A DNA stretch of 64,000 nt, taken from a virus. The notes beneath the pieces were generated by a model. That model was not told the origin of the DNA. It saw only the letters and a program-made list of their open reading frames with translations, and searched no databases. Positions within the stretch are counted from its first letter, which is position 1. The number at the start of each line of letters is the position of its first letter. This document shows, in pieces, positions 1 through 64,000 of the stretch. Both the position numbers and the translations under genes were made by a program. The stretch lies in the IMG/VR virus record IMGVR_UViG_3300025655_000033, positions 3,202-67,201 of that record. One strand, given 5' to 3'.

Positions 1-585
1 CAACAACTACGCGTGCCACAAGCTGACAGTGAATATGCTGACAGACAAAAAAACATTGACAATAATATATCCATATTTAAAACCATGGGTGATTGTACGT
101 ATAATGCTGGTGGTTATTTTTTGCCGCCAAGCAATACACACAGAATTGGCACGGTTATATATAAAGATGAAAAAGAATTGCAAAGAGTTCAAAGAAATGA
201 ACTTCTTAATATAAATCTTTCTCCATTAACAAAGCCAACTACAACTTATCCTATATACGTTTATGAAGACGGAACTACTACAAATCCGCCACGTATATAT
301 GTTTATCCAAAAACTATAACTACAGCTTCTGATATAACGGTTTCTTATGTAAGAAAACCAGCTAATGTTGTTTGGAACTACCAACAATTAGGAGGGGGAA
401 CCTGGACATCAGGTCCATACATATATAATCCTGCCACATCTGTTCAATTTGAATTAGATGCTACAGAACAAACTAATGTAATAACTAATGTATTATTATA
501 CATGGGCATTGTTATTAAAGATCCTCAAATAATACAAGTAGCAGCGCAACAAGCACAAGCAGAAGAAGTAAATAAAAAAAGCTAA
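1..585 (+). CDS. Tail adaptor/ring structural protein, 5'-truncated by window edge
   Basis: Open frame from window start; 'SYVRKP..V.W' motif typical of crAss-like/podoviral tail ring proteins; first gene of a structural run. Confidence 0.55.
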   Translation, partial: QQLRVPQADSEYADRQKNIDNNISIFKTMGDCTYNAGGYFLPPSNTHRIGTVIYKDEKELQRVQRNELLNINLSPLTKPTTTYPIYVYEDGTTTNPPRIYVYPKTITTASDITVSYVRKPANVVWNYQQLGGGTWTSGPYIYNPATSVQFELDATEQTNVITNVLLYMGIVIKDPQIIQVAAQQAQAEEVNKKS

Positions 586-591
586 TATATT

Positions 592-1815
592 ATGGCAAAA
601 CCAAATAACGGTTTAATAACCGAAACTAATGGCCAATACTACGCTGGTTCTCAAAGTTTTACAACAACAAGTAGCCAAGCATCGTTTACCACTACGTTTA
701 ATACTGATTTAGTTTTTGGTGCTTATAGCCCTAATACATCAGACTACGGTTTAAATAACTTTGTGTTATATACTAGTGCGTCTGGACTACCTGGTACATT
801 TACAGAATACATATCTGCTTATACTGTTGTTGACAATGTTATAACTTTAGGAACTGCCTTACCTGCTAATAGTTATTTAGTAGTACAACTTAAAAGTAAC
901 AGTGGTGGAAACTATGGCAATGAAAATGCTTTTGGTGATGCTGTTGAAAATAACTATGGTGGATATGCTTACGTGACGTTGAATGATGTTATAAATAATT
1001 TCTTAGTAGCTTATGTTGGCGCTGGTAAATTAATATCTGATGTTAAAAGAACAGATGTTATATTTCACGCTAAAAGAGGTTTACAAGAGTTTAGTTATGA
1101 TACTTTAAAAAGTATTAAATCACAAGAATTATCTATACCTCCAAGCTTGAGTGTTATATTACCTCAAGACTATGTAAACTATGTTAAGATATCTTGGGTG
1201 GATCAATTAGGTGTTAAACATCAAATATTACCAACTCAACTTACAAGTAATCCTTATACGACACCACTTCAAGACAACGAAGGAGTTCCCATTCAAGATA
1301 ACTACGAAGAAAACTTACAAGGTTCTTCTCAAACAGAAGAAAGATGGGAAGTAGCAAATACCAGATTAATAAACAATATAGCTTCATTAGCGGATTATAA
1401 CAACGGATTAGATCCTAACAATCAATATTGGGACAATGGTAACTTTTATGGCAGAGCTTACGGCTTAGATCCACAAAATGCTAATATTAACGGTACTTTT
1501 ACTGTAAACGAAAGAGAAGGTAAAATATCTTTTTCAAGCGACTTAGTTAACAAGCTTATTATATTAGAATATATTTCTGACGGTTTAGCTTATGATATGG
1601 ACACGAAAGTTCCTAAAATGGCTGAAGAAGCTATGTACTTACATTTAGTGTATAGCATACTTGCTACAAAAGCAAATCAACCAGAATATGTAGTACAAAG
1701 ATTTAAAAGAGAAAGATCTGCAGCACTTAGAAATGCTAAAATAAGATTATCAAATATAAAGCTTAGTGAGATAGTTCAAGTAATGCGAGGTAAATCTAAG
1801 TGGATTAAACACTAA
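592..1815 (+). CDS. Tail tubular/ring structural protein
   Basis: 407 aa; 'LPQDYVNYVKISW' and 'ILEYISDG' motifs like podoviral tail tube A-type proteins; operon context. Confidence 0.55.
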   Translation: MAKPNNGLITETNGQYYAGSQSFTTTSSQASFTTTFNTDLVFGAYSPNTSDYGLNNFVLYTSASGLPGTFTEYISAYTVVDNVITLGTALPANSYLVVQLKSNSGGNYGNENAFGDAVENNYGGYAYVTLNDVINNFLVAYVGAGKLISDVKRTDVIFHAKRGLQEFSYDTLKSIKSQELSIPPSLSVILPQDYVNYVKISWVDQLGVKHQILPTQLTSNPYTTPLQDNEGVPIQDNYEENLQGSSQTEERWEVANTRLINNIASLADYNNGLDPNNQYWDNGNFYGRAYGLDPQNANINGTFTVNEREGKISFSSDLVNKLIILEYISDGLAYDMDTKVPKMAEEAMYLHLVYSILATKANQPEYVVQRFKRERSAALRNAKIRLSNIKLSEIVQVMRGKSKWIKH

Positions 1816-1819
1816 TTAA

Positions 1820-4800
1820 ATGGCTGAAATTAAAAATACTTTTATAAAAGCCAAGATGAACAAGGACCTGGATGACAGGTTAGTTCCTCCTGGAGAATAT
1901 AGAAATGCTCAAAATGTTTCAATAAGTAGATCTGAAGGTTCAGACGTAGGTGCTTTAGAAAACATATTGGGTAACTCTGTTATATCTTCAACTATATTAA
2001 ATACACCTAATATAGATGTTGTTGGTTTTTTAGCTGACAATGCTACAAATTATATATATTTATTTCTAAGTGATTACACGGATCCTTATACAGGTGGTAA
2101 ACCAACGTTTGCACCTATTGGATCTAATTGTATTATAGCTAGATATAATACTGTTTCTAACATATACACTAAATTAGTTCAAGGAAGGTTTTTAAACTTT
2201 TCTAAAAACAATCCTATAATTGGCGTAAACTTACTGGAGACGTTGTTATTTTGGACTGACAATAGAAATCAACCTAGAAAAATAAATGTAGAACTTGCTA
2301 ACCCAGGTAGAATAGCAATTCCAACTTATTACTTAACAGAAGATACTGTTTCTGTAGCAAAACCAGCGCCTTTAAAATCTATAAAACTAACCAACATAGC
2401 TCAAGGTTTACCGCTTCAGTCTACAATGACTAATCCAGCGCAAGAGTTTATGCCTGATGGCACAACTCCTAATCCAGACTATAGCGCTACATGGGCTGGT
2501 GATCCAAACTTTTTACAAGATAAATTTGTAAGATTTAGTTACAGATATAAATTTGATGATGGAGAGTATTCTATAATTGCTCCGTTTACGCAACCATGTT
2601 TTATACCTAAACAACAAGGTTATTTTTTGAACGGAGATCAAGATGAAGCCTATAGAAGTACTATAGTACAATTTGTTGAAAACAATGTAACACAAATAGG
2701 TCTAAATATACCTTTTGAAACAACATCACCAGGTAGTGATTTACATATAACTGACTTAGAAATACTATATAAAGAATCAGATGGTTTAGCTATAAAAGTA
2801 GTAGAGTCTGTTCCTATAAATAGTGTCTTAACAAAAATGCAATCAAATGTAGATAAAACTGTTTACGATTTTACTTATATATCTACAAAGCCTTATAAAA
2901 CTTTACCAGCTGATCAAACAACTAGAGTGTATGATATGGTACCAGTTAAAGCATTGGCTCAAGAGGTATCTGGTAATAGGGTTATGTATGGTAACTTCTA
3001 TGATAGAATGTCTCCTCCTAAATCAATAGACTACGGAGTTGGTTACTCAACTAAAGCTACAAGTAGTCAAGCTGAATATCCAAATCACACTGCTAAACAA
3101 AATAGAAACTACCAAGTTGGTATTGTATTATCTGATAAATTTGGTAGACAATCATCAGTTATATTATCTTCAAAAGATACTGCAAACGATGAAGAAGGTG
3201 TGCAGTACGGTGGGTCTACTATATATTTGCCTTACTACGAAGGAGCTTTAAGCGATATATTAAATTGGCCTGGTTACGCGCTTAGAGTGTTATTTAGTTC
3301 GCCAATACCATCTACTTCTAATATAGAAGGTTATCCTGGTTTATATAACGAAACAAATCCATTGGGATGGTACTCGTATAAGATAGTTGTAAGACAACAA
3401 GAACAAGATTATTACAATGTATTTTTACCAGGTATACTAAACGGTTATCCTAGTGGAACAACTAACTTTGGTACAGAAACAGGGCAGACGGCTAATGTTG
3501 TTTTGATAAATGACAATATAAATAAAATACCTAGGGACTTAACTGAAGTAGGACCAGATCAAAGACAATATAGAAGTAGTGTTCAAATATTTGGTAGAGT
3601 AACACCAGATCCTTTGAATTCTACATTAAATAAACAATATACGCCTGGTATACTTTCAGATACAGTTGTCTCTATATCTACAATAGCAGATACAAATTAC
3701 AATGAAACACAAGGTGTTAATTTGATATATCCTGAATTCTATCAAAGTGAAACAAATCCTTTAATAGGTAGAATAAGTACACAACAAAGTATTGGTACTT
3801 TAGGTAGCGCAAGTTACAGTATAACGCTTGGTGTTTATGAAACTTCACCAGTGGTTTCATTGTTAGATATATACTGGGAAACAAGTTCTACTGGATTAAT
3901 ATCTGAATTAAATACAGCTATAAACGAAGGGTTTGCTGGGCCTTATGTTATAAACTTAAATGGTGGGTATTCTCAAAACGAAGGTATGGTCACTGGAACT
4001 AAAGTGGTAACTGGTGCTTATACTGAAGATAGCGCTAATGTACCTATAACAACACTTGTTAATTTTAGTATTGCATCGGTTATAGATGGAAATGGAGTGA
4101 ATAGAACAAGTGAGTTTACATTATCTAAAACACTTAATTCAGCATATCAATTTGATATAGCTACAAATGCTTTGTTTTATTATGGAGATAACTCTTCTTT
4201 CGACGTGGCTAATAGATCTTTTACCTTTACAATAAACTGTCAAGACACTGTTGGAGGTACAACTGAGCAATTACAATTTACTGGGTCTGTTGCTAATATA
4301 GCTCCTAGTATAACTAATTGCCCTGCGTCACAAATACTATTAGAAGGATTAACTTCTCCTTGGGAAGTTTACACGATGCAAGGAAATAATGGATCAGCTT
4401 CTGGAGTTGATCAAACACAAGGATTAACTTGGAGTATACAAAGTGTTAGTTATAATGGAACGTTAATAGAAAATCAAGATCTATTTACAATAGATGAAAT
4501 ATCTGGGGTTATTAATCAGCCAAACGGCAATGCACAAAAAACAGGTAATTATCAATTAGTCATAGGGCTACAAGATGCTGGAGGATTAACTTCATCTAAT
4601 TGTGATCTTTATGTTTCTTTCGGAGTACCACAAGAAATTTCTTTAGAATTTTATTTAGAAACACCTTATGCAGACGATTGGAATGTTGAATGGATTACCA
4701 TTGATGGCACTAGACAACAATCGTTGCCTGGTCCTTGTAATTCTGGATGCGAAACAATTAACACTAGATCAGTGCCAAGTAATAACACGATGACAGCTAG

Positions 4801-4972
4801 AGTAAGTAATATTTCTAATCCACTATCAGATATAGCTCAATATTCATTTATAGTTGATAATGTAGTGGTTAATACACAAACAAAACAACCTCCATTCGAT
4901 GCATCTGTGGAATATACTTTTACAAATGTTCAAGCACAGTCTGAATATAGAGTAGAAGTGTACTATGGTTAG
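1820..4972 (+). CDS. Tail nozzle/stabilisation protein, N-terminal part, with C-terminal Ig/cadherin-like extension
   Basis: 1050 aa; 'MNKDLDDRLVPPGEYRNAQN' start and 'LFWTDNRNQPRKIN' as in crAss-like nozzle proteins. Confidence 0.6.
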   Translation: MAEIKNTFIKAKMNKDLDDRLVPPGEYRNAQNVSISRSEGSDVGALENILGNSVISSTILNTPNIDVVGFLADNATNYIYLFLSDYTDPYTGGKPTFAPIGSNCIIARYNTVSNIYTKLVQGRFLNFSKNNPIIGVNLLETLLFWTDNRNQPRKINVELANPGRIAIPTYYLTEDTVSVAKPAPLKSIKLTNIAQGLPLQSTMTNPAQEFMPDGTTPNPDYSATWAGDPNFLQDKFVRFSYRYKFDDGEYSIIAPFTQPCFIPKQQGYFLNGDQDEAYRSTIVQFVENNVTQIGLNIPFETTSPGSDLHITDLEILYKESDGLAIKVVESVPINSVLTKMQSNVDKTVYDFTYISTKPYKTLPADQTTRVYDMVPVKALAQEVSGNRVMYGNFYDRMSPPKSIDYGVGYSTKATSSQAEYPNHTAKQNRNYQVGIVLSDKFGRQSSVILSSKDTANDEEGVQYGGSTIYLPYYEGALSDILNWPGYALRVLFSSPIPSTSNIEGYPGLYNETNPLGWYSYKIVVRQQEQDYYNVFLPGILNGYPSGTTNFGTETGQTANVVLINDNINKIPRDLTEVGPDQRQYRSSVQIFGRVTPDPLNSTLNKQYTPGILSDTVVSISTIADTNYNETQGVNLIYPEFYQSETNPLIGRISTQQSIGTLGSASYSITLGVYETSPVVSLLDIYWETSSTGLISELNTAINEGFAGPYVINLNGGYSQNEGMVTGTKVVTGAYTEDSANVPITTLVNFSIASVIDGNGVNRTSEFTLSKTLNSAYQFDIATNALFYYGDNSSFDVANRSFTFTINCQDTVGGTTEQLQFTGSVANIAPSITNCPASQILLEGLTSPWEVYTMQGNNGSASGVDQTQGLTWSIQSVSYNGTLIENQDLFTIDEISGVINQPNGNAQKTGNYQLVIGLQDAGGLTSSNCDLYVSFGVPQEISLEFYLETPYADDWNVEWITIDGTRQQSLPGPCNSGCETINTRSVPSNNTMTARVSNISNPLSDIAQYSFIVDNVVVNTQTKQPPFDASVEYTFTNVQAQSEYRVEVYYG

Positions 4973-5007
4973 TACTAAATGTTTACAAAAATAAGTGATT
5001 ATAAATT

Positions 5008-6405
5008 ATGGCAGCAGCAATAGAAATATCTTACTTTAATTCGTTTTGGCTAAAACAGGTGCTTGATAGTGGAAGCAATCCTGTATGGCCAAATGGTTAT
5101 CCTTCTACAACTGGTTTTCCAGGAACTGCTGTTACTGGAGACAATAATTGGTTTATAGAAGAATCAAGAATTAGAGGAGGTTACAACAACACACAAGTGG
5201 ACTTAGGTGTTAAAGCTTACATAGTAGAAGAAGAACCTAGGCAACAACGTAGATCAAACGCTTTAATATATTCTGGTATATTTAACTCTAGAACAGGTGT
5301 TAATAATACTAATCAGTTTTCTGTAGGTGAATCTATAACTAAATCAACTGATCCAGCAAATGGATCAATTCAAAAGTTATATGCTGAAGATACAAACTTA
5401 ATAGTATTCCAAGAAAACAAAGTAAGTAGAGCTTTAATAGATAAAGACGCTATATACTCTGCTGAAGGAAACGCAGCTGTAACTTCAACTCAATTAGTTA
5501 TAGGGCAAATTGTTCCTTACGCTGGTAACTATGGTATTAGTAGAAACCCAGAAAGCTTTGCTGTCTATGGTTATCAAAAGTACTTTACAGATAAAGATAG
5601 AAACGCTGTTTTAAGACTCTCTATGGATGGTTTAACAGAAATATCATCTTATGGTATGCTTGATTATTTTAGAGACAATCTAAGCAGTATAGGAGAGTCA
5701 GGTAAAATAATAGGTGGTTATGATATTCATAATAAAAACTATACTTTATCTTTACAGAAAACACCAGCTTGGCAAGGTAATTCAGACGATGCTTCATCTT
5801 ACGCTACTTTAACTTTTGATGAATTAGTTAAAGGTTGGAGTAGTTTTTACACCTATAAACCTACTTTTGTAACAAGTCTTAAAAACAAATTTTATAGTTT
5901 TAAAAATGGATCTATATACGAACACTATAGTAATCCAGGTGGAGATAATAGAGGTACTTTTTACGGATTATACGCTCCTTCAAATATAACTTTTGTATTT
6001 AATGATAATTCAAATGTTTCAAAAAATTTCCAAACTGTAAACTACGAAGGTGATAATGGATGGCAAGTAACTAGTTTCGTGTCTGACAATCAAAGATTTG
6101 ATTACGTTAATAGTGGTTGGGTTAGTTATGATGATACAACAGCTCAAATACCAAGTTACAGTCAAACATATAATGATGGTGGAGTTATTTATAGATTAGG
6201 CTTTGATAGAAAAGAAAACAAGTACTTTGCAAACTTAATAAATAATAGTCCAGCTAGAGATGGTGAGGTTGTATGGGGTAATGAAATGTCTGGTATTAAA
6301 GGGTATTTTGCTACTGTTACTTTTTCAACTGACGCTATAACTGACGTAGGTGGTCCAAAAGAACTTTGGAGTGTTGGATCAAATTTTGTAGTATCTTCGT
6401 ATTAA
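5008..6405 (+). CDS. Tail nozzle/stabilisation protein, C-terminal part
   Basis: 465 aa; 'YGISRNPESFA..G..KYFTD..R.AVLRLS.DGLTEIS' beta-propeller motifs of P22 gp10/crAss nozzle type. Confidence 0.6.
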   Translation: MAAAIEISYFNSFWLKQVLDSGSNPVWPNGYPSTTGFPGTAVTGDNNWFIEESRIRGGYNNTQVDLGVKAYIVEEEPRQQRRSNALIYSGIFNSRTGVNNTNQFSVGESITKSTDPANGSIQKLYAEDTNLIVFQENKVSRALIDKDAIYSAEGNAAVTSTQLVIGQIVPYAGNYGISRNPESFAVYGYQKYFTDKDRNAVLRLSMDGLTEISSYGMLDYFRDNLSSIGESGKIIGGYDIHNKNYTLSLQKTPAWQGNSDDASSYATLTFDELVKGWSSFYTYKPTFVTSLKNKFYSFKNGSIYEHYSNPGGDNRGTFYGLYAPSNITFVFNDNSNVSKNFQTVNYEGDNGWQVTSFVSDNQRFDYVNSGWVSYDDTTAQIPSYSQTYNDGGVIYRLGFDRKENKYFANLINNSPARDGEVVWGNEMSGIKGYFATVTFSTDAITDVGGPKELWSVGSNFVVSSY

Positions 6406-6415
6406 ATTAAATTTT

Positions 6416-6874
6416 ATGTCAAAAGAATTAACGAAATCTGTAAAAGAAAAAAGACAAGAAATAATAGATTTAGAAAAATCACTAGTATCAATGGTTGGCA
6501 TGGCAGATGGAGTTTACTTAGGTGACAATCATAAGTATCCGCTAAAACATGTTTTTACAGAAGGATTATATTTAAGAGAGTTAAGATTAGAAGCAGGAAC
6601 AACAGCTATAGGTAAAATACATAAAGAAGATCATATAGTTTTTTTGCTTCATGGAACAGTAGCCGTAGCCACAGATAGCGGAGTTGAAGAGTACACTGCT
6701 CCTTGTTATATAAAATCTCCAGCTGGAATAAAAAGAGTTGCTCACGCTTTAACTGATATTATATGGGTTAACATTCACGCTAATCCTACTAACACTCAGG
6801 ATTTAGAAGAATTAGAAAACAATATAATAGCTAAAGATTATTTAGAATATGAAGAATTTAAAAAACTTAAATAA
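6416..6874 (+). CDS. Cupin-fold phage protein
   Basis: 'HVFTEGLYLREL..EAGT..IGKIHK.DH' cupin-like motif; position just before ejection genes. Confidence 0.6.
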   Translation: MSKELTKSVKEKRQEIIDLEKSLVSMVGMADGVYLGDNHKYPLKHVFTEGLYLRELRLEAGTTAIGKIHKEDHIVFLLHGTVAVATDSGVEEYTAPCYIKSPAGIKRVAHALTDIIWVNIHANPTNTQDLEELENNIIAKDYLEYEEFKKLK

Positions 6875-6880
6875 AACAAT

Positions 6881-7609
6881 ATGTCATTTGTAGCGGTAGC
6901 AGTAGCTGGTGCAGCGGTTATTGGTTCAACAATAGGTGCTGTTTCTTCTGGTAAACAAGCTAGAAGAGCTAGATTAAAAGCAAAATCTTTAACAGGGGAG
7001 TTAGAGTCTTTAGAGAAGAAAAGACAAACAATAATAAATCCTTTTGAAGGAGTTAGTGATTTGTCATCTATGATAACCGATGTTAGCGGTATAGCTTCAA
7101 ATCCATACGCTAATTTAGGTGTAGCTACTCAAGCTGCCGAAATACAAATTGAAGAAGCTGACGTATCTTTAGCTAATGCACTAGACACTATTAGAGCTAC
7201 TGGTTCTGGAGCTGGTGGCGCTACTGCTTTAGCGCAAGCTGCTTTACAAAGTAAAAAAGGAGTTGCAGCCAGCATAGAACAACAAGAAGCAAATAATGAA
7301 CAGTTAAGAGCTCAGGGTGAAGCAAACTTACAAAATATTAAAATGTCTGAGGCGCAAAGAGTTCAAGGAGCTCTTATTGGAGAACAAGGTAGGTTGCAAC
7401 AAGCTGATGTTTCTGGAAGACAATTTGTTTATGGTGAAAAAGAAAGAAGAGAAACAGAACAACTAAATAGAAAACAAGCTCAAATAACAGGTCAACAACA
7501 AGCTCAAGTAGCTGCTAATCAAAACCAAGCTTCTTATATAGGTTCTGGCATAAGCGCAGTTGGTAATATAGGGGCAGCTGCTGCTAGTAATCCTAACTTT
7601 GGTCAATAA
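6881..7609 (+). CDS. Internal virion (ejection) protein
   Basis: Ala/Gly/Gln-rich helical protein with hydrophobic N-terminus 'MSFVAVAVAGAAVIG'. Confidence 0.6.
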   Translation: MSFVAVAVAGAAVIGSTIGAVSSGKQARRARLKAKSLTGELESLEKKRQTIINPFEGVSDLSSMITDVSGIASNPYANLGVATQAAEIQIEEADVSLANALDTIRATGSGAGGATALAQAALQSKKGVAASIEQQEANNEQLRAQGEANLQNIKMSEAQRVQGALIGEQGRLQQADVSGRQFVYGEKERRETEQLNRKQAQITGQQQAQVAANQNQASYIGSGISAVGNIGAAAASNPNFGQ

Positions 7610-7621
7610 TAAAAAAACACA

Positions 7622-9112
7622 ATGGGAGCATACGAAAATCCAATTACAGTAATAGATACTGAATCATCTAAGATATTTGCAAATGCAATATCAAATGTTG
7701 GTAAGACAGTAGCTGGTATTATAGACCAAGATAGAGAAAGAAGATCAAAAGCTAAAGAACAAGAAAGAGAGTGGCTTGATTGGACTTTTAAATATACCAA
7801 TGAAAACTTAGATAAAGTATACGATCAACTACAAAGCGTAGGCGTTAATAATACTGAAGCTTTTAATGCTGTTAAAGGGTTAATAGACGAAAAAACTAGA
7901 TTTGGTATCGCTGCAAAAAGAGCGTCTACTATTGAAGAACAAAACGAATTGTTATCTAAGTCTGGAATGTATGAAAAAGGTATAAGATCTTTTATTAATA
8001 TTCAGAAAGGTTTTCAAGAAAACGATGGTATATTTAATACTGAATTTGTAGAGAATATAGATAAAGTAGGAAAAGAAGGTGGAGTACCATTAATGGGTGG
8101 CAGAAACAAAGAATATAATTTAGGCATGTCGATTAGAAGTGGTATCAATCCTGGCAAAGAAGAGTTTTATTTTGATTCTGAGAAAGGTAATTGGAGAGTT
8201 AAATACACTGGTCCTGAGATAACTAAAGCTGGATTAGAAGAAATAGATATGGATGCTGCGGTATTTGCTAGTTATGATCCAGGCACCATACCTGAAATAT
8301 CTAAAAATATTTATAGTTTATTTTCTGAAAAATCAGAAAGCAATCCAAAAGGATTAGGATTTTTAGGTAAAGACGGTCAGTTATCACAACAATACGTTAA
8401 CACTGAAGATATAAAATACCAATACTCTAAAGACGGTAAACTAAGAACAGAGATATTCCCAGCTAAAGTTGGTGAAATGACAGCGCAAGCTACAACGTTC
8501 TTAACTGCACAAGCAGAGGGTTTACTTAGATCTGGAAATCAAGCACAAGTTGTATGGCAAAATGTATTGTCAAGTAGTGATGATGAATTAAAACCAGGCG
8601 CAAGTGGTAGTGGTATATATGAAAAAGAATCTGAAGAAAAATTTATAAAAGCATACGTAGAAAAAGGTTTACAGTCTATACCAAAATATAAAGTTGGTAA
8701 AACATCTGATGCTCCAGTTGTAACCAAAGGCGTTACAAAAGAAGGCGCTGCTCAAGCAAAAGTTTACAATAAAGCTAAAACTTTAACAGACGACATACTT
8801 AGAGCAAACTCAGGTAAAAATTCTAGATTTTTTATAAATAAAGAATTAGATGGTATGTCAATATCTTCTGCTCAATGGAGTGGTGACACTTTAAATCTTG
8901 TTTTAGACAAACCTTCTGGTGATGGCATAACAGAAATACCTAGAAAGTTTGAAATGAATAGAAGGGAAGACGTAGAAGATCTAGTAGCTTTGTTAGCACA
9001 AGAAAGATACGGTAAAGACGCTAGCGCTGAGGAAATAAGAGATATGACCTCTATGATACTTAGAGAAAGACAAGCAGATAGACAACCTAAAATAAACACT
9101 TCATACGAATAA
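7622..9112 (+). CDS. Internal virion protein, unknown function
   Basis: 496 aa ORF between the ejection protein and the giant protein. Confidence 0.45.
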   Translation: MGAYENPITVIDTESSKIFANAISNVGKTVAGIIDQDRERRSKAKEQEREWLDWTFKYTNENLDKVYDQLQSVGVNNTEAFNAVKGLIDEKTRFGIAAKRASTIEEQNELLSKSGMYEKGIRSFINIQKGFQENDGIFNTEFVENIDKVGKEGGVPLMGGRNKEYNLGMSIRSGINPGKEEFYFDSEKGNWRVKYTGPEITKAGLEEIDMDAAVFASYDPGTIPEISKNIYSLFSEKSESNPKGLGFLGKDGQLSQQYVNTEDIKYQYSKDGKLRTEIFPAKVGEMTAQATTFLTAQAEGLLRSGNQAQVVWQNVLSSSDDELKPGASGSGIYEKESEEKFIKAYVEKGLQSIPKYKVGKTSDAPVVTKGVTKEGAAQAKVYNKAKTLTDDILRANSGKNSRFFINKELDGMSISSAQWSGDTLNLVLDKPSGDGITEIPRKFEMNRREDVEDLVALLAQERYGKDASAEEIRDMTSMILRERQADRQPKINTSYE

Positions 9113-9114
9113 AT

Positions 9115-12100
9115 ATGAATCAAATCTATATCAACCCAGAAACTGGTGAAAAATTTAGTGTTAGTTCTGAAAAATTAGATCAGTTCTTACAAGACTTTCC
9201 TAACGCTGTTTTAGAACAAGAACAAGAGCAACCAGAAGAAGTTGTTACTGAAATGTTTGTTAATCCAGACACTGAAGAGCAATTTAAGGTTAGTGTAAAT
9301 AAAAAAGATCAGTTCTTAAAAGATTTTCCTAACGCTATTCCAATTGATCAAGCGGGAAAGGAAACATCCCCAACTCTGGATGCGGTTGCGGGAAAAGACA
9401 AAGCATCCGATATGGATTTACCATTGGAGGATGGTTTATCGGAATTGAAAGAAGATGATGGCCAATGGGATTGGGGTATAGTAGATTATTTTTCTGATTT
9501 AGCTAGAGCAGCTAAAGAAGGTTGGAGACAAGGTGAACTTGCTGATGATGCTTTTGAAGTTATAAATAAAGGAGCTGATGTAGAATCTAAAGATATTTTA
9601 AAGTTTCTTAAAAGACAAAAAGAAGTTGGTGCTAAAAACATAGGATCAGATGAAATGCGGTCTTGGCAAAAAACTTATGATAAAAATGGTAAAAGTACTT
9701 GGGGTGCTATAAAAGGTATATTAGAAAATCCATCTGTATTAAGCACCTTATTAGTTAGTTCTTTGTCATCACAGTTGAGTGCTATAGTAAACTCAGGTGA
9801 AGTATTAGCTTCTGGTGTTGCAGGTGCAGCCGCTGGAGCTGGAGCTGGTGCAGCTGCTGGAGCAATTGGAGGTCCATTAGCTACTTTAACAGCCGCAGGT
9901 GGTGCATTAACAGGTGCTATGACTGGTAGTATGGCAGCTATGGAAACTGGATTAACTTTTGGTGAATTACTTCAAGAACAAGTTGGAGACGATCTTAATG
10001 ACGATGCAATAAAAGAATTTTTAAATGATCCAGAAAGATTAGCTGATCTAAAAAACAAAGCACTTAAAAGAGGTTTAACTATTGGAGCTATAGAAGGTTT
10101 AACAATGGGTGTTGCTAAAGGTGTTGGTAGCAAGTTAGCTAAAGCTGGATTTAAAAAGATGGCTATAGGTACAGCCACTGGAGTCATAGAGGCTGGTGGT
10201 GGTTCTCTTGGAGAAGTAGGTGGAAGATATGTAGCAGGTCAAGAAATGGATCCTGGTGAAATAGTATTTGAAGGTGTTGCTGGATTTGGAGGAGCTCCAC
10301 TAACATTAGCTTCTCAGGCTAGTAAGCTTAGTAAAACTATAGATAAAGCTACTATAAACAAAATAATAAAAGATACTGATTACAAAGATGTAACAGATGC
10401 TTTTAAAACAGCTGATGTTGGTGAAGCTGAAATCAATATTGCTAAAATTAAAAACTCTACTAAAATATTAGATGAACAAGTAGACTCTAAGGTTGAATCA
10501 GCTGATATAACAGAAGAAGAGGGTAATGAAATAAAACTTAATTTTAGAAAAACTCAACAAGCTGTAAACAAAATAAGTTCATTAAATTTTCCTAAAGAAG
10601 AAGAAGTTAATGCCGTTAGTCTATTAAAAGAAAAAGAAACACTAGAAAACAAAATAAAAGAAGTTGGTGATTCTAGTTTAACTACTATTGAGTCTGATAG
10701 AGTTGATGAAATAAACAAATCATTAAGTGGAATTAGATTAAAACAAAGTATTTCTTTTGCTGAAAAACAAGGTAAAAAACTTGGTTTAGATGTTGAAGTT
10801 TTATCTCAAGAAGAATATGATAAAAAATTCGGTGATAAAGCTAAAGGATCAGAAGGAGTATGGGATAAAAAAAATAATTCTATAACAATCAATAAAGATA
10901 GAGCTTTAGAGGTTGAAGCTGTATCTGTTGGTAGTCACGAACTATTACATGGTATTTTATCTAAAGGTTTAAAAGGTAAAGATGCTTCAAAAATAGTAGA
11001 GGATTTTAAAAACATATTAAGCGAAGAACAAAAAGCAGTTGTAGATAAAAGAATTAAAGAAAACTATACACAAGATTATTTAGATAAAAATCCAGATGAG
11101 TATTTAACTGTTTTTTCAGATGCAATAACTAAAAAAGAAATTAAATTTGAAGAAAACTTATTTACAAAAATAGGTGATTTTATAACTCCAATACTTAGAT
11201 CCGTAGGATTTAAAAATATAAAATTTAACACTGGTAAAGATGTTTACAATTTCATGCGTGAATATCAAAAAAGCGTTGCAACTGGAGAACTAAGTAAGGA
11301 TATAATAAAATCTGTTGAGTTAAAAGATACTGAAGCTTCAGAAGGATTAGCTACATCTATTACAGATAATCTTAATGAGAAAGTTGATAATCTTGTAGGA
11401 AAAAAAGATGAATCAGGAAATTATCAGTATAAAAGTAAAACAGAATTTCAATCATCACCTGAGTTTGTAAACGTATATGATAAAATAATTAGTGGAAAAA
11501 TGATTGATCCATTAATTAGAAGAGGCATAGAAGGTGATCAAGTTTATGGCAAACCAGTTGAAAACTTTATTGAAGAAGTTAAAGATGGTTTGACAGAGGT
11601 TTTAATGCGTTTTGATCCAACTGAAAATAATAGTTTAATTGGATTTATAAACAGTCAATTAAAATTTAGAAAAGGTGACGTGCTTAAAAAATATAAAGCG
11701 CAACAAACTAAATCAATTGATACAGCAGCTGGTGAAGTAGGATCTATAGCTGAATTAGAAGCTGAAGATACATCCGAAGCTTTACTAGAAGAGTCTATGG
11801 CTGAAGAAAGACGTCAAAGTGATCTTATAAAGGCAGAGGAAATAATCGGTTCAGATGATTTTGTTAAAGCAGCTAAAGAAGAAGTTGCTAGTAAATTAGA
11901 TCAAGTTAAACCTGGAGAATCAACTTTTAAAAATGTAAAAGGATTAGTTGCAGATACATTAGCTAAAGAAATAGGTATACCAGCTAAGAAAATAATGGAC
12001 ACTACTGCTAACATGTCTAGTCAAGAGATGGGTGTGTCTATAAATTGGATTAAACAAAACGCCAATATGATTGCTAAAATAATGCCACAAGGCGCTGTTT

Positions 12101-15100
12101 TAGATTCAGCTAGTGAAAAACTACTTGGTACCGCAACTGGTATTGCAAACTCAATACTTAAAAATCCAAAACTATACACTAAAGACTCAAGAATAAAAAA
12201 AGGAGCTGGATTATCGCCATTTGTTAAAAACAAAAACATAACCGGTGAAGACGTATTAAATGCAGTAGGAATAGTAGATGGTGAACCAAAACCAGGTATT
12301 GGACCTAGAACACCGGAAGGACAAGCTGTAAAAGGTGTACTAGCCATGTATGAGAAACTTGTTTCTAATTCCTTATTAAGACAAGAACTAATTGAACAAG
12401 GTGAATCATCTAATATTATTCAAGATATTGGAGCTGGTAAAGGAGATTTGATGTTTAGTATGTCATCAGAAGACATTAAACTATTAAATGAGTACGATAT
12501 AGATGGATACAAACTTGAATCAAAAGCAGACATTAATAAATATATATCTGATTTAAGAAAATTAATACCATTACTAAACACGGATGATTTTAAAATACTA
12601 AATGCCACAGTATTACAGTTTTCTAATTTAGACACAAAAGAGCTTGTAAAATATCTTCAAAGTGAATTAAAAAAACTAAGCAAGTCAAAAGAGTTAACTA
12701 GATTTGTTACTATAAGTAGAACTCCAGTTAGAAAACAATTTGGAAGTACTTTCGAAGAATTACAAGATAAGATACAAATACCAGGTTATGTAGAAGAATA
12801 CAATGACAAAAACTCATTAGTGTTTGAAAAAATGTGGTATACTATAAATGACATATTAAGTGATTCAAAAAATAAAGATTTAGCTGTACCTATAGTTACT
12901 TTCTTAGCTAATTCTCAAATTGAAAAAGCAAATCCGCATAGATTAGGAGCTCCATTAATAGCATATGAGTTATCTAGCGGTAGAATAGATAGTTACGAAC
13001 ACGCTATGCCTTCTGTTGAAGCTTATAGAAGATTAATAAAAGCTGCTTTAGATCCTAACATTGATTTCTTTAAAGAGTTTGACTTTGTAAAAAATAATTA
13101 CAAGCTCATGGCTATAACAAAAGAAACTGATTTAAAATTACTAGCTAATGGTAGTAATAGTTTCTTTGATCCTAAGTGGAAAAATTGGTGGCAAAGATAT
13201 TTTAACGACAAAGTAGCTAAAGATAAAGGTGGTATAGATCCTAATAATATAATTTCTATAGAAAACAAAATAAGTTTAGCTGAAGAATTTAATATTGATA
13301 AAGAAGGAAATGAAGATCTTGCTTTTAGTAAAAACTTAAACAGAGAATTTAACGATATACTTCAAACAACAACTGGTGTTGATTCTAAAAAAACATACAG
13401 TAAGATCGGTGCTGAAATGGCGGGATCTAAAAAAGGTAGGTTTGATTTCTTTATACCACCTGGAGCTGAAGACTTTATAGGTTTAATATACAAAACTTTA
13501 GGTAAAGGTGAAATAGGTGATATGCAATTAGCTTGGTACAAGAAAAACTTCTTTGATCCATACGCTAGAGCTATGGCTGCTGTTACTAAAGATAGAGTTG
13601 TAATGGCTCAGAAGTTTAAAGATCTTAGAAAAGAACTTAAGATAGTCCCTAAAAACTTAAGAAAAAAATTACCAGGAGAAGGTTTTACGCAAGAACAAGC
13701 TGTTAGAGTTTATATATGGACGAAACAGGGTGAAAAAATACCTGGTTTAAACGAAGGTGATTTAAGTACGTTAAATGACTACGTAAACAAAAATCCTGAA
13801 TTAAAAGAATTTGGTGACAGACTTATAGCTATAACTGGAAAAGATGCTTACGTTGGTCCAAGAGAAGGTTGGACTGCTGGTACTATAACTACAGATCTAC
13901 TAGATACTGTTAATGGTAGCAAGAGAGCAATGCATTTGGAGCAATGGCAAGACAATGTTGATGCTGTGTTTACCGAAGAGAACTTAAATAAACTAGAGGC
14001 ATTATACGGTAAGTCTTATAGAGTAGCATTAGAGAATATACTTAAAAGAATGAAGAGCGGTAGAAACAGATTGTTTACATCGGACTCTTTAACTGGTAGG
14101 TTTGTTGATTGGATTTCTAATTCAATTGGTAGTATCATGTTCTTTAACAGTAGATCTGCTATACTACAAACAATATCTTCTATTAACTTTATTAACTTTA
14201 CGGATAATAATATAATAGCCGCTAGTAAAGCATTAGCTAATCCAAAACAGTTTGCTTCAGACTTTATGACGCTTATGAACTCTGAGTTTCTAGTAGACAG
14301 ACGTAATGGTCTTAGAATAAATGTCAATGAAGCTGATATTGCCAACATTGCTGCTACATCTAAAAACAAAGCTAAAGCTTTTATAAGTGAAATGCTTAAA
14401 CTAGGTTTCTTACCTACCCAAATAGCGGACAGTTTTGCAATAGCTTCTGGTGGCGCAGCATTCTATAGAAACAGGATTAACACTTACTTAAAACAAGGGT
14501 TAAACGAAAAATCTGCAGAACAAAATGCTATGAGAGACTTTAGAGAAATTGCTGAAGAATCTCAACAATCCAGTAGACCAGATAAAATATCACAACAACA
14601 AGCTGGGCCATTAGGACGTATTATATTAGCTTTTGCCAACACACCAGCTCAGTATGCTAGAATTATTAAAAAAGCTGCCTTAGATCTTAAGAATGGACGA
14701 GGGGATAGAAAGACAAATATATCAAAGATAGTATACTATGGAGTAGCACAAAACTTATTGTTTAGTGCAATGCAAAATGCTTTGTTCGCTTTAATGTTTG
14801 ATGGAGATGATGACGAAGAAAAAGCAGAAGAAGAAAACAAGAAGTACGGTAGAGTTGCAAACAGTATGGCGGACAGTTTACTACGAGGTATGGGATTTGC
14901 TGGTGCTGTGACTTCTGTAGTTAAAAATGCTGCATTAAAAATAGTAGAAGAAAGCAACAAGGACATACCTAAGTATGAAAAAGCTGCTGCTGAATTAATA
15001 AAAATATCACCACCTATATCTTCTAAACTATCTAAAGTTGAATCAGCATTAAGATCAGCAAGCTGGGATAGAGATAAAATAAAAGAAGCAGGTTTAAGCA

Positions 15101-15369
15101 TAGACAATCCTGCTTATATGATTGGTGGAAAATTATCATCTGCAGCTCTTAACATACCACTAGATAGAGCGCTAACTAAAGTAGATAACATACAAAACGC
15201 TATGTCAAAAGAAACAGAAATTTGGCAAAAATTTGCGTTGTTGGCTGGTTGGCAATCTTGGGAATTAGGTATTGAAGACGAAGATGATAAAACTAAAAGA
15301 GGATCAACTAAAAGAAAAACATCAGAAAGAAAAACAGTTAAACGCAAAACAGTAAAAAGAAACAAATAA
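9115..15369 (+). CDS. Giant polyvalent internal virion protein (Gly/Ala hydrophobic region, HExxH zincin, sigma-region-2-like module, HNH-like motif, C-terminal helical domain)
   Basis: 2084 aa; HELLH at ~10936; 'LMRFDPTENNSLIGFINSQLK' at ~11600; 'YEHAMP' at ~12995; last gene of the ejection cluster. Confidence 0.7.
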   Translation: MNQIYINPETGEKFSVSSEKLDQFLQDFPNAVLEQEQEQPEEVVTEMFVNPDTEEQFKVSVNKKDQFLKDFPNAIPIDQAGKETSPTLDAVAGKDKASDMDLPLEDGLSELKEDDGQWDWGIVDYFSDLARAAKEGWRQGELADDAFEVINKGADVESKDILKFLKRQKEVGAKNIGSDEMRSWQKTYDKNGKSTWGAIKGILENPSVLSTLLVSSLSSQLSAIVNSGEVLASGVAGAAAGAGAGAAAGAIGGPLATLTAAGGALTGAMTGSMAAMETGLTFGELLQEQVGDDLNDDAIKEFLNDPERLADLKNKALKRGLTIGAIEGLTMGVAKGVGSKLAKAGFKKMAIGTATGVIEAGGGSLGEVGGRYVAGQEMDPGEIVFEGVAGFGGAPLTLASQASKLSKTIDKATINKIIKDTDYKDVTDAFKTADVGEAEINIAKIKNSTKILDEQVDSKVESADITEEEGNEIKLNFRKTQQAVNKISSLNFPKEEEVNAVSLLKEKETLENKIKEVGDSSLTTIESDRVDEINKSLSGIRLKQSISFAEKQGKKLGLDVEVLSQEEYDKKFGDKAKGSEGVWDKKNNSITINKDRALEVEAVSVGSHELLHGILSKGLKGKDASKIVEDFKNILSEEQKAVVDKRIKENYTQDYLDKNPDEYLTVFSDAITKKEIKFEENLFTKIGDFITPILRSVGFKNIKFNTGKDVYNFMREYQKSVATGELSKDIIKSVELKDTEASEGLATSITDNLNEKVDNLVGKKDESGNYQYKSKTEFQSSPEFVNVYDKIISGKMIDPLIRRGIEGDQVYGKPVENFIEEVKDGLTEVLMRFDPTENNSLIGFINSQLKFRKGDVLKKYKAQQTKSIDTAAGEVGSIAELEAEDTSEALLEESMAEERRQSDLIKAEEIIGSDDFVKAAKEEVASKLDQVKPGESTFKNVKGLVADTLAKEIGIPAKKIMDTTANMSSQEMGVSINWIKQNANMIAKIMPQGAVLDSASEKLLGTATGIANSILKNPKLYTKDSRIKKGAGLSPFVKNKNITGEDVLNAVGIVDGEPKPGIGPRTPEGQAVKGVLAMYEKLVSNSLLRQELIEQGESSNIIQDIGAGKGDLMFSMSSEDIKLLNEYDIDGYKLESKADINKYISDLRKLIPLLNTDDFKILNATVLQFSNLDTKELVKYLQSELKKLSKSKELTRFVTISRTPVRKQFGSTFEELQDKIQIPGYVEEYNDKNSLVFEKMWYTINDILSDSKNKDLAVPIVTFLANSQIEKANPHRLGAPLIAYELSSGRIDSYEHAMPSVEAYRRLIKAALDPNIDFFKEFDFVKNNYKLMAITKETDLKLLANGSNSFFDPKWKNWWQRYFNDKVAKDKGGIDPNNIISIENKISLAEEFNIDKEGNEDLAFSKNLNREFNDILQTTTGVDSKKTYSKIGAEMAGSKKGRFDFFIPPGAEDFIGLIYKTLGKGEIGDMQLAWYKKNFFDPYARAMAAVTKDRVVMAQKFKDLRKELKIVPKNLRKKLPGEGFTQEQAVRVYIWTKQGEKIPGLNEGDLSTLNDYVNKNPELKEFGDRLIAITGKDAYVGPREGWTAGTITTDLLDTVNGSKRAMHLEQWQDNVDAVFTEENLNKLEALYGKSYRVALENILKRMKSGRNRLFTSDSLTGRFVDWISNSIGSIMFFNSRSAILQTISSINFINFTDNNIIAASKALANPKQFASDFMTLMNSEFLVDRRNGLRINVNEADIANIAATSKNKAKAFISEMLKLGFLPTQIADSFAIASGGAAFYRNRINTYLKQGLNEKSAEQNAMRDFREIAEESQQSSRPDKISQQQAGPLGRIILAFANTPAQYARIIKKAALDLKNGRGDRKTNISKIVYYGVAQNLLFSAMQNALFALMFDGDDDEEKAEEENKKYGRVANSMADSLLRGMGFAGAVTSVVKNAALKIVEESNKDIPKYEKAAAELIKISPPISSKLSKVESALRSASWDRDKIKEAGLSIDNPAYMIGGKLSSAALNIPLDRALTKVDNIQNAMSKETEIWQKFALLAGWQSWELGIEDEDDKTKRGSTKRKTSERKTVKRKTVKRNK

Positions 15370-15372
15370 ACT

Positions 15373-15645
15373 ATGAAACTATTACTTATTATTTTAGGAA
15401 TGTCACTATTAGCTAACTTTATTTTAGGTCTTATGCACCTAAAGAAAATAAAAGATGAAGATAAAAACTTCATACCAGATGTTATAGAAGACAAAGCAAA
15501 GAAAATTAAAGAAGAAACTAAACATCGTGCTAAAAGAATTAAAGAAGAACTTAACGATGTAGGAGCTGCTATCAAAGAAGTTGGCAATCAAATTGGTGAT
15601 TTACCAGACGCAGCAAAAGGTAAAACTAGAAAAGGTAGAAAATAA
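15373..15645 (+). CDS. Small membrane-anchored coiled-coil protein
   Basis: N-terminal hydrophobic helix followed by a charged helical region. Confidence 0.55.
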   Translation: MKLLLIILGMSLLANFILGLMHLKKIKDEDKNFIPDVIEDKAKKIKEETKHRAKRIKEELNDVGAAIKEVGNQIGDLPDAAKGKTRKGRK

Positions 15646-15767
15646 TGGCAAGAAAAAAAGCAGTAAAAGCCTGCTGGTCAGGCTACGAAGCAATAGGTTT
15701 TAAAATGAAAGGCTCTAAAAGAGTACCTAATTGTGTACCTATTAAAAAGAAAGGAACAAAAAAATAA
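15645..15767 (+). CDS. 40-aa basic protein with CWxGY...VPNCV motif
   Basis: Hand translation MARKKAVKACWSGYEAIGFKMKGSKRVPNCVPIKKKGTKK; TAATG overlap with upstream stop. Confidence 0.6.
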   Translation: MARKKAVKACWSGYEAIGFKMKGSKRVPNCVPIKKKGTKK

Positions 15768-15797
15768 TGGGCACCATACCCAATCGTTCCTGTAACC

Positions 15798-15830
15798 AAA
15801 AAGGGGAGGCCATTACGGCTTCCCCTTTTT
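15798..15830. terminator. Bidirectional rho-independent terminator
   Basis: AAAAA-GGGGAGGCC-ATTAC-GGCTTCCCC-TTTTT between convergent modules. Confidence 0.9.
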
Positions 15831-15885
15831 CATTGATAACTAATAAAAATAAAATAACTAAACAATACCTGGCAAATGGTATATT

Positions 15886-17661
15886 TTATCCATCACAAGA
15901 AATACAGTCTGGATCCATAGCTTTTGCTGCAATATCTCCTCTTAAAACTGATTCAGTTCTTGTGTAATACAAAGTCTTTACTCCTTTCTTCCATGCTTCA
16001 AAGTGAACTTGATTAATCCATTTTGGTGTAGCAGTACTTGGAAAAGCCAAGTTAAGACTTACTGATTGATCTATATATTGTTGACGTATACCAGCTTGAC
16101 TAACTAACTCTAACTGATTTATTTCCTTGAAAGTTTTAAATACATCTTTAACCGTATCATAACCAAGTAGCATGTCTTGCTCTGATGCGTCTGGTAAATA
16201 TACTAATTTTTTATTAATATATCCCCAATCATCTAAAATATTTAAATCTTGAATACTTCCTCCATCTTCAAGTATCTTGTTCCAGGTTTCCTCTGTATCA
16301 ATCCCTACTTTCTTTAAAACTTTAATAAGTTCTTTATTCTTTCTAATAAACGTACCTTTTGCAGATTGCTCTGTAAAAACATTAGCAGCCCAAGGCTCAA
16401 TACCTGGACTAACATTACCAGATAGTTTACTATTTGATACAGTAGGTGCAATAGCCCTAAGGTGAGTATTCCTAAGTCCAGTATCACGACACCAAAGAGG
16501 TTCTCCGTATACCTCGGCAAGTTCACGTGAAGCCCTTTCGCTTTCGATTTTAATCTGGCTAAATATTCTCCTAGTCTCAAACTGAGCTTGAATCCCTTCG
16601 AAAGGTATTCCATTTTGTTGGAGGTAAGTGTGCCACCCAAGGACTCCAAGACCAAGCGCTCTTCCTTTTTCCGCAAAACGAACTGAGTTTTCAAATCCTT
16701 TAAGGCCTTTAGCCTTTTGTATAAATTCTTCAAGTACTCCATCTAAAAACCATATTGCGTGGTAGATTAAATTAGTATCTTTCCACTCGTTATACTTACT
16801 TAAATTAAGAGAAGATAAACAACAAACAAAACTATGGTTTTCATCTGTATGCAATGTAATCTCACTACATATGTTTGTCATATGCACTTTTAAGCCATTT
16901 TTCTTGTATGCTTCAGGATTAGATTTATTTGTATTTCCTTTAAATAAAATATAAGGTTCTCCAGTTGCTTTACGCTTCTGTAGTAATTTACTCCACTTTC
17001 TTCTTGCCTCAGCATCTCCTTCTTCTAGTTTCCTCATAAACTTATCACCAACAACAGCACATTGATGTAAGTTTAAAGACTGACGATTAACATCTCCCTT
17101 AGGCTCTCTTATTTCTAACCACTCTTCAAAGTCACCGTGATCTATGTTAATGTTAACACTAGCTGCTCCTCTTCTAACTGATCCTTGATTTGTTGCAAGT
17201 ATAGTAGAATCGTATACTTTACAGAAAGGTACAACACCATCTGATGTACCGTTACCTGTGATTTTAGCTCCAGCTGGACGTATCATATTAATACCAATAC
17301 CAACTCCACCACCGTGTTTAGCTAACAACATCATTTCAAGGTTCTTACCACCAATCTCTTGTATGCTATCACCAACATCAATACCAAAACAACTAATAGG
17401 TAAACCTCTATCTGTACCAGTATTAGAAAGCACTGGAGAAGCTAAGTTTAACCAACCGTTCCATATATACTCAAAAAACTTTTCAGTTAATTCTGGCTTA
17501 TATAAACGCTTAGCAACAGTTGATGCTACTCTCATATAAGCATCCTTTGGTGTTTCATTTGGTAATAAATAACCACCAATGATGGTTTTCTTATATACTT
17601 CTGTATTACCCCACGTAGGATAATCAACTCCTTTTACCCAATCATTATTCCACATCTCCAA
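15886..17661 (-). CDS. nrdA: Ribonucleotide reductase class I alpha subunit, no ATP cone
   Basis: 'LPISCF', 'TNICSEI', 'AIAPTVSNS', 'KTLYY' and C-terminal CxxC; true start may be 17655. Confidence 0.95.
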   Translation of the reverse strand: MEMWNNDWVKGVDYPTWGNTEVYKKTIIGGYLLPNETPKDAYMRVASTVAKRLYKPELTEKFFEYIWNGWLNLASPVLSNTGTDRGLPISCFGIDVGDSIQEIGGKNLEMMLLAKHGGGVGIGINMIRPAGAKITGNGTSDGVVPFCKVYDSTILATNQGSVRRGAASVNINIDHGDFEEWLEIREPKGDVNRQSLNLHQCAVVGDKFMRKLEEGDAEARRKWSKLLQKRKATGEPYILFKGNTNKSNPEAYKKNGLKVHMTNICSEITLHTDENHSFVCCLSSLNLSKYNEWKDTNLIYHAIWFLDGVLEEFIQKAKGLKGFENSVRFAEKGRALGLGVLGWHTYLQQNGIPFEGIQAQFETRRIFSQIKIESERASRELAEVYGEPLWCRDTGLRNTHLRAIAPTVSNSKLSGNVSPGIEPWAANVFTEQSAKGTFIRKNKELIKVLKKVGIDTEETWNKILEDGGSIQDLNILDDWGYINKKLVYLPDASEQDMLLGYDTVKDVFKTFKEINQLELVSQAGIRQQYIDQSVSLNLAFPSTATPKWINQVHFEAWKKGVKTLYYTRTESVLRGDIAAKAMDPDCISCDG

Positions 17662-17872
17662 GATCTAATTTAGTTTCTGATTCTTCTTTTATTTTTTCTT
17701 TCAACTGCTCTATAGCTTCTTCATAACCAGGCATTAACTTAACAGCCTCTAAAGTACCTACAGATAGATCTTTTAAATAAGTATTTTCACTTAATAATTG
17801 TTGTACAACATTAATTAATGCTTGTATCTTTTTTTCTAGTAGATCTTGTCTACTTTGTTTTTCACCTTTCAT
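17645..17872 (-). CDS. Hypothetical protein between nrdB and nrdA
   Basis: 75 aa coiled-coil ORF filling the gap. Confidence 0.6.
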   Translation of the reverse strand: MKGEKQSRQDLLEKKIQALINVVQQLLSENTYLKDLSVGTLEAVKLMPGYEEAIEQLKEKIKEESETKLDLGDVE

Positions 17873-17892
17873 ATTATTTAATTTAATTTAAT

Positions 17893-18861
17893 TTACCAAA
17901 TATCTTCAAAATCTTCACCTTCTCCAGCTTTCGAGTAATCAGTCGGACGAATAGCAAAAAAATCAGTATGAGTAATCCCCCCGGTAAGATGATAGAACCA
18001 GTCAAGATTGCTTGCTGCCTTTTTGTCAAATTCAAAGTATTCCCCGCTGTCCCTGTAACCGAGTTCAATAATTTTTTCATTGAGTCTTTTTCTAATGAAT
18101 TGTTTGAGGTCGTAAGCTTTAAGGTTTTCGATGTCTCCAAGCTCAAACATTTTATCAATATAGTTTTCTTCTGCTTTAAGCATTGATTCTGCTGCATCTA
18201 ACACTTCTTCTTTACAATCGTTTAATAATGTAGGATTTTCTTCACACATGTGTCTGAATAATTGACAACCCATTTTAGAATGCAGTGATTCATCACGTAC
18301 GCTCCATTTCATTTGTTGTCCTACACCTTTTAAAAGATTTCTAAGCTGAAAGCTATAAAGCACAGCAAAAGCAGAATAAAGAGAAACACCTTCAGCGAAA
18401 GCCGAAAATATTGCAAGAGACCTAGCAATGCCACCAACTTCACTACCATCGTAAGAAACGAGGGCTTCGAATCTCTCCATAGTGGCCTCATCTTGTAAAA
18501 AAGCTTCAAAATTTTCAAGTCCAAGTGTTTCATTTAAATAAGAATAAGCTACAGCGTGTATTGTTTCTTGTGATCCAAACATCATAGCCATTTGTTGTAT
18601 CTCATGTTTTGGAAACCAACCAACTACTTTTTGCGTCCAGTAATCAGACACAGCGCATTCTGTTTGAGCAAAACCTAAAAGTATATTACCTACTAGGTTT
18701 TTTTCTTTTTCATTTAACTTTTCATTCCAATCTTTTACATCACCTGACATAGATATTTCAGTATGTAACCAAAAAGCTTGAGCTTGTTTTAACCAACCTT
18801 CTGTGTAGTAAACTGGGTATTCAAATGGTTTATATGGTATTCTAGGAGTAAATAATGACAT
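17893..18861 (-). CDS. nrdB: Ribonucleotide reductase class I beta subunit
   Basis: Ferritin-like ligands 'QTECAV', 'QETIHAVAY', 'AEGV', 'RDESLH'; C-terminal 'DFFA..PTDY'. Confidence 0.95.
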   Translation of the reverse strand: MSLFTPRIPYKPFEYPVYYTEGWLKQAQAFWLHTEISMSGDVKDWNEKLNEKEKNLVGNILLGFAQTECAVSDYWTQKVVGWFPKHEIQQMAMMFGSQETIHAVAYSYLNETLGLENFEAFLQDEATMERFEALVSYDGSEVGGIARSLAIFSAFAEGVSLYSAFAVLYSFQLRNLLKGVGQQMKWSVRDESLHSKMGCQLFRHMCEENPTLLNDCKEEVLDAAESMLKAEENYIDKMFELGDIENLKAYDLKQFIRKRLNEKIIELGYRDSGEYFEFDKKAASNLDWFYHLTGGITHTDFFAIRPTDYSKAGEGEDFEDIW

Positions 18862-18866
18862 GTTTA

Positions 18867-19025
18867 TTAGTTATTTAAAGATTTAATAGTTTGTAGTGTA
18901 TTTATCCATGAATTACAATAAGAAATTATATCTTGTTTTCTATGTGATCCACTTGTAACTGACTTCATTTCAAATATTAAATCATCTAAAAAGAAATCAA
19001 TAGCTTCGTTTTGTTTATACATCAT
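18867..19025 (-). CDS. Hypothetical 52-aa protein
   Basis: Hand-translated ORF MMYKQNEAIDFFLDDLIFEMK... filling a gap. Confidence 0.45.
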   Translation of the reverse strand: MMYKQNEAIDFFLDDLIFEMKSVTSGSHRKQDIISYCNSWINTLQTIKSLNN

Positions 19026-19155
19026 GATATACAGTAAAGCATAGTTCTAAAATAGGTAGGTACAATACGTGATCAGTTGCTTGCTCTGATTCATATGATC
19101 TAATACCAATCAATATGCCTGGATATAATCCAATACTTAATTCCCAGTTTTTCAT
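19015..19155 (-). CDS. Hypothetical 46-aa protein
   Basis: Hand-translated ORF MKNWELSIGLYPGILIGIRSY... Confidence 0.5.
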   Translation of the reverse strand: MKNWELSIGLYPGILIGIRSYESEQATDHVLYLPILELCFTVYHDV

Positions 19156-19326
19156 TTATTCTATTTTTATGTTATATTTATCTTGCATTTCAACAAGTTC
19201 TCTATATTTAATCTTACCTCTTATTTCCCAACTCCATTTAATCCACTTATCAATTTGACGCTGGGCATATTTCTGTCTAGCTACTTTCTTCGCTTTTCCA
19301 GGATCAATTGTACTGTTCGATCGCAT
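19156..19326 (-). CDS. Hypothetical basic 56-aa protein overlapping the endonuclease 3' end
   Basis: Hand-translated ORF MRSNSTIDPGKAKKVARQKYAQRQIDKWIKWSWE...; stop abuts the next ATG. Confidence 0.5.
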   Translation of the reverse strand: MRSNSTIDPGKAKKVARQKYAQRQIDKWIKWSWEIRGKIKYRELVEMQDKYNIKIE

Positions 19327-19733
19327 TCGTTTTGATTTTGTGGTTTATATAAAGTAATATTAGGAAATTGTTCTGAAACTAATCTTTTAAATAACTTCCA
19401 TCTCATTGGAAAAGACTCATTTGCTCTACCTTTTGTTTCTATTATAAAATCATCTCCAATAAAATCAGGTGTATACTTTATTGGTAGTATTCTTTTGCTA
19501 CCTCTATTAACGTAATCACCTTTACCATTTGCTTGTCTTTCATATACTTCGTTTTCAAAATGAAAACCATTTAACAGAACAAACGTTTCTCCTTCATACT
19601 TAGATCTTATCTTAGCTTTTTTTAAAGCCATATACATATAGCGTTCTAGTCCTGAAGCAAAATTATGTCCATCATAAGATATTTTTTTAGAAACAACTGG
19701 ACCTCTTTTTTTTGATCTTTTTTTCTTAATCAT
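19281..19733 (-). CDS. T7 endonuclease I-like PD-(D/E)XK nuclease (Holliday junction resolvase)
   Basis: 'FASGLE', 'KYE', 'YTPDF...IIETKG'; start assumed at MIKKKRS. Confidence 0.85.
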   Translation of the reverse strand: MIKKKRSKKRGPVVSKKISYDGHNFASGLERYMYMALKKAKIRSKYEGETFVLLNGFHFENEVYERQANGKGDYVNRGSKRILPIKYTPDFIGDDFIIETKGRANESFPMRWKLFKRLVSEQFPNITLYKPQNQNECDRTVQLILEKRRK

Positions 19734-20019
19734 AATGTTCCCCTGTGTTGCCGTTTTGGGCAATAATATCCATTCTAGCTATTAAAGCTTCTTCTTTTAA
19801 GTCTTGAACTTCTTCTTTTGCTGCTTGCAAATAAAGTATTGCATCCATTAACTCTTCTTGTACATCGTTTAAATAACCAAAAAGATCTTTGTGACCACCT
19901 TTTCTTTCATTGTCTAATGTTCTACCGTATTTAGCAAAACCTAAATCTGATCTTGATACAAACTTGTCTACTACTCTTTCAACAACTGGATCTCTAAATG
20001 TAACCTCTTTCTTTTTCAT
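19726..20019 (-). CDS. Small all-alpha NTP pyrophosphatase-like protein
   Basis: 'G.AKYG.TL' and 'QEELMDAILY' acidic helix pattern. Confidence 0.55.
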   Translation of the reverse strand: MKKKEVTFRDPVVERVVDKFVSRSDLGFAKYGRTLDNERKGGHKDLFGYLNDVQEELMDAILYLQAAKEEVQDLKEEALIARMDIIAQNGNTGEHYD

Positions 20020-20816
20020 TACAATGTTTGTTTTACAAAAGTTCCATTAATCATTTTACCTTTTCTACTTTTAATAACATTGTAAGCAGAATCAACACAA
20101 TCTTCTATTTTAAGGTTTTCAAGCTTAGCTAGATTAGTTAATACAACCACTATATCACCAATAGCATCTATAATCTCTGGTTTATCATTGTTAAGCAAAG
20201 CTTTAGCAAGTTCACCAGTTTCTTCAAGTAGTTTTATATATTGTGTTTTGCTGTCACCTTTAGTGTATATACCTTTTTCAGCGGCCCACAATCTAATAAG
20301 ATCATATATATTTTTTTCAATACCATTCACAAGACCTTCGTGTAAGCCTGGTTCAGCTACAAAAGCTTCATGAAAAGCCTTGTTATATACAAAACACCTG
20401 TCTTTATCATACATAGATGTTACTGAGTTGTGAGCTAACCAATTTAATTCTTTTTTTGACTTTAATTCAAAATCACCAAAAGAAGTTTCCCATTTAAAAC
20501 CAATACCAAGTTCTTTTTTAAGAAATTTCTTTAAATCAATTAATGGTACTGGAAAAGTTGTTGTTTGTTCTGTTACGTTTAATTTCATTTTATTTGATTT
20601 TTTATTCATTAGATCTCTATATGTTTGTCTATCAACCTTATAGCCATAAGACTTTTGAAGTTCTATCTCCTTAGATGATATATAACTTATATCTTCACTT
20701 GAATCAAGAACTTCGTACTCACCTGGTTTATACCCTTGGGCAACCGTAACTCTTCTATCAAGATCACGTGTAACCCCTATTTTTTTACCCGGGATATGGT
20801 ATAAATAGTACATCAT
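20019..20816 (-). CDS. MazG-like NTP pyrophosphohydrolase with N-terminal GIY-YIG-like region
   Basis: C-term 'KLLEETGELAKA...EIIDAIGDIVVVL' MazG motif; N-term 'YYLYHIPGKKIGVTRDLDRR'. Confidence 0.8.
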   Translation of the reverse strand: MMYYLYHIPGKKIGVTRDLDRRVTVAQGYKPGEYEVLDSSEDISYISSKEIELQKSYGYKVDRQTYRDLMNKKSNKMKLNVTEQTTTFPVPLIDLKKFLKKELGIGFKWETSFGDFELKSKKELNWLAHNSVTSMYDKDRCFVYNKAFHEAFVAEPGLHEGLVNGIEKNIYDLIRLWAAEKGIYTKGDSKTQYIKLLEETGELAKALLNNDKPEIIDAIGDIVVVLTNLAKLENLKIEDCVDSAYNVIKSRKGKMINGTFVKQTL

Positions 20817-21484
20817 AATTTGTTGTTATATAAGTGTAAGTTGTGTGCGTGATGGTAATAAGTACCAACTGGCAAACTAAGCTCTCTAGCAACCAATTGT
20901 TGTAACATTGAAAAACAATATTGATCATTACAGAAACCATACCAGAGGTCATTAGAACGCATATAGACAGACATATTTAATCTATTGTCTAATATCGTAA
21001 ATTGAACAGCATAAGTACAAGGCGTATCGTTTTGATAAGTGTTATGTTCTTTTGCATCGTAAATAGAAATCGCAGCTTGACGCGTTGATGCGTTAGAACG
21101 CAAAGCGTGTATAGCATAATCGAGCTGGCCGTTTCTATTCCACTGCCAACCATAGTTAGATCTAACATTACCGTTATCATCTTGCATTTTCTCCCATATA
21201 GGAGGAACTTTACCGTATATCTCTTTGAGTTTATTTAAACTAGGATCTCCAGATAAATACCATTGCCACTCTGCTGCTGCGTAAGCTTCGTTAAAGTTTC
21301 TTTCTTTATTTGCTATTGAAATATTTTTAGGATATTCCATAGTAAAGCCTACATTGAATAAAGCTTTTGTACCAGCAAACTCAACACCATCTGTCCTTAT
21401 TTTTTGATTAAAGTAATCAAATGCTTCTGATGCGTTCTTAAAATTTGTTTTTATATTTTCCATAATAATAAAGATAATACTCAA
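20813..21484 (-). CDS. Thymidylate synthase-fold enzyme, probable dCMP hydroxymethylase/methylase
   Basis: 'DTPCT', 'MRSNDLWYGFCND', 'NLHLY'; Asp at the substrate-specificity position; start may be MENIKTNF. Confidence 0.8.
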   Translation of the reverse strand: MSIIFIIMENIKTNFKNASEAFDYFNQKIRTDGVEFAGTKALFNVGFTMEYPKNISIANKERNFNEAYAAAEWQWYLSGDPSLNKLKEIYGKVPPIWEKMQDDNGNVRSNYGWQWNRNGQLDYAIHALRSNASTRQAAISIYDAKEHNTYQNDTPCTYAVQFTILDNRLNMSVYMRSNDLWYGFCNDQYCFSMLQQLVARELSLPVGTYYHHAHNLHLYNNKL

Positions 21485-21689
21485 ATAATTTCTCCCATAT
21501 AACTACTTTTTTGTAAGTCTCAGGGGATCTGTTTGTTTTGTTGTTAATTGTGATTTCTATAAACCAGTTGGTTTCGTCTTTAGCTCTTGGCGATATGTGT
21601 ATATTATTTTTAATACACCAACTATAAGCTTCGTGTTCTTCATCAGTGAAAATGTATTGACCCATTGGGTCTTTCTTTATAACTCCCAA
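21438..21689 (-). CDS. Hypothetical protein
   Basis: 83 aa ORF overlapping both neighbours in the operon. Confidence 0.6.
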   Translation of the reverse strand: MGVIKKDPMGQYIFTDEEHEAYSWCIKNNIHISPRAKDETNWFIEITINNKTNRSPETYKKVVIWEKLFEYYLYYYGKYKNKF

Positions 21690-23395
21690 GGTAATGAATT
21701 TTCTTCTAACTTAACAGGATTTATTGGAATAAAACAACCTGACTTATGTTCCCACTTAAAATGAGCTTCTTCACCATTTTGACCTAGGTTTTGAAACTTA
21801 ACTTTAAGTACTTTACATTTAACTGTTTTATTAACGTAATCCCTATGAACTAATAGACCATGATAAGAAGCATCGTACCATTCACCACCACCTTTTATAT
21901 TATACATAGTTGGTTCTTCTATTTTACCATCTTTGTCCTTATACATCTTTGTAGGGTGAGCTACTATAATAACTAATACATCATACTTTTTAGCAAATAC
22001 TTCTATCTTAGTTAAATACTCCATAGTGTACCTGTTTACATCTTCTGTTTTAGAATCTGTGTCACGAACTTTATTAAATGGATCTATAATAAGGCATTTA
22101 ATGCCTTTACGTTTAACAAGCTCAGCACCCTTACGAAGTACTGACTCAAGTGTATAACGTTCCATGTCAATAAAAAAGAAGTTATCATTTACATGATTAG
22201 CTATTTGGTTCCATTTGCTAGAACCAATGTCTTCTTTAGTGGGCATGCCTTGCCATACCTTTCGCATAAGCTTATGTGCGTGAAGATAAGTTGGCGCATT
22301 CTCAGGACTAGCATATGCCGCCTTCCATCCATACTTAGCGTTATATCCGACAACCATTTGATCGACGAAATCACTTTTACCGGAAGAAGGTATACCAGTG
22401 ACAGTAATAAATTGACCAGTGTAAGTTGAAAAGATTTCATCAAAGTTAGATAAGCCAACTTGAAATCCGGGCTTAAAGCCATTTGTGACGAAATCAGTAA
22501 TCTCCCCTTCAATGTCCTTAAAAGTGGTGACGTGTTCAAGAGGTACTGGTTTTGCTGAGGTAATACGCTGCGATAGTTTTTCTTTTCCATACTTTAATAA
22601 ATATTCGTTTGCATCTTTGCAGTCTTCAAAACTAGCCATGTAACAAACCTCAGCGCCAAGACGTCTTATTAATTCTTGTTGTAAAGCTTGACCAGCTTCA
22701 TCTGAATCTGTAGCTAATATTATTTTATTTTTATCTACAAAGTAATCAATGCAATTATCTAGGTAATCTAAATTGTTAGATGTAAGTGTAGCACCATTAG
22801 GTACTGAAACAACGTTTGGTATTCCAGCTTCGTGTAGTGCAAGCACATCCATTTCACCTTCTGTTATGACGCAATATTCATAACCCACTATTGCATTTAT
22901 GTTATAGAAGACTTTCTCAGCCCCTTTAAATAATTTAAAGTTCTTTCTTCCGTCTCGATACTTGATATTAACAAGATCTTCACCAACGAAATAATTAAAC
23001 TTTATAACATTCTCGGCCTTACCGGTTTGTGGCATCCATTCAGATCCTTCAGTAACTTTTAAAGCTGATAGAGTGGAGGCAGAAATACCTCTACCTTTAA
23101 ACCACTCTTCAACTTTAGTTCCAGGTACATTTATAACAAATGGCTCTGGCTTTATGTATACCTTATCTACATCACCTTTTCTTTGGTAAGTGTGTAGTTG
23201 AAATGAATTGTTGCAGTTATGGCAAGTACCGAGACCCCGTTCCCAATCATAAGATGCACATTTAGAGTTCTTATTCTCAGGTTTCCTATCGTGAGAACAT
23301 AAAGGACAAGTCCCTTGTGTTTTACCCACTTCTAGGTCATATTGATTAAACTGGTCGATCAAAAATCCATTGATCTCCGTACTGTTAACTTGCAT
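21677..23395 (-). CDS. T7 gp4/Twinkle-type primase-helicase
   Basis: Zn finger CPLC...CHNC, TOPRIM 'ITEGEMD','ATDSDEAG', Walker A 'GIPSSGKS', 'IIDP','VAHP'. Confidence 0.95.
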   Translation of the reverse strand: MQVNSTEINGFLIDQFNQYDLEVGKTQGTCPLCSHDRKPENKNSKCASYDWERGLGTCHNCNNSFQLHTYQRKGDVDKVYIKPEPFVINVPGTKVEEWFKGRGISASTLSALKVTEGSEWMPQTGKAENVIKFNYFVGEDLVNIKYRDGRKNFKLFKGAEKVFYNINAIVGYEYCVITEGEMDVLALHEAGIPNVVSVPNGATLTSNNLDYLDNCIDYFVDKNKIILATDSDEAGQALQQELIRRLGAEVCYMASFEDCKDANEYLLKYGKEKLSQRITSAKPVPLEHVTTFKDIEGEITDFVTNGFKPGFQVGLSNFDEIFSTYTGQFITVTGIPSSGKSDFVDQMVVGYNAKYGWKAAYASPENAPTYLHAHKLMRKVWQGMPTKEDIGSSKWNQIANHVNDNFFFIDMERYTLESVLRKGAELVKRKGIKCLIIDPFNKVRDTDSKTEDVNRYTMEYLTKIEVFAKKYDVLVIIVAHPTKMYKDKDGKIEEPTMYNIKGGGEWYDASYHGLLVHRDYVNKTVKCKVLKVKFQNLGQNGEEAHFKWEHKSGCFIPINPVKLEENSLPWEL

Positions 23396-23405
23396 TTATT
23401 TTATA

Positions 23406-23765
23406 TTAAAAAGGTAAATCATCTGCTACTTGTGCTGTTGGTGGCGCCGCTTGAAAACTAGTTTGTGGTCTAGCTGATCCAGCTTCGTTTTTCCAAACTT
23501 GAGTAACTCCTTCACCTACAAATAAAGCCTCTGCTTTGTTTTGTCTTTCTTCTTGCGTTTGTTGTTTGATAGCAAAATGAGTTTTTACTAATTGAAATTT
23601 CTCGTGATCATAAACTACTTTTTGAGACTCTGGTTTCATCTCAACAAGATCAAATTTAATTTCTTTAATTGCTACTTCATTACCTGACTTATCTTTATAA
23701 GATCTGTTAGATAATAATTCTCTTGCTTTGTCTGCGTCGATTGACACTGAAATTTTTGTTGCCAT
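23406..23765 (-). CDS. Putative ssDNA-binding protein
   Basis: C-terminal 'DDLPF' tail, position next to helicase and recombinase genes. Confidence 0.65.
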   Translation of the reverse strand: MATKISVSIDADKARELLSNRSYKDKSGNEVAIKEIKFDLVEMKPESQKVVYDHEKFQLVKTHFAIKQQTQEERQNKAEALFVGEGVTQVWKNEAGSARPQTSFQAAPPTAQVADDLPF

Positions 23766-23775
23766 AATTTAATTG

Positions 23776-24507
23776 TTAAAGTGTTTGATTTAAAAAATAT
23801 TGTTCTGGATCGAAATCCTCTGATTTAAAAAAAAGCCTATAAGCATCGATTGCTTTTAAAACTTTATCTTCTCCTGATCTTAAAAACGCATCTGAGCAAT
23901 CAAATATACCTAATTGCAATGTGTTTTTATCTATCACTATGAATATCATTTCATAACCAAATAATTGGCTATATATGTAAGCTTGACTATCGTAGTTGTA
24001 TTTCTTAGCTGAGTATCTAAATTTAGATATGTCTCCACTAGTTTTAAGGTCTACAACTAGCTTTTGATTGTGGTTTATAATATCAGCTTTACCTTTCCAC
24101 ATCTCACCATGTATCTCTTTAATACCTGGTACCTCATATTCATTGCCAACACTTCTTATAAGATCTTTACAAATATCATTGTTAAGCATCTTGCCAGTCA
24201 TAAGATCTATTTGATCAACTTCTTTTTGTAATAAATAAACTTCAGGATCTTCAAGCGCTTTAAAAGCGTTTGTGTTTCTACTACCTACATCGATAATTTT
24301 ATACTTACCTAGTTTTTCAGGTTCTAGTATTGCTGTATGAAAATAACCACCAATAAGAAAAGCACTTATCATAGGTTGTCTTTCACCAAGTAACAAAGGG
24401 TTTGTAAGTAGCGTAGATATATCTGAGTTGCTTAGGTACTTTTTACCAAATTCACCGTAATAGTCTTCGTCGTTCTCTAGTTTTTTTAATACCTCTTTTT
24501 TTTTCAT
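23776..24507 (-). CDS. RecE/Exo VIII-like PD-(D/E)XK exonuclease
   Basis: 'YLSNSDI', 'G..FHTAILEP', 'KGKAD...VDLKT', 'YDSQAYIY'. Confidence 0.85.
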   Translation of the reverse strand: MKKKEVLKKLENDEDYYGEFGKKYLSNSDISTLLTNPLLLGERQPMISAFLIGGYFHTAILEPEKLGKYKIIDVGSRNTNAFKALEDPEVYLLQKEVDQIDLMTGKMLNNDICKDLIRSVGNEYEVPGIKEIHGEMWKGKADIINHNQKLVVDLKTSGDISKFRYSAKKYNYDSQAYIYSQLFGYEMIFIVIDKNTLQLGIFDCSDAFLRSGEDKVLKAIDAYRLFFKSEDFDPEQYFLNQTL

Positions 24508-25061
24508 TATAATGTACTTAGTTCTTTTACTTGTGAAGCTGTAAGCGTATACTTAGATTTAATAGCATCTATGTTTCCACCTGATTTAACGTATTCTTTA
24601 GCTTTAATCAATTGATCTTTAGTAATAGCAACCTTAGCAGCGTAAGTTCTACCACTGTGATCATTAGTTGCATCGCTATCTTGCGTGTCATCTATTAAAA
24701 GTAAATTACCAAGGGAATATTTCTTCGCATAACTGGAAGCGCTACCAAACTGCTGTGGTACTTGCATACCTTTTTGAGCTAGATCAACACCAACTATAGA
24801 CTTAGCGGCTATAGACATACCACCTTCTGAATCCATAATAGTAGCAGTTGACTCTATAATAGGCATACCATCTATATTTACAAGTTGCTCATCAACAGTA
24901 AATAATACACCATACTTTTCGTTAAATGGTTTTAATGCTTCAAGTATATCTTCAGCTGATCTAAAGTTGTACTTACCAAAAGAATTGTATCTACTTTTTT
25001 TAGCCTTAAACTCTTTTTGGATTTTGCTTAATTTTTGATAAATGGTTAACATCTCTTTCAT
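24507..25061 (-). CDS. ERF-family ssDNA annealing protein
   Basis: 'YNFRSAEDILEALKP', 'Q.FGSASSYAKKYSL..L...DD..DSD'. Confidence 0.9.
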   Translation of the reverse strand: MKEMLTIYQKLSKIQKEFKAKKSRYNSFGKYNFRSAEDILEALKPFNEKYGVLFTVDEQLVNIDGMPIIESTATIMDSEGGMSIAAKSIVGVDLAQKGMQVPQQFGSASSYAKKYSLGNLLLIDDTQDSDATNDHSGRTYAAKVAITKDQLIKAKEYVKSGGNIDAIKSKYTLTASQVKELSTL

Positions 25062-25109
25062 TTTTAAAGGAATTTAGTTATTATTATAATTACATATTTT
25101 TGCCTTAAT

Positions 25110-25874
25110 CTACAGATAGTCAATTACTTGCGATGGTTCTACGTTAGCAATTAACTTCTCTACAGCTTGCTTTTTAATCTCAGATATTCTAACGTAAGCA
25201 CTAGGTCCTTCGATGCCTAAAATATCTGCAATTTGATTTGCTGAATGCTTATCACAGTTTAATCCATAACTTAATCTAAGCACTTCAAACTCTCTTTCGT
25301 TTAAATGTTTTTTCAATAAACTAGTTAAGTATAAGTTTAATAAACCTATATTATATGGTTCAGACTGATCAGGTATTTGATGCATGGTGTTATCTTCATC
25401 ATCATCATTTATTTGCTCGTCAATACTAAGGAATATAGAATTAAAAAACATTGCAACCATTTTCTTATCTTTACCATTGTCTTTCCTAATTTCATTTAGT
25501 TTATGCTCTGGTATTCTAATATCTCCCCTGTTTATGTCTATGGCTCTTCTAATGGCTCCTTTTATTCGTTTAGACAGGAAAGACTTTAATGTTTTTTCCT
25601 CGTCTTCTGAGTTGTCTATTGTGTCCCATATTATTTTGTCAACAGCCTTAATCAATCCTAAACTTCCGTCTTGTATTAAATCTGTAATGTCCATAACACC
25701 GGAAGCTTGTTGTGATGTTGAAAACTTCCTTGCTATGTTTTCTACTAAAGGCAAGAACTTAATTACAAGTTCGTCTCTAGTATACTCGTTAAATGATTTT
25801 TCGCCGACACGTTCAATTGAAGACTTTACATCTTCTTTATATCGTACGTAATTCTGAATGTTGTACTTTTTCAT
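25110..25874 (-). CDS. Phage-encoded sigma-70 family RNA polymerase sigma factor
   Basis: Region 2 'LPLVENIARKF...DLIQDGSLGLIKAVDK...RIKGAIRRAI', 'IRIP', 'LSID', region 4 'LNEREFEVLRLSYGL...IADILG...VRISEIKKQAVEKL'. Confidence 0.9.
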   Translation of the reverse strand: MKKYNIQNYVRYKEDVKSSIERVGEKSFNEYTRDELVIKFLPLVENIARKFSTSQQASGVMDITDLIQDGSLGLIKAVDKIIWDTIDNSEDEEKTLKSFLSKRIKGAIRRAIDINRGDIRIPEHKLNEIRKDNGKDKKMVAMFFNSIFLSIDEQINDDDEDNTMHQIPDQSEPYNIGLLNLYLTSLLKKHLNEREFEVLRLSYGLNCDKHSANQIADILGIEGPSAYVRISEIKKQAVEKLIANVEPSQVIDYL

Positions 25875-26490
25875 ATCCGTTGTTTAATAGTTCCTTCTCT
25901 TTTTTGAGTTCATTGGTCATATTACGGTATATGGTTCTTGGTGTACAATTCAATTGTTTAGCTAAATTAGCTACTGTTATTTTATCACCGCAGTCGTTTA
26001 TATATAACATAACATCGTAGATGTCTGACTCGGTAATTTTTTTACTTCTTCCTACAAGTTGTCCTACAATACTTAGTTTATCTGACAAATCTAGTTTACA
26101 GTTATAATTAAATATAACTTTACGGGTCTTATTAGATGGATCTTGCTCTAAATCGCACATGCTTATTTCATACACGATTTTATTTAGTAAGTCATCATTT
26201 ACAGTAAATGTAACAAATCCATTTTTAATATTGCATATAAATTTAGATAAATTTAAAAAATTATCAGGATCAAGTTTTGGATTAAGATACCATAGAACTA
26301 ATAGATGCCACTTTAAAGACTTGTATGTATTGATCTTAGCTTTACTTCTAAATAGATCATAACACTCTCTGGTACCCTGTTCATAAAACCAACCCCACTC
26401 ATAAGTTGAAGTTGGTTTATCTTTAACTGGTAACCTTCTGTAAAGTATTCTGCTTCGATGTAAATAATCGAGACGACGTTCGTATGACAT
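25837..26490 (-). CDS. DNA-binding protein with C-terminal helix-turn-helix (candidate regulator or replication initiator)
   Basis: 'ITVANLAKQLNCTPRTIYRNM' HTH; start codon lies inside a dyad element. Confidence 0.65.
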   Translation of the reverse strand: MSYERRLDYLHRSRILYRRLPVKDKPTSTYEWGWFYEQGTRECYDLFRSKAKINTYKSLKWHLLVLWYLNPKLDPDNFLNLSKFICNIKNGFVTFTVNDDLLNKIVYEISMCDLEQDPSNKTRKVIFNYNCKLDLSDKLSIVGQLVGRSKKITESDIYDVMLYINDCGDKITVANLAKQLNCTPRTIYRNMTNELKKEKELLNNGYEKVQHSELRTI

Positions 26491-26528
26491 TAGCCTATTA
26501 CCCCTTTATATTAACTACCTATTGTCAC
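26484..26528. promoter_or_regulatory. Dyad element copy 1 (TGACAWTAG...CTAWTGTCA)
   Basis: ATGACATTAGCCTATTACCCCTTTATATTAACTACCTATTGTCAC; inverted relative to copies at 33088 and 34731. Confidence 0.75.
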
Positions 26529-26876
26529 GTTGTGACTGTTTATTAATCTAATGGAAACATTATTCCATTTTCCATATTTTACTTTTTTGTTAACCAAAAA
26601 ATCAATTTTTTTAGTCCAACGTTTATTCATGCGATCACGAATATACCAAATGCCATTCATAGGTCCAGCATTCTCTACGCAAATTGTTTTACCCATAGTA
26701 AAACCTATTTTTTCAAGATCTCTTGATACTGCCACTATTCTATGCTTTTCAGCAGCATCTAAATCAATAACAAATCCTGTCGCTGTTATATTCGGAGTTT
26801 CATCTGTTTGACCAGGTACTGCATTGTAAACAGTTGCTGTTACGCATGCTACTATACTTGCTATTAATGTTTTCAT
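26511..26876 (-). CDS. 3D-domain (MltA-like) peptidoglycan-active protein with signal-like N-terminus
   Basis: 'VTATVYN...QTD.TP.ITATG', 'VAVSRDL', 'DRMNKRW..KIDF'; start assumed at MKTLIASIVAC. Confidence 0.75.
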   Translation of the reverse strand: MKTLIASIVACVTATVYNAVPGQTDETPNITATGFVIDLDAAEKHRIVAVSRDLEKIGFTMGKTICVENAGPMNGIWYIRDRMNKRWTKKIDFLVNKKVKYGKWNNVSIRLINSHNVTIGS

Positions 26877-26912
26877 AATTTTTAATTTATATATATGTGT
26901 AAACATATTGGT

Positions 26913-27083
26913 TTACTCACTATCAAAAAATTCCTCTACTGTATCTGTACCCCAGCCTGCTGCTAATGTTATTTTTCTTAAAAGTTCTACGTACTCTGTA
27001 AAGTGTATGTCTGAATGGTCTACTTCTACCGAGTATTTATACTCGTACTGTTCTATTGTTATTCTGTAAGGTTGTTTTTTCAT
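26913..27083 (-). CDS. Hypothetical 56-aa protein
   Basis: Hand-translated ORF MKKQPYRITIEQYEYKYSVEV...; TAATG coupling. Confidence 0.55.
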   Translation of the reverse strand: MKKQPYRITIEQYEYKYSVEVDHSDIHFTEYVELLRKITLAAGWGTDTVEEFFDSE

Positions 27084-27493
27084 TATTTTTTGATTTTAAA
27101 ATTGTGTCCTAATTTTTTTATTAGTTCTTCCATTGTGTACTCTTTTATTTCGAAGCCTCTCTTAACTCCGTCTGAGTTCTCGAATGTTAACCGATTACCA
27201 CTTGTGTCGTATGTGTATTTACTCCAATCTCCGTCTGAGTTCTCGGATGTTAACTCATTTCCGTTTGAATCATAGGTTGATTTACTCCAATAGCCTTTTG
27301 AATCCTCGAATGTTAACCGATTTCCGTTTGAATTGTAGGTGCATTTACTCAAATAGCCATCTGAGTTTTCAAATGTTAACTGTTTACCATTTGAATTGTA
27401 GGTGTATTGGTGGTTTTTGTTATACTTATACCTCAATACTCCTTTATTGTCTCTTAGTTCTAACTCCTCTGTTGTTCCGAATATGTTTTTCAT
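27083..27493 (-). CDS. YD-like tandem repeat protein (about 4 x 21 aa, TYxSNGNxLTFENSDG)
   Basis: 63-bp repeat visible at DNA and protein level. Confidence 0.75.
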   Translation of the reverse strand: MKNIFGTTEELELRDNKGVLRYKYNKNHQYTYNSNGKQLTFENSDGYLSKCTYNSNGNRLTFEDSKGYWSKSTYDSNGNELTSENSDGDWSKYTYDTSGNRLTFENSDGVKRGFEIKEYTMEELIKKLGHNFKIKK

Positions 27494-27687
27494 TTGTTTT
27501 TATTTTGTTAAAAAAAGATGAAACTTTATATATTGTTGTTTTCATAAAAATTCTATTATAACATTTTTGTTATAGTCTTTTAATATTCTTTCAACTGCCG
27601 CATCTTGCACGTGATCAGCAACGACACCGTTAATTAAATAATCGTTAGTGTCGCTGCCGTCAATTATACGCATTGTGTATAGCATAA

Positions 27688-27978
27688 TTACTTTTTAAGA
27701 TCATTAAGCTTTTTAACAACTTTATTTATCTTGTTGTTTAATATAGCTGCTTTACTATAGTCTTCGTCTTGTTCATAACGTGACAATAGCTCATTAAGTC
27801 TTTTAAGTTCTATCTCTAACAACTCTTGTTCAGATATAACATACTGACCACTAATTTCAGCATCGTCACCTAATGTTTCTTGCATGTTGTCAATAAACTG
27901 TTTATCAAACTCTTCTTGACGAGCATATATTTTGTCTACTATAATGTCAGCTAATTGATTCATTTCTTGTTCAGTCAT
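27688..27978 (-). CDS. Hypothetical protein with UVR-like C-terminal coiled coil
   Basis: 'EDYSKAAILNNKI' UvrB/C-like motif. Confidence 0.6.
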   Translation of the reverse strand: MTEQEMNQLADIIVDKIYARQEEFDKQFIDNMQETLGDDAEISGQYVISEQELLEIELKRLNELLSRYEQDEDYSKAAILNNKINKVVKKLNDLKK

Positions 27979-28201
27979 TTTGTTTAAGATCTTTTTTAAT
28001 TAATGTATGTATATATTTCCAAACTTGCGCATCTGTTTCCTGATGTTTTAATACCATTTGTAACTGTTCTTTAGTTACACCAGCCCAACGCTTTTGTTTT
28101 ATATCATCAACAGTATTTCTAATATCTATATCAGACATAATAATTTTTGCGTTAGCTTTATCTAAAGCGCGTTGTTTAGTATCAAAATCAGTGTCTATCA
28201 T
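27971..28201 (-). CDS. Hypothetical protein
   Basis: 76 aa ORF coupled to neighbours. Confidence 0.6.
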   Translation of the reverse strand: MIDTDFDTKQRALDKANAKIIMSDIDIRNTVDDIKQKRWAGVTKEQLQMVLKHQETDAQVWKYIHTLIKKDLKQND

Positions 28202-28428
28202 TATTTAATTCTTTTATATGAAAAAAGATTTATTACATTTCTATTTAAATATCTACCTTTTGAAACTGCTGATCTTAAACCTTCAAATGTACCGCTGTCT
28301 ACATCTAAATAAACATATTTAGAACCTGAACTGAATTTAACTAGTAATGTTTTTTTCATTGGCGAGTAAGTAATTGATTGTACCATGCTTGAGAATACGT
28401 CGATCTTTTCTTTTAAAATTTTTTCCAT
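28201..28428 (-). CDS. KTSC-domain protein
   Basis: 'SSMVQSITY....LLVKFSSGSKYVY.DV....F..L..AVSKGRYLN'. Confidence 0.85.
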   Translation of the reverse strand: MEKILKEKIDVFSSMVQSITYSPMKKTLLVKFSSGSKYVYLDVDSGTFEGLRSAVSKGRYLNRNVINLFSYKRIK

Positions 28429-28460
28429 TGTGTTTGTTTTAATTGTTATATAATTATTAT

Positions 28461-28934
28461 CTAGCTTATTGCGTATTGATTTTGTAATTTGTATCTATTG
28501 TTTTCTACAGTATTTTTAGAAATATGCTTAGCGCTTATGTCTTCTTTCTTTTGTTCAAGTACAGCTATAGTATTTTTTAATTCTAATATTCTATCATTTA
28601 TCTCGTTGATAGTTTTAACTTCTTGAACCTCAGATACATATATGTTTTCTACTTTTCTGTATAATTCCTCTATATCTCTTTCGTATGGTAATTCATGTTC
28701 AAAGTTTTTTACACTGTGCAATACAGTTGCATGATCTTGACCCATACTTTTAGCTATTGCAGAACAACCTGCCGTAGAATAATCCATACATAATTTATAG
28801 TAAACCCAACGTAGCATTTTGTATTCACGCTTACGTGTATTTACTTTGTATGAGTACTCACCAGCTTCGTCTAGTATTTTATAGTAGAAGTAGTTTAGTA
28901 TTTTTTTATTTGATGGTGTGATTCTTGGTGTCAT
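28461..28934 (-). CDS. DnaA C-terminal (domain IV)-like DNA-binding protein
   Basis: 'R...Y.L..DY...SAIAKSMGQDHATVLHSVK' matches the DnaA domain IV signature (RDHTTVLHA). Confidence 0.75.
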   Translation of the reverse strand: MTPRITPSNKKILNYFYYKILDEAGEYSYKVNTRKREYKMLRWVYYKLCMDYSTAGCSAIAKSMGQDHATVLHSVKNFEHELPYERDIEELYRKVENIYVSEVQEVKTINEINDRILELKNTIAVLEQKKEDISAKHISKNTVENNRYKLQNQYAIS

Positions 28935-28944
28935 ATTTTTGTCT

Positions 28945-29205
28945 TTAATCTAATAATATCATGTAAGCTTCTGCGTTTGAATGCCTAAACCAGTCTAGTC
29001 CTTTTCTAAATTCAGAGTCTATTTTTTTATTAGACTTACGCATTTCAATTAACCATTGAGCACCGAGTATAAAATCATACATAGACAATTCGTTGTTGTT
29101 TAATTCCGCTTCTGCTCCTGTAAAAGGATTTTTAACAGTATCACCAGTTGTGTATACTGTGCCTTTAAACCATTTGGGTAAACCCATTTTTTCTTTTGTT
29201 TTCAT
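28945..29205 (-). CDS. Hypothetical protein
   Basis: 86 aa ORF in the early/middle operon. Confidence 0.65.
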   Translation of the reverse strand: MKTKEKMGLPKWFKGTVYTTGDTVKNPFTGAEAELNNNELSMYDFILGAQWLIEMRKSNKKIDSEFRKGLDWFRHSNAEAYMILLD

Positions 29206-29207
29206 AA

Positions 29208-29555
29208 TTAAAATTTGTGTGACATTTGATTATTTACATACCACTCATTCCATAAGTATTCCCAACTGTCGCTGTCGTCGTCTAATTCGCATGCGTCAAG
29301 TATGTATTGATCAACATATATATCAGATCCTAAATTAATAGCGGATTCAATTTCAGATTGGAGCATAGCAGCTTCCAAGTATATATCTCTATCAGGTATA
29401 ATATTACCCCAATCAGCTTGATCCATAGCTACATATATATCATGACCGTCTGCTGTCATTATTGATTCAAAAGATACATCATATCCAACTCCACCGTGCT
29501 CGGTATCAATTGTTGATCCTGATTTTTCAAGTACTAGTTTTTTGTAATGTGACAT
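29208..29555 (-). CDS. Acidic hypothetical protein
   Basis: 115 aa, Asp/Glu-rich. Confidence 0.6.
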   Translation of the reverse strand: MSHYKKLVLEKSGSTIDTEHGGVGYDVSFESIMTADGHDIYVAMDQADWGNIIPDRDIYLEAAMLQSEIESAINLGSDIYVDQYILDACELDDDSDSWEYLWNEWYVNNQMSHKF

Positions 29556-29658
29556 AATTTAAAATATTAAGTTAAACATTGATTTAAATACTACAAACAC
29601 AAGTAGTATTACATTCATAATTATCCAGGCCATTATTATTTTTTCTATTGGTCTCATA

Positions 29659-30264
29659 TTAATGGTATATTAGTCCGACTTTATTAGTCTTATTAAACCA
29701 TCTGGTTGCATATAGATCATTCTCAGATGCATTAGCATAACCAGCAGCAACTAATTCGTCTGCGGTTTTAAAGATCTCTGTATGACGATCTATGGACTTG
29801 TCTATAAGATCGACTTGCTTGCCTGAATTGCTAAATATAAAGTCATAGTTATTAGGTATATCGGCTTTTTTAACCATGTCGATCATATTGGTATAACTAT
29901 AAAAATTTACTTGTGGATTTTGCTTTGCAATTTGAAACCACTTAGCTAAATACTCACGTGAATAATAATCACCGCTGTCGTGCACTCGTACAAACTTAGG
30001 TTTTTTGCGCTGTATCTCGGCGTGTATAGCACTTATGAAGTCGTCTGTTTTACTGAGCTCATAACGTTTCTCGAACGCAGGCTTAACATTACCCCATATG
30101 TACGCGCCTTTACGCGCATAACAGAACTTAATACAACCATCTGCCATAGGACAAATAACTCTACCTGTTATACTTTTGTAAGCTGGTAGGCCAAAGTTAA
30201 CTACTTTAACACCCATAAGCTTGCTAGTCTTTTTTAATTTACCGTTTTGTGTTAATAACTGCAT
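29659..30264 (-). CDS. Gp88-like radical-SAM-related phage protein
   Basis: 'CPMADGCIKFCYA' Cys cluster, 'VRVHDSGDYY', 'FYSYT'. Confidence 0.75.
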   Translation of the reverse strand: MQLLTQNGKLKKTSKLMGVKVVNFGLPAYKSITGRVICPMADGCIKFCYARKGAYIWGNVKPAFEKRYELSKTDDFISAIHAEIQRKKPKFVRVHDSGDYYSREYLAKWFQIAKQNPQVNFYSYTNMIDMVKKADIPNNYDFIFSNSGKQVDLIDKSIDRHTEIFKTADELVAAGYANASENDLYATRWFNKTNKVGLIYH

Positions 30265-30584
30265 AATACTTCTTGTAACTTATTTGTTAATTCATCTATA
30301 AAATCAGATGGCTCTGTTTTACCGCCGATACTCCATGTTGTTAGATCTTTTTTAGTATAGCTTTCACTGTATGTTTTCCAATCGTACAATGTATACATAT
30401 TATCATTGAACTCAAATACCCATTCGTATTGAACTTTGCCATCACCTGAATCATCTGGTGAATAAGTTGGTGCGCCAAAGACAAGTATTAGATCATTGTA
30501 GTAGTAGCCGTGTAATGAACCTACTTTGTGAGTGCCATGTGTTGCTGATCTCCAGTCGGATTCGTGTTTAGTTAGTTTTTTCAT
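30252..30584 (-). CDS. Hypothetical phage protein
   Basis: 110 aa; 'FG.P....DGKV..EW...TLYDWK...WSIGG'. Confidence 0.65.
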   Translation of the reverse strand: MKKLTKHESDWRSATHGTHKVGSLHGYYYNDLILVFGAPTYSPDDSGDGKVQYEWVFEFNDNMYTLYDWKTYSESYTKKDLTTWSIGGKTEPSDFIDELTNKLQEVLCSY

Positions 30585-30585
30585 G

Positions 30586-30774
30586 TTACCAAGTTTTAGT
30601 TAAATGTGTGTTATAGTATTGCTTTAATGTTTTGTTGAATAAATCCATTGCAGCATTGTCTGTTTCTTTGATTAAATCTTTATCGTAAAGCATTTCTAAT
30701 AACTGCTCGCTAACAAAGTCACATGTTAACTCATAAAGATCACTAGATAATTCTTGATACAGTTGCTTGTTCAT
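30586..30774 (-). CDS. Hypothetical early protein
   Basis: 62 aa ORF directly downstream of a promoter motif. Confidence 0.6.
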   Translation of the reverse strand: MNKQLYQELSSDLYELTCDFVSEQLLEMLYDKDLIKETDNAAMDLFNKTLKQYYNTHLTKTW

Positions 30775-30815
30775 AGTTATAATATTTAATTGTTATACAT
30801 ATATTATCGTTAGTG

Positions 30816-31046
30816 CTACGTATTATTTTTGCAATACTTTTCTTCATAAGCTAATAAGTATTCAATTTGCTCTTTAATATCACGGAACTTTCTTTTTACC
30901 TGATAGATCAATGGACCTTGGTGGTATGGATTGTCTTGATTAGTTTTAAATCTTACGTACTTGGTTTTAGGGTAGATACCTGCCCATTTACCGTTTGATA
31001 GTGTTACGTATATATTACCTTTTTTTGTTACTTTAGTTATTTCCAT
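30816..31046 (-). CDS. Hypothetical early protein
   Basis: 76 aa ORF. Confidence 0.6.
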   Translation of the reverse strand: MEITKVTKKGNIYVTLSNGKWAGIYPKTKYVRFKTNQDNPYHQGPLIYQVKRKFRDIKEQIEYLLAYEEKYCKNNT

Positions 31047-31300
31047 AATTATTTTATCTTGTTTTTGCGTGTGTATAGCACTTGTAATAGATCTGAAGCT
31101 TTATACATATCTAACTTTTCGTTAGTGTCTCGCTTGTGATCTACTAGTAAATGCAAGCCATCTATTAATGAGTCTAGTTGTTCTGAGTTAAAAAATAAGT
31201 TCATCTTCGTCTTCGTTATAAAATTCAGCGTGTTCTTTGCAGTCGGAGCAAATATCCGTTTCAAACCATGGCGATGCGCCACAACAGTTACTTTCCATAA

Positions 31301-31600
31301 TTAATCTTTTAAATATTTACGTAATTCTCTATCTTCTACTTGTAATAAGAAATCCCACAATAAATTATAAAAATCTTCCATATTATCCCATTCACATTCG
31401 TCGTGGATAAAATTCCACTTATCAGATAATGGTACGCCAACATATCTTTCTATAGTTTCTTTATCAAAGTGAAAATCATATGTTATCTTTAGGTATATAT
31501 CTCTTAACACTTCGTCAGCGTCATTGAAGGATAACCATTTTAATAAATGTCTTTTTAATATTTTTCGTTCTTCGTTATTTAATAAAATTTCTTTAGTCAT
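31301..31600 (-). CDS. Hypothetical early protein
   Basis: 99 aa ORF downstream of promoter motif at 31629. Confidence 0.6.
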   Translation of the reverse strand: MTKEILLNNEERKILKRHLLKWLSFNDADEVLRDIYLKITYDFHFDKETIERYVGVPLSDKWNFIHDECEWDNMEDFYNLLWDFLLQVEDRELRKYLKD

Positions 31601-31925
31601 AATTATATTGTTTTAATTATTATACATATATTATCTTAGGTGCTACGTATTATTATTGTAAATTAGCAAGGATCATTTCTACTAGAAAATATGCGCCTGA
31701 TATTATAGCTGAGGTTGCAGCGACAAATAGTACGCATGACCACGTGTATAGCATAGCGTTAGTTATCTTATTCTTCATCTTGTATTTCTTTTATTATATC
31801 TGTTAATTCTTCTAAGTTATTTAAATGGTAGTGTGAATGGTATTCATCACCTAGTTTAATAGTGGTATCTATTAAGTCATTATACTCTGATCCAGTGAAC
31901 CAGATTTCTATGTTTAATTTCTTTG

Positions 31926-32195
31926 TTAACATGACGCCCAACCTATAAAGTGATATTTATCTTCTGTTTCAAAGTACACACACTCGCGTTTGCTTATTTT
32001 ATCTAAAGCATCATCGTAGTGCTCATCGCTTTCGGGTTCTTTAATTTCGCCTGATAAACTGCATGTAGCTATAGTGCCAGAGTAAGGATCGTGGCCATAC
32101 TCATATACTGCGTCTTCTACTAGTTCTCTAAACGCTTGCTTTGCGCTTTCATAATTCTTTTTTAATACTGATTGGTGAAAGGATGTTGCTCCCAT
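31926..32195 (-). CDS. Hypothetical early protein
   Basis: 89 aa; 'YEYGHDPYSGTIAT', 'FIGWASC'. Confidence 0.65.
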   Translation of the reverse strand: MGATSFHQSVLKKNYESAKQAFRELVEDAVYEYGHDPYSGTIATCSLSGEIKEPESDEHYDDALDKISKRECVYFETEDKYHFIGWASC

Positions 32196-32214
32196 AGTTA
32201 TATTATTTTAAGTG

Positions 32215-32376
32215 TTAGAAATAATCTTGTCTAATAAAGTTATTAATTATATTGTGTACTTTAATTTGATTAGTTAAAGCTAATGAGTTAAACTCTTCAT
32301 CGTGTTTCCAATTCTTTAAGTCGCTTTTATCTTGCCACTTAGTGTAAATCTTGCGTGCGATTTCTTGATTTGTCAT
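32215..32376 (-). CDS. Hypothetical early protein
   Basis: ORF from MTNQEIARK with TAACT-ATG start context. Confidence 0.5.
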   Translation of the reverse strand: MTNQEIARKIYTKWQDKSDLKNWKHDEEFNSLALTNQIKVHNIINNFIRQDYF

Positions 32377-32383
32377 AGTTATA

Positions 32384-32560
32384 TTATTTAGTATTGTTAT
32401 CAAGTGCTCCGTTATAAAATTCTTCTTCAAGTATATTAACTATTGCTTCCATAGCTAATACTGCTTCGTATGGCGTAGCATAAGGTGTATTCTCATACGC
32501 TATAGCTACTTTACCTATAGATTCTATTATTTGTTCTTCAGTCATAGGACACTGTCTCAT
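32384..32560 (-). CDS. Hypothetical 58-aa early protein
   Basis: Hand-translated MRQCPMTEEQIIESIGK... Confidence 0.5.
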   Translation of the reverse strand: MRQCPMTEEQIIESIGKVAIAYENTPYATPYEAVLAMEAIVNILEEEFYNGALDNNTK

Positions 32561-32718
32561 AGTTTATTTATTTTATTAGATAAAGCGTATGCATCTAGTG
32601 CTTGCTCTATAATATTTATAATTTCTAATTTACTTGCATTATTTTCTTGTGCTTTATATAATATATAGCGTATATCACTGATTAATTCTTCAGTTTCTGT
32701 AAGATTTTTAGTGGACAT
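32557..32718 (-). CDS. Hypothetical 53-aa early protein
   Basis: Hand-translated MSTKNLTETEELISDIRY...; ATGA coupling. Confidence 0.5.
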   Translation of the reverse strand: MSTKNLTETEELISDIRYILYKAQENNASKLEIINIIEQALDAYALSNKINKL

Positions 32719-32720
32719 AG

Positions 32721-32924
32721 TTATTTAATGTATGTTAGTGATAAAAATGCGGCGGATATAAAGGTTAAGCCATTGTAGTTAAACCACTCGCGAACTGCAG
32801 AATCTTTTGCTACTTCGGCGAAATTATTAGGTAAGTTAGATACAGTGAAACCTATGTAACGCTTGCGATTTGAGCGTATTAGAGGTAATTTAGAGATTTT
32901 AGTAGTTTTAATAGTTAAAGACAT
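32721..32924 (-). CDS. Hypothetical early protein
   Basis: 67 aa ORF downstream of promoter motif at 32962. Confidence 0.55.
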   Translation of the reverse strand: MSLTIKTTKISKLPLIRSNRKRYIGFTVSNLPNNFAEVAKDSAVREWFNYNGLTFISAAFLSLTYIK

Positions 32925-33087
32925 AGTTATATATTTTAAGTTATTAATTAATGTATATTTATATTATCAATACTATAACGTATTATTATTGTAATGAAGG
33001 TGGTTTATTATTTATTAATAGAGAAGGGTAGAGGGATATAATACTCTGTCTCTCTACGCAGAGATATAATTCTCCTTACAGAAAAGT

Positions 33088-33131
33088 GTGACATTAGCTA
33101 GTTAAATAGTAGGGTAACAGGCTATTGTCAC
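33088..33131. promoter_or_regulatory. Dyad element copy 2
   Basis: GTGACATTAGCTAGTTAAATAGTAGGGTAACAGGCTATTGTCAC. Confidence 0.75.
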
Positions 33132-33238
33132 CCCTTTAATTTGTCTAGTGATTTCTCTAATTCCATTATATATTCCACTAACTCGTTTTTATCCCACTCC
33201 ATTAGTGCTGAGTATTCGCTTAAGATCATTGCTTGCAT
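33128..33238 (-). CDS. 36-aa early peptide
   Basis: MQAMILSEYSALMEWDKNELVEYIMELEKSLDKLKG, ~20 nt downstream of promoter motif at 33259. Confidence 0.5.
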   Translation of the reverse strand: MQAMILSEYSALMEWDKNELVEYIMELEKSLDKLKG

Positions 33239-33308
33239 AATTATTTATTTTATATATATATTATCTTATGGTGTACGTATTATTTTTGTTGAGCGCAAGT
33301 GTATAGCA

Positions 33309-33539
33309 TTAAGAGATAATTTCCCTTAACGCTACTGGAACACTTGTTGAAGAAGTATAGCTTTTATATTTAATAAAGCAAGGCATCACTTCGAGTTTCG
33401 CTTGCATAATTTTATACGCTTCGTCGTGATTGTAAGTTACTTCTTTTCCACTTTTGAATTTCACTTTAATAATAGTGTTAGAGCCAATAAGTGATTTTCT
33501 AATTAAGAATCTTTTTGAGTTTAAAGTTGAATTTTGCAT
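33309..33539 (-). CDS. Early protein, paralog 1
   Basis: 76 aa, close paralog of 34040..34282. Confidence 0.75.
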   Translation of the reverse strand: MQNSTLNSKRFLIRKSLIGSNTIIKVKFKSGKEVTYNHDEAYKIMQAKLEVMPCFIKYKSYTSSTSVPVALREIIS

Positions 33540-33773
33540 AGTTATTTAATTTAAGTTATTAATTATTATTTTTTAGTTACATATATATTATCTTGTAGCG
33601 AACGTATTATTTTTGTCGAGCGTAGCGAAGTGCTATACACGCCTGGCTGCGTTAACTATATTGCATGACGGAGTCTACTCTTCCGACGCTATTTCAAAGT
33701 CAGGCCTTATATATTATCTTAGTAGCAGCGTATTACTTTTGTAATCAAACGCTCCTGTAGAGTTTGTGAGGTC

Positions 33774-33953
33774 CTATTTAAAAGACCTCAACCATTCTGA
33801 AATACCATCATAGTATTCCTTCATTACAGGTGACTCAGCACATGTATAATAAGGTTTAGAGAACATTGCTTTAGTTTCTCTACCTAGAGCATTACTATAG
33901 GTTATAGAGTAATAGTTTGATCTTGGATTGTCGGTGATTTTAAATGGTATCAT
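33774..33953 (-). CDS. 59-aa early protein
   Basis: Hand-translated MIPFKITDNPRSNYYSITY...; directly downstream of promoter motif at 33971. Confidence 0.55.
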   Translation of the reverse strand: MIPFKITDNPRSNYYSITYSNALGRETKAMFSKPYYTCAESPVMKEYYDGISEWLRSFK

Positions 33954-34039
33954 AATTATTTATTTGTATATATTATCTGAAGTTAAACGTATTCTTTTTG
34001 TAACCAATTGCGCCTGTTCGCGCTGTGAGGTGTTAAGTA

Positions 34040-34282
34040 CTAAGAGACTGATTTGTCCCTTAGCACTGTTGGTATTGAAGTACTTGATGTATATGATTTG
34101 TATTTGATGAAGCATGGCATTGTATCAAGCTTGTCCTTCATGATTTCATATGCTGCATCATGGTTGTATTCATATTGCTTACCTGATTTGAATGTGACTT
34201 TGATGATCGTGTTTGTACCGATTAGAGATTTTCTGATTAAGAATCTTTTGCTTTCCATAACTTTTTGAGTTGAATTTGACAT
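34040..34282 (-). CDS. Early protein, paralog 2 (first gene of the leftward arm)
   Basis: 80 aa; shares SKRFLIRKSLIG...MPCFIKYKSYTSSTS with 33309..33539. Confidence 0.75.
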   Translation of the reverse strand: MSNSTQKVMESKRFLIRKSLIGTNTIIKVTFKSGKQYEYNHDAAYEIMKDKLDTMPCFIKYKSYTSSTSIPTVLRDKSVS

Positions 34283-34730
34283 AATTGTTTGATTTAAATT
34301 TATATTAATTATTAATTATTTATTATATATATATTATCTATATGCAAGCGTATTTTTTTTGTTCGCAGTCAAAATGCTCAACAATACTCGTGAGGTTGCT
34401 TCGCTGCTTACATATATATTATCTACTCGCAAGCGTATTTATCTTGTAACGCACATACTGGAATCAAAACGCGCAGTAATAGTCGTGAGGTTGTTTGTCA
34501 ACTAGTATATCTCCAGGAAAAAAGCTAAAAGCTAGGGGTATTTCAACGTAAAAGGCAAAACATAAAACGCAAATCATATAAAACACGGGGATCCCGGTCA
34601 TTTTGAAACGCAAAAGGTTTTTGATTGATGTTGTAGAAAAGTAGGGGTAACACCCTACTCCTATATTTGTTACAACTTTTTTACTCTACTCCTATATTTC
34701 TAACAATTTTTTTTTAAAAAATAAAAAACT

Positions 34731-34774
34731 ATGACATTAGGCTGTTATATTAATGGGTAATAGGCTATTGTCAC
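34731..34774. promoter_or_regulatory. Dyad element copy 3
   Basis: ATGACATTAGGCTGTTATATTAATGGGTAATAGGCTATTGTCAC. Confidence 0.75.
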
Positions 34775-34808
34775 ACTGTAAAATACGATGCTTTCGTGTG
34801 AATATATA
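34773..34808 (+). promoter_or_regulatory. Rightward variant of the promoter motif
   Basis: AATACG-N10-GTGAATATATA, 25 nt upstream of the first rightward ORF. Confidence 0.55.
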
Positions 34809-34832
34809 AAGTATACAAAAAAACACTAAAAA

Positions 34833-34928
34833 ATGGCAGCAAACTTAGGAAACGAGGCAGTTACAGAGATGTATTTAGGAAGCGAGACGGTTACAGCTGT
34901 GTATTTAGGTACAGAACAAGTATTATAA
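34833..34928 (+). CDS. 31-aa peptide of (Y)LG repeats, tail-fibre accessory-like
   Basis: MAANLGNEAVTEMYLGSETVTAVYLGTEQVL; 30-bp internal repeat. Confidence 0.6.
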   Translation: MAANLGNEAVTEMYLGSETVTAVYLGTEQVL

Positions 34929-34931
34929 CAC

Positions 34932-35186
34932 ATGGCAAAGCAAAAATTATCAGCAGAAGCGCTAAAAGCTAAAAGAAGACGCGATTTAGCGGCGGCAAAT
35001 TCACCGTTTAGGCGAGAATTACGTGCAGATAGCCAAAGAAGGAGAAGAGCTGCTGAAAAAGCTGGTAAAGACATCGAAGGAAAAGACTTTGACCACAATA
35101 CGGGTAGGTTTGTTTCATCTAGTTATAATAGAGGAGGCACACAAGTAGGTGGTACCGATGGTACTAAGGCAGAAAGCAATAGATAA
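34932..35186 (+). CDS. Small basic HNH-like protein
   Basis: 'GKDFDH...VSSSYNRG' compact HNH-type signature after an Arg-rich helix. Confidence 0.55.
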   Translation: MAKQKLSAEALKAKRRRDLAAANSPFRRELRADSQRRRRAAEKAGKDIEGKDFDHNTGRFVSSSYNRGGTQVGGTDGTKAESNR

Positions 35187-35203
35187 ATTAAGAAAAATAT
35201 AAA

Positions 35204-37912
35204 ATGGCAATAGTATATAGTTATCAGGAAGAAACACAACCAGCGTTTGGTGACCTATTATTAGGTACAGATGTTAGTGCATCGGGAAAACCGACAAAAT
35301 CGTTTTCAATACAGAGCATTGTAGACTTAGTGCAAACAGGTGTGCCGGGTGGAGGTACTGTTACTAGTATTGCGACGAATGCTACTAACTATATTACTAT
35401 GTCAGGTGGACCTATTACAACAACAGGTACGCTTACTGCTTCTCTTTCTGCTACAGGTGTTCCATCAACAACTACTTTTCTTCGTGGTGATAACGTATGG
35501 GCTACACCAGTAACTAGTTTAAACACTACTTACACTGTTGATGCTGCACAAGTTGGTGTTAACAGTAACATTAGACTAAACGGTAGTGATTCCACGCAGT
35601 CTATTATATCTTTAATTGCAGGGCCTAATATTCAATTGACTAACAATGGTTCTAGTAATATTACAATTGGGGTTACCGGACTACCTGAAGGTACAGTGAC
35701 AAGTGTTACTGCTGATGGTGGATTATATATATCTGCTGGGGTTGCTACAGTGAACCCAACACTATCAGTTGACTTGACTGGATTGAATAACTATATCAAT
35801 TACGGTAAAAGTCAAACTACTGCAATAAGTGAGGACTTTATAGCTTTTAACCAATCATCTACTACTAATGTAAAGACTACAACGCTTGGCGCTATTACGC
35901 CTTCTGCGTTATCGCTGGTTAAAAATTACATTGATGCAGGAGATGTTGGAGATGTTAGAAACAACACTGACACTTACACCGATGTTGCTAATGTAGACCA
36001 AATTGTTAGTTTAAGTGACGCTGAATACGCAGCGCTTGCTAATAAGAATGCAAACACGCTTTACGTTGTAGTTACACCAGCTGTAGAATATACTACTACG
36101 TTGGCATTTACAAATAACATATCTGGTACAGAGTATACGATTACTGGTGATCAAGCTGGCGCTACCAGAACAGGTATTGCTGGGGCATCGTACGGTTACA
36201 ATTCTAATGTTGTACCAAATAGTGGATTTTACTTTTCATCAGGGCCATCGATTACAAACGCTGTTGGATTGTTTAGTGCAAATGAAACAGTTTACACTAT
36301 ATTATCAGGTACAGTATCAGCTGTAGCGCAACCTACTATTACAGCAACTCTTGCGGTATCAACTGCTGGTGTTCAAGGAACACAATTTACTTTAGGCGGT
36401 GATTTAGCTGGTTCAACACAATCAGGAACATCACCTCTTAATTACGCATTTAATACTACAATAACACCAACGTCTGGATATGTATTTACATCAGGACCTA
36501 CTATAACAAATGCAACTGGAACTATTAGCGGTTCACAAACAGTTGTTACTACAATATCAGGTGTTATAGAACAAGCTTCTCAAAATACAGTTACTGTTAC
36601 AGCACAGGTAAATGAAAGTTTTACTGGTAGTGCTGCTGCTCAGGCATATGCTACTGTATCTCCTGGATCATTCTCTGGAAACGATTCGGTTTCATATAAC
36701 TTTGATGTTAACGCATTTACAAATAGCGGTTACTACTTTGCTAGTGGACCTACAATTACAGGCGATATATCTGGAACATCGTCTTCTACAAGAAACGCTG
36801 TTATAAATGTTTCAGGTCAAGTAGAGCAATTGCAAAACGAAGCTATTGTAAATCTTCTTGTACAAAACACAATAGATGGACCAACAGCTGGTTATACGAT
36901 CACAGGTGATCAAACTGGAGCACAAAAAATTGGAACAGTGCCATTTAGTTACGCGTTTAGCACGGGTGTATCTTTAAATGAAGGTTACGAATGGGTTTCT
37001 GGTGTAGCGCCAACTATTCAAAATGCAACTGGTGTTACAAGTACAATAGGTGAGCAAACGGAAATTACAACAATATCAGGAGCTCAAGTGGTAGAATCTG
37101 TTTCTAATACAACTGCTACTCTTAGTATAACATATAATATAACAGATCCTTACGATGTTTGGTTCCCTGTTGGATACTTGGATGGAGCTAGTAAATCAGG
37201 ATTACCAGGTGCTTCTTACTCTTTTGCTGATCAAACACCTAGCATATCTATACCTAGTGGCTATGGTTACTCTGTTCCACCAAACACTGTTGGAGATTTA
37301 ACAGGTACTTTTGACGCTACAAATAAAATTATACCAGTTACTGTCACTGCTACGGTTATAGAAATAGCACAGACCGGTACGGTTAATTTAGCTTTTGATA
37401 ATAACATACAGTTTAACGGAGGCGCTGATGGTTCTGGCGTACCTTATGTAACAACAAGTTTAAATCCGCCTGTAGCTTCGTTTAGCGGCAATGTAGGTGA
37501 TCCATATTCTTGGACACATAGTGTTACTGCAAATGAAGGGTTTGCAATAGAAACAGAAACATGGATACCTAACGCTACAATATCTGGAACTATTCAAGCA
37601 GGAAACTATTATGTAAATCAAGAACTAAGAGGTAATGTTATATCATCGCTTGGTCAGTTCTTAGGTAGTACACAAACAGGCACGTTTAATCAAGCATGTA
37701 GTTTATTTGTAAATCAAAACTATTATCATAATGGATCTGGTGAACTGCCAGCTGAATTTGATAGAGTTTATTCAGATGCTGCAGGAACACAAGCTTTACC
37801 GGCTGGTTATTATGGTATGGCAACAAATAATGGAAGTTACTACGGATGGTTTAGAATAGTATCATCTTCTACTGGTGAGGTTACATTAACAGGCGAATGT
37901 GGTGGATTTTAA
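35204..37912 (+). CDS. Tail fibre/spike protein with repeated beta-sandwich domains
   Basis: 902 aa Thr/Gly/Ser-rich; 'TTFLRGDN.W'; repeated 'GY.F.SGP.I.NA.G' units. Confidence 0.7.
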   Translation: MAIVYSYQEETQPAFGDLLLGTDVSASGKPTKSFSIQSIVDLVQTGVPGGGTVTSIATNATNYITMSGGPITTTGTLTASLSATGVPSTTTFLRGDNVWATPVTSLNTTYTVDAAQVGVNSNIRLNGSDSTQSIISLIAGPNIQLTNNGSSNITIGVTGLPEGTVTSVTADGGLYISAGVATVNPTLSVDLTGLNNYINYGKSQTTAISEDFIAFNQSSTTNVKTTTLGAITPSALSLVKNYIDAGDVGDVRNNTDTYTDVANVDQIVSLSDAEYAALANKNANTLYVVVTPAVEYTTTLAFTNNISGTEYTITGDQAGATRTGIAGASYGYNSNVVPNSGFYFSSGPSITNAVGLFSANETVYTILSGTVSAVAQPTITATLAVSTAGVQGTQFTLGGDLAGSTQSGTSPLNYAFNTTITPTSGYVFTSGPTITNATGTISGSQTVVTTISGVIEQASQNTVTVTAQVNESFTGSAAAQAYATVSPGSFSGNDSVSYNFDVNAFTNSGYYFASGPTITGDISGTSSSTRNAVINVSGQVEQLQNEAIVNLLVQNTIDGPTAGYTITGDQTGAQKIGTVPFSYAFSTGVSLNEGYEWVSGVAPTIQNATGVTSTIGEQTEITTISGAQVVESVSNTTATLSITYNITDPYDVWFPVGYLDGASKSGLPGASYSFADQTPSISIPSGYGYSVPPNTVGDLTGTFDATNKIIPVTVTATVIEIAQTGTVNLAFDNNIQFNGGADGSGVPYVTTSLNPPVASFSGNVGDPYSWTHSVTANEGFAIETETWIPNATISGTIQAGNYYVNQELRGNVISSLGQFLGSTQTGTFNQACSLFVNQNYYHNGSGELPAEFDRVYSDAAGTQALPAGYYGMATNNGSYYGWFRIVSSSTGEVTLTGECGGF

Positions 37913-37943
37913 TAAAAAATAAAAAACTAACTAAAAACATAAA

Positions 37944-40526
37944 ATGGCAATAATATATAGTTATCCACAGGTAAAACCTAAAGCCTCAGACTTACTGATA
38001 GGTACAGTTACTTACGATAGTACAGGAACTAATCCTGTAGAGGGTAATCCAACTAGAACATTTAGTGTACAAGACGTAGCTAATTTAGTTGCGTCATATG
38101 AATTATCTACGACACAGAACGGTACTAACGCTACTTTAAGATTAACTAATGATATAGGGGATTTAAGTGTAGTAAATTTAGTTAAAGGTAATGGTATAAC
38201 ATTAACCAGTAATGGTTCAAACGCGATAACTATAGCAAACTCTGGTTTAGTAAGTGTCAATGCTACCGACACTAATTATATAGATACAAATGCTTCAGTA
38301 GTATCTGGTGTATTAAATATATCTTCAAGTTTATCAGCTACAGGATCCGCTACATCATCTAGTTATTTAAGGGGTGATAACAAGTGGTCTGTGCCTGTTA
38401 ATAGTATTACCGCAGCTAGTTCTACATTTATAAATGTTGGCCCTACAGTTGCTTCTAATGGCAATGTTATTATTACGGCCGCTCTTTCAGCAACTGGAGC
38501 ACCTAGTTCTTCAAGCTTTTTGAGAGGAGATAATACATGGGCTGTACCTGCTGGTGGTGGAACTATTACTTCTGTAAATGCTGGAACAGGAATTGCGGTT
38601 GATAATTCAAACCCTGCTGATCCTATAATCAGTAACACAGGAGTTATTAAAATAATAGGCGGGACAGATATATCGGTTACACCTGTTGATGGAACGGGAA
38701 CTGTTACTATAAATTCTACATCACAGGGTGGTGTTACAGATATTATAGCTGGTAATAATATTTCTATATCTCCAGTTTCAGGTTTAGGTAGTGTAACTAT
38801 TAATGCTTTAGACACTATATACACTGCTGGTAATGGTATAGGTATAAATAATGACATAATATCTAACACTCTTCCAGATCAAGTTGTTTCATTATTAGGC
38901 ACAGGTGCTGTTAACGTTACTGGATCATATCCTGACTTTACTATTGATGTTACACCAGGAGAAAACGGTGTAATGACTAAAGATTCTTTTATTAGTAATG
39001 GAATACAGGTAGATTATGTTTTATCTCAAATACCAGTCTCTTCTACTTATATAGAAGTATTTATAAGTGGTGTATATCAAGAAGATTCTACTTATACGTT
39101 AAGCGGAAATACAGTAACTTTGTCTACTGCAGCAGATGCGGGAGATACTATAGAAATAGTTACATTTAATTTAGGTGCCGCTAATGGTGGTGGCGGAGGC
39201 AGTGGTGTTGATTCACTTTCTGCTGGCACTGGTATTTCTTTAACTGGTAATACAGGAGATATAACAGTAACAAATACATTTCCAGATAAAACAGTGGTAT
39301 TAAATGCTAGTGGTGCAACTACAGTTACAGGTACATATCCTGTATTTAATATATCTTCTGTAGACACTACATATACGGCTGGTACTGATATTAGTGTAGT
39401 TGGGACTATTATATCAAACACTGCCCCTGATCAAACCGTTACATTAACTGAAGGAACGGGTATAACTACAAGTGGCACATATCCCAACTTTACAATAGCA
39501 AACTCTTTGCCGGATCAAACGGTAACATTAACTGGAAGCGGTTCTACAGTAATATCTGGCACTTATCCAAGCTTCAATGTAGATTCTACAAACACAACAT
39601 ATACTGCGGGATCTGGTCTTTCTTTAGTTGGAACAGAATTCTCAAATACAGCACCTGATCAAACGGTGGTTATAACTGGTAGTAATGCCTCCACGGTAAC
39701 TGGGACATACCCTAATTTTAATGTTAGTTCTCCTAGTATATCTGCCGGTACATCTATAAGCTTAGATGTTACAAATCCAAATGATATAGTAATAAACAAC
39801 ACCGCTCCAGATCAAGTTGTTTCATTAACAGCTTCTACTGGAATACAAATAACAGGTACATATCCTAGTTTTACTATAACAAACACATCGGATCCAGCAA
39901 TAGTTGATTCTGTAAATGGGCAGATAGGCGTTGTTGTTTTAGATTCAGATAATATTTCAGAAGGGGTTACAAATTTATATGATAAGACAGTTGCAATAAC
40001 AGGTGGCGGTGCAACCACTGTTACTGGTACATATCCTAACTTTAGTATCACATCAACTGATACCAACACGCAGTATACTGCTGGATCTGGTTTATTGTTA
40101 GTTGGACAGCAATTTTCAAATACTGCACCAGATCAATTAGTTACTATAACAGGAGGTGGTGGAACAACCGTAACAGGATCATACCCAAACTTTACAGTAT
40201 CATCATCAACTAGTGGTGCTGGTCTTGATTCTGTTGTTGCTGGTACTTCTATAAGTATTGATAATACAGACCCTGCAAATCCAATAATTACAAATACTGC
40301 TCCAGATCAAACGGTTGTTTTAACCGGCTCCGGTGCCGCAACTGTTACAGGCACTTATCCAAGTTTCAACGTAGCTACACCAGTTGTTAATACAGCTGAC
40401 TTTATAACAAACGCAAATGATGTTTACCCTAGTGTAAATAAAGTTACTGATATTATATCTTTAACACAAGCAGAATATGATGCGCTTACCCCAGACGAAA
40501 GTGCAATTTACATAATAGTAGGATAA
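37944..40526 (+). CDS. Tail fibre protein with NTxPDQTV...TGTYPxF repeats
   Basis: 860 aa; N-terminus paralogous to 35204; C-terminal LTQAEYDAL motif. Confidence 0.7.
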   Translation: MAIIYSYPQVKPKASDLLIGTVTYDSTGTNPVEGNPTRTFSVQDVANLVASYELSTTQNGTNATLRLTNDIGDLSVVNLVKGNGITLTSNGSNAITIANSGLVSVNATDTNYIDTNASVVSGVLNISSSLSATGSATSSSYLRGDNKWSVPVNSITAASSTFINVGPTVASNGNVIITAALSATGAPSSSSFLRGDNTWAVPAGGGTITSVNAGTGIAVDNSNPADPIISNTGVIKIIGGTDISVTPVDGTGTVTINSTSQGGVTDIIAGNNISISPVSGLGSVTINALDTIYTAGNGIGINNDIISNTLPDQVVSLLGTGAVNVTGSYPDFTIDVTPGENGVMTKDSFISNGIQVDYVLSQIPVSSTYIEVFISGVYQEDSTYTLSGNTVTLSTAADAGDTIEIVTFNLGAANGGGGGSGVDSLSAGTGISLTGNTGDITVTNTFPDKTVVLNASGATTVTGTYPVFNISSVDTTYTAGTDISVVGTIISNTAPDQTVTLTEGTGITTSGTYPNFTIANSLPDQTVTLTGSGSTVISGTYPSFNVDSTNTTYTAGSGLSLVGTEFSNTAPDQTVVITGSNASTVTGTYPNFNVSSPSISAGTSISLDVTNPNDIVINNTAPDQVVSLTASTGIQITGTYPSFTITNTSDPAIVDSVNGQIGVVVLDSDNISEGVTNLYDKTVAITGGGATTVTGTYPNFSITSTDTNTQYTAGSGLLLVGQQFSNTAPDQLVTITGGGGTTVTGSYPNFTVSSSTSGAGLDSVVAGTSISIDNTDPANPIITNTAPDQTVVLTGSGAATVTGTYPSFNVATPVVNTADFITNANDVYPSVNKVTDIISLTQAEYDALTPDESAIYIIVG

Positions 40527-40780
40527 TGAATTTTAAACAAGGATCAAACTCATTTGCTTTTGGAAAAATAAAATTAGGATCTACTAGTATAAATAAAATA
40601 TACTTTGGAAGCAATTTTGTTTGGCCAGAAGCTGCTCCAATACAATCGGAATGTTATGTAGAATGCGATGCCGTGGCAACGCTTCCAATTCCTGGCGAAT
40701 GTTATGTAGAATGTGATGCGGTAGCTACTCTTCCAATACCAGGAGAATGTTATGTAGAATGTGATGCTATAGTTAATTAA
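40526..40780 (+). CDS. Small protein with ECYVECDA tandem repeats
   Basis: 84 aa; 48-bp unit; TAATG-coupled to the upstream fibre gene. Confidence 0.65.
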   Translation: MNFKQGSNSFAFGKIKLGSTSINKIYFGSNFVWPEAAPIQSECYVECDAVATLPIPGECYVECDAVATLPIPGECYVECDAIVN

Positions 40781-40803
40781 TAAATAAAAAAATAAAATAA
40801 ATA

Positions 40804-41994
40804 ATGACAATAAATGTAACTTTAAAAGCTTCTGGAATAGACTCAGGCCCTTTTTCAATTTATCAAGATTCTGATAATTTTGCTACAGCTCTTGCAACTG
40901 GTGTCACTACTAATTTATTAACAATAGGATTTGAAGTGGATGCAAATATAAATACAAAATTTGTAAAAGTTTTTAGCGAATCAAGCTGCAACGCTGTAGC
41001 GATGGTAAGCGCTAAATTTGCCGATACAACTCCTTCGGTTGTTTCTTCAACTGTTGCTACTATTCCAAATGGCAACATAGCTAAATACGTTACAACAGCA
41101 ACGGATAATAAAGATGGAATTATTGTTTCAGACGGCGGAAATACATTTATTTCTGTAGATACTGGCGATACTTTTGTTAATAATGCAGAGATGACTAGCG
41201 TAGATGCTAGATGTGTTACTTATGATTCTGTTTCTAGTAAATTTTTTGTTATAGGATCTATAAATAATGAATGGTGGGAAGTAACCATATCAGGAGCGAC
41301 AGTTACTGTTACTCCGCAGACAGCATCTTTACCTGGGTCGCAAAGAGGTTCAGCATTTTTTCACAATGGAGTTCTTTATATAAAAGATTTATTGGGTGTA
41401 TATAGATCTGAAGATTTAATTACTTTTGTAAAAGTTGCAAATTTTGATTTTACACCTACAAGTTCACAATATACGCAGGCAAAATCTTTTGCTGGTTACG
41501 CAAAAACAGTTTTTTGTGCTGATAATAGAAATGGTTTATATAGATCTACAGATAATGGTTTGAATTGGAGTAAATTAACAATTCGTCCAAATCCAATTGA
41601 AGTTCAAATAGATCAAGACGGCAGGGTTTTTCTTTTAAGTAGTGATCCAGGCTTCGGTACTCAATTGCTTTATTCGGATGATCTTGGTTCAACGTGGTTG
41701 CTTTATGATGGTTCTACTAATTTACAGCAGCCATTTGAAATGAATAAATATGGAAGATTATGGTTTCTTACAAAAAACCCCGGTAACGGCTCTAGATCTT
41801 TAGCATATAAAATTGATGTAGTGAGTTCATCTACGGAAACATTGTTGCCAGACACTAATTTAGCAACGCAGCCAGCTAGCTCATATACTGATTTTTCAAA
41901 ATATTCAATATTTTCTTGTAAGGATAGAACGTTTTTAATGGGTCAAAGCGGTTCAAATACGCTTATAATAAAAAATATAATAGCATATACCTAA
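40804..41994 (+). CDS. Asp-box (BNR) beta-propeller protein, putative receptor-binding
   Basis: 'SVDTGDTF','STDNGLNW','SDDLGSTW'. Confidence 0.65.
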   Translation: MTINVTLKASGIDSGPFSIYQDSDNFATALATGVTTNLLTIGFEVDANINTKFVKVFSESSCNAVAMVSAKFADTTPSVVSSTVATIPNGNIAKYVTTATDNKDGIIVSDGGNTFISVDTGDTFVNNAEMTSVDARCVTYDSVSSKFFVIGSINNEWWEVTISGATVTVTPQTASLPGSQRGSAFFHNGVLYIKDLLGVYRSEDLITFVKVANFDFTPTSSQYTQAKSFAGYAKTVFCADNRNGLYRSTDNGLNWSKLTIRPNPIEVQIDQDGRVFLLSSDPGFGTQLLYSDDLGSTWLLYDGSTNLQQPFEMNKYGRLWFLTKNPGNGSRSLAYKIDVVSSSTETLLPDTNLATQPASSYTDFSKYSIFSCKDRTFLMGQSGSNTLIIKNIIAYT

Positions 41995-42045
41995 TTAAAA
42001 ACCCATTAAACCAAGTAATAATAATATATAACTAACAAAAAATAA

Positions 42046-45000
42046 ATGGCTACAACTAAAGTATCTAAAGGACTTATAAAAGACGGTGCCGTAACTATAG
42101 AAAAGTTAAACAGCGCACTAGTAGTTACAGAGGCTGAAGGTATAGTAAATAACGATAACGATATTACGGTTCCTACTTCGGCTGCTGTAAAAAACTATGT
42201 TGATAGTTCAGTTGTTGGTGGATTAATATATCAAGGAGCGTATGATGCTTCTACAAATACGCCAGTTCTTGACAGCAGAGGCACTCAGATAGCTGTTACT
42301 CAAGGTTGGACATATACGGTTACAGTGGACGGAACGTTTTATGGTGAAACGGTTAGAATAGGTGATGTTTTAATTGCCGAAACAGATTTAGCTGCTGGTA
42401 CAGGGGCTTTAACTGATTGGACTACGGTTCAAAGTAATATTGATTTAGCTACAGCTGGTACTGATGCCACAGCTGTAAGAGGTTTAGCTGGTTTTGACGC
42501 GGACAATTTTACTGTTGCCAATGGATTTGTAAACTTAAAAGTAGGTGATATTATACCTTCTAATATTGTGCAGTCTATAGTCGCTGGAAGTGGAATAACA
42601 GTGGACAACACTGATCCTGAAAATCCTATTGTAACAAACACTGCTCCAGACCAAACTGTTGTAATTACGGGAACAGGTGGAGCAACAGTAACAGGTACAT
42701 ATCCTAGTTTTAATATAGATACTACTGATGCTACCGGGGTGGATAGCATAATTGCTGGGACAAGTATAAGTATAGATAATACAGATCCAGCTAATCCTAT
42801 AGTAAATAATACAGACCCTGATCAAACAGTTGTTTTAAATCAAGGTAATAATATAACTATAACAGGTACGTACCCTAGCTTCACTATAGCTGCCGCAGAT
42901 GCACCAGCTCAATTAGTTACTTCCGTTAATACACAGGTTGGAGCAGTTGTATTGGATACTGATGATATAGCTGAAGGTACTACAAACCTTTATGATAAAA
43001 CTGTTGTGATTACGGGTTCTGGAGGTGCTACAATAACTGGAAATTATCCTAATTTTAATATAGACACTACAGATGCTACTGGAGTAGACAGCGTAGTTGC
43101 TGGCACAAATGTTACCGTAGATAATACAGACCCTAAAAATCCTATAGTAAGTGCATCTGGAAATCCAATACCAGTATCTGAAGAAGGTGTGCAGGTTACG
43201 CCAAGCGTTGCTTCATTTAACTTTACTGGCACAGGTGTTACCGCTACAGCTGTTGGAAACGATGTTACTGTAAATGTTGCACAAGCACAATCGGTTAGTA
43301 ACTTAGTTTATGATGTAAGAAACCAAACAGGTACTGAAATACCAGCTGGTTCTGCAGTATATATTGTTGGAGGCTCTGGTGCTAGTGATCACGTAAATGT
43401 TGTTTTAGCATTAGCTGATAACGATGAGCATTCATCTAAGACATTTGGTATAACATCAGTTGCAATACCTGATAATTCAATTGGACCAGTAACACTAGAG
43501 GGTTTAATTGAAGGTATTGATACTGATTTATGGAATAATGGTGATACATTATGGTTATCGCCAACGGTTCCAGGTGGTATTCAAAATACTATACCTCCTA
43601 CTCCAGCCCACGCTGTATTTTTAGGCTATGCTGTTAGAATACAACAAAACAACGGATCTATATTTGTTAAAATACAAAATGGTCCAGAATTAAGCGAATT
43701 ACACGATGTACTTATAACTAACGTACAAAACAACCAAACCATAACTTGGGATACTACTAATAGTTATTGGAAAAATACAAATATAGCTAATTCAGTTACA
43801 GGTGCTAATAGTACTTTTATAAATACTTCTACAGATGTAACAACTGGGGCAGTTACTATAACTTCTTCATTAAATGCCACAGGCACACCAGGATCTACTA
43901 ATTTTTTAAGAGGTGATGACACTTGGTCTACCGCTGTAACAAGCATAACTGCTGGCACAGGTTTAGATGGTGGCACTATAACTACAACTGGAACATTTGA
44001 TTTATCAAATACTGCTGTAACACCTGGCACCTATACAAATGCAAATATAACAGTTGACCAACAAGGTAGGATTACTTTGGCGTCAAATGGTGATCCAGGC
44101 GGCGTAACTTCATTCACAGCTTCTAATGGCACTTTTATAACGCTAACGCCTAATACTACACAATCCGGTGCAGCAACCATTACTGCTGATCTATCGGCTT
44201 CTGGGACTGCAGATTCAACTACGTTCTTACGCGGTGATAACCAATGGGTGACAGTTGCTGGTACAACATATGATTATTCTAGTGCACAATCTGGAAGTGA
44301 TGTAGATTTAAACTTAATACCTTCTACTGGTACAACTGATACAGTTAAGCTAGTTGCTGGTTCTGGAGTTACTATTACTGATGACGGTAGTAACAATGTA
44401 ACTATTGCTGCGTCATCTTCGAGTTCAATTGCTAAAGATGATTTTGTAGGTGATGGTACAACACAAGCTTTTGCACTTTCTGTAACACCATTCTCTACGT
44501 TATTTACAAGTGTTTATATTGCAGGTGTATACCAAGAAAAAGAAACATACTCAATAACTGATAGTACACTTACGTTTACTACGGCTCCTCCTGATACGGC
44601 TTCAATAGAGGTTATGTCGGTAGTTGTTTCAAATATAACTCCTGGTTCAAATACAATTACAAGGAATGATTTTACTGGAACTGGTAGTCAAACAGATTAC
44701 ACGTTATCAGTTGCCCCATCAAGTATTAATTTTGTTGACGTATATGTAAGTGGTGCATATCAAAATAAAGATGGTTTTAGTATTGTAGGTACAACACTAT
44801 CTTTTTCTGAAGCTCCAGCAAGTGGCGACGAAATAGAGGTGATGATTATATCTAACCTTTCTGTGTTAGATCCTGTAACTTCTGTTAATGGTCAAACAGG
44901 AGCTGTAATTATAGATATACCTGTAGATTCAGTAAATGGTCAAACAGGAGCAGTTTCTACTAATTACGATGCTCAAGTTATTTCCGCTAGTACTACTGCT

Positions 45001-45237
45001 GTAAAAAATACAGTTTATGTGCTAACGGCTGATCTAACTTTGGCACTACCTGCATTACCCACAAATGGTGATTCAATTAAAATAAGTAACTTATCGGGTG
45101 TTGCCACTTGTATATTAGGGGCTAATGGTAGTTTAATAATGGGTGTTGCGTCAGATTTAACTTTAGATACGCCTTCTGCATCTTTTGAGTTAATTTACTC
45201 TGGAGCAACAAAAGGTTGGGTAATAATAGGATTATAA
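42046..45237 (+). CDS. Tail fibre protein
   Basis: 1063 aa; shares repeats with 37944; 'VTSVNGQTGAV' and 'F.GDG....F.LS..P' modules. Confidence 0.7.
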   Translation: MATTKVSKGLIKDGAVTIEKLNSALVVTEAEGIVNNDNDITVPTSAAVKNYVDSSVVGGLIYQGAYDASTNTPVLDSRGTQIAVTQGWTYTVTVDGTFYGETVRIGDVLIAETDLAAGTGALTDWTTVQSNIDLATAGTDATAVRGLAGFDADNFTVANGFVNLKVGDIIPSNIVQSIVAGSGITVDNTDPENPIVTNTAPDQTVVITGTGGATVTGTYPSFNIDTTDATGVDSIIAGTSISIDNTDPANPIVNNTDPDQTVVLNQGNNITITGTYPSFTIAAADAPAQLVTSVNTQVGAVVLDTDDIAEGTTNLYDKTVVITGSGGATITGNYPNFNIDTTDATGVDSVVAGTNVTVDNTDPKNPIVSASGNPIPVSEEGVQVTPSVASFNFTGTGVTATAVGNDVTVNVAQAQSVSNLVYDVRNQTGTEIPAGSAVYIVGGSGASDHVNVVLALADNDEHSSKTFGITSVAIPDNSIGPVTLEGLIEGIDTDLWNNGDTLWLSPTVPGGIQNTIPPTPAHAVFLGYAVRIQQNNGSIFVKIQNGPELSELHDVLITNVQNNQTITWDTTNSYWKNTNIANSVTGANSTFINTSTDVTTGAVTITSSLNATGTPGSTNFLRGDDTWSTAVTSITAGTGLDGGTITTTGTFDLSNTAVTPGTYTNANITVDQQGRITLASNGDPGGVTSFTASNGTFITLTPNTTQSGAATITADLSASGTADSTTFLRGDNQWVTVAGTTYDYSSAQSGSDVDLNLIPSTGTTDTVKLVAGSGVTITDDGSNNVTIAASSSSSIAKDDFVGDGTTQAFALSVTPFSTLFTSVYIAGVYQEKETYSITDSTLTFTTAPPDTASIEVMSVVVSNITPGSNTITRNDFTGTGSQTDYTLSVAPSSINFVDVYVSGAYQNKDGFSIVGTTLSFSEAPASGDEIEVMIISNLSVLDPVTSVNGQTGAVIIDIPVDSVNGQTGAVSTNYDAQVISASTTAVKNTVYVLTADLTLALPALPTNGDSIKISNLSGVATCILGANGSLIMGVASDLTLDTPSASFELIYSGATKGWVIIGL

Positions 45238-45251
45238 AATAACAAAAAGAT

Positions 45252-45827
45252 ATGAGTAATTTAACAGATTTTTTTCCATCGGGAGGCGGTGGAGGTTTAA
45301 CTCCTAAGTTTCAAGAGTTTAAAGAAACGGGATTTTTTACGCCATCTCAAGCATTAATTGATGCTGGTGGATATATAGAGGTACTTTTAGTTGGCGGGGG
45401 AGGTAAAAGCTCTAGCCAATACTATGGTGGCTGTGGTGGCGAAGTGTTAATTGAACAAATGTATTTAACTATAGCCCAAAATAATGGGGTTACAGTAGTT
45501 ATTGGGAGCGGGGCAACAGCCGCAGGTAGTGGAGGTAGTAGTGAATTTGCTGCTTCTTTTGGAGCTGGGGGTATTGACTTAATTGCCTCTGGCGGAAGTT
45601 CTAATAGAACTCAAAACAACATAGCAAGCTCAAGCTGGGGGGGCTATGGTGATAACAGCTATGCGGCTGCCGCTGGAAATGGTGTTTTTGGTTACGGAGC
45701 GGGTGGCGGAACTAACGCATTTTCTTTTGCTGGCGTATATGGGGGCAAAAATAATTCTGGCCAAGGGGCAAGTAGTGGAGGCACAACTTCAGGCTCAGGT
45801 TATTGTTTAATTAAATGGTACGAATAA
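45252..45827 (+). CDS. Gly-rich tail fibre tip protein
   Basis: 'EVLLVGGGG', C-terminal 'GSGYCLIKWYE'. Confidence 0.65.
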   Translation: MSNLTDFFPSGGGGGLTPKFQEFKETGFFTPSQALIDAGGYIEVLLVGGGGKSSSQYYGGCGGEVLIEQMYLTIAQNNGVTVVIGSGATAAGSGGSSEFAASFGAGGIDLIASGGSSNRTQNNIASSSWGGYGDNSYAAAAGNGVFGYGAGGGTNAFSFAGVYGGKNNSGQGASSGGTTSGSGYCLIKWYE

Positions 45828-45829
45828 AA

Positions 45830-46177
45830 ATGGAAAACTTAATAGCTATAATAAAAGAAGGTAAAGTAGATAATGTAATAGTAGCCTCAGATGAGTTTGC
45901 TGCAACTTTACAAGAAGAAACAGTTAATGTAACAGGGCAACAAGTTGCAATAGGATTTAGCTATGCTAATGGTATGTTTGCTGCACCTGTAAAAACTTTA
46001 GAAGAAAAAACTGCTGAAGAAAAAGAGTGGAGATATATGGAGCTTAAAGCAAGTGATTTCATTGTTCCATTAACTGATCATCCAAAGCACGCTGCTTATA
46101 TGACATACAGACAAGAGTTAAGAGATTACCCTTCACAATCAGATTTTCCTAATGGTACTAGACCAGTAAAACCTTAA
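45830..46177 (+). CDS. Tail fibre assembly chaperone-like protein
   Basis: 'WR..EL.ASD......YRQELRDYP' motif; start assumed at MENLIA. Confidence 0.65.
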   Translation: MENLIAIIKEGKVDNVIVASDEFAATLQEETVNVTGQQVAIGFSYANGMFAAPVKTLEEKTAEEKEWRYMELKASDFIVPLTDHPKHAAYMTYRQELRDYPSQSDFPNGTRPVKP

Positions 46178-46180
46178 TAT

Positions 46181-46684
46181 ATGGCACTAACAAGAATATC
46201 AAACGATACTTTACAAGACACCGCAGTTAGCACTTCAAAACTACAAGATTTAGCCGTGAGCACTAGTAAATTACAAGATGCTGCGGTTAGTACTTTAAAA
46301 CTGCAAGATTTAGCTGTAAGTAGTGGTAAGTTACAAGACGCTACTATTACGCAATCAAAACTTGGAGCTGAGTTTACCGATATAGTTGTATTAAATAGTG
46401 CTAATTCATCACTAGATATAGACTTTTCTTTAGGCACTTCGTTTACTTTATTAGCAGATCAAGGTAATTTCTATACATTAACTTTTACGAATTATAATAT
46501 AGGTGATGTTAAAAGTATATCCTGCACAGTCGCCTCTACGTTTGGGTTAAGTTTTAATGCAACAGGTAAAACAATAGTTATATTAAATGGCGAAATAGAC
46601 CCTAATGTAGACTTGAATTTTATACAGGTTTTATGTGTAGATACTAATACTTTTTATTTAACAATATCTAGTTTAACCCCATAG
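46181..46684 (+). CDS. Tail fibre module with 10-aa repeats (LQDxAVSxxK x5)
   Basis: 30-bp tandem repeat at ~46211-46360. Confidence 0.6.
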   Translation: MALTRISNDTLQDTAVSTSKLQDLAVSTSKLQDAAVSTLKLQDLAVSSGKLQDATITQSKLGAEFTDIVVLNSANSSLDIDFSLGTSFTLLADQGNFYTLTFTNYNIGDVKSISCTVASTFGLSFNATGKTIVILNGEIDPNVDLNFIQVLCVDTNTFYLTISSLTP

Positions 46685-46687
46685 AAT

Positions 46688-47146
46688 ATGAAAGCAATAG
46701 AAATAAACGGAGAAATAAAGATTTTTTCTAAATATCCTAAAAACTTTAAATATGGGGATAACTTATATTTAATTTTAACTGACGAAAAAGCTAAAGAAAT
46801 AGGATTTAAAGATGTTATCACTCCTGAGTATAATTATTTAACTGAGGAGCTTTCTGAAATTAAACTTGTCGGCGATGTATATACTTACGATGTAATTGAA
46901 AAACCTATCAAGGAAACTTTAGCTGAATTAAAAGAGCAAAAAGTAAGTCAATTAAAATCTATGGTAGGTAGTGAATTATCTGCAACAGATTGGTACATTA
47001 TTCGTGAAGCAGATAGCGGAGAACCTACGCCACAATCTATTAAAGATGAAAGAGCAGCGTTAAGAACACAAAGTGATTCAATAGAAGCAGAAATAAATGC
47101 TTTAAAAAGCAAGAAAGATGTAGTATTGTTTGACATTAATCTTTAA
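46688..47146 (+). CDS. Tail fibre assembly chaperone-like protein
   Basis: 'L.ATDWYIIR.AD.G...P..I...RAALR'. Confidence 0.6.
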   Translation: MKAIEINGEIKIFSKYPKNFKYGDNLYLILTDEKAKEIGFKDVITPEYNYLTEELSEIKLVGDVYTYDVIEKPIKETLAELKEQKVSQLKSMVGSELSATDWYIIREADSGEPTPQSIKDERAALRTQSDSIEAEINALKSKKDVVLFDINL

Positions 47147-47156
47147 AATATAAATT

Positions 47157-48119
47157 ATGTCTTTTTGTGATAGGTTAATAAGTACAGGTTCAGGGGCAGC
47201 CCCATTAACAGATGGTTCTGTTATTCAAGCCGTTTCAACCACAGGCGATAGTACCCCTCAACAATCATCTTATTCACTTGATGGAGGAAATAGTTGGACT
47301 GCAGGTGATTCGGATACTTTTATATATGGACTCGCTATTAATGGTGTTGGTAATGCAGGTGTCTCAGGAGGTAGGAACAATGGATTGCAAACAGGAGATT
47401 ATGGAGCATCTTGGGGTGGTTTTCAAGGTGGTTATAATTTAACTAATTGGGGTCAATCCGCTATTAGTTATGATGGTTCCTATAAATTGTTTACCAATTT
47501 TCAGCAGTATTGGGGATCTTTGTGGCCTTCAGCTACAGGATATACAAGAATAACTAATGGTACAGGATATTTTGGGGCATGTATGAGCCATAATGGTCAA
47601 TATCAATTCGGTATTGATGCTAATGGAACTCGATATTCAAGGTCTACAGATTATGGAGCTACTTTTACAAATGGAACACTTCCTCAAAGTACATATAGAG
47701 GAACAATGATATGTAGCGGTACAGGTCAATATGTAATATTTCAATCTTATGGTTGGATATATAGATCTACAAATTATGGAGTTTCTTTTGGTAGAATCAT
47801 AAACAGCTTATTTAATGATTATTTTAGTTTTGGAGATTCAAGCTATAGTGGTCAATATATGTATATGGCGATTGGGGCTAACGTACTTAAATCTTCTAAT
47901 TATGGTGAGACTTGGAGTTCAATAACATCTACTGTTGGTGGGTTTGGATTTTATTCTTCAGTAGGTTGTAACGCTTCAGGTTCTGTAGTTGCAACAGCAG
48001 ATAGTGGAAGCAACATAAAAATTTCAACTGATTATGGTGCTACTTGGGTAAGTAAAGCTACAACTATTCCTTCTTACACGAGACAACACAAAGCTGTCGC
48101 TGTAAATAAAATAATTTAA
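47157..48119 (+). CDS. Asp-box beta-propeller protein, putative receptor-binding
   Basis: Repeated 'STDYGATF/STNYGVSF/SSNYGETW'. Confidence 0.65.
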   Translation: MSFCDRLISTGSGAAPLTDGSVIQAVSTTGDSTPQQSSYSLDGGNSWTAGDSDTFIYGLAINGVGNAGVSGGRNNGLQTGDYGASWGGFQGGYNLTNWGQSAISYDGSYKLFTNFQQYWGSLWPSATGYTRITNGTGYFGACMSHNGQYQFGIDANGTRYSRSTDYGATFTNGTLPQSTYRGTMICSGTGQYVIFQSYGWIYRSTNYGVSFGRIINSLFNDYFSFGDSSYSGQYMYMAIGANVLKSSNYGETWSSITSTVGGFGFYSSVGCNASGSVVATADSGSNIKISTDYGATWVSKATTIPSYTRQHKAVAVNKII

Positions 48120-48202
48120 AAACTATGGGACTTTACAATAAAATATCATTCATTAGCGGCTTAAAAAAATAACATGGCATTAACAAAAGTAACAAATAAC
48201 AA

Positions 48203-48358
48203 ATGGCAACAACAAAAGTATTAGGCGAATTAATAGCTGACAACACTATAGCTAGCAACAACGTAGATAATTCAGTTGTAAAAACTATTACATTAACACA
48301 AGCAGAATATGATGCACTGCCTTCGTATTCAGCATCAACAATATACATAACAACTTAA
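48203..48358 (+). CDS. 51-aa mini fibre adaptor (MATTKV...LTQAEYDAL)
   Basis: Hand translation; N-terminus like 42046, C-terminus like 37944. Confidence 0.6.
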   Translation: MATTKVLGELIADNTIASNNVDNSVVKTITLTQAEYDALPSYSASTIYITT

Positions 48359-48368
48359 TACATAAAAA

Positions 48369-50132
48369 ATGGCAATATATTTAGGAGCAAATGAATTAGC
48401 AACTGGTGGTGGAAGTTCAGTTGGATTAAATGGAATATCTCAATTTGCTAACGTACCTGCACTTTATACAGATGAAACGGATTCAACGTGGTTAAAAGCT
48501 GGTAACTTGCTTTTAGACCCTGCGTCTTATCCAAATGCTGCAACATCAAAATATAATATAGATATTTCATCATTAGCTGGCACATATGCTACAGATTTAT
48601 ATCAGAGTTCGCCTAGATGGATGCAATTTAGTAGCGATGGAACTAAATTCTTTTTAAGTGGTTTAGACCCATACCAAATTCAAACATTTAATTGTTCAAC
48701 CGCCTGGGACATATCAACCGCTGTTTATTCAAGTTTTATTAATAATGGGGCTAGTAATTCACCAAACGCGGGGCATTGGTTTAATAATGATGGTACTATA
48801 TGGTATACTCACGTTTCAAGTAGTAGATATATTGCATCATATAACGTAGGAACTCCTTATGATTTAACAACATTATCTTATATATCGCAAACAGGCAACC
48901 TTACTGGCTATGGAGATGAGGGGAGGGGGATAGCATCAAATGAGGCTGGTACTAAAATGTACTATATGTCAACCAACAGTGATCAGATTGTAGAATTTAC
49001 ACTTACCACACCATATTCTCCATCTACGTATTTAGCAGGTCCTGCTCCTGTAATCAAAAGCATAGCAGCGCAAGACAGCCTGCCAAACCAACTATTTATT
49101 AGTGATGACGGTACTAAGCTTTATACGTTAGGTGATGCTAATAATAAAGTATATCAGTATTCTATGTCTGCTTATAATATAAGCACCCTATCTTTTGTAA
49201 GAGATTTAGATATTTCAGCTTACGAAACTTCTCCAGCCGCTCTAACCTTTAAAGCGGATGGAACTAAAATGTATATATCAGGCCCTTCAAATGATACCAT
49301 ATATGAATTTGATTTAGGTACTGCTTGGAATATAAGCACCACTACATTGAATCAATCTTATAGGGTAGGGAGTCCAGATAACGCCCAATGGGGTATATAC
49401 ATTAATTCATCTGGATCTAAAATGTTTACAACTGGTGATGATACTAATTCTGTTTTAAGTTGGAATATTGGCACACCTTGGGACATTACTACATCTTCCT
49501 ATATTGAATCGTTTGACATATCGGCACAAGACACTTCTCCTAGAGGAATATTTTTTAAACCCGAAGGAGATAGAATGTTTGTAATTGGAGATGTGAATAA
49601 TAATGTTAATCAATATGATTTGTCAGTTGCATTTGATATTTCTACTTCTGTGTTTACACAATCACTTAATTTACCATATACAGCACCGATGGGATTATTT
49701 TTCAAGGAAGACGGCCTTAAAATGTACGTTGTTGATGCAACCAGTGATGTAGTAGGCCAATATAATTTATCCTCTGCTTGGGACATAAGTACCGCCTCAT
49801 TTTTACAAAGTTATAGTATTAATTCATTAGACACTACACTCCGAGGGATTTATTTTAGTTCGGATGGAAGTAGAATGTTTATAACCGGAGACGCAAATGA
49901 CTTAATTTATGATTTTGATTTAATAACACCGTGGGATATATCCACATCTATATTTAAACAATCTAAAGCAGCTGGAGCAAACGCTATGGGTATTTCTTTT
50001 AAACCAACTGGAGATTCATATTATATACTAAACTATAACGCAAAACAAGTTGATCAATATGATATTCCAATAGGAGTAGGATTATTAGATATAACAAATT
50101 TAGACGCGCAAAGCTATGTAAGAATTAATTAA
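48369..50132 (+). CDS. Beta-propeller repeat protein (AWDISTA repeats), putative receptor-binding
   Basis: ~10 repeats of 'F..DG.KMY......V.QY.L..AWDIST'. Confidence 0.7.
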   Translation: MAIYLGANELATGGGSSVGLNGISQFANVPALYTDETDSTWLKAGNLLLDPASYPNAATSKYNIDISSLAGTYATDLYQSSPRWMQFSSDGTKFFLSGLDPYQIQTFNCSTAWDISTAVYSSFINNGASNSPNAGHWFNNDGTIWYTHVSSSRYIASYNVGTPYDLTTLSYISQTGNLTGYGDEGRGIASNEAGTKMYYMSTNSDQIVEFTLTTPYSPSTYLAGPAPVIKSIAAQDSLPNQLFISDDGTKLYTLGDANNKVYQYSMSAYNISTLSFVRDLDISAYETSPAALTFKADGTKMYISGPSNDTIYEFDLGTAWNISTTTLNQSYRVGSPDNAQWGIYINSSGSKMFTTGDDTNSVLSWNIGTPWDITTSSYIESFDISAQDTSPRGIFFKPEGDRMFVIGDVNNNVNQYDLSVAFDISTSVFTQSLNLPYTAPMGLFFKEDGLKMYVVDATSDVVGQYNLSSAWDISTASFLQSYSINSLDTTLRGIYFSSDGSRMFITGDANDLIYDFDLITPWDISTSIFKQSKAAGANAMGISFKPTGDSYYILNYNAKQVDQYDIPIGVGLLDITNLDAQSYVRIN

Positions 50133-50142
50133 TATAATACAT

Positions 50143-50373
50143 ATGATACTAACATACAAACAATCTCAAGAAAATAAAAAAAATTCAATAATTAATAATA
50201 GGGCTGAAAACACTGAAAAAGAATGGAGAGATTTAGAATTACAAGCAACAGACTATATTGTTGCGGTAACCGATCATCCAAACCATTCTAAATATATAAC
50301 CTATAGGCAGGAACTAAGGGATTATCCGGCACAACTAGATTTTCCAAATGGTGAGCGCCCTATAAAACCTTAA
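50143..50373 (+). CDS. Tail fibre assembly chaperone-like protein
   Basis: Paralog of the C-terminal half of 45830..46177. Confidence 0.65.
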   Translation: MILTYKQSQENKKNSIINNRAENTEKEWRDLELQATDYIVAVTDHPNHSKYITYRQELRDYPAQLDFPNGERPIKP

Positions 50374-50456
50374 AACGCAGTATCAAGATTATTTTTATTA
50401 CTTAAAAAAACTAAAAAATACGTAATCTTATAACTATTAACAATAAACCAAAACCA

Positions 50457-50747
50457 ATGACACTTTTTTACCGCACTCATTCGTGGAGTAGTGAACCACA
50501 AATTACCGATGAAACCAAAAAGTTATGGAGGCATATAGCTGAAAAAACTAACTGGAGAATCACCCAATTACCAAACGGTTTTTTTCAAACCGAATACCAA
50601 GATCTAGAAAAAGAAGATACTTGGAACGACGTAACCAGAAGAGAAACAGTTGCTGGCGCTGAAGCTGCTATTGATTCAACAGTAGAGCATTACGCTAAAA
50701 AGCTGGAATTCTTAGATGGACCTAAAGTCGTTAAGACCTTTAAATAA
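50457..50747 (+). CDS. Hypothetical protein
   Basis: 96 aa ORF upstream of groEL. Confidence 0.65.
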   Translation: MTLFYRTHSWSSEPQITDETKKLWRHIAEKTNWRITQLPNGFFQTEYQDLEKEDTWNDVTRRETVAGAEAAIDSTVEHYAKKLEFLDGPKVVKTFK

Positions 50748-50777
50748 AATACTACTTCAATCAAATTAAATTAAATT

Positions 50778-52334
50778 ATGTCAGACGCAATTGTCAAGAA
50801 CCTAAGTTTCGGTAACGAAGCTAAGGACAAAGTATTTGAAGGTATTACAAAACTCACAAAAGCCGTTAGCTCCACGCTCGGGGCTAGCGGTAAATGTGTG
50901 ATGCTAGAAGATGGAAATGGAAGACCAATCATAACTAAAGACGGTGTAACAGTAGCAGATAGTATTATACTATTAGATCCTGTTGAAAATATGGGGGCTA
51001 CACTTTTAAAAGAAGCTGCTAGAAAAACCGTAAGTGAAGCGGGGGACGGTACAACAACCGCAACTGTATTAGCACACGCTATATTAACTGAAGCTTACAA
51101 TGTAGCTGATAAGATTAGCTCAAGAGATTTAAAAATCGGTATAGACAACGCTGTTGAGAAAGTAGTTAAATACTTAGAATCAATTTCAGTTAATATACAA
51201 GGAGATATGATAGATCAAATAGCTACTATATCTACTAACAACGATGCAGAACTTGGTAAATTAATTGGTGATGCTTTTAGATCTGTTGATGAAACAGGTG
51301 TAGTTATGATGGAAACATCGTCAGATGGTACTACAGCAGTAGAAATAGTTGACGGAGTACAATACAACAAAGGGCTAACGAACTCACATTTTGTTACAAG
51401 CAAAAGCCAAAGAGTTGCTGAATTAGAAAATCCTTATGTATTATTAGTTGAATCACCAATTGATAATATAAGACAAATTCAAAGCGTGCTAGAGTTTGTT
51501 ATAAAAGGTAATAAGTCTTTACTTGTAATCGCGGACGTAGACCAACCAGTACTTGCAACTTTAGCAATGAATAAAGTCAAAGGTAATTTAAAGATTAATG
51601 TTATCAATGCGCCAACATACGGTGTAGCTAAAAAAGAAACATTAGATGATCTTGCAATGCTAACTGGTGCTACTATTATAAACGAAGACTTAGGAGATGA
51701 TTTAGATTTAATTAATCCTCAATACCTAGGTAATTGTATAAAAAGTGTAACTACAGACGAAGAAACAATATTACAAGTTGGAGAAGTTTCAGAAGAGGTT
51801 CAAAATACTATAAAAGGTATTAAAGAAAAACTTGTTACAACTAAAGAGCCTTACGAAATAGTAAAGCTTGAAAAAAGATTAGCAAGACTAGCAGCTAAAA
51901 TAGCTATAGTAAAAGTAGGTGCTAATTCAGAAATAGAATTAAAAGAAAAGAAAGATAGAGTTGAAGATGCTATCTGCGCAACTAAAGCCGCAATCAAAGA
52001 AGGTATTGTACCTGGTGGTGGAATTGCCCTGTTAAACGCATCGGAAACAGTTAAAGCTAATACAATAGGTGAAGAAGCGCTGCTAGAGGCTATTAAGGCG
52101 CCATTTAAGACCATTTTAGAAAATGCAAGTATAGAATACCAAGAATCTAAAAGAGGCAAAGGAATGGGTTTAAATGTGATAACTGGTAAAAAGGTTAATA
52201 TGATCAAACACGGGATTATTGATCCACTACTAGTTACTAAAAGTGCACTTAGAAACGCTGCTTCAGTTGCTACAACTATTTTATCTACGGATTGTGTAAT
52301 TAATAACTTAAGGATTAATGAAGGCAATAGGTAG
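50778..52334 (+). CDS. groEL: Phage-encoded chaperonin GroEL
   Basis: 'ITKDGVTVA','AGDGTTTATVLA','EKKDRVEDA','GIVPGGG','GIIDP..VT'; no GGM tail. Confidence 0.95.
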   Translation: MSDAIVKNLSFGNEAKDKVFEGITKLTKAVSSTLGASGKCVMLEDGNGRPIITKDGVTVADSIILLDPVENMGATLLKEAARKTVSEAGDGTTTATVLAHAILTEAYNVADKISSRDLKIGIDNAVEKVVKYLESISVNIQGDMIDQIATISTNNDAELGKLIGDAFRSVDETGVVMMETSSDGTTAVEIVDGVQYNKGLTNSHFVTSKSQRVAELENPYVLLVESPIDNIRQIQSVLEFVIKGNKSLLVIADVDQPVLATLAMNKVKGNLKINVINAPTYGVAKKETLDDLAMLTGATIINEDLGDDLDLINPQYLGNCIKSVTTDEETILQVGEVSEEVQNTIKGIKEKLVTTKEPYEIVKLEKRLARLAAKIAIVKVGANSEIELKEKKDRVEDAICATKAAIKEGIVPGGGIALLNASETVKANTIGEEALLEAIKAPFKTILENASIEYQESKRGKGMGLNVITGKKVNMIKHGIIDPLLVTKSALRNAASVATTILSTDCVINNLRINEGNR

Positions 52335-52578
52335 AAACTTAATAATAGAAAAAGTAAAAGAAGGTACCACTGAAACAAAAGGTGGTTTACTTCTTGCTGA
52401 AAACCAAAGAGAAGACATTAGGTATATTATGGCTACTGTTGTTTCTGTTGGTGATGAAACAGCTGGAATAAAAGAAGGTGATCAAATTTATTATGATCGT
52501 CATGCTGGACATAAAATAGAGGTAGATAAAGATATTTACCATATTATAAAAATTCAGGATGTAGTTGTTGTTCTATGA
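52318..52578 (+). CDS. groES: Co-chaperonin GroES
   Basis: Mobile loop 'ETKGGLLL', 'VVSVG','IKEGDQI'; overlaps groEL. Confidence 0.9.
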   Translation: MKAIGRNLIIEKVKEGTTETKGGLLLAENQREDIRYIMATVVSVGDETAGIKEGDQIYYDRHAGHKIEVDKDIYHIIKIQDVVVVL

Positions 52579-53021
52579 AAAGGCTAGAAGCAAGTGATAT
52601 TAAAGAATTGAACTTGTTAAAACATTATCGGATAATAAGACAATGGGCTTGTAGAAACAACGACTTAACTGATGCGGATTTAGAGTTACTGATCTACTTT
52701 GATTGTATGGGTTTTTTTACCAAACAAGATTATAAAATCGGTACGTATGCTTATAGTTGGGATAACACGCGCTGGAACAGATTATTGAAAGAAGGGTGGA
52801 TTACGGTTTGGAGAGAAAGAAACCACACCACTCAAAAATATCATATATATAAAGTTTCATTTAAGTGCAAACAACTTATAAGTAGAATGTATCGTATTAT
52901 GCTTGGTGAAGAAGATATACCTACAAGTCATAGAAGAAACAAAATAATGCAAGGTAAAACTTACATGGATACTGTTCTAAAGACTGCAATTGATAATGTA
53001 AATAAAGATAAAAATAGATAA
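52575..53021 (+). CDS. Winged-helix-like hypothetical protein
   Basis: 'LTDADLELLIY...RLLKEGWI...YKVSFKCK' MarR-like pattern. Confidence 0.5.
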   Translation: MKRLEASDIKELNLLKHYRIIRQWACRNNDLTDADLELLIYFDCMGFFTKQDYKIGTYAYSWDNTRWNRLLKEGWITVWRERNHTTQKYHIYKVSFKCKQLISRMYRIMLGEEDIPTSHRRNKIMQGKTYMDTVLKTAIDNVNKDKNR

Positions 53022-53022
53022 T

Positions 53023-53334
53023 ATGAACAACACAAGAGGTGGTATATTTAGTACATTAAATCCTGCTCAACAACAAGAGGTATTAGATCCTATGACTGGT
53101 ATGCCAGTTCAGCAAACTGCTGTTCCACCAGCACCTAGTAACACACTTGGTATGGCTAAACCTGTTTTTAATGATATGACTCAAACTGCTGCTCAAGGTC
53201 TTTACGGTGATGTAGAGCAAAGACAAATGTCTATGGGTAATAGAACTCCTATGTTTATGAAAGATCAAACTGGTGATGGTAAAATCACTAGAGCAGATGT
53301 TATAAAGGCAAGAGTAGAAGGTTACAAAGAATAA
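53023..53334 (+). CDS. Hypothetical protein with EF-hand/dockerin-like C-terminal loop
   Basis: 'DQTGDGKITRADV'. Confidence 0.6.
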   Translation: MNNTRGGIFSTLNPAQQQEVLDPMTGMPVQQTAVPPAPSNTLGMAKPVFNDMTQTAAQGLYGDVEQRQMSMGNRTPMFMKDQTGDGKITRADVIKARVEGYKE

Positions 53335-53576
53335 TGATTAAACTAATAAAAAATATTATGAAAAAAACTACAACACCAGCTGTAAGTAAAATAGAAGCTC
53401 ACGGCACTACTGGAGCTAATGCTTTGTGGGATGGGCCGTTAGATACTACTGGTTTTCCAATGGGTAAAGGCTCTAGCAGTGGAAAAAATGGTATGAAGGT
53501 TAATATGTCAGATGTACCTTATTCAGAAGGACCTATTACGTCTAAGACTTATGCTAAGGGAAATGGCAGGGGCTGA
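53334..53576 (+). CDS. Hypothetical protein
   Basis: 80 aa ORF coupled to neighbours. Confidence 0.55.
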   Translation: MIKLIKNIMKKTTTPAVSKIEAHGTTGANALWDGPLDTTGFPMGKGSSSGKNGMKVNMSDVPYSEGPITSKTYAKGNGRG

Positions 53577-53715
53577 TATTAAGCTTTATGCAATAAACGC
53601 AATATCTTTATTAGTTTCTATGACGAGCATCGAGCCTGTATTGAAGATCATGTTATTAGTAGTTACTATAGGGTATACTGTTAATAAGTGGTATCACTTG
53701 TATAAGAAGAAATAA
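53563..53715 (+). CDS. Putative holin/small membrane protein
   Basis: 50 aa, two hydrophobic segments, KKK tail, directly before the endolysin. Confidence 0.55.
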   Translation: MAGADIKLYAINAISLLVSMTSIEPVLKIMLLVVTIGYTVNKWYHLYKKK

Positions 53716-53716
53716 A

Positions 53717-54172
53717 ATGATTAGTAAGCATGTATCTGACAAAGAAGGTGTTTATTCAAGAACTGCACTAAGACTTGATATAGACAACACGCCTGAACCA
53801 TATCACTTGGTTAACATGCAGATAATTGCTGAACTTGTTTTTGAACCGCTTAGAGAATGGGTTAATGGACCTATTAAAATTAATTCATTTTACAGATGTA
53901 AAGAATTAAATTCAGCTATAGGCGGAAGCAATAGATCTCAGCATTGCGAGGGTAGAGCGATTGATATTGACGATACCTTTGGTCACAAGACTAATGCAGA
54001 AATGTTTGAGTATATAAAAAACAACTTAGATTTCGATCAATTAATTTGGGAATTTGGAAACGATAATAATCCTGACTGGGTGCATGTTAGTTATGTTTCT
54101 TCTGATGAAAATAGAAGAAGAATTATGAAGGCTTACAAATTAAATGGCAAATCAAAATACAAACTAATATAA
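53717..54172 (+). CDS. Peptidase M15A-family endolysin
   Basis: 'INSFYRC.ELN.AIGGS..SQH..G.AIDI', 'WVHVSY'. Confidence 0.9.
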   Translation: MISKHVSDKEGVYSRTALRLDIDNTPEPYHLVNMQIIAELVFEPLREWVNGPIKINSFYRCKELNSAIGGSNRSQHCEGRAIDIDDTFGHKTNAEMFEYIKNNLDFDQLIWEFGNDNNPDWVHVSYVSSDENRRRIMKAYKLNGKSKYKLI

Positions 54173-54414
54173 TGGCATACGTACAAAGTAAATCTCCTTT
54201 TTTAAGGACCAAACCATACAAAGCAGGTATGTCTGCTGAGGAAAGAAGAAAGTACAACAGGGAAACTGGTGGAAACTTACAAGCACCTCAACCAGAAGGT
54301 GGTAGTAGAAAAAAATCATACTGTGCTAGATCAGCTGGTATTAAAAAATGTAAAAATCCAGATAAAAACGGTGACTGTCCAAACGACATTGCAAGACGTA
54401 AGTGGAAATGCTAA
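54172..54414 (+). CDS. Small basic protein
   Basis: 'RKKSYCARS...ARRKWKC' motif. Confidence 0.6.
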   Translation: MAYVQSKSPFLRTKPYKAGMSAEERRKYNRETGGNLQAPQPEGGSRKKSYCARSAGIKKCKNPDKNGDCPNDIARRKWKC

Positions 54415-54432
54415 TAATAAAAAAATAAAACT

Positions 54433-55038
54433 ATGCCATTTAAAATGAAAGGTTCTCCATTAAATGCAATTGGAGACACAAAAGACGGAATTATAAAAAG
54501 AGCTTTAACAGGACAAAAAGCTAACATAGAAACGTCTTCTCAAAGACAATCTAAGGGAATATACACTAAAGCTGAGTTAGCTAGTAAATCTTCTACTAAA
54601 AACTTATCTAATGAGTTTACAGCTAGTTTATCTAAACCAGGTAATAAAGCTAACAATCCTTTTGTGAATGGTGTAGATACTAGTGTGGCAAAACCTACAC
54701 CTGTTAAACCAATATCTACAGAAAAAACACCTACTAAAAAAACAATAGAGCAAAAAAAAGAAGTTAAACTAAAAACTTCTGAAAAAAGTGTTAAGCTAGC
54801 TGAAACTAATCCTAAGATAAAAGCTGGAATGGCTAAGCCAGTTTCTGAAACAAGAAAATCTGGAACAACAAAGCAAGAAGCTAGACTAGCTAAAACAAAA
54901 GATAAAGCTGCTAAAGTTAAATCTGATTACAATACTGGTTCTAGAGGTCAGATGGAAGGTAAAGCAGCAAGAGCTAAACATGACAGGTTAAACAAGAGAG
55001 CAGCAAGAATAGAAAAAAGAATCTCAAAAAAGAAATAA
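54433..55038 (+). CDS. Lys-rich low-complexity protein with MPFKMK N-terminus
   Basis: 201 aa, very basic. Confidence 0.6.
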   Translation: MPFKMKGSPLNAIGDTKDGIIKRALTGQKANIETSSQRQSKGIYTKAELASKSSTKNLSNEFTASLSKPGNKANNPFVNGVDTSVAKPTPVKPISTEKTPTKKTIEQKKEVKLKTSEKSVKLAETNPKIKAGMAKPVSETRKSGTTKQEARLAKTKDKAAKVKSDYNTGSRGQMEGKAARAKHDRLNKRAARIEKRISKKK

Positions 55039-55040
55039 TT

Positions 55041-55250
55041 ATGCCAAACATTAGTAAAAAAACAGCTTACAACGTTAAAGAAGCAAGCAACCAATCACTT
55101 GATGCATCAGCTAGAAAAAACTATGCAAAAAACGCTCAAGCAGGAATGAAAGACGATAGTCCAATGTCTATGTATGGATCTCCAGCTAAAATGAGTTGTT
55201 CTCCTATGAAGATGACTGGATCTTGGATGAGTAAACACTGTTCTAAGTAA
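55041..55250 (+). CDS. Small protein with SP-x-KM repeats
   Basis: 'SPMSMYGSPAKMSCSPMKM'. Confidence 0.55.
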   Translation: MPNISKKTAYNVKEASNQSLDASARKNYAKNAQAGMKDDSPMSMYGSPAKMSCSPMKMTGSWMSKHCSK

Positions 55251-55417
55251 TGGAATCCAAGGGGTTAGGTGACACTATAGAAAAGATAACTACAGCAACT
55301 GGTATTAAATCTGTTGTTGATAAAGTATCAGAGGGTCTTAATATCCCTTGTGGTTGCCAAAAAAGAAAAGAAACTTTAAATAACATGTTCCCTTATAATG
55401 GCGTTCAAACTAAATAG
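55250..55417 (+). CDS. 55-aa protein with GLGDT...CGC motif
   Basis: Hand translation MESKGLGDTIEKITTATGIK...PCGCQKRKETLN. Confidence 0.6.
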   Translation: MESKGLGDTIEKITTATGIKSVVDKVSEGLNIPCGCQKRKETLNNMFPYNGVQTK

Positions 55418-55718
55418 TCCTCCTTACTTTATGGATAACACACCTATCTACAACGTAGACTTAGGTGATGGTGTCCTAGGTAAAGCTGACAGAAATGGCA
55501 GTATATTAATAAACAAAAATATAACTGACTCTAAACAAATAGATGATGTTATAAAGCACGAGAAAGTTCATCTTGATCAAATGAAAAGAGGTGATCTTGA
55601 TTATAATGATAGTGCAGTTTTTTGGAAAGGTAAAAAATATTCAAGAGCACAAATGGAAGAAGGTGCTAAAAATCTTCCTTGGGAAAAAGAAGCTTATAAC
55701 AAATCTAAAACTAAATAA
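55398..55718 (+). CDS. Small zincin-type metallopeptidase-like protein
   Basis: 'VIKHEKVHLDQ' HExxH and 'PWEKEAY'. Confidence 0.7.
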   Translation: MAFKLNSPPYFMDNTPIYNVDLGDGVLGKADRNGSILINKNITDSKQIDDVIKHEKVHLDQMKRGDLDYNDSAVFWKGKKYSRAQMEEGAKNLPWEKEAYNKSKTK

Positions 55719-55720
55719 AT

Positions 55721-56059
55721 ATGCCATTTAAAATGAAATACTCAAGTCCTTTGAGTAAAATAAACGAAGGACCTGGTGATGACACTAAAAAAAGTAAAGG
55801 TAAATTAACTGAATCTCAAACAGAGAATCTAGTTAACGCTATCAATGAGAAGTATGGTGAAAAAATACCCACACCAACAGGCGCTAATCTTGGTAAGTTT
55901 TCTAAATTTGTTAAAAGAGGTGCTAATAGATTACAAGAAGGTGGTGCTATTCCAACATACAAACCAGCTAAAGGAGTTACTCCACAGCAGTTTGAAAACT
56001 ACTCAAAGCAAATTCAAAAAGAAAACCCTGATATTAAAGCCCAATTTAAATACAAATAA
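55721..56059 (+). CDS. Basic protein with MPFKMK N-terminus
   Basis: 112 aa. Confidence 0.6.
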   Translation: MPFKMKYSSPLSKINEGPGDDTKKSKGKLTESQTENLVNAINEKYGEKIPTPTGANLGKFSKFVKRGANRLQEGGAIPTYKPAKGVTPQQFENYSKQIQKENPDIKAQFKYK

Positions 56060-56511
56060 TGAAAGATAAAAAACCTTTTAAAGAAACAGGATTAGGTAAG
56101 TTTCTACTAGGAGCTGGTTCTACTATAATAGATGTTGTAGGTGATGTGCTTCCAGATAAAGGTCTTTTAGGAGTGGTTAAAAAATTAATAGATAAAGACC
56201 CAGACTTAAGTGCAGATCAGAAAGCTGAAGCTCATGATAGATTGGTAGAACTTTATAGATTAGAAGTAGAAGATAGAGACTCTGCTAGAAAAAGAGAGGT
56301 AAACTTAAGAAAATACGGAACAGACTGGATGTTTAATCTTACTGGCATAGTTGGATTATCAGCATTTGCTTTTTTAGTTTACACCGTAGTTACCACACAA
56401 GTACCAGAGTCAAATAAAGAAATTTTCATACATTTGATAGGAATAGTAGAAGGTGTTGCTTTGTCAATATTTGGATATTATTTTGGATCAGCAATAAAAG
56501 AAAATAAATAA
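56059..56511 (+). CDS. Holin-like membrane protein
   Basis: 'DRDSARKRE', two C-terminal TM helices, 'GYYFGS'. Confidence 0.7.
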   Translation: MKDKKPFKETGLGKFLLGAGSTIIDVVGDVLPDKGLLGVVKKLIDKDPDLSADQKAEAHDRLVELYRLEVEDRDSARKREVNLRKYGTDWMFNLTGIVGLSAFAFLVYTVVTTQVPESNKEIFIHLIGIVEGVALSIFGYYFGSAIKENK

Positions 56512-56537
56512 CAATTAATTAAATCAAATAAAATCAA

Positions 56538-56783
56538 ATGAAAAAAGTGCAAGAAATTACAAAAGAACAATTAACTAAAATTCAAGAACAGCAAAAAGAC
56601 CTGACTAATATTTTAAAAGATATTGGTTTTGTAGAAGTTCAAAAGCATGGTTTATTACATAAACAAGCTGGACTAAACGAGGAAATTGAAGCTTTTAAAG
56701 CTGAACTTGAGAAAGAGTATGGTGCTATTACTATTGATATAGAAACAGGTACTTATACTGAAATAGTTAAAGAAGAAGAGTAA
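56538..56783 (+). CDS. Coiled-coil hypothetical protein
   Basis: 'ELEKEYGAITIDIETGTY'. Confidence 0.6.
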   Translation: MKKVQEITKEQLTKIQEQQKDLTNILKDIGFVEVQKHGLLHKQAGLNEEIEAFKAELEKEYGAITIDIETGTYTEIVKEEE

Positions 56784-57010
56784 TGGCTTCTGTTATAAGA
56801 AAAATAAGTATAGGTTCTGACTACAAGAATGACGCTATGCACTATGCTGTTGGTCAATCTGTTTATGGTGGCCATGAGATAGCCTATATATTATTCGACG
56901 AAGAAGATAGCTCTTATAACATTCACATAAAGAAAAGCAACGAGGTAATGCCATGGAAGAAGTTTAATTCTAACATGGCAATATCTGTTGAGTATGATCT
57001 CGAGTACTAA
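56783..57010 (+). CDS. Hypothetical protein
   Basis: 75 aa, TAATG-coupled. Confidence 0.6.
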   Translation: MASVIRKISIGSDYKNDAMHYAVGQSVYGGHEIAYILFDEEDSSYNIHIKKSNEVMPWKKFNSNMAISVEYDLEY

Positions 57011-57615
57011 TGAGAAGTATTTACGACTTCATTGTGAAGCCAGTCGGCAAGCGCTATGACAACGAAAAAAAAGTTGGCGATAAAACACTTGTTACAAATT
57101 CGTCAATAGAGAGCTATAAATCTGTAAGTAATTACGCTGAAGTAATAGCAACTCCTTTAGCCTATAACACAGGCATTAGTGTTGGTGATATTGTGGTTAT
57201 ACATCACAATGTGTTTAGGAGGTTTTATGATATGAAAGGAAATCAAAAAGATAGTAGATCAATGTTTATTGATGGATTATATTTTGTTGCTCCTGATCAA
57301 ATATATTTATACGGAAAACCTAAAAAATGGAAAACGTTTAATGATAGATGTTTTATTATTCCAATTAAAAATAAAGATAGCTTCTCTCTTGAAAAAGAGC
57401 AAAAGCTTATTGGTATACTTAAATACGGTAATAGTTCCTTACAAGCGCTAGAAATCAATCCTGGGGACCTTGTAGGTTATACTCCTGGCGGAGAATTTGA
57501 ATTCGTTGTTGATGAGGAAAGATTATACTGTATGAAATCTAATGATATTGTAATTAAATATGAATACCAAGGAAACGAAGAAGAATATAATCCTAGCTGG
57601 GCAAAAAGCAGTTGA
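57010..57615 (+). CDS. Tandem GroES-like domain protein
   Basis: Two repeats ending 'ISVGDIV' and 'INPGDLVGY...VDEERLYCM..NDIV'. Confidence 0.55.
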   Translation: MRSIYDFIVKPVGKRYDNEKKVGDKTLVTNSSIESYKSVSNYAEVIATPLAYNTGISVGDIVVIHHNVFRRFYDMKGNQKDSRSMFIDGLYFVAPDQIYLYGKPKKWKTFNDRCFIIPIKNKDSFSLEKEQKLIGILKYGNSSLQALEINPGDLVGYTPGGEFEFVVDEERLYCMKSNDIVIKYEYQGNEEEYNPSWAKSS

Positions 57616-57832
57616 GGAATTAATAAAAGTAGCTAGAGAAAAAATAGTTGATTCAGATGATGATATATCAGCTGATAGATTAAAAAACGCTGCTGCTACA
57701 AAGAAATTAGCAATATTCGATGCTTTTGAAATACTTTCACGTATTGAACAAGAAGAACAATTGTTAAATGATGAATCTGCTGATTCACCACAAAAAAATT
57801 TCAGAGGTTTCGCTGAAGGTAGATCTAAGTAA
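57560..57832 (+). CDS. Putative terminase small subunit
   Basis: 90 aa helical protein TAATG-coupled to terL. Confidence 0.45.
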   Translation: MNTKETKKNIILAGQKAVEELIKVAREKIVDSDDDISADRLKNAAATKKLAIFDAFEILSRIEQEEQLLNDESADSPQKNFRGFAEGRSK

Positions 57833-60057
57833 TGTACGAGCAAACACTATACAAAGTACTGCCTGATCACGTTAAGTCTAAAACCATAAAAACCCAAAAT
57901 AGATATAAAAAATGGGAATATGGTTATAACAAAGAACACGATGTTGTTGTTATAAGCAAGACTGGAAAGATTGGAGAAATATATGAAATACAAGGATTAA
58001 AAATAGCTTTACCTTACATAGATAAAGCTTATTCAAGATCTGAAAATAAATTAGATCAGTATTGGGAGTCTCATAAAATTCCAACAGAGTTATCAAAGAT
58101 TAAAACAATTTTTGAATGGGACACTTATCCTGATCACTTTAAAAACAAATGGTATGAATATATTGATCAAGAGTTTGAGTACAGGGAAAAAGGTTTTTCG
58201 TTTTATAACAAAGGTGTTCCTACTTATATCACTGGCACTCATTACATGTACTTGCAGTGGACCAAGATTGATGTTGGGCAACCAGACTTTAGGGAAGCAA
58301 ATAGATTATTCTTTATCTTCTGGGAAGCTTGCATGGCAGATAGCAGATGTTTCGGAATGTGCTACCTTAAGAATAGGAGGTCCGGTTTTAGCTTCATGGC
58401 CAGCGGAGCAGCAGTTCATATGGCAACAATATCTTCTGATGCGAGATTCGGGATCTTATCGAAATCAGGAGCAGATGCTAAGAAGATGTTTACAGATAAG
58501 GTGGTACCTATATCAATCAACTATCCTTTCTTCTTCAAACCAATTCAGGACGGAATGGACAGGCCGAAGACCGAGCTCGCCTACCGTGTACCCGCGTCCA
58601 AAATCACCAGAAAGTCCGTCGATAAGGTATCCATTGCCAAAAACGAATTACAGGGACTTGATACGACCATCGACTGGAAAAACACCGGTGATAACTCGTA
58701 CGACGGTGAAAAGCTCAAGCTTTTAGTACATGATGAATCAGGTAAATGGGAGAGACCTGATAATATATTAAATAACTGGAGGGTTACAAAAACAACTCTA
58801 AGACTTGGTAGTAGAATTATTGGTAAGTGTATGATGGGATCAACATCAAACGCTTTAGATAAAGGAGGTGAAAACTTTAAAAAACTTTATTATGACTCAG
58901 ACGTTACCAAGAGAAACCGCAACGGACAGACTAGTTCAGGATTATATTCTTTGTTCATACCTATGGAATGGAACTACGAAGGATTCATTGATACTTATGG
59001 AATACCTGTCTTCGACACTCCAGAGAAACCCGTTAAAGCAGCGGATGGATCGTTAGTTGAATACGGTGTTATAGAACACTGGCAAAATGAAGTTGATGGT
59101 TTAAAGAATGACCAAGATGGTTTAAACGAAATGTATCGTCAGTTTCCAAGAACTGAACAACATGCATTTAGAGATGAGGCTAAGCAATCACTGTTTAACC
59201 TTACAAAAATATACCAACAAATAGATTACAATGAAGATCTTAGGAATACCTCTGTAGTAACAACAGGTAGTTTTGCATGGGAAAACGGTATGCCAGATAC
59301 TAGAGTAGTATTCAATCCGCATAAAGATGGAAGGTTTAAAATAACATGGGTACCACCTAAACATCTTCAAAACCAAGTGATAATAAAGAATGGTGCTAAA
59401 TGGCCAGGAAATGAACAGCTTGGTGCATTTGGATGCGATAGTTACGATATATCAGGTACTGTTGATCAAAGAGGTTCAAATGGATCTCTACACGGTTTAA
59501 CTAAATTTTCTATGGAAGATGTTCCACCGAATCATTTTTTCTTAGAATATATAGCAAGACCACAAACTGCTGAGATATTTTTTGAAGAAGTTTTAATGGC
59601 TTGTATTTTTTATGGTATGCCAATACTAGCTGAAAACAACAAGCCTAGACTTTTATATCACTTTAAAAGAAGAGGTTATAGAGGTTTTTCAATGAATAGA
59701 CCAGATAAGATTTGGAATAAATTATCTGTAACAGAAAGAGAGATAGGTGGAATACCTAACTCTAGTGAAGATATAAAACAAGCACACGCTGCTGCTATTG
59801 AAACCTATGTTGAATCTCATATTGGGTTGTCTGATACTGGTTACGGAGATATGTATTTCCAAAGAACACTAGAAGATTGGGCTAGATTTAATATAAACAA
59901 TAGAACAAGTCACGATGCGTCTATTAGTTCAGGTTTAGCTTTAATGGCTTGCAATAAACATAGGTATGTACCTATAAACAGAATAGAAAGACAACCTGTT
60001 AATCTAGGTATAAAAAGATACAATAATGATGGTAGTACCTCAAAAATTATAACGTAA
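57832..60057 (+). CDS. terL: Terminase large subunit
   Basis: 'YLKNRRSGFS' Walker A, 'LVHDESGKW' Walker B, 'FGCDSYD' and 'HDASISS' nuclease motifs; precedes portal. Confidence 0.9.
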   Translation: MYEQTLYKVLPDHVKSKTIKTQNRYKKWEYGYNKEHDVVVISKTGKIGEIYEIQGLKIALPYIDKAYSRSENKLDQYWESHKIPTELSKIKTIFEWDTYPDHFKNKWYEYIDQEFEYREKGFSFYNKGVPTYITGTHYMYLQWTKIDVGQPDFREANRLFFIFWEACMADSRCFGMCYLKNRRSGFSFMASGAAVHMATISSDARFGILSKSGADAKKMFTDKVVPISINYPFFFKPIQDGMDRPKTELAYRVPASKITRKSVDKVSIAKNELQGLDTTIDWKNTGDNSYDGEKLKLLVHDESGKWERPDNILNNWRVTKTTLRLGSRIIGKCMMGSTSNALDKGGENFKKLYYDSDVTKRNRNGQTSSGLYSLFIPMEWNYEGFIDTYGIPVFDTPEKPVKAADGSLVEYGVIEHWQNEVDGLKNDQDGLNEMYRQFPRTEQHAFRDEAKQSLFNLTKIYQQIDYNEDLRNTSVVTTGSFAWENGMPDTRVVFNPHKDGRFKITWVPPKHLQNQVIIKNGAKWPGNEQLGAFGCDSYDISGTVDQRGSNGSLHGLTKFSMEDVPPNHFFLEYIARPQTAEIFFEEVLMACIFYGMPILAENNKPRLLYHFKRRGYRGFSMNRPDKIWNKLSVTEREIGGIPNSSEDIKQAHAAAIETYVESHIGLSDTGYGDMYFQRTLEDWARFNINNRTSHDASISSGLALMACNKHRYVPINRIERQPVNLGIKRYNNDGSTSKIIT
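58154..58726 (+). CDS. Candidate overprinted lipoprotein in the +1 frame of terL
   Basis: 190 stop-free codons; basic N-region, hydrophobic core and LITC lipobox; Pro/Arg-rich C-terminus; locally raised GC. Confidence 0.45.
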   Translation: MNILIKSLSTGKKVFRFITKVFLLISLALITCTCSGPRLMLGNQTLGKQIDYSLSSGKLAWQIADVSECATLRIGGPVLASWPAEQQFIWQQYLLMRDSGSYRNQEQMLRRCLQIRWYLYQSTILSSSNQFRTEWTGRRPSSPTVYPRPKSPESPSIRYPLPKTNYRDLIRPSTGKTPVITRTTVKSSSF

Positions 60058-62466
60058 ATGAATATATACACAAATACCAATAGTTCTTTTCCAAGCCAAG
60101 TGGTTAGCGATGTGGAAAAAGCATCGTTAGAGTATGGTATTCAAGTGGCAAGAGCCATTGAACAAGAATGGTTTGATCAAGGAAGAACTAATGCTAACAG
60201 GTATCAAACAAATTATAATAACTTTCATCAGTTAAGATTATACGCTAGAGGTGAGCAGTCTATACAAAAATATAAAGATGAGTTGGCTATTAATGGTGAC
60301 TTGTCTTATCTTAATTTAGATTGGAAACCAGTACCTGTTATATCTAAGTTTGTAGATATAGTTGTTAACGGTATGACGCAGAAAGGTTATCAAGTCAAAG
60401 CAATGGCTACAGATCCTTTCGCATTAAAGCAAAGAACTAATTACGCGTTTAACGCTTTAAGAGATATTGAAAACAAAGCATACATAGATCAAATAAATGC
60501 AGAGTTTGGACAGAATTTATATGCTTCTGCTGAACCAGACAAACTACCAGATAACAAAGAAGAGTTAGATCTTTTTATGCAATTAAGCTATAAGCAGAGC
60601 ATAGAGATAGCTGAAGAAGAAGTAATAAAGACTGTTTTAAATCAAAACAAGTACGACGAAACTAGAAAAAGAGTAGCTCAAGATTTAACGATATTAGGTA
60701 TATCTTGTGTTAAAACAAGCTTTAATGTTTCAAATGGTATTGTAGTTGACTACGTAGATCCAGCTTATTTAGTTTATTCTTATACAGAAGATCCTAACTT
60801 TGAAGATATATATTATGTTGGTGAAGTTAAATCGATAACTATACCTGAATTAAAGAAACAATTCCCTTATATATCTGAAGAAGAGTTAAAAGATATTCAA
60901 AACATGCCTGGCAACAACCAATATATAACTGGTTGGGCAAATTATGATGAAAATACTGTGCAAGTTTTATACTTTGAATACAAGACCTATAACAATCAAG
61001 TATTTAAAATAAAACAAACTGAGAATGGGTTAGAAAAAGCTATTGAAAAAGATGATAGTTTTAATCCTCCTGAAAATGATAACTTTGAAAGAGTATCAAG
61101 AACAATAGAGGTTTTATACTCTGGTGCTAAAGTATTAGGTAATAATACTATGTTAGAGTGGAAATTAGCTGAGAATATGACAAGACCTTATGCTGATACC
61201 ACTAAAGTAGTTATGAATTACACTATAGCTGCTCCAAGAATGTACAAAGGAAGAATTGAGTCTGTAGTTAGCAAAATAACTGGTTTTGCTGATATGATTC
61301 AATTAACTCACTTAAAGCTACAACAAGTAATGTCAAGAATAGTACCAGATGGTGTATTCTTGGATATGGATGGTTTAGCGGAAGTTGATTTAGGTAATGG
61401 AACAAACTACAACCCAGCGGAAGCATTAAATATGTATTTCCAAACGGGTAGTGTAGTTGGTAGATCACTTACTCAAGATGGTGAATTAAATAGAGGTAAA
61501 GTACCAGTTCAAGAATTATCTTCATCATCTGGTCAAGGTAAAATAGCTTCATTGATAAACACTTACAACTATTATCTACAAATGATAAGGGATGTAACTG
61601 GATTAAACGAAGCAAGAGATGGTAGCAACCCAGACAAAGACGCTTTATTAGGATTGCAAAAGATGGCCGCTAATCAATCTAATGTTGCTACTAGACACAT
61701 ATTACAGTCTATGTTCTATTTAACCGTTAGAACATGCGAGAATGTCAGTATGAGGGTTTCAGACGTGCTTAACTTCCCTTTAACTAAAATGTCTTTGGTA
61801 AATAGTATAAATACTTTTAATACTTCTGTGTTAGAGGAAATAGAGTACTTAAATCTTCACGATTTTGGTATATTCTTAGAATTAGAACCAGAAGAAGAAG
61901 AAAAATCACAACTTGAGCAAAACATACAAATAGCTTTACAAGCTGGTATGATTGGTTTAGAAGACGCTATAGATATTAGAGATATTTCTAATTTAAAATT
62001 AGCTAATCAACTTCTTAAGTTTAGACAGAAGAAAAAACAAGAAGCTGTAGAGCAAGCGCAGTTAGCTAATATACAAGCGCAAGCGCAGGCAAACTCTGAA
62101 GCAAATGAAAGAGCTGCTATGGCTGAAGTTCAAAAACAACAAGCTCTTACTCAAGAGAAAGTTAGTATAGAACAAGCTAAATCTCAGTTTGAAATACAAA
62201 GAATGCAGACAGAAGCTCAAATAAAAAGAGAGCTAATGGCTGAGGAATTTAATTATCAAATGCAATTAGCGCAAATAAAAGCTAATGCAGAAGCTGGTAA
62301 AATTGCTGAAGTTGAAGATCGCAAAGATAAAAGAACAAAAATACAAGCTACACAACAATCTGAGTTAATAGATCAAAGACAAAATGATTTATTACCTAAA
62401 GATTTTGAATCTCAAGGGAACGACACTCTTGGTGGATTCAACCTAGAGCAGTTTGCTCCTAGGTAA
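60058..62466 (+). CDS. Portal protein
   Basis: 802 aa between terL and scaffold; 'IRDVTGLNEARDGS'; Gln-rich C-terminal helix. Confidence 0.85.
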   Translation: MNIYTNTNSSFPSQVVSDVEKASLEYGIQVARAIEQEWFDQGRTNANRYQTNYNNFHQLRLYARGEQSIQKYKDELAINGDLSYLNLDWKPVPVISKFVDIVVNGMTQKGYQVKAMATDPFALKQRTNYAFNALRDIENKAYIDQINAEFGQNLYASAEPDKLPDNKEELDLFMQLSYKQSIEIAEEEVIKTVLNQNKYDETRKRVAQDLTILGISCVKTSFNVSNGIVVDYVDPAYLVYSYTEDPNFEDIYYVGEVKSITIPELKKQFPYISEEELKDIQNMPGNNQYITGWANYDENTVQVLYFEYKTYNNQVFKIKQTENGLEKAIEKDDSFNPPENDNFERVSRTIEVLYSGAKVLGNNTMLEWKLAENMTRPYADTTKVVMNYTIAAPRMYKGRIESVVSKITGFADMIQLTHLKLQQVMSRIVPDGVFLDMDGLAEVDLGNGTNYNPAEALNMYFQTGSVVGRSLTQDGELNRGKVPVQELSSSSGQGKIASLINTYNYYLQMIRDVTGLNEARDGSNPDKDALLGLQKMAANQSNVATRHILQSMFYLTVRTCENVSMRVSDVLNFPLTKMSLVNSINTFNTSVLEEIEYLNLHDFGIFLELEPEEEEKSQLEQNIQIALQAGMIGLEDAIDIRDISNLKLANQLLKFRQKKKQEAVEQAQLANIQAQAQANSEANERAAMAEVQKQQALTQEKVSIEQAKSQFEIQRMQTEAQIKRELMAEEFNYQMQLAQIKANAEAGKIAEVEDRKDKRTKIQATQQSELIDQRQNDLLPKDFESQGNDTLGGFNLEQFAPR

Positions 62467-62497
62467 ATTCTATTAATTAATTATATATTATCATATC

Positions 62498-63670
62498 ATG
62501 TCAGAAATTGTAAAACAAGAAGGGGATTTTAAATTAAAAAAGAAAAAACCCGCTATGAAAAAACTAAATGACAATAAAGATGTCATTAAAGTTGATCTAA
62601 CACCTAAAAAAGAAGAGGATGCCGTTCAAGAGCAAGTCACAGATGAAAGCGTGTTACGCGCAGAACAACCCGAAGTGGAATTGCAAGAAGTGGTTGAGCA
62701 AAACGAACAACCCACAGTCGTTGCCACAGAGACTATTGAACAAGAACCAGTAGTTATTCAAGAAATAACAGACGAAGAAGAAGAAGTTAAAGATCTAACA
62801 GAACAAGTAGAGCAAGCTGTTCAACAAAGCCAAGAAACAGGTAAACAATTGCCTGAAAACATTGAAAAATTAGTTTCTTTTATGGAAGAAACTGGTGGAA
62901 CAGTTGAAGACTACGTTAGATTAAATGCTGATTACACAAATGTAGACAATACTGCATTACTTAAAGAATACTATAAAAAAACAAGACCACATCTAGATGC
63001 TGAAGAAATAGAATTCCTAATGGAAGATAACTTCAGCTATGATGAGGAACTTGATGAAGAGCGAGATGTAAGAAAAAGAAAACTCGCTTATAAAGAAGAA
63101 GTTGCAAAAGCTAAGAACTATCTTGAAGATCTTAAGGGTAAATATTACGAGGAAATCAAGTTGAGACCTGGTATTACTCAAGAGCAAAAGAAAGCACTTG
63201 ACTTTTTCAACCGATATAACGAAGAGCAAAGCATAGCTGCTCAACAACACGAGAGGTTTAAAGCTGAAACTAAAAAGCTTTTTTCTGATGATTTCAAAGG
63301 TTTTGACATCAATGTAGGAGAAAAGAAATTTAGGTACGGCATTCAAAATGTTGAAAAAGTAGCTGAGAACCAATCAAACATCAACAACCTAATTAAGAAG
63401 TTCTTAAACGATAAAGGTGAAGTTGTAGACGCGAAAGGGTATCATAAGGCTATGTACGCCGCTGAGAACATTGACAAAATAGCATCTCATTTTTATGAAC
63501 AAGGAAAAGCTGACGCAGTAAAAGAAGTTGTCACTAATTCTAAAAACCCTAGCACTGAAACAAGAAAAGCAGCTTCTGGTGATGTTTATGTTAATGGATT
63601 AAAAGTCAAAGCTATTAGTGGTTATGATTCTTCAAAACTTAGAATTAAAACAAAAAAATTTAACAATTAA
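62498..63670 (+). CDS. Capsid scaffolding protein
   Basis: Acidic disordered N-terminus, helical core, 'FYEQGKADA'; lies between portal and capsid genes. Confidence 0.7.
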   Translation: MSEIVKQEGDFKLKKKKPAMKKLNDNKDVIKVDLTPKKEEDAVQEQVTDESVLRAEQPEVELQEVVEQNEQPTVVATETIEQEPVVIQEITDEEEEVKDLTEQVEQAVQQSQETGKQLPENIEKLVSFMEETGGTVEDYVRLNADYTNVDNTALLKEYYKKTRPHLDAEEIEFLMEDNFSYDEELDEERDVRKRKLAYKEEVAKAKNYLEDLKGKYYEEIKLRPGITQEQKKALDFFNRYNEEQSIAAQQHERFKAETKKLFSDDFKGFDINVGEKKFRYGIQNVEKVAENQSNINNLIKKFLNDKGEVVDAKGYHKAMYAAENIDKIASHFYEQGKADAVKEVVTNSKNPSTETRKAASGDVYVNGLKVKAISGYDSSKLRIKTKKFNN

Positions 63671-63681
63671 AAAAATTAATT

Positions 63682-64000
63682 ATGGCAGTAGTCGCACCCG
63701 TATATGGGTCAATTAAACCGTCTCAGAAGCAACAACTTCTTGAGTCAAATTATTTAAACTTTACAGACGGATCTGGAAATGATTTCGCACAACAGTATTT
63801 ACCTGAAATTTATGAGGCTGAAGTAGAGCGCTATGGAAATAGAACTTTATCTGGTTTCTTAAGAATGGTTGGAGCTGAAATGCCAATGTCTTCTGATCAA
63901 ATCGTATGGTCTGAGCAAAACAGATTACATATCGCTTATAGTAGCGTTACAAAAGCAACAGATACAACTTTAACATTCGTTTTGAATGCTACAGCTGGTC
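63682..64000 (+). CDS. Major capsid protein, 3'-truncated
   Basis: Hand translation MAVVAPVYGSIKP...QQYLPEIYEAEVERYGNRTLSGFLRMVGAEMPMSSDQIVWSEQNRLH; position after scaffold. Confidence 0.75.
   Translation, partial: MAVVAPVYGSIKPSQKQQLLESNYLNFTDGSGNDFAQQYLPEIYEAEVERYGNRTLSGFLRMVGAEMPMSSDQIVWSEQNRLHIAYSSVTKATDTTLTFVLNATAG

What the first reader, a model, noticed from the sequence alone, without database searches (positions are those of the whole stretch)
58154..58726. Lipoprotein-like gene overprinted on the terminase ATPase domain
Seen: a 190-codon +1-frame ORF with MNILIKSLSTGKKVFRFITK (basic), VFLLISLALI (hydrophobic) and TC-TC (lipobox-like Cys), ending in a Pro/Arg-rich tail. The terL codons here are clearly GC-richer (e.g. 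58550-58720) than in the rest of the gene. Known: lambda Rz1 is a Pro-rich lipoprotein overprinted in the +1 frame of Rz. No spanin genes were recognised elsewhere in the window. Inference: a hidden outer-membrane lipoprotein (spanin-like or exclusion factor) nested in terL.
Basis: partly seen in the sequence, partly recalled or inferred. Interest (0 to 1): 0.72.

Follow-up and report, generated by a model that had tools for sequence, protein, structure and literature searches.

The report
Hidden membrane-protein gene inside phage terminase
A second, out-of-frame gene for a small membrane-targeted protein with a long basic tail appears to be written inside the DNA-packaging (terminase) gene of a group of marine flavobacterial phages, but it does not look like the lipoprotein or spanin first proposed.

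Summary
The ORF is real: window 58154..58726, 190 codons, +1 frame of terL (57832..60057), inside a GC-rich patch.

It is probably a genuine overprinted gene. I compared 81 terL genes, the window plus the 80 best IMG/VR relatives (75-95% aa identity).
- 58 of 81 keep a +1 ORF of 141 codons or more here; 39 have no stop at all in the region.
- Nine lineages under 80% nt identity all stay open.
- The start ATG is held by TAT 36:2, against 135:171 at other Tyr codons.
- Third bases of four NCN codons are T in 150 of 152 cases, which gives +1 Leu. TAC and TTG are fixed 39 of 39. Together they keep LLxLL[VA]L..CTCSG.
- terL GC3 rises to 0.47-0.95 only within the ORF and drops at each allele's stop.
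- ORF-less alleles have baseline GC3 and are interleaved on the terL tree, with signs of recombination.

The lipoprotein/spanin reading is not supported. A canonical lipobox occurs in 0 of 58 ORFs, there is no second hydrophobic segment, and the tail is 150-180 residues, basic and poorly conserved. Function is unknown and translation is untested.

The parts
57832..60057 (+). terL (terminase large subunit, 741 aa), the host gene of the overlap
   Evidence: ORF. phrog_6681 E 5.3e-166. No Pfam hit at E 0.1. 80 relatives at 75-95% aa identity.
58154..58726 (+). Nested +1-frame ORF: 190 codons plus a TAG stop at 58724..58726. An alternative TTG start lies at 58112.
   Evidence: The frame is kept open in 58 of 81 related terL genes.
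58154..58156 (+). Conserved start ATG, formed by the last two bases of terL Tyr108 (TAT) plus the G of the next codon
   Evidence: +1 Met here in 37 of 39 stop-free alleles. TAT:TAC is 36:2 here against 135:171 at eight other Tyr columns, Fisher p 3.7e-10. The A-rich upstream context scores at the 92nd percentile of all ATGs and the 18th percentile of 62 presumed true starts.
58154..58213 (+). n-region of the +1 protein (residues 1-20), net positive (K6, K12, K13, K20 in the window)
   Evidence: Translation. Median net charge of the stretch before the hydrophobic segment is +2 over 58 alleles; the window's is +5.
58214..58261 (+). Hydrophobic Leu-rich segment plus the small-residue motif CTCSG (residues 21-36; Cys32 at 58247..58249, Cys34 at 58253..58255)
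   Evidence: terL third bases here are fixed in the stop-free group: NCT 150 of 152, TAC 39/39, TTG 39/39, CAG 35/39. They are mixed in the ORF-less group (47:42). The Kyte-Doolittle 19-residue maximum has median 2.09 and minimum 1.65 in 36 alleles. AlphaFold predicts a helix at residues 2-34 with pLDDT 50-68.
58262..58723 (+). Basic, Ser/Thr/Pro/Arg/Gln-rich tail (residues 37-190), poorly conserved in sequence and probably disordered
   Evidence: Over 58 alleles the median tail net charge is +16 and S+T+P+G+R+Q is 51%. Composition of the stop-free group's tail: T 11.1, R 10.9, S 9.7, P 6.6%. Synonymous entropy of terL here is high, 0.70-0.84. pLDDT is below 50.
58192..58725 (+). GC3-rich tract of terL that coincides with the nested ORF
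   Evidence: GC is 0.41-0.51. GC3 is 0.468 in the region against 0.18-0.25 in the rest of terL for the stop-free group, and 0.206 in the ORF-less group. GC3 falls within about 5 codons of each allele's +1 stop.
53512..54172 (+). Lysis cassette, given as context and not part of the nested gene: holin-like 67-aa ORF (53512..53715) and M15 peptidase endolysin (53717..54172)
   Evidence: phrog_894 endolysin E 1.7e-26 and PF08291 E 2e-13. One hydrophobic segment was scored in the 67-aa ORF; a second is my reading by eye.

Best explanation
Window 58154..58726 is a real protein-coding gene overprinted in the +1 frame of terL.

Proposed mechanism. Ribosomes start at a conserved internal ATG on the late terL message. 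They make a protein of about 186-216 residues. It has a Lys-rich n-region of about 20 residues, then a Leu-rich hydrophobic segment of about 17-19 residues, then small residues (CTCSG), then a tail of 150-180 residues. The tail is strongly basic, rich in Ser/Thr/Pro/Arg/Gln and probably disordered. The N-terminus has the layout of a Sec signal peptide or signal anchor. The protein is therefore most likely inserted into, or exported across, the host inner membrane late in infection, and acts at the cell envelope.

The gene is accessory. Alleles of this terL segment with and without it circulate in the same phage lineage and are exchanged by recombination.

Shown here: frame maintenance, start-codon conservation, residue-specific synonymous constraint in the N-terminal part, and the compositional shift of the tail. 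Inferred: translation, membrane targeting, topology, and any envelope function (lysis accessory, outer-membrane destabiliser or exclusion factor).
For: (1) Frame maintenance. 58 of 81 terL genes (window plus 80 relatives) carry a +1 ORF from script index 112 or earlier to index 240 or later. 39 of 81 have no stop from index 107 to 294. Shuffling synonymous codons inside the region predicts 4.36 stops in that group (z -3.46). The 19 rows with 1-5 stops also show depletion (2.47 against 5.93). Control parts of terL give z between -0.1 and -1.0, and the +2 frame is not depleted. Nine lineages under 80% nt identity in the region each have P(0 stops | shuffle) between below 0.0002 and 0.019. Only the +1 frame is stop-free among the five alternative frames.

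(2) Synonymous sites are saturated in this group: the median pairwise synonymous-codon mismatch is 0.486 in the region. Shared descent therefore cannot explain the openness.

(3) Start codon. TAT:TAC is 36:2 at Tyr108 against 135:171 at other Tyr columns.

(4) Residue-specific constraint. NCT occurs in 150 of 152 cases at four NCN codons, giving +1 Leu. The figure is 33 of 34 in nine deep-lineage representatives, and 47:42 in ORF-less alleles. TAC is 39/39, TTG 39/39, CAG 35/39.

(5) Opposite compositional pull in the tail. GC3 is raised in all four second-base classes (0.37-0.55 against 0.10-0.28). This turns a hydrophobic +1 read-out (L+I+V+M+F 40%) into a polar, basic one (23%).

(6) The GC3 tract ends at the +1 stop of each allele class. 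For alleles stopping at index 294: 0.82 falls to 0.27. For those stopping at 322/324: 0.95 falls to 0.06.

(7) High GC3 alone does not open the frame. MW202828 terL (64% aa identity, GC3 about 0.41 throughout) has about 12 +1 stops over the slightly wider stretch, script index 100 to 330, counted by eye from the printed translation.

(8) The Kyte-Doolittle 19-residue maximum is at least 1.65 in 36 of 36 alleles. AlphaFold predicts a helix at residues 2-34.

(9) All 13 natural variants listed inside the ORF in four public runs keep the frame open.
Against: - There is no evidence of translation. RNA-library contigs cover the region, but terL itself is transcribed and DNA carry-over is possible.
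- There is no overall dip in synonymous variation. terL synonymous entropy in the tail (0.70-0.84) is higher than elsewhere (0.5-0.65), so most of the +1 protein is not conserved in sequence.
- The groups by stop number were defined after the fact, by the outcome.
- With 40-codon local shuffles the expected number of stops falls to about 2-4 per sequence, so the per-sequence signal is modest.
- The terL amino-acid sequence here is intrinsically poor in +1 stops even in ORF-less alleles: 8.4 per 187 codons against about 11-15 in control stretches.
- A GC3-rich tract would by itself be followed soon by a stop, so point 6 above is only weakly diagnostic.
- 23 of 81 relatives do without the ORF.
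- No family, fold or named homologue was found.
- The start context is only at the 18th percentile of presumed true starts.
- The tree is FastTree only.
Confidence: 0.72

Rival explanations
1. By-product. Some non-coding cause makes this segment of terL GC3-rich in part of the lineage: import from a GC-richer donor, biased gene conversion, or selection on mRNA or translation speed. The long +1 ORF then follows because stop codons are AT-rich.
For: ORF openness and local GC3 go together: GC3 is 0.468 in the stop-free group, 0.336 in the 1-5-stop group and 0.206 in the group with 6 or more. The segment is clearly exchanged by recombination; L071 and L058 are 96.1% identical in the region while their flanks are nearest to other rows at 84-87%. 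Local shuffles lower the expected stop count to about 2-4. The tail of the +1 protein is not conserved in sequence.
Against: This does not explain third-base T fixed at 150 of 152 NCN codons inside an otherwise GC3-rich tract, nor TAC/TTG fixed 39 of 39, nor TAT 36:2 at the start. It does not explain zero stops in nine deep lineages. A GC3 0.41 relative has about 12 stops. GC3 reaches 0.8-0.95, far above any relative's genome-wide value seen here, and it drops within about 5 codons of each allele's own stop.
Confidence: 0.12
2. One reading: an outer-membrane lipoprotein, that is an o-spanin like lambda Rz1 or a lipoprotein exclusion factor, made from the nested ORF.
For: It has a positively charged n-region, a Leu-rich h-region and conserved Cys residues right after it. 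The second Cys is held by TTG 39/39 and the Thr before it by TAC 39/39. It is nested in a +1 frame as Rz1 is. My heuristic scan found no lipoprotein-type spanin anywhere in the window. The tail is enriched in Pro, Ser and Thr.
Against: A canonical lipobox occurs in 0 of 58 alleles; position -1 is Thr or Ile, never Gly, Ala or Ser. The part after the Cys is 150-180 residues with net charge about +16. No i-spanin partner overlaps or adjoins it, and it lies about 4 kb from the endolysin. It is absent from 23 of 81 relatives, whereas spanins are normally core lysis genes (the last point is from my own knowledge).
Confidence: 0.07
3. A real gene with the opposite topology and another role: N-terminus out, basic tail in the cytoplasm. 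That is the layout I recall for phiX174 protein E, which has an N-terminal membrane helix and a replaceable basic C-terminal part and is nested in the +1 frame of a late gene. It could act as a membrane-anchored inhibitor or a nucleic-acid-binding protein.
For: Constraint is concentrated in the N-terminal roughly 45 residues, while the tail is free in sequence and basic. The tail (+16) is far more positive than the n-region (+2 median), and the positive-inside rule would then favour a cytoplasmic tail. It is nested in an essential late gene.
Against: The 20 residues just after the helix are nearly neutral, and the n-region carries the nearer positive charges (by eye). The phage has a holin-like gene and an endolysin, so it needs no single-gene lysis protein. 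No sequence similarity to any known protein was found. What I say about protein E is recalled, not from a call.
Confidence: 0.07
4. A chance open frame with no selection at all.
For: The +1 frame of this part of terL is intrinsically poor in stops (ORF-less group).
Against: Control stretches carry about 7% stops per +1 codon, so a stop-free run of 140 codons or more has a chance of about 2.5e-5 by my arithmetic. Yet 58 of 81 rows have one. See also the site-specific constraints.
Confidence: 0.02

Closest known systems
Lambda Rz1 (o-spanin) nested in Rz
   Same: Entirely nested in the +1 frame of a longer late gene. It has an N-terminal signal-like hydrophobic segment followed by Cys, and a tail enriched in Pro/Ser/Thr with little predicted structure.
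   Different: No canonical lipobox in any of 58 alleles. The tail is 150-180 residues and strongly basic rather than about 40 residues. The host gene is terL, not an i-spanin. It lies outside the lysis cassette and is missing in 23 of 81 relatives. No sequence similarity was found. The properties of Rz1 are recalled.
phiX174 lysis protein E nested in gene D
   Same: A +1-frame gene inside an essential late gene. The constrained part is an N-terminal hydrophobic helix, and the C-terminal part is basic and tolerant of sequence change.
   Different: About twice as long and found in a 67-kb tailed phage that has a holin-like gene and an endolysin. No homology, and the target and topology are unknown. 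The properties of E are recalled.
Disruptin (phiKT gp28), a cationic outer-membrane-disrupting lysis protein of a spanin-less phage
   Same: A strongly cationic product in a phage where no spanin is recognisable. [quoted passage not shown]
   Different: gp28 is a small stand-alone gene (recalled). Here the product is about 190-216 residues, has an N-terminal hydrophobic segment, and is overprinted on terL. No similarity was found.
Overprinted (de novo) viral genes in general
   Same: The product is rich in Arg, Ser, Thr and Pro and predicted to be disordered. It has a narrow taxonomic range and lies in an alternative frame of an older conserved gene. The abstract starts listed (PMC8227390, PMC6195259) say that overlapping genes arise by overprinting and differ in sequence composition from other genes; that such products tend to be disordered and rich in these residues is my recollection, not from those abstracts.
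   Different: Long same-strand nested genes are rarely documented in large tailed phages. My searches found no report of one inside a terL gene. Here alleles with and without the gene coexist.

Membership tests
o-spanin (Rz1-like outer-membrane lipoprotein) | Signal peptidase II signal with lipobox [LVI][ASTVI][GAS]C | tested here: not met
   0 of 58 ORF-bearing alleles match in the first 60 residues. The residue before each Cys is Thr or Ile. This is a regex, not LipoP or SignalP.
o-spanin (Rz1-like outer-membrane lipoprotein) | Short, Pro-rich mature periplasmic part (tens of residues) | tested here: not met
   Median tail length is 152 residues and net charge +16. Pro is 6.6%.
o-spanin (Rz1-like outer-membrane lipoprotein) | Gene embedded in, overlapping or adjacent to an i-spanin gene in the lysis cassette | tested here: not met
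   It is embedded in terL. The holin-like gene and endolysin lie at 53512..54172, about 4 kb upstream.
u-spanin (unimolecular spanin) | N-terminal lipoprotein signal plus a C-terminal transmembrane domain | tested here: not met
   No lipobox. The maximum Kyte-Doolittle 19-residue score outside the N-terminus is 1.09 in 36 alleles.
Overprinted (nested, out-of-frame) protein-coding gene | Alternative frame kept open across diverged relatives, beyond what composition predicts | tested here: met
   58 of 81 rows carry the ORF. In the stop-free group 0 stops are observed against 4.36 expected. Nine deep lineages have P between below 0.0002 and 0.019 each. Local shuffles lower the expectation to about 2-4.
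Overprinted (nested, out-of-frame) protein-coding gene | Conserved start codon | tested here: met
   +1 Met in 37 of 39. TAT:TAC is 36:2 against 135:171, p 3.7e-10.
Overprinted (nested, out-of-frame) protein-coding gene | Reduced synonymous variation in the host gene over the overlap | tested here: inconclusive
   Met for script index 120-160: entropy 0.51-0.58, with 23% of columns nearly fixed at index 120-140. Not met for index 160-320: 0.70-0.84, above the gene average. The pairwise mismatch of 0.486 in the region exceeds 0.383 outside it.
Overprinted (nested, out-of-frame) protein-coding gene | Evidence of translation | not testable with these tools
   Only assembled contigs of RNA libraries were available. 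They cannot show translation, strand or transcript ends.
Sec-type signal peptide or signal anchor | Positive n-region, hydrophobic h-region, small neutral residues after it | tested here: met
   Median n-region net charge is +2. The Kyte-Doolittle 19-residue maximum has median 2.09 and minimum 1.65. CTCSG or CTCNG occurs in 39 of 39 stop-free alleles. Cleavage and export are not testable here.
TerL ATPase domain (the part of terL said to be overlapped) | Walker A and Walker B motifs within or flanking the overlap, and an ATPase fold | tested here: inconclusive
   Invariant KNRRSGFS (residues 180-187) and LLVHDE (297-302) are seen, but I recalled the motif definitions. There is no PDB relative. 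The model has pLDDT below 50 for residues 174-345.

The most novel reading that the evidence does not exclude
The nested gene may be a de novo-born envelope effector of marine flavobacterial podophages: a Sec-targeted, strongly cationic, disordered protein made late from the terL message. It would destabilise the outer membrane or block superinfection in phages that lack any recognisable spanin. Because alleles with and without it coexist and recombine, the locus would be a natural before-and-after record of gene birth by overprinting. It would include the recoding cost imposed on an essential ATPase gene, where GC3 goes from about 0.2 up to 0.95.
Probability: 0.2. Interest if true: 0.85.

Novelty: new member of a known kind. 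Interest (0 to 1): 0.7.

Why it matters
Long same-strand nested genes are well known in tiny phages and in the Rz/Rz1 pair, but they are hardly documented in large tailed phages. Gene callers and annotators skip them. Here a gene of about 190-216 codons sits inside the most conserved phage marker gene, terL, which is routinely used for phylogeny and taxonomy.

If the gene is real, three things follow.
- terL trees and codon-based analyses of this lineage are distorted over about 600 nt, by selection on a second frame and by exchange of the segment.
- An unannotated membrane-targeted protein family exists in widespread aquatic flavobacterial phages. A profile search found 151 cluster representatives, none of the five looked up carrying a name.
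- The coexisting ORF-bearing, truncated and ORF-less alleles offer an unusually clean system to study how an overprinted gene arises, what it costs the host gene, and how it decays.

It may also bear on how spanin-less phages of Bacteroidota breach the outer membrane.

Tried and rejected
Searches that found nothing for the nested product:
- Pfam and PHROGs gave no family at E 0.1.
- tblastn against 50,697 phage records gave no match at E 1.
- The ESM Atlas best score was 0.80, with recognition below the usable level, so it is no lead.
- The AlphaFold model with a 36-row alignment had mean pLDDT 42 and only an N-terminal helix. I ran no fold search on it because a low-confidence model gives meaningless matches.

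The profile search of 1.84 billion representatives gave 151 hits. Of the seven I fetched, the one of ORF length (P0001) reads as the same nested ORF and the six longer ones are chimeras of the terL frame and the +1 frame; the other 144 I did not inspect. They look like assembly frameshifts. None is evidence for a stand-alone homologue. Five clusters carried no names.

I could not confirm that the overlapped part of terL is the ATPase domain. PDB sequence and profile searches were empty apart from one chance hit at E 0.53. The terL 1-430 model was poor for residues 174-345.

RNA evidence. Contigs of three RNA libraries and one DNA run were laid on 57600..59200. They cover parts of the region but cannot show transcription, strand, ends or translation. 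Gaps in their cover mean nothing. The 13 listed variants inside the ORF all keep the frame open; this is a small sample. The listing shows runs labelled marine, freshwater, soil and wastewater; of the DNA runs only X1, labelled marine, was laid, so I draw no habitat conclusion.

Programmed frameshifting from terL into the +1 frame was considered and set aside. I saw no canonical slippery heptamer by eye just upstream. The +1 frame is closed by stops at script index 86-100 in most alleles, and the ATG is specifically conserved.

An antisense gene was rejected: every minus-strand frame has at least 2 stops in every stop-free allele.

A second short +1 ORF (58868..59056) was looked at only in passing.

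I did not test whether ORF-less genomes carry a stand-alone substitute gene.

Literature. Searches found no report of a gene nested in terL. Only listings and abstracts were seen, plus passages of PMC8776804.
Full report
OBSERVATION

The ORF listing gives 58112(TTG)..58726 on the + strand. The first ATG is at 58154, which makes 190 codons plus a TAG stop, one base out of phase with the 741-codon gene at 57832..60057. That gene is a terminase large subunit (phrog_6681, E 5.3e-166). The next gene (60058..62466) is a portal (phrog_6547, E 1.3e-142). GC in 150-nt windows is 0.41-0.51 from 58250 to 58700, against about 0.27-0.37 on either side. At 204 codons from the TTG, this is the longest nested ORF in the window.

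The window is bases 3202-67201 of a 67.2-kb virus record rated complete. Its terL is nearest to uncultured aquatic podophages. It is more distantly related (28.7-63.3% aa identity) to phages of Flavobacterium, Cellulophaga, Maribacter and Tenacibaculum. The host is therefore probably a member of the Flavobacteriia; this is an inference.

RELATIVES AND CONVENTIONS

A scan of IMG/VR found at least 600 relatives of terL. The best 80 were kept (75-95% aa identity). I built a codon alignment of these 80 plus the window, 81 rows in all. Codon numbers below are the 0-based indices of the window's terL used in my scripts; the residue number is the index plus 1. The nested ORF runs from index 107 to 297.

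THE FRAME IS MAINTAINED

- 39 of 81 rows have no +1 stop from index 107 to 294 (the stop-free group, A). 19 have 1-5 stops (group B) and 23 have 6 or more (group C).
- 58 of 81 rows carry a +1 ORF that spans at least index 112 to 240. Their stops cluster at a few positions: 294 (19 rows), 322 (12), 324 (8), 272 (6), 262 (5) and a few others.
- Shuffling synonymous codons within the region keeps the terL protein and the local codon counts. It predicts 4.36 stops for group A (observed 0, z -3.46), 5.93 for group B (observed 2.47) and 10.1 for group C (observed 8.39).
- Three control stretches of terL give z between -0.1 and -1.0, and the +2 frame shows no depletion.
- The groups were defined by the outcome, so the group A figure is conditional. 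The depletion is nevertheless present over all rows.
- A stricter shuffle within 40-codon windows lowers the expectation to about 2-4 per sequence.
- ORF-less alleles show that this part of terL is intrinsically poor in +1 stops: 8.4 per 187 codons, against 11-15 in control stretches.
- The per-sequence signal is therefore modest. The weight comes from repetition. Group A falls into nine lineages under 80% nt identity in the region. Each is stop-free, with P(0 | shuffle) between below 0.0002 and 0.019.
- Synonymous sites among group A members are saturated (median synonymous-codon mismatch 0.486), so common descent cannot explain the openness.
- None of the other four alternative frames is open.
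- More distant terL genes lack the ORF. MW202828 (64% aa identity) has GC3 of about 0.41 throughout and still shows about 12 +1 stops over the slightly wider stretch, index 100 to 330 (my count by eye). An Elemovirus terL (46%) has many.

RESIDUE-SPECIFIC CONSTRAINT

This is the strongest evidence.
- The start ATG is made by Tyr108 TAT plus the next G. In group A TAT:TAC is 36:2 there, against 135:171 at eight other conserved Tyr columns of the same region (Fisher p 3.7e-10).
- At four NCN codons (index 129, 130, 133, 135) the third base is T in 150 of 152 cases. It is T in 213 of 1426 NCN codons in the tail and 47 of 89 at the same columns in group C. In one representative per deep lineage it is T in 33 of 34. 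Each such T makes a +1 Leu.
- Tyr at index 139 is TAC in 39 of 39, Leu at index 140 is TTG in 39 of 39, and Gln at index 141 is CAG in 35 of 39. These give +1 Thr-Cys-Ser. Group C has mixtures.
- The result is LL[TI]LL[VA]L..CTCSG in the +1 frame.
- terL synonymous entropy is lowered only at index 120-160 (0.51-0.58). From 160 to 320 it is higher than in the rest of the gene (0.70-0.84 against about 0.5-0.65).
- So about 45 N-terminal residues of the +1 protein are constrained in sequence, and the rest is not.

THE TAIL IS CONSTRAINED IN COMPOSITION

- In group A, GC3 of terL is 0.468 in the region but 0.18-0.25 elsewhere. In group C it is 0.206 in the region.
- The rise affects codons of all four second-base classes (0.37-0.55 against 0.10-0.28). 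It is therefore not simply stop avoidance, which concerns only codons with T in second position.
- Its effect on the +1 frame is to replace a hydrophobic read-out (L+I+V+M+F 40% in group C) with a polar, basic one (23%; T 11.1, R 10.9, S 9.7, P 6.6%).
- Over the 58 ORF-bearing alleles the median tail net charge is +16.
- The tract ends where each allele's ORF ends. For stop-294 alleles GC3 is 0.82 at index 285-289 and 0.27 at 290-294. For stop-322/324 alleles it is 0.95 at 310-314 and 0.06 at 325-329.
- A stop would soon follow the end of any GC-rich tract, so this alone is weak evidence. The combination is what counts: T is selected in the hydrophobic segment and G/C in the tail, in the same sequences. 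That is hard to explain by anything but selection on a protein.

POLYMORPHISM AND RECOMBINATION

- On a FastTree tree built from terL outside the region, groups A and C are interleaved, needing at least 10-15 changes.
- Four A/C sister pairs are 0.9-1.0 identical in terL protein across the region. They share only 0.2-0.45 of synonymous codons there, against 0.6-0.9 outside.
- L071 and L058 are 96.1% identical in the region, while their flanks are closest to other rows at 87% and 84%.
- The segment is therefore exchanged between backbones. The nested gene is accessory.
- Group B has intermediate GC3 (0.336), partly different starts and earlier stops. CTCSG is kept in 9 of 19 rows. These may be variant or decaying alleles.

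WHAT THE PRODUCT LOOKS LIKE

- It has a Lys-rich n-region and a hydrophobic segment with a Kyte-Doolittle 19-residue maximum of median 2.09 and minimum 1.65 in 36 alleles. There is no second hydrophobic segment (maximum 1.09).
- AlphaFold with 36 alleles gives a helix at residues 2-34 (pLDDT 50-68) and nothing confident after it.
- A canonical lipobox occurs in 0 of 58 alleles.
- The layout fits a Sec signal peptide or signal anchor. The small residues T, C, S and G that are selected after the helix fit either a cleavage region or a helix end. This is inference.
- No family, fold or named homologue exists.
- A profile search found 151 cluster representatives, 80 of them at E 1e-30 or better. 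Of the seven I fetched, the one of ORF length is the same nested ORF as called by metagenome pipelines and the six longer ones are terL/+1 chimeras; the rest I did not inspect. None of the five clusters looked up has a name.

CONTEXT

- The phage has a holin-like 67-aa gene (53512..53715) directly before an M15-peptidase endolysin (53717..54172).
- It also has a 150-aa protein with two C-terminal hydrophobic segments (56059..56511) and GroEL/GroES-like genes.
- My six-frame heuristic found no lipoprotein-type signal anywhere, so no spanin is recognisable.
- The preprint 10.1101/515445 (abstract start only, listing) reports that about 15% of phages lack spanins; its title says that one of them uses a cationic peptide instead.
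- A late, exported, cationic protein is therefore a conceivable outer-membrane disruptor. Against a core lysis role stand its distance from the lysis cassette and its absence from 23 of 81 relatives. These fit an accessory role such as exclusion just as well. I rate the function as open.

EXPRESSION

- The ATG has an A-rich upstream context that scores at the 92nd percentile of all ATGs in the window but only the 18th percentile of 62 presumed true starts.
- Twenty public runs hold the stretch, six of them RNA libraries.
- Contigs of three RNA libraries cover parts of it, which proves neither transcription nor translation.
- All 13 listed natural variants inside the ORF keep it open. Twelve of them are silent in terL.

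VERDICT

The overprinted-gene idea is well supported (about 0.7-0.8), with a membrane-targeting N-terminus likely. The lipoprotein/spanin label fails its defining tests. I found no report of a gene nested in terL (searches; listings and abstracts only). It is a new member of the known kind 'nested out-of-frame phage gene'. It is of above-average interest because of its length, its host gene, and the coexisting alleles with and without it.

Noticed in passing
window 58912..59032 (terL script index 360-400); +1 ORF 58868..59056: terL synonymous entropy is low here in both the ORF-bearing and ORF-less groups (0.34-0.44 against about 0.55-0.65), and GC3 is raised (0.37-0.5 in pair profiles). A 62-codon +1 ORF lies here, and 94% of 81 rows have no +1 stop at index 360-400, but the expected number is only 0.41. 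The cause is unexplained. It could be a nucleotide-level element or strong codon preference at a conserved motif.
   Followed up: partly
window 15373..15645 (+): A 90-aa ORF with an N-terminal hydrophobic segment (Kyte-Doolittle 2.08) followed by a Lys/Glu-rich, helix-looking part, directly after the 2084-aa gene. The architecture is reminiscent of an i-spanin or a holin-type protein. No partner lipoprotein was seen.
   Followed up: no
window 26511..26906 (-): A 131-aa ORF with a signal-like N-terminus that contains IVAC, a lipobox-like match when read from an internal Met. My stricter scan did not flag it. It may be a secreted or lipid-anchored protein.
   Followed up: no
window 50778..52334 and 57010..57615: The phage encodes a GroEL-like chaperonin (PF00118 E 2.7e-60; phrog_5725) and a GroES-like protein (phrog_13932 E 7e-18) close to the packaging genes.
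   Followed up: no
window 53512..53715 (+): A holin-like 67-aa ORF overlaps the 3' end of the preceding 80-aa ORF (53334..53576) and ends two bases before the endolysin start.
   Followed up: partly
window 57600..59200 in public runs: Near-identical sequence (65-86% of sampled words) is held by runs labelled marine, freshwater, soil and wastewater, from at least eight studies. That is an unusually broad spread for one phage. It was not examined further, and I draw no habitat conclusion.
   Followed up: no
proteins P0016, P0017, P0028, P0035, P0087, P0020: Database proteins that switch between the terL frame and the +1 frame inside this region. They are probably assembly indels, but natural frameshifted terL variants are not excluded.
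   Followed up: partly
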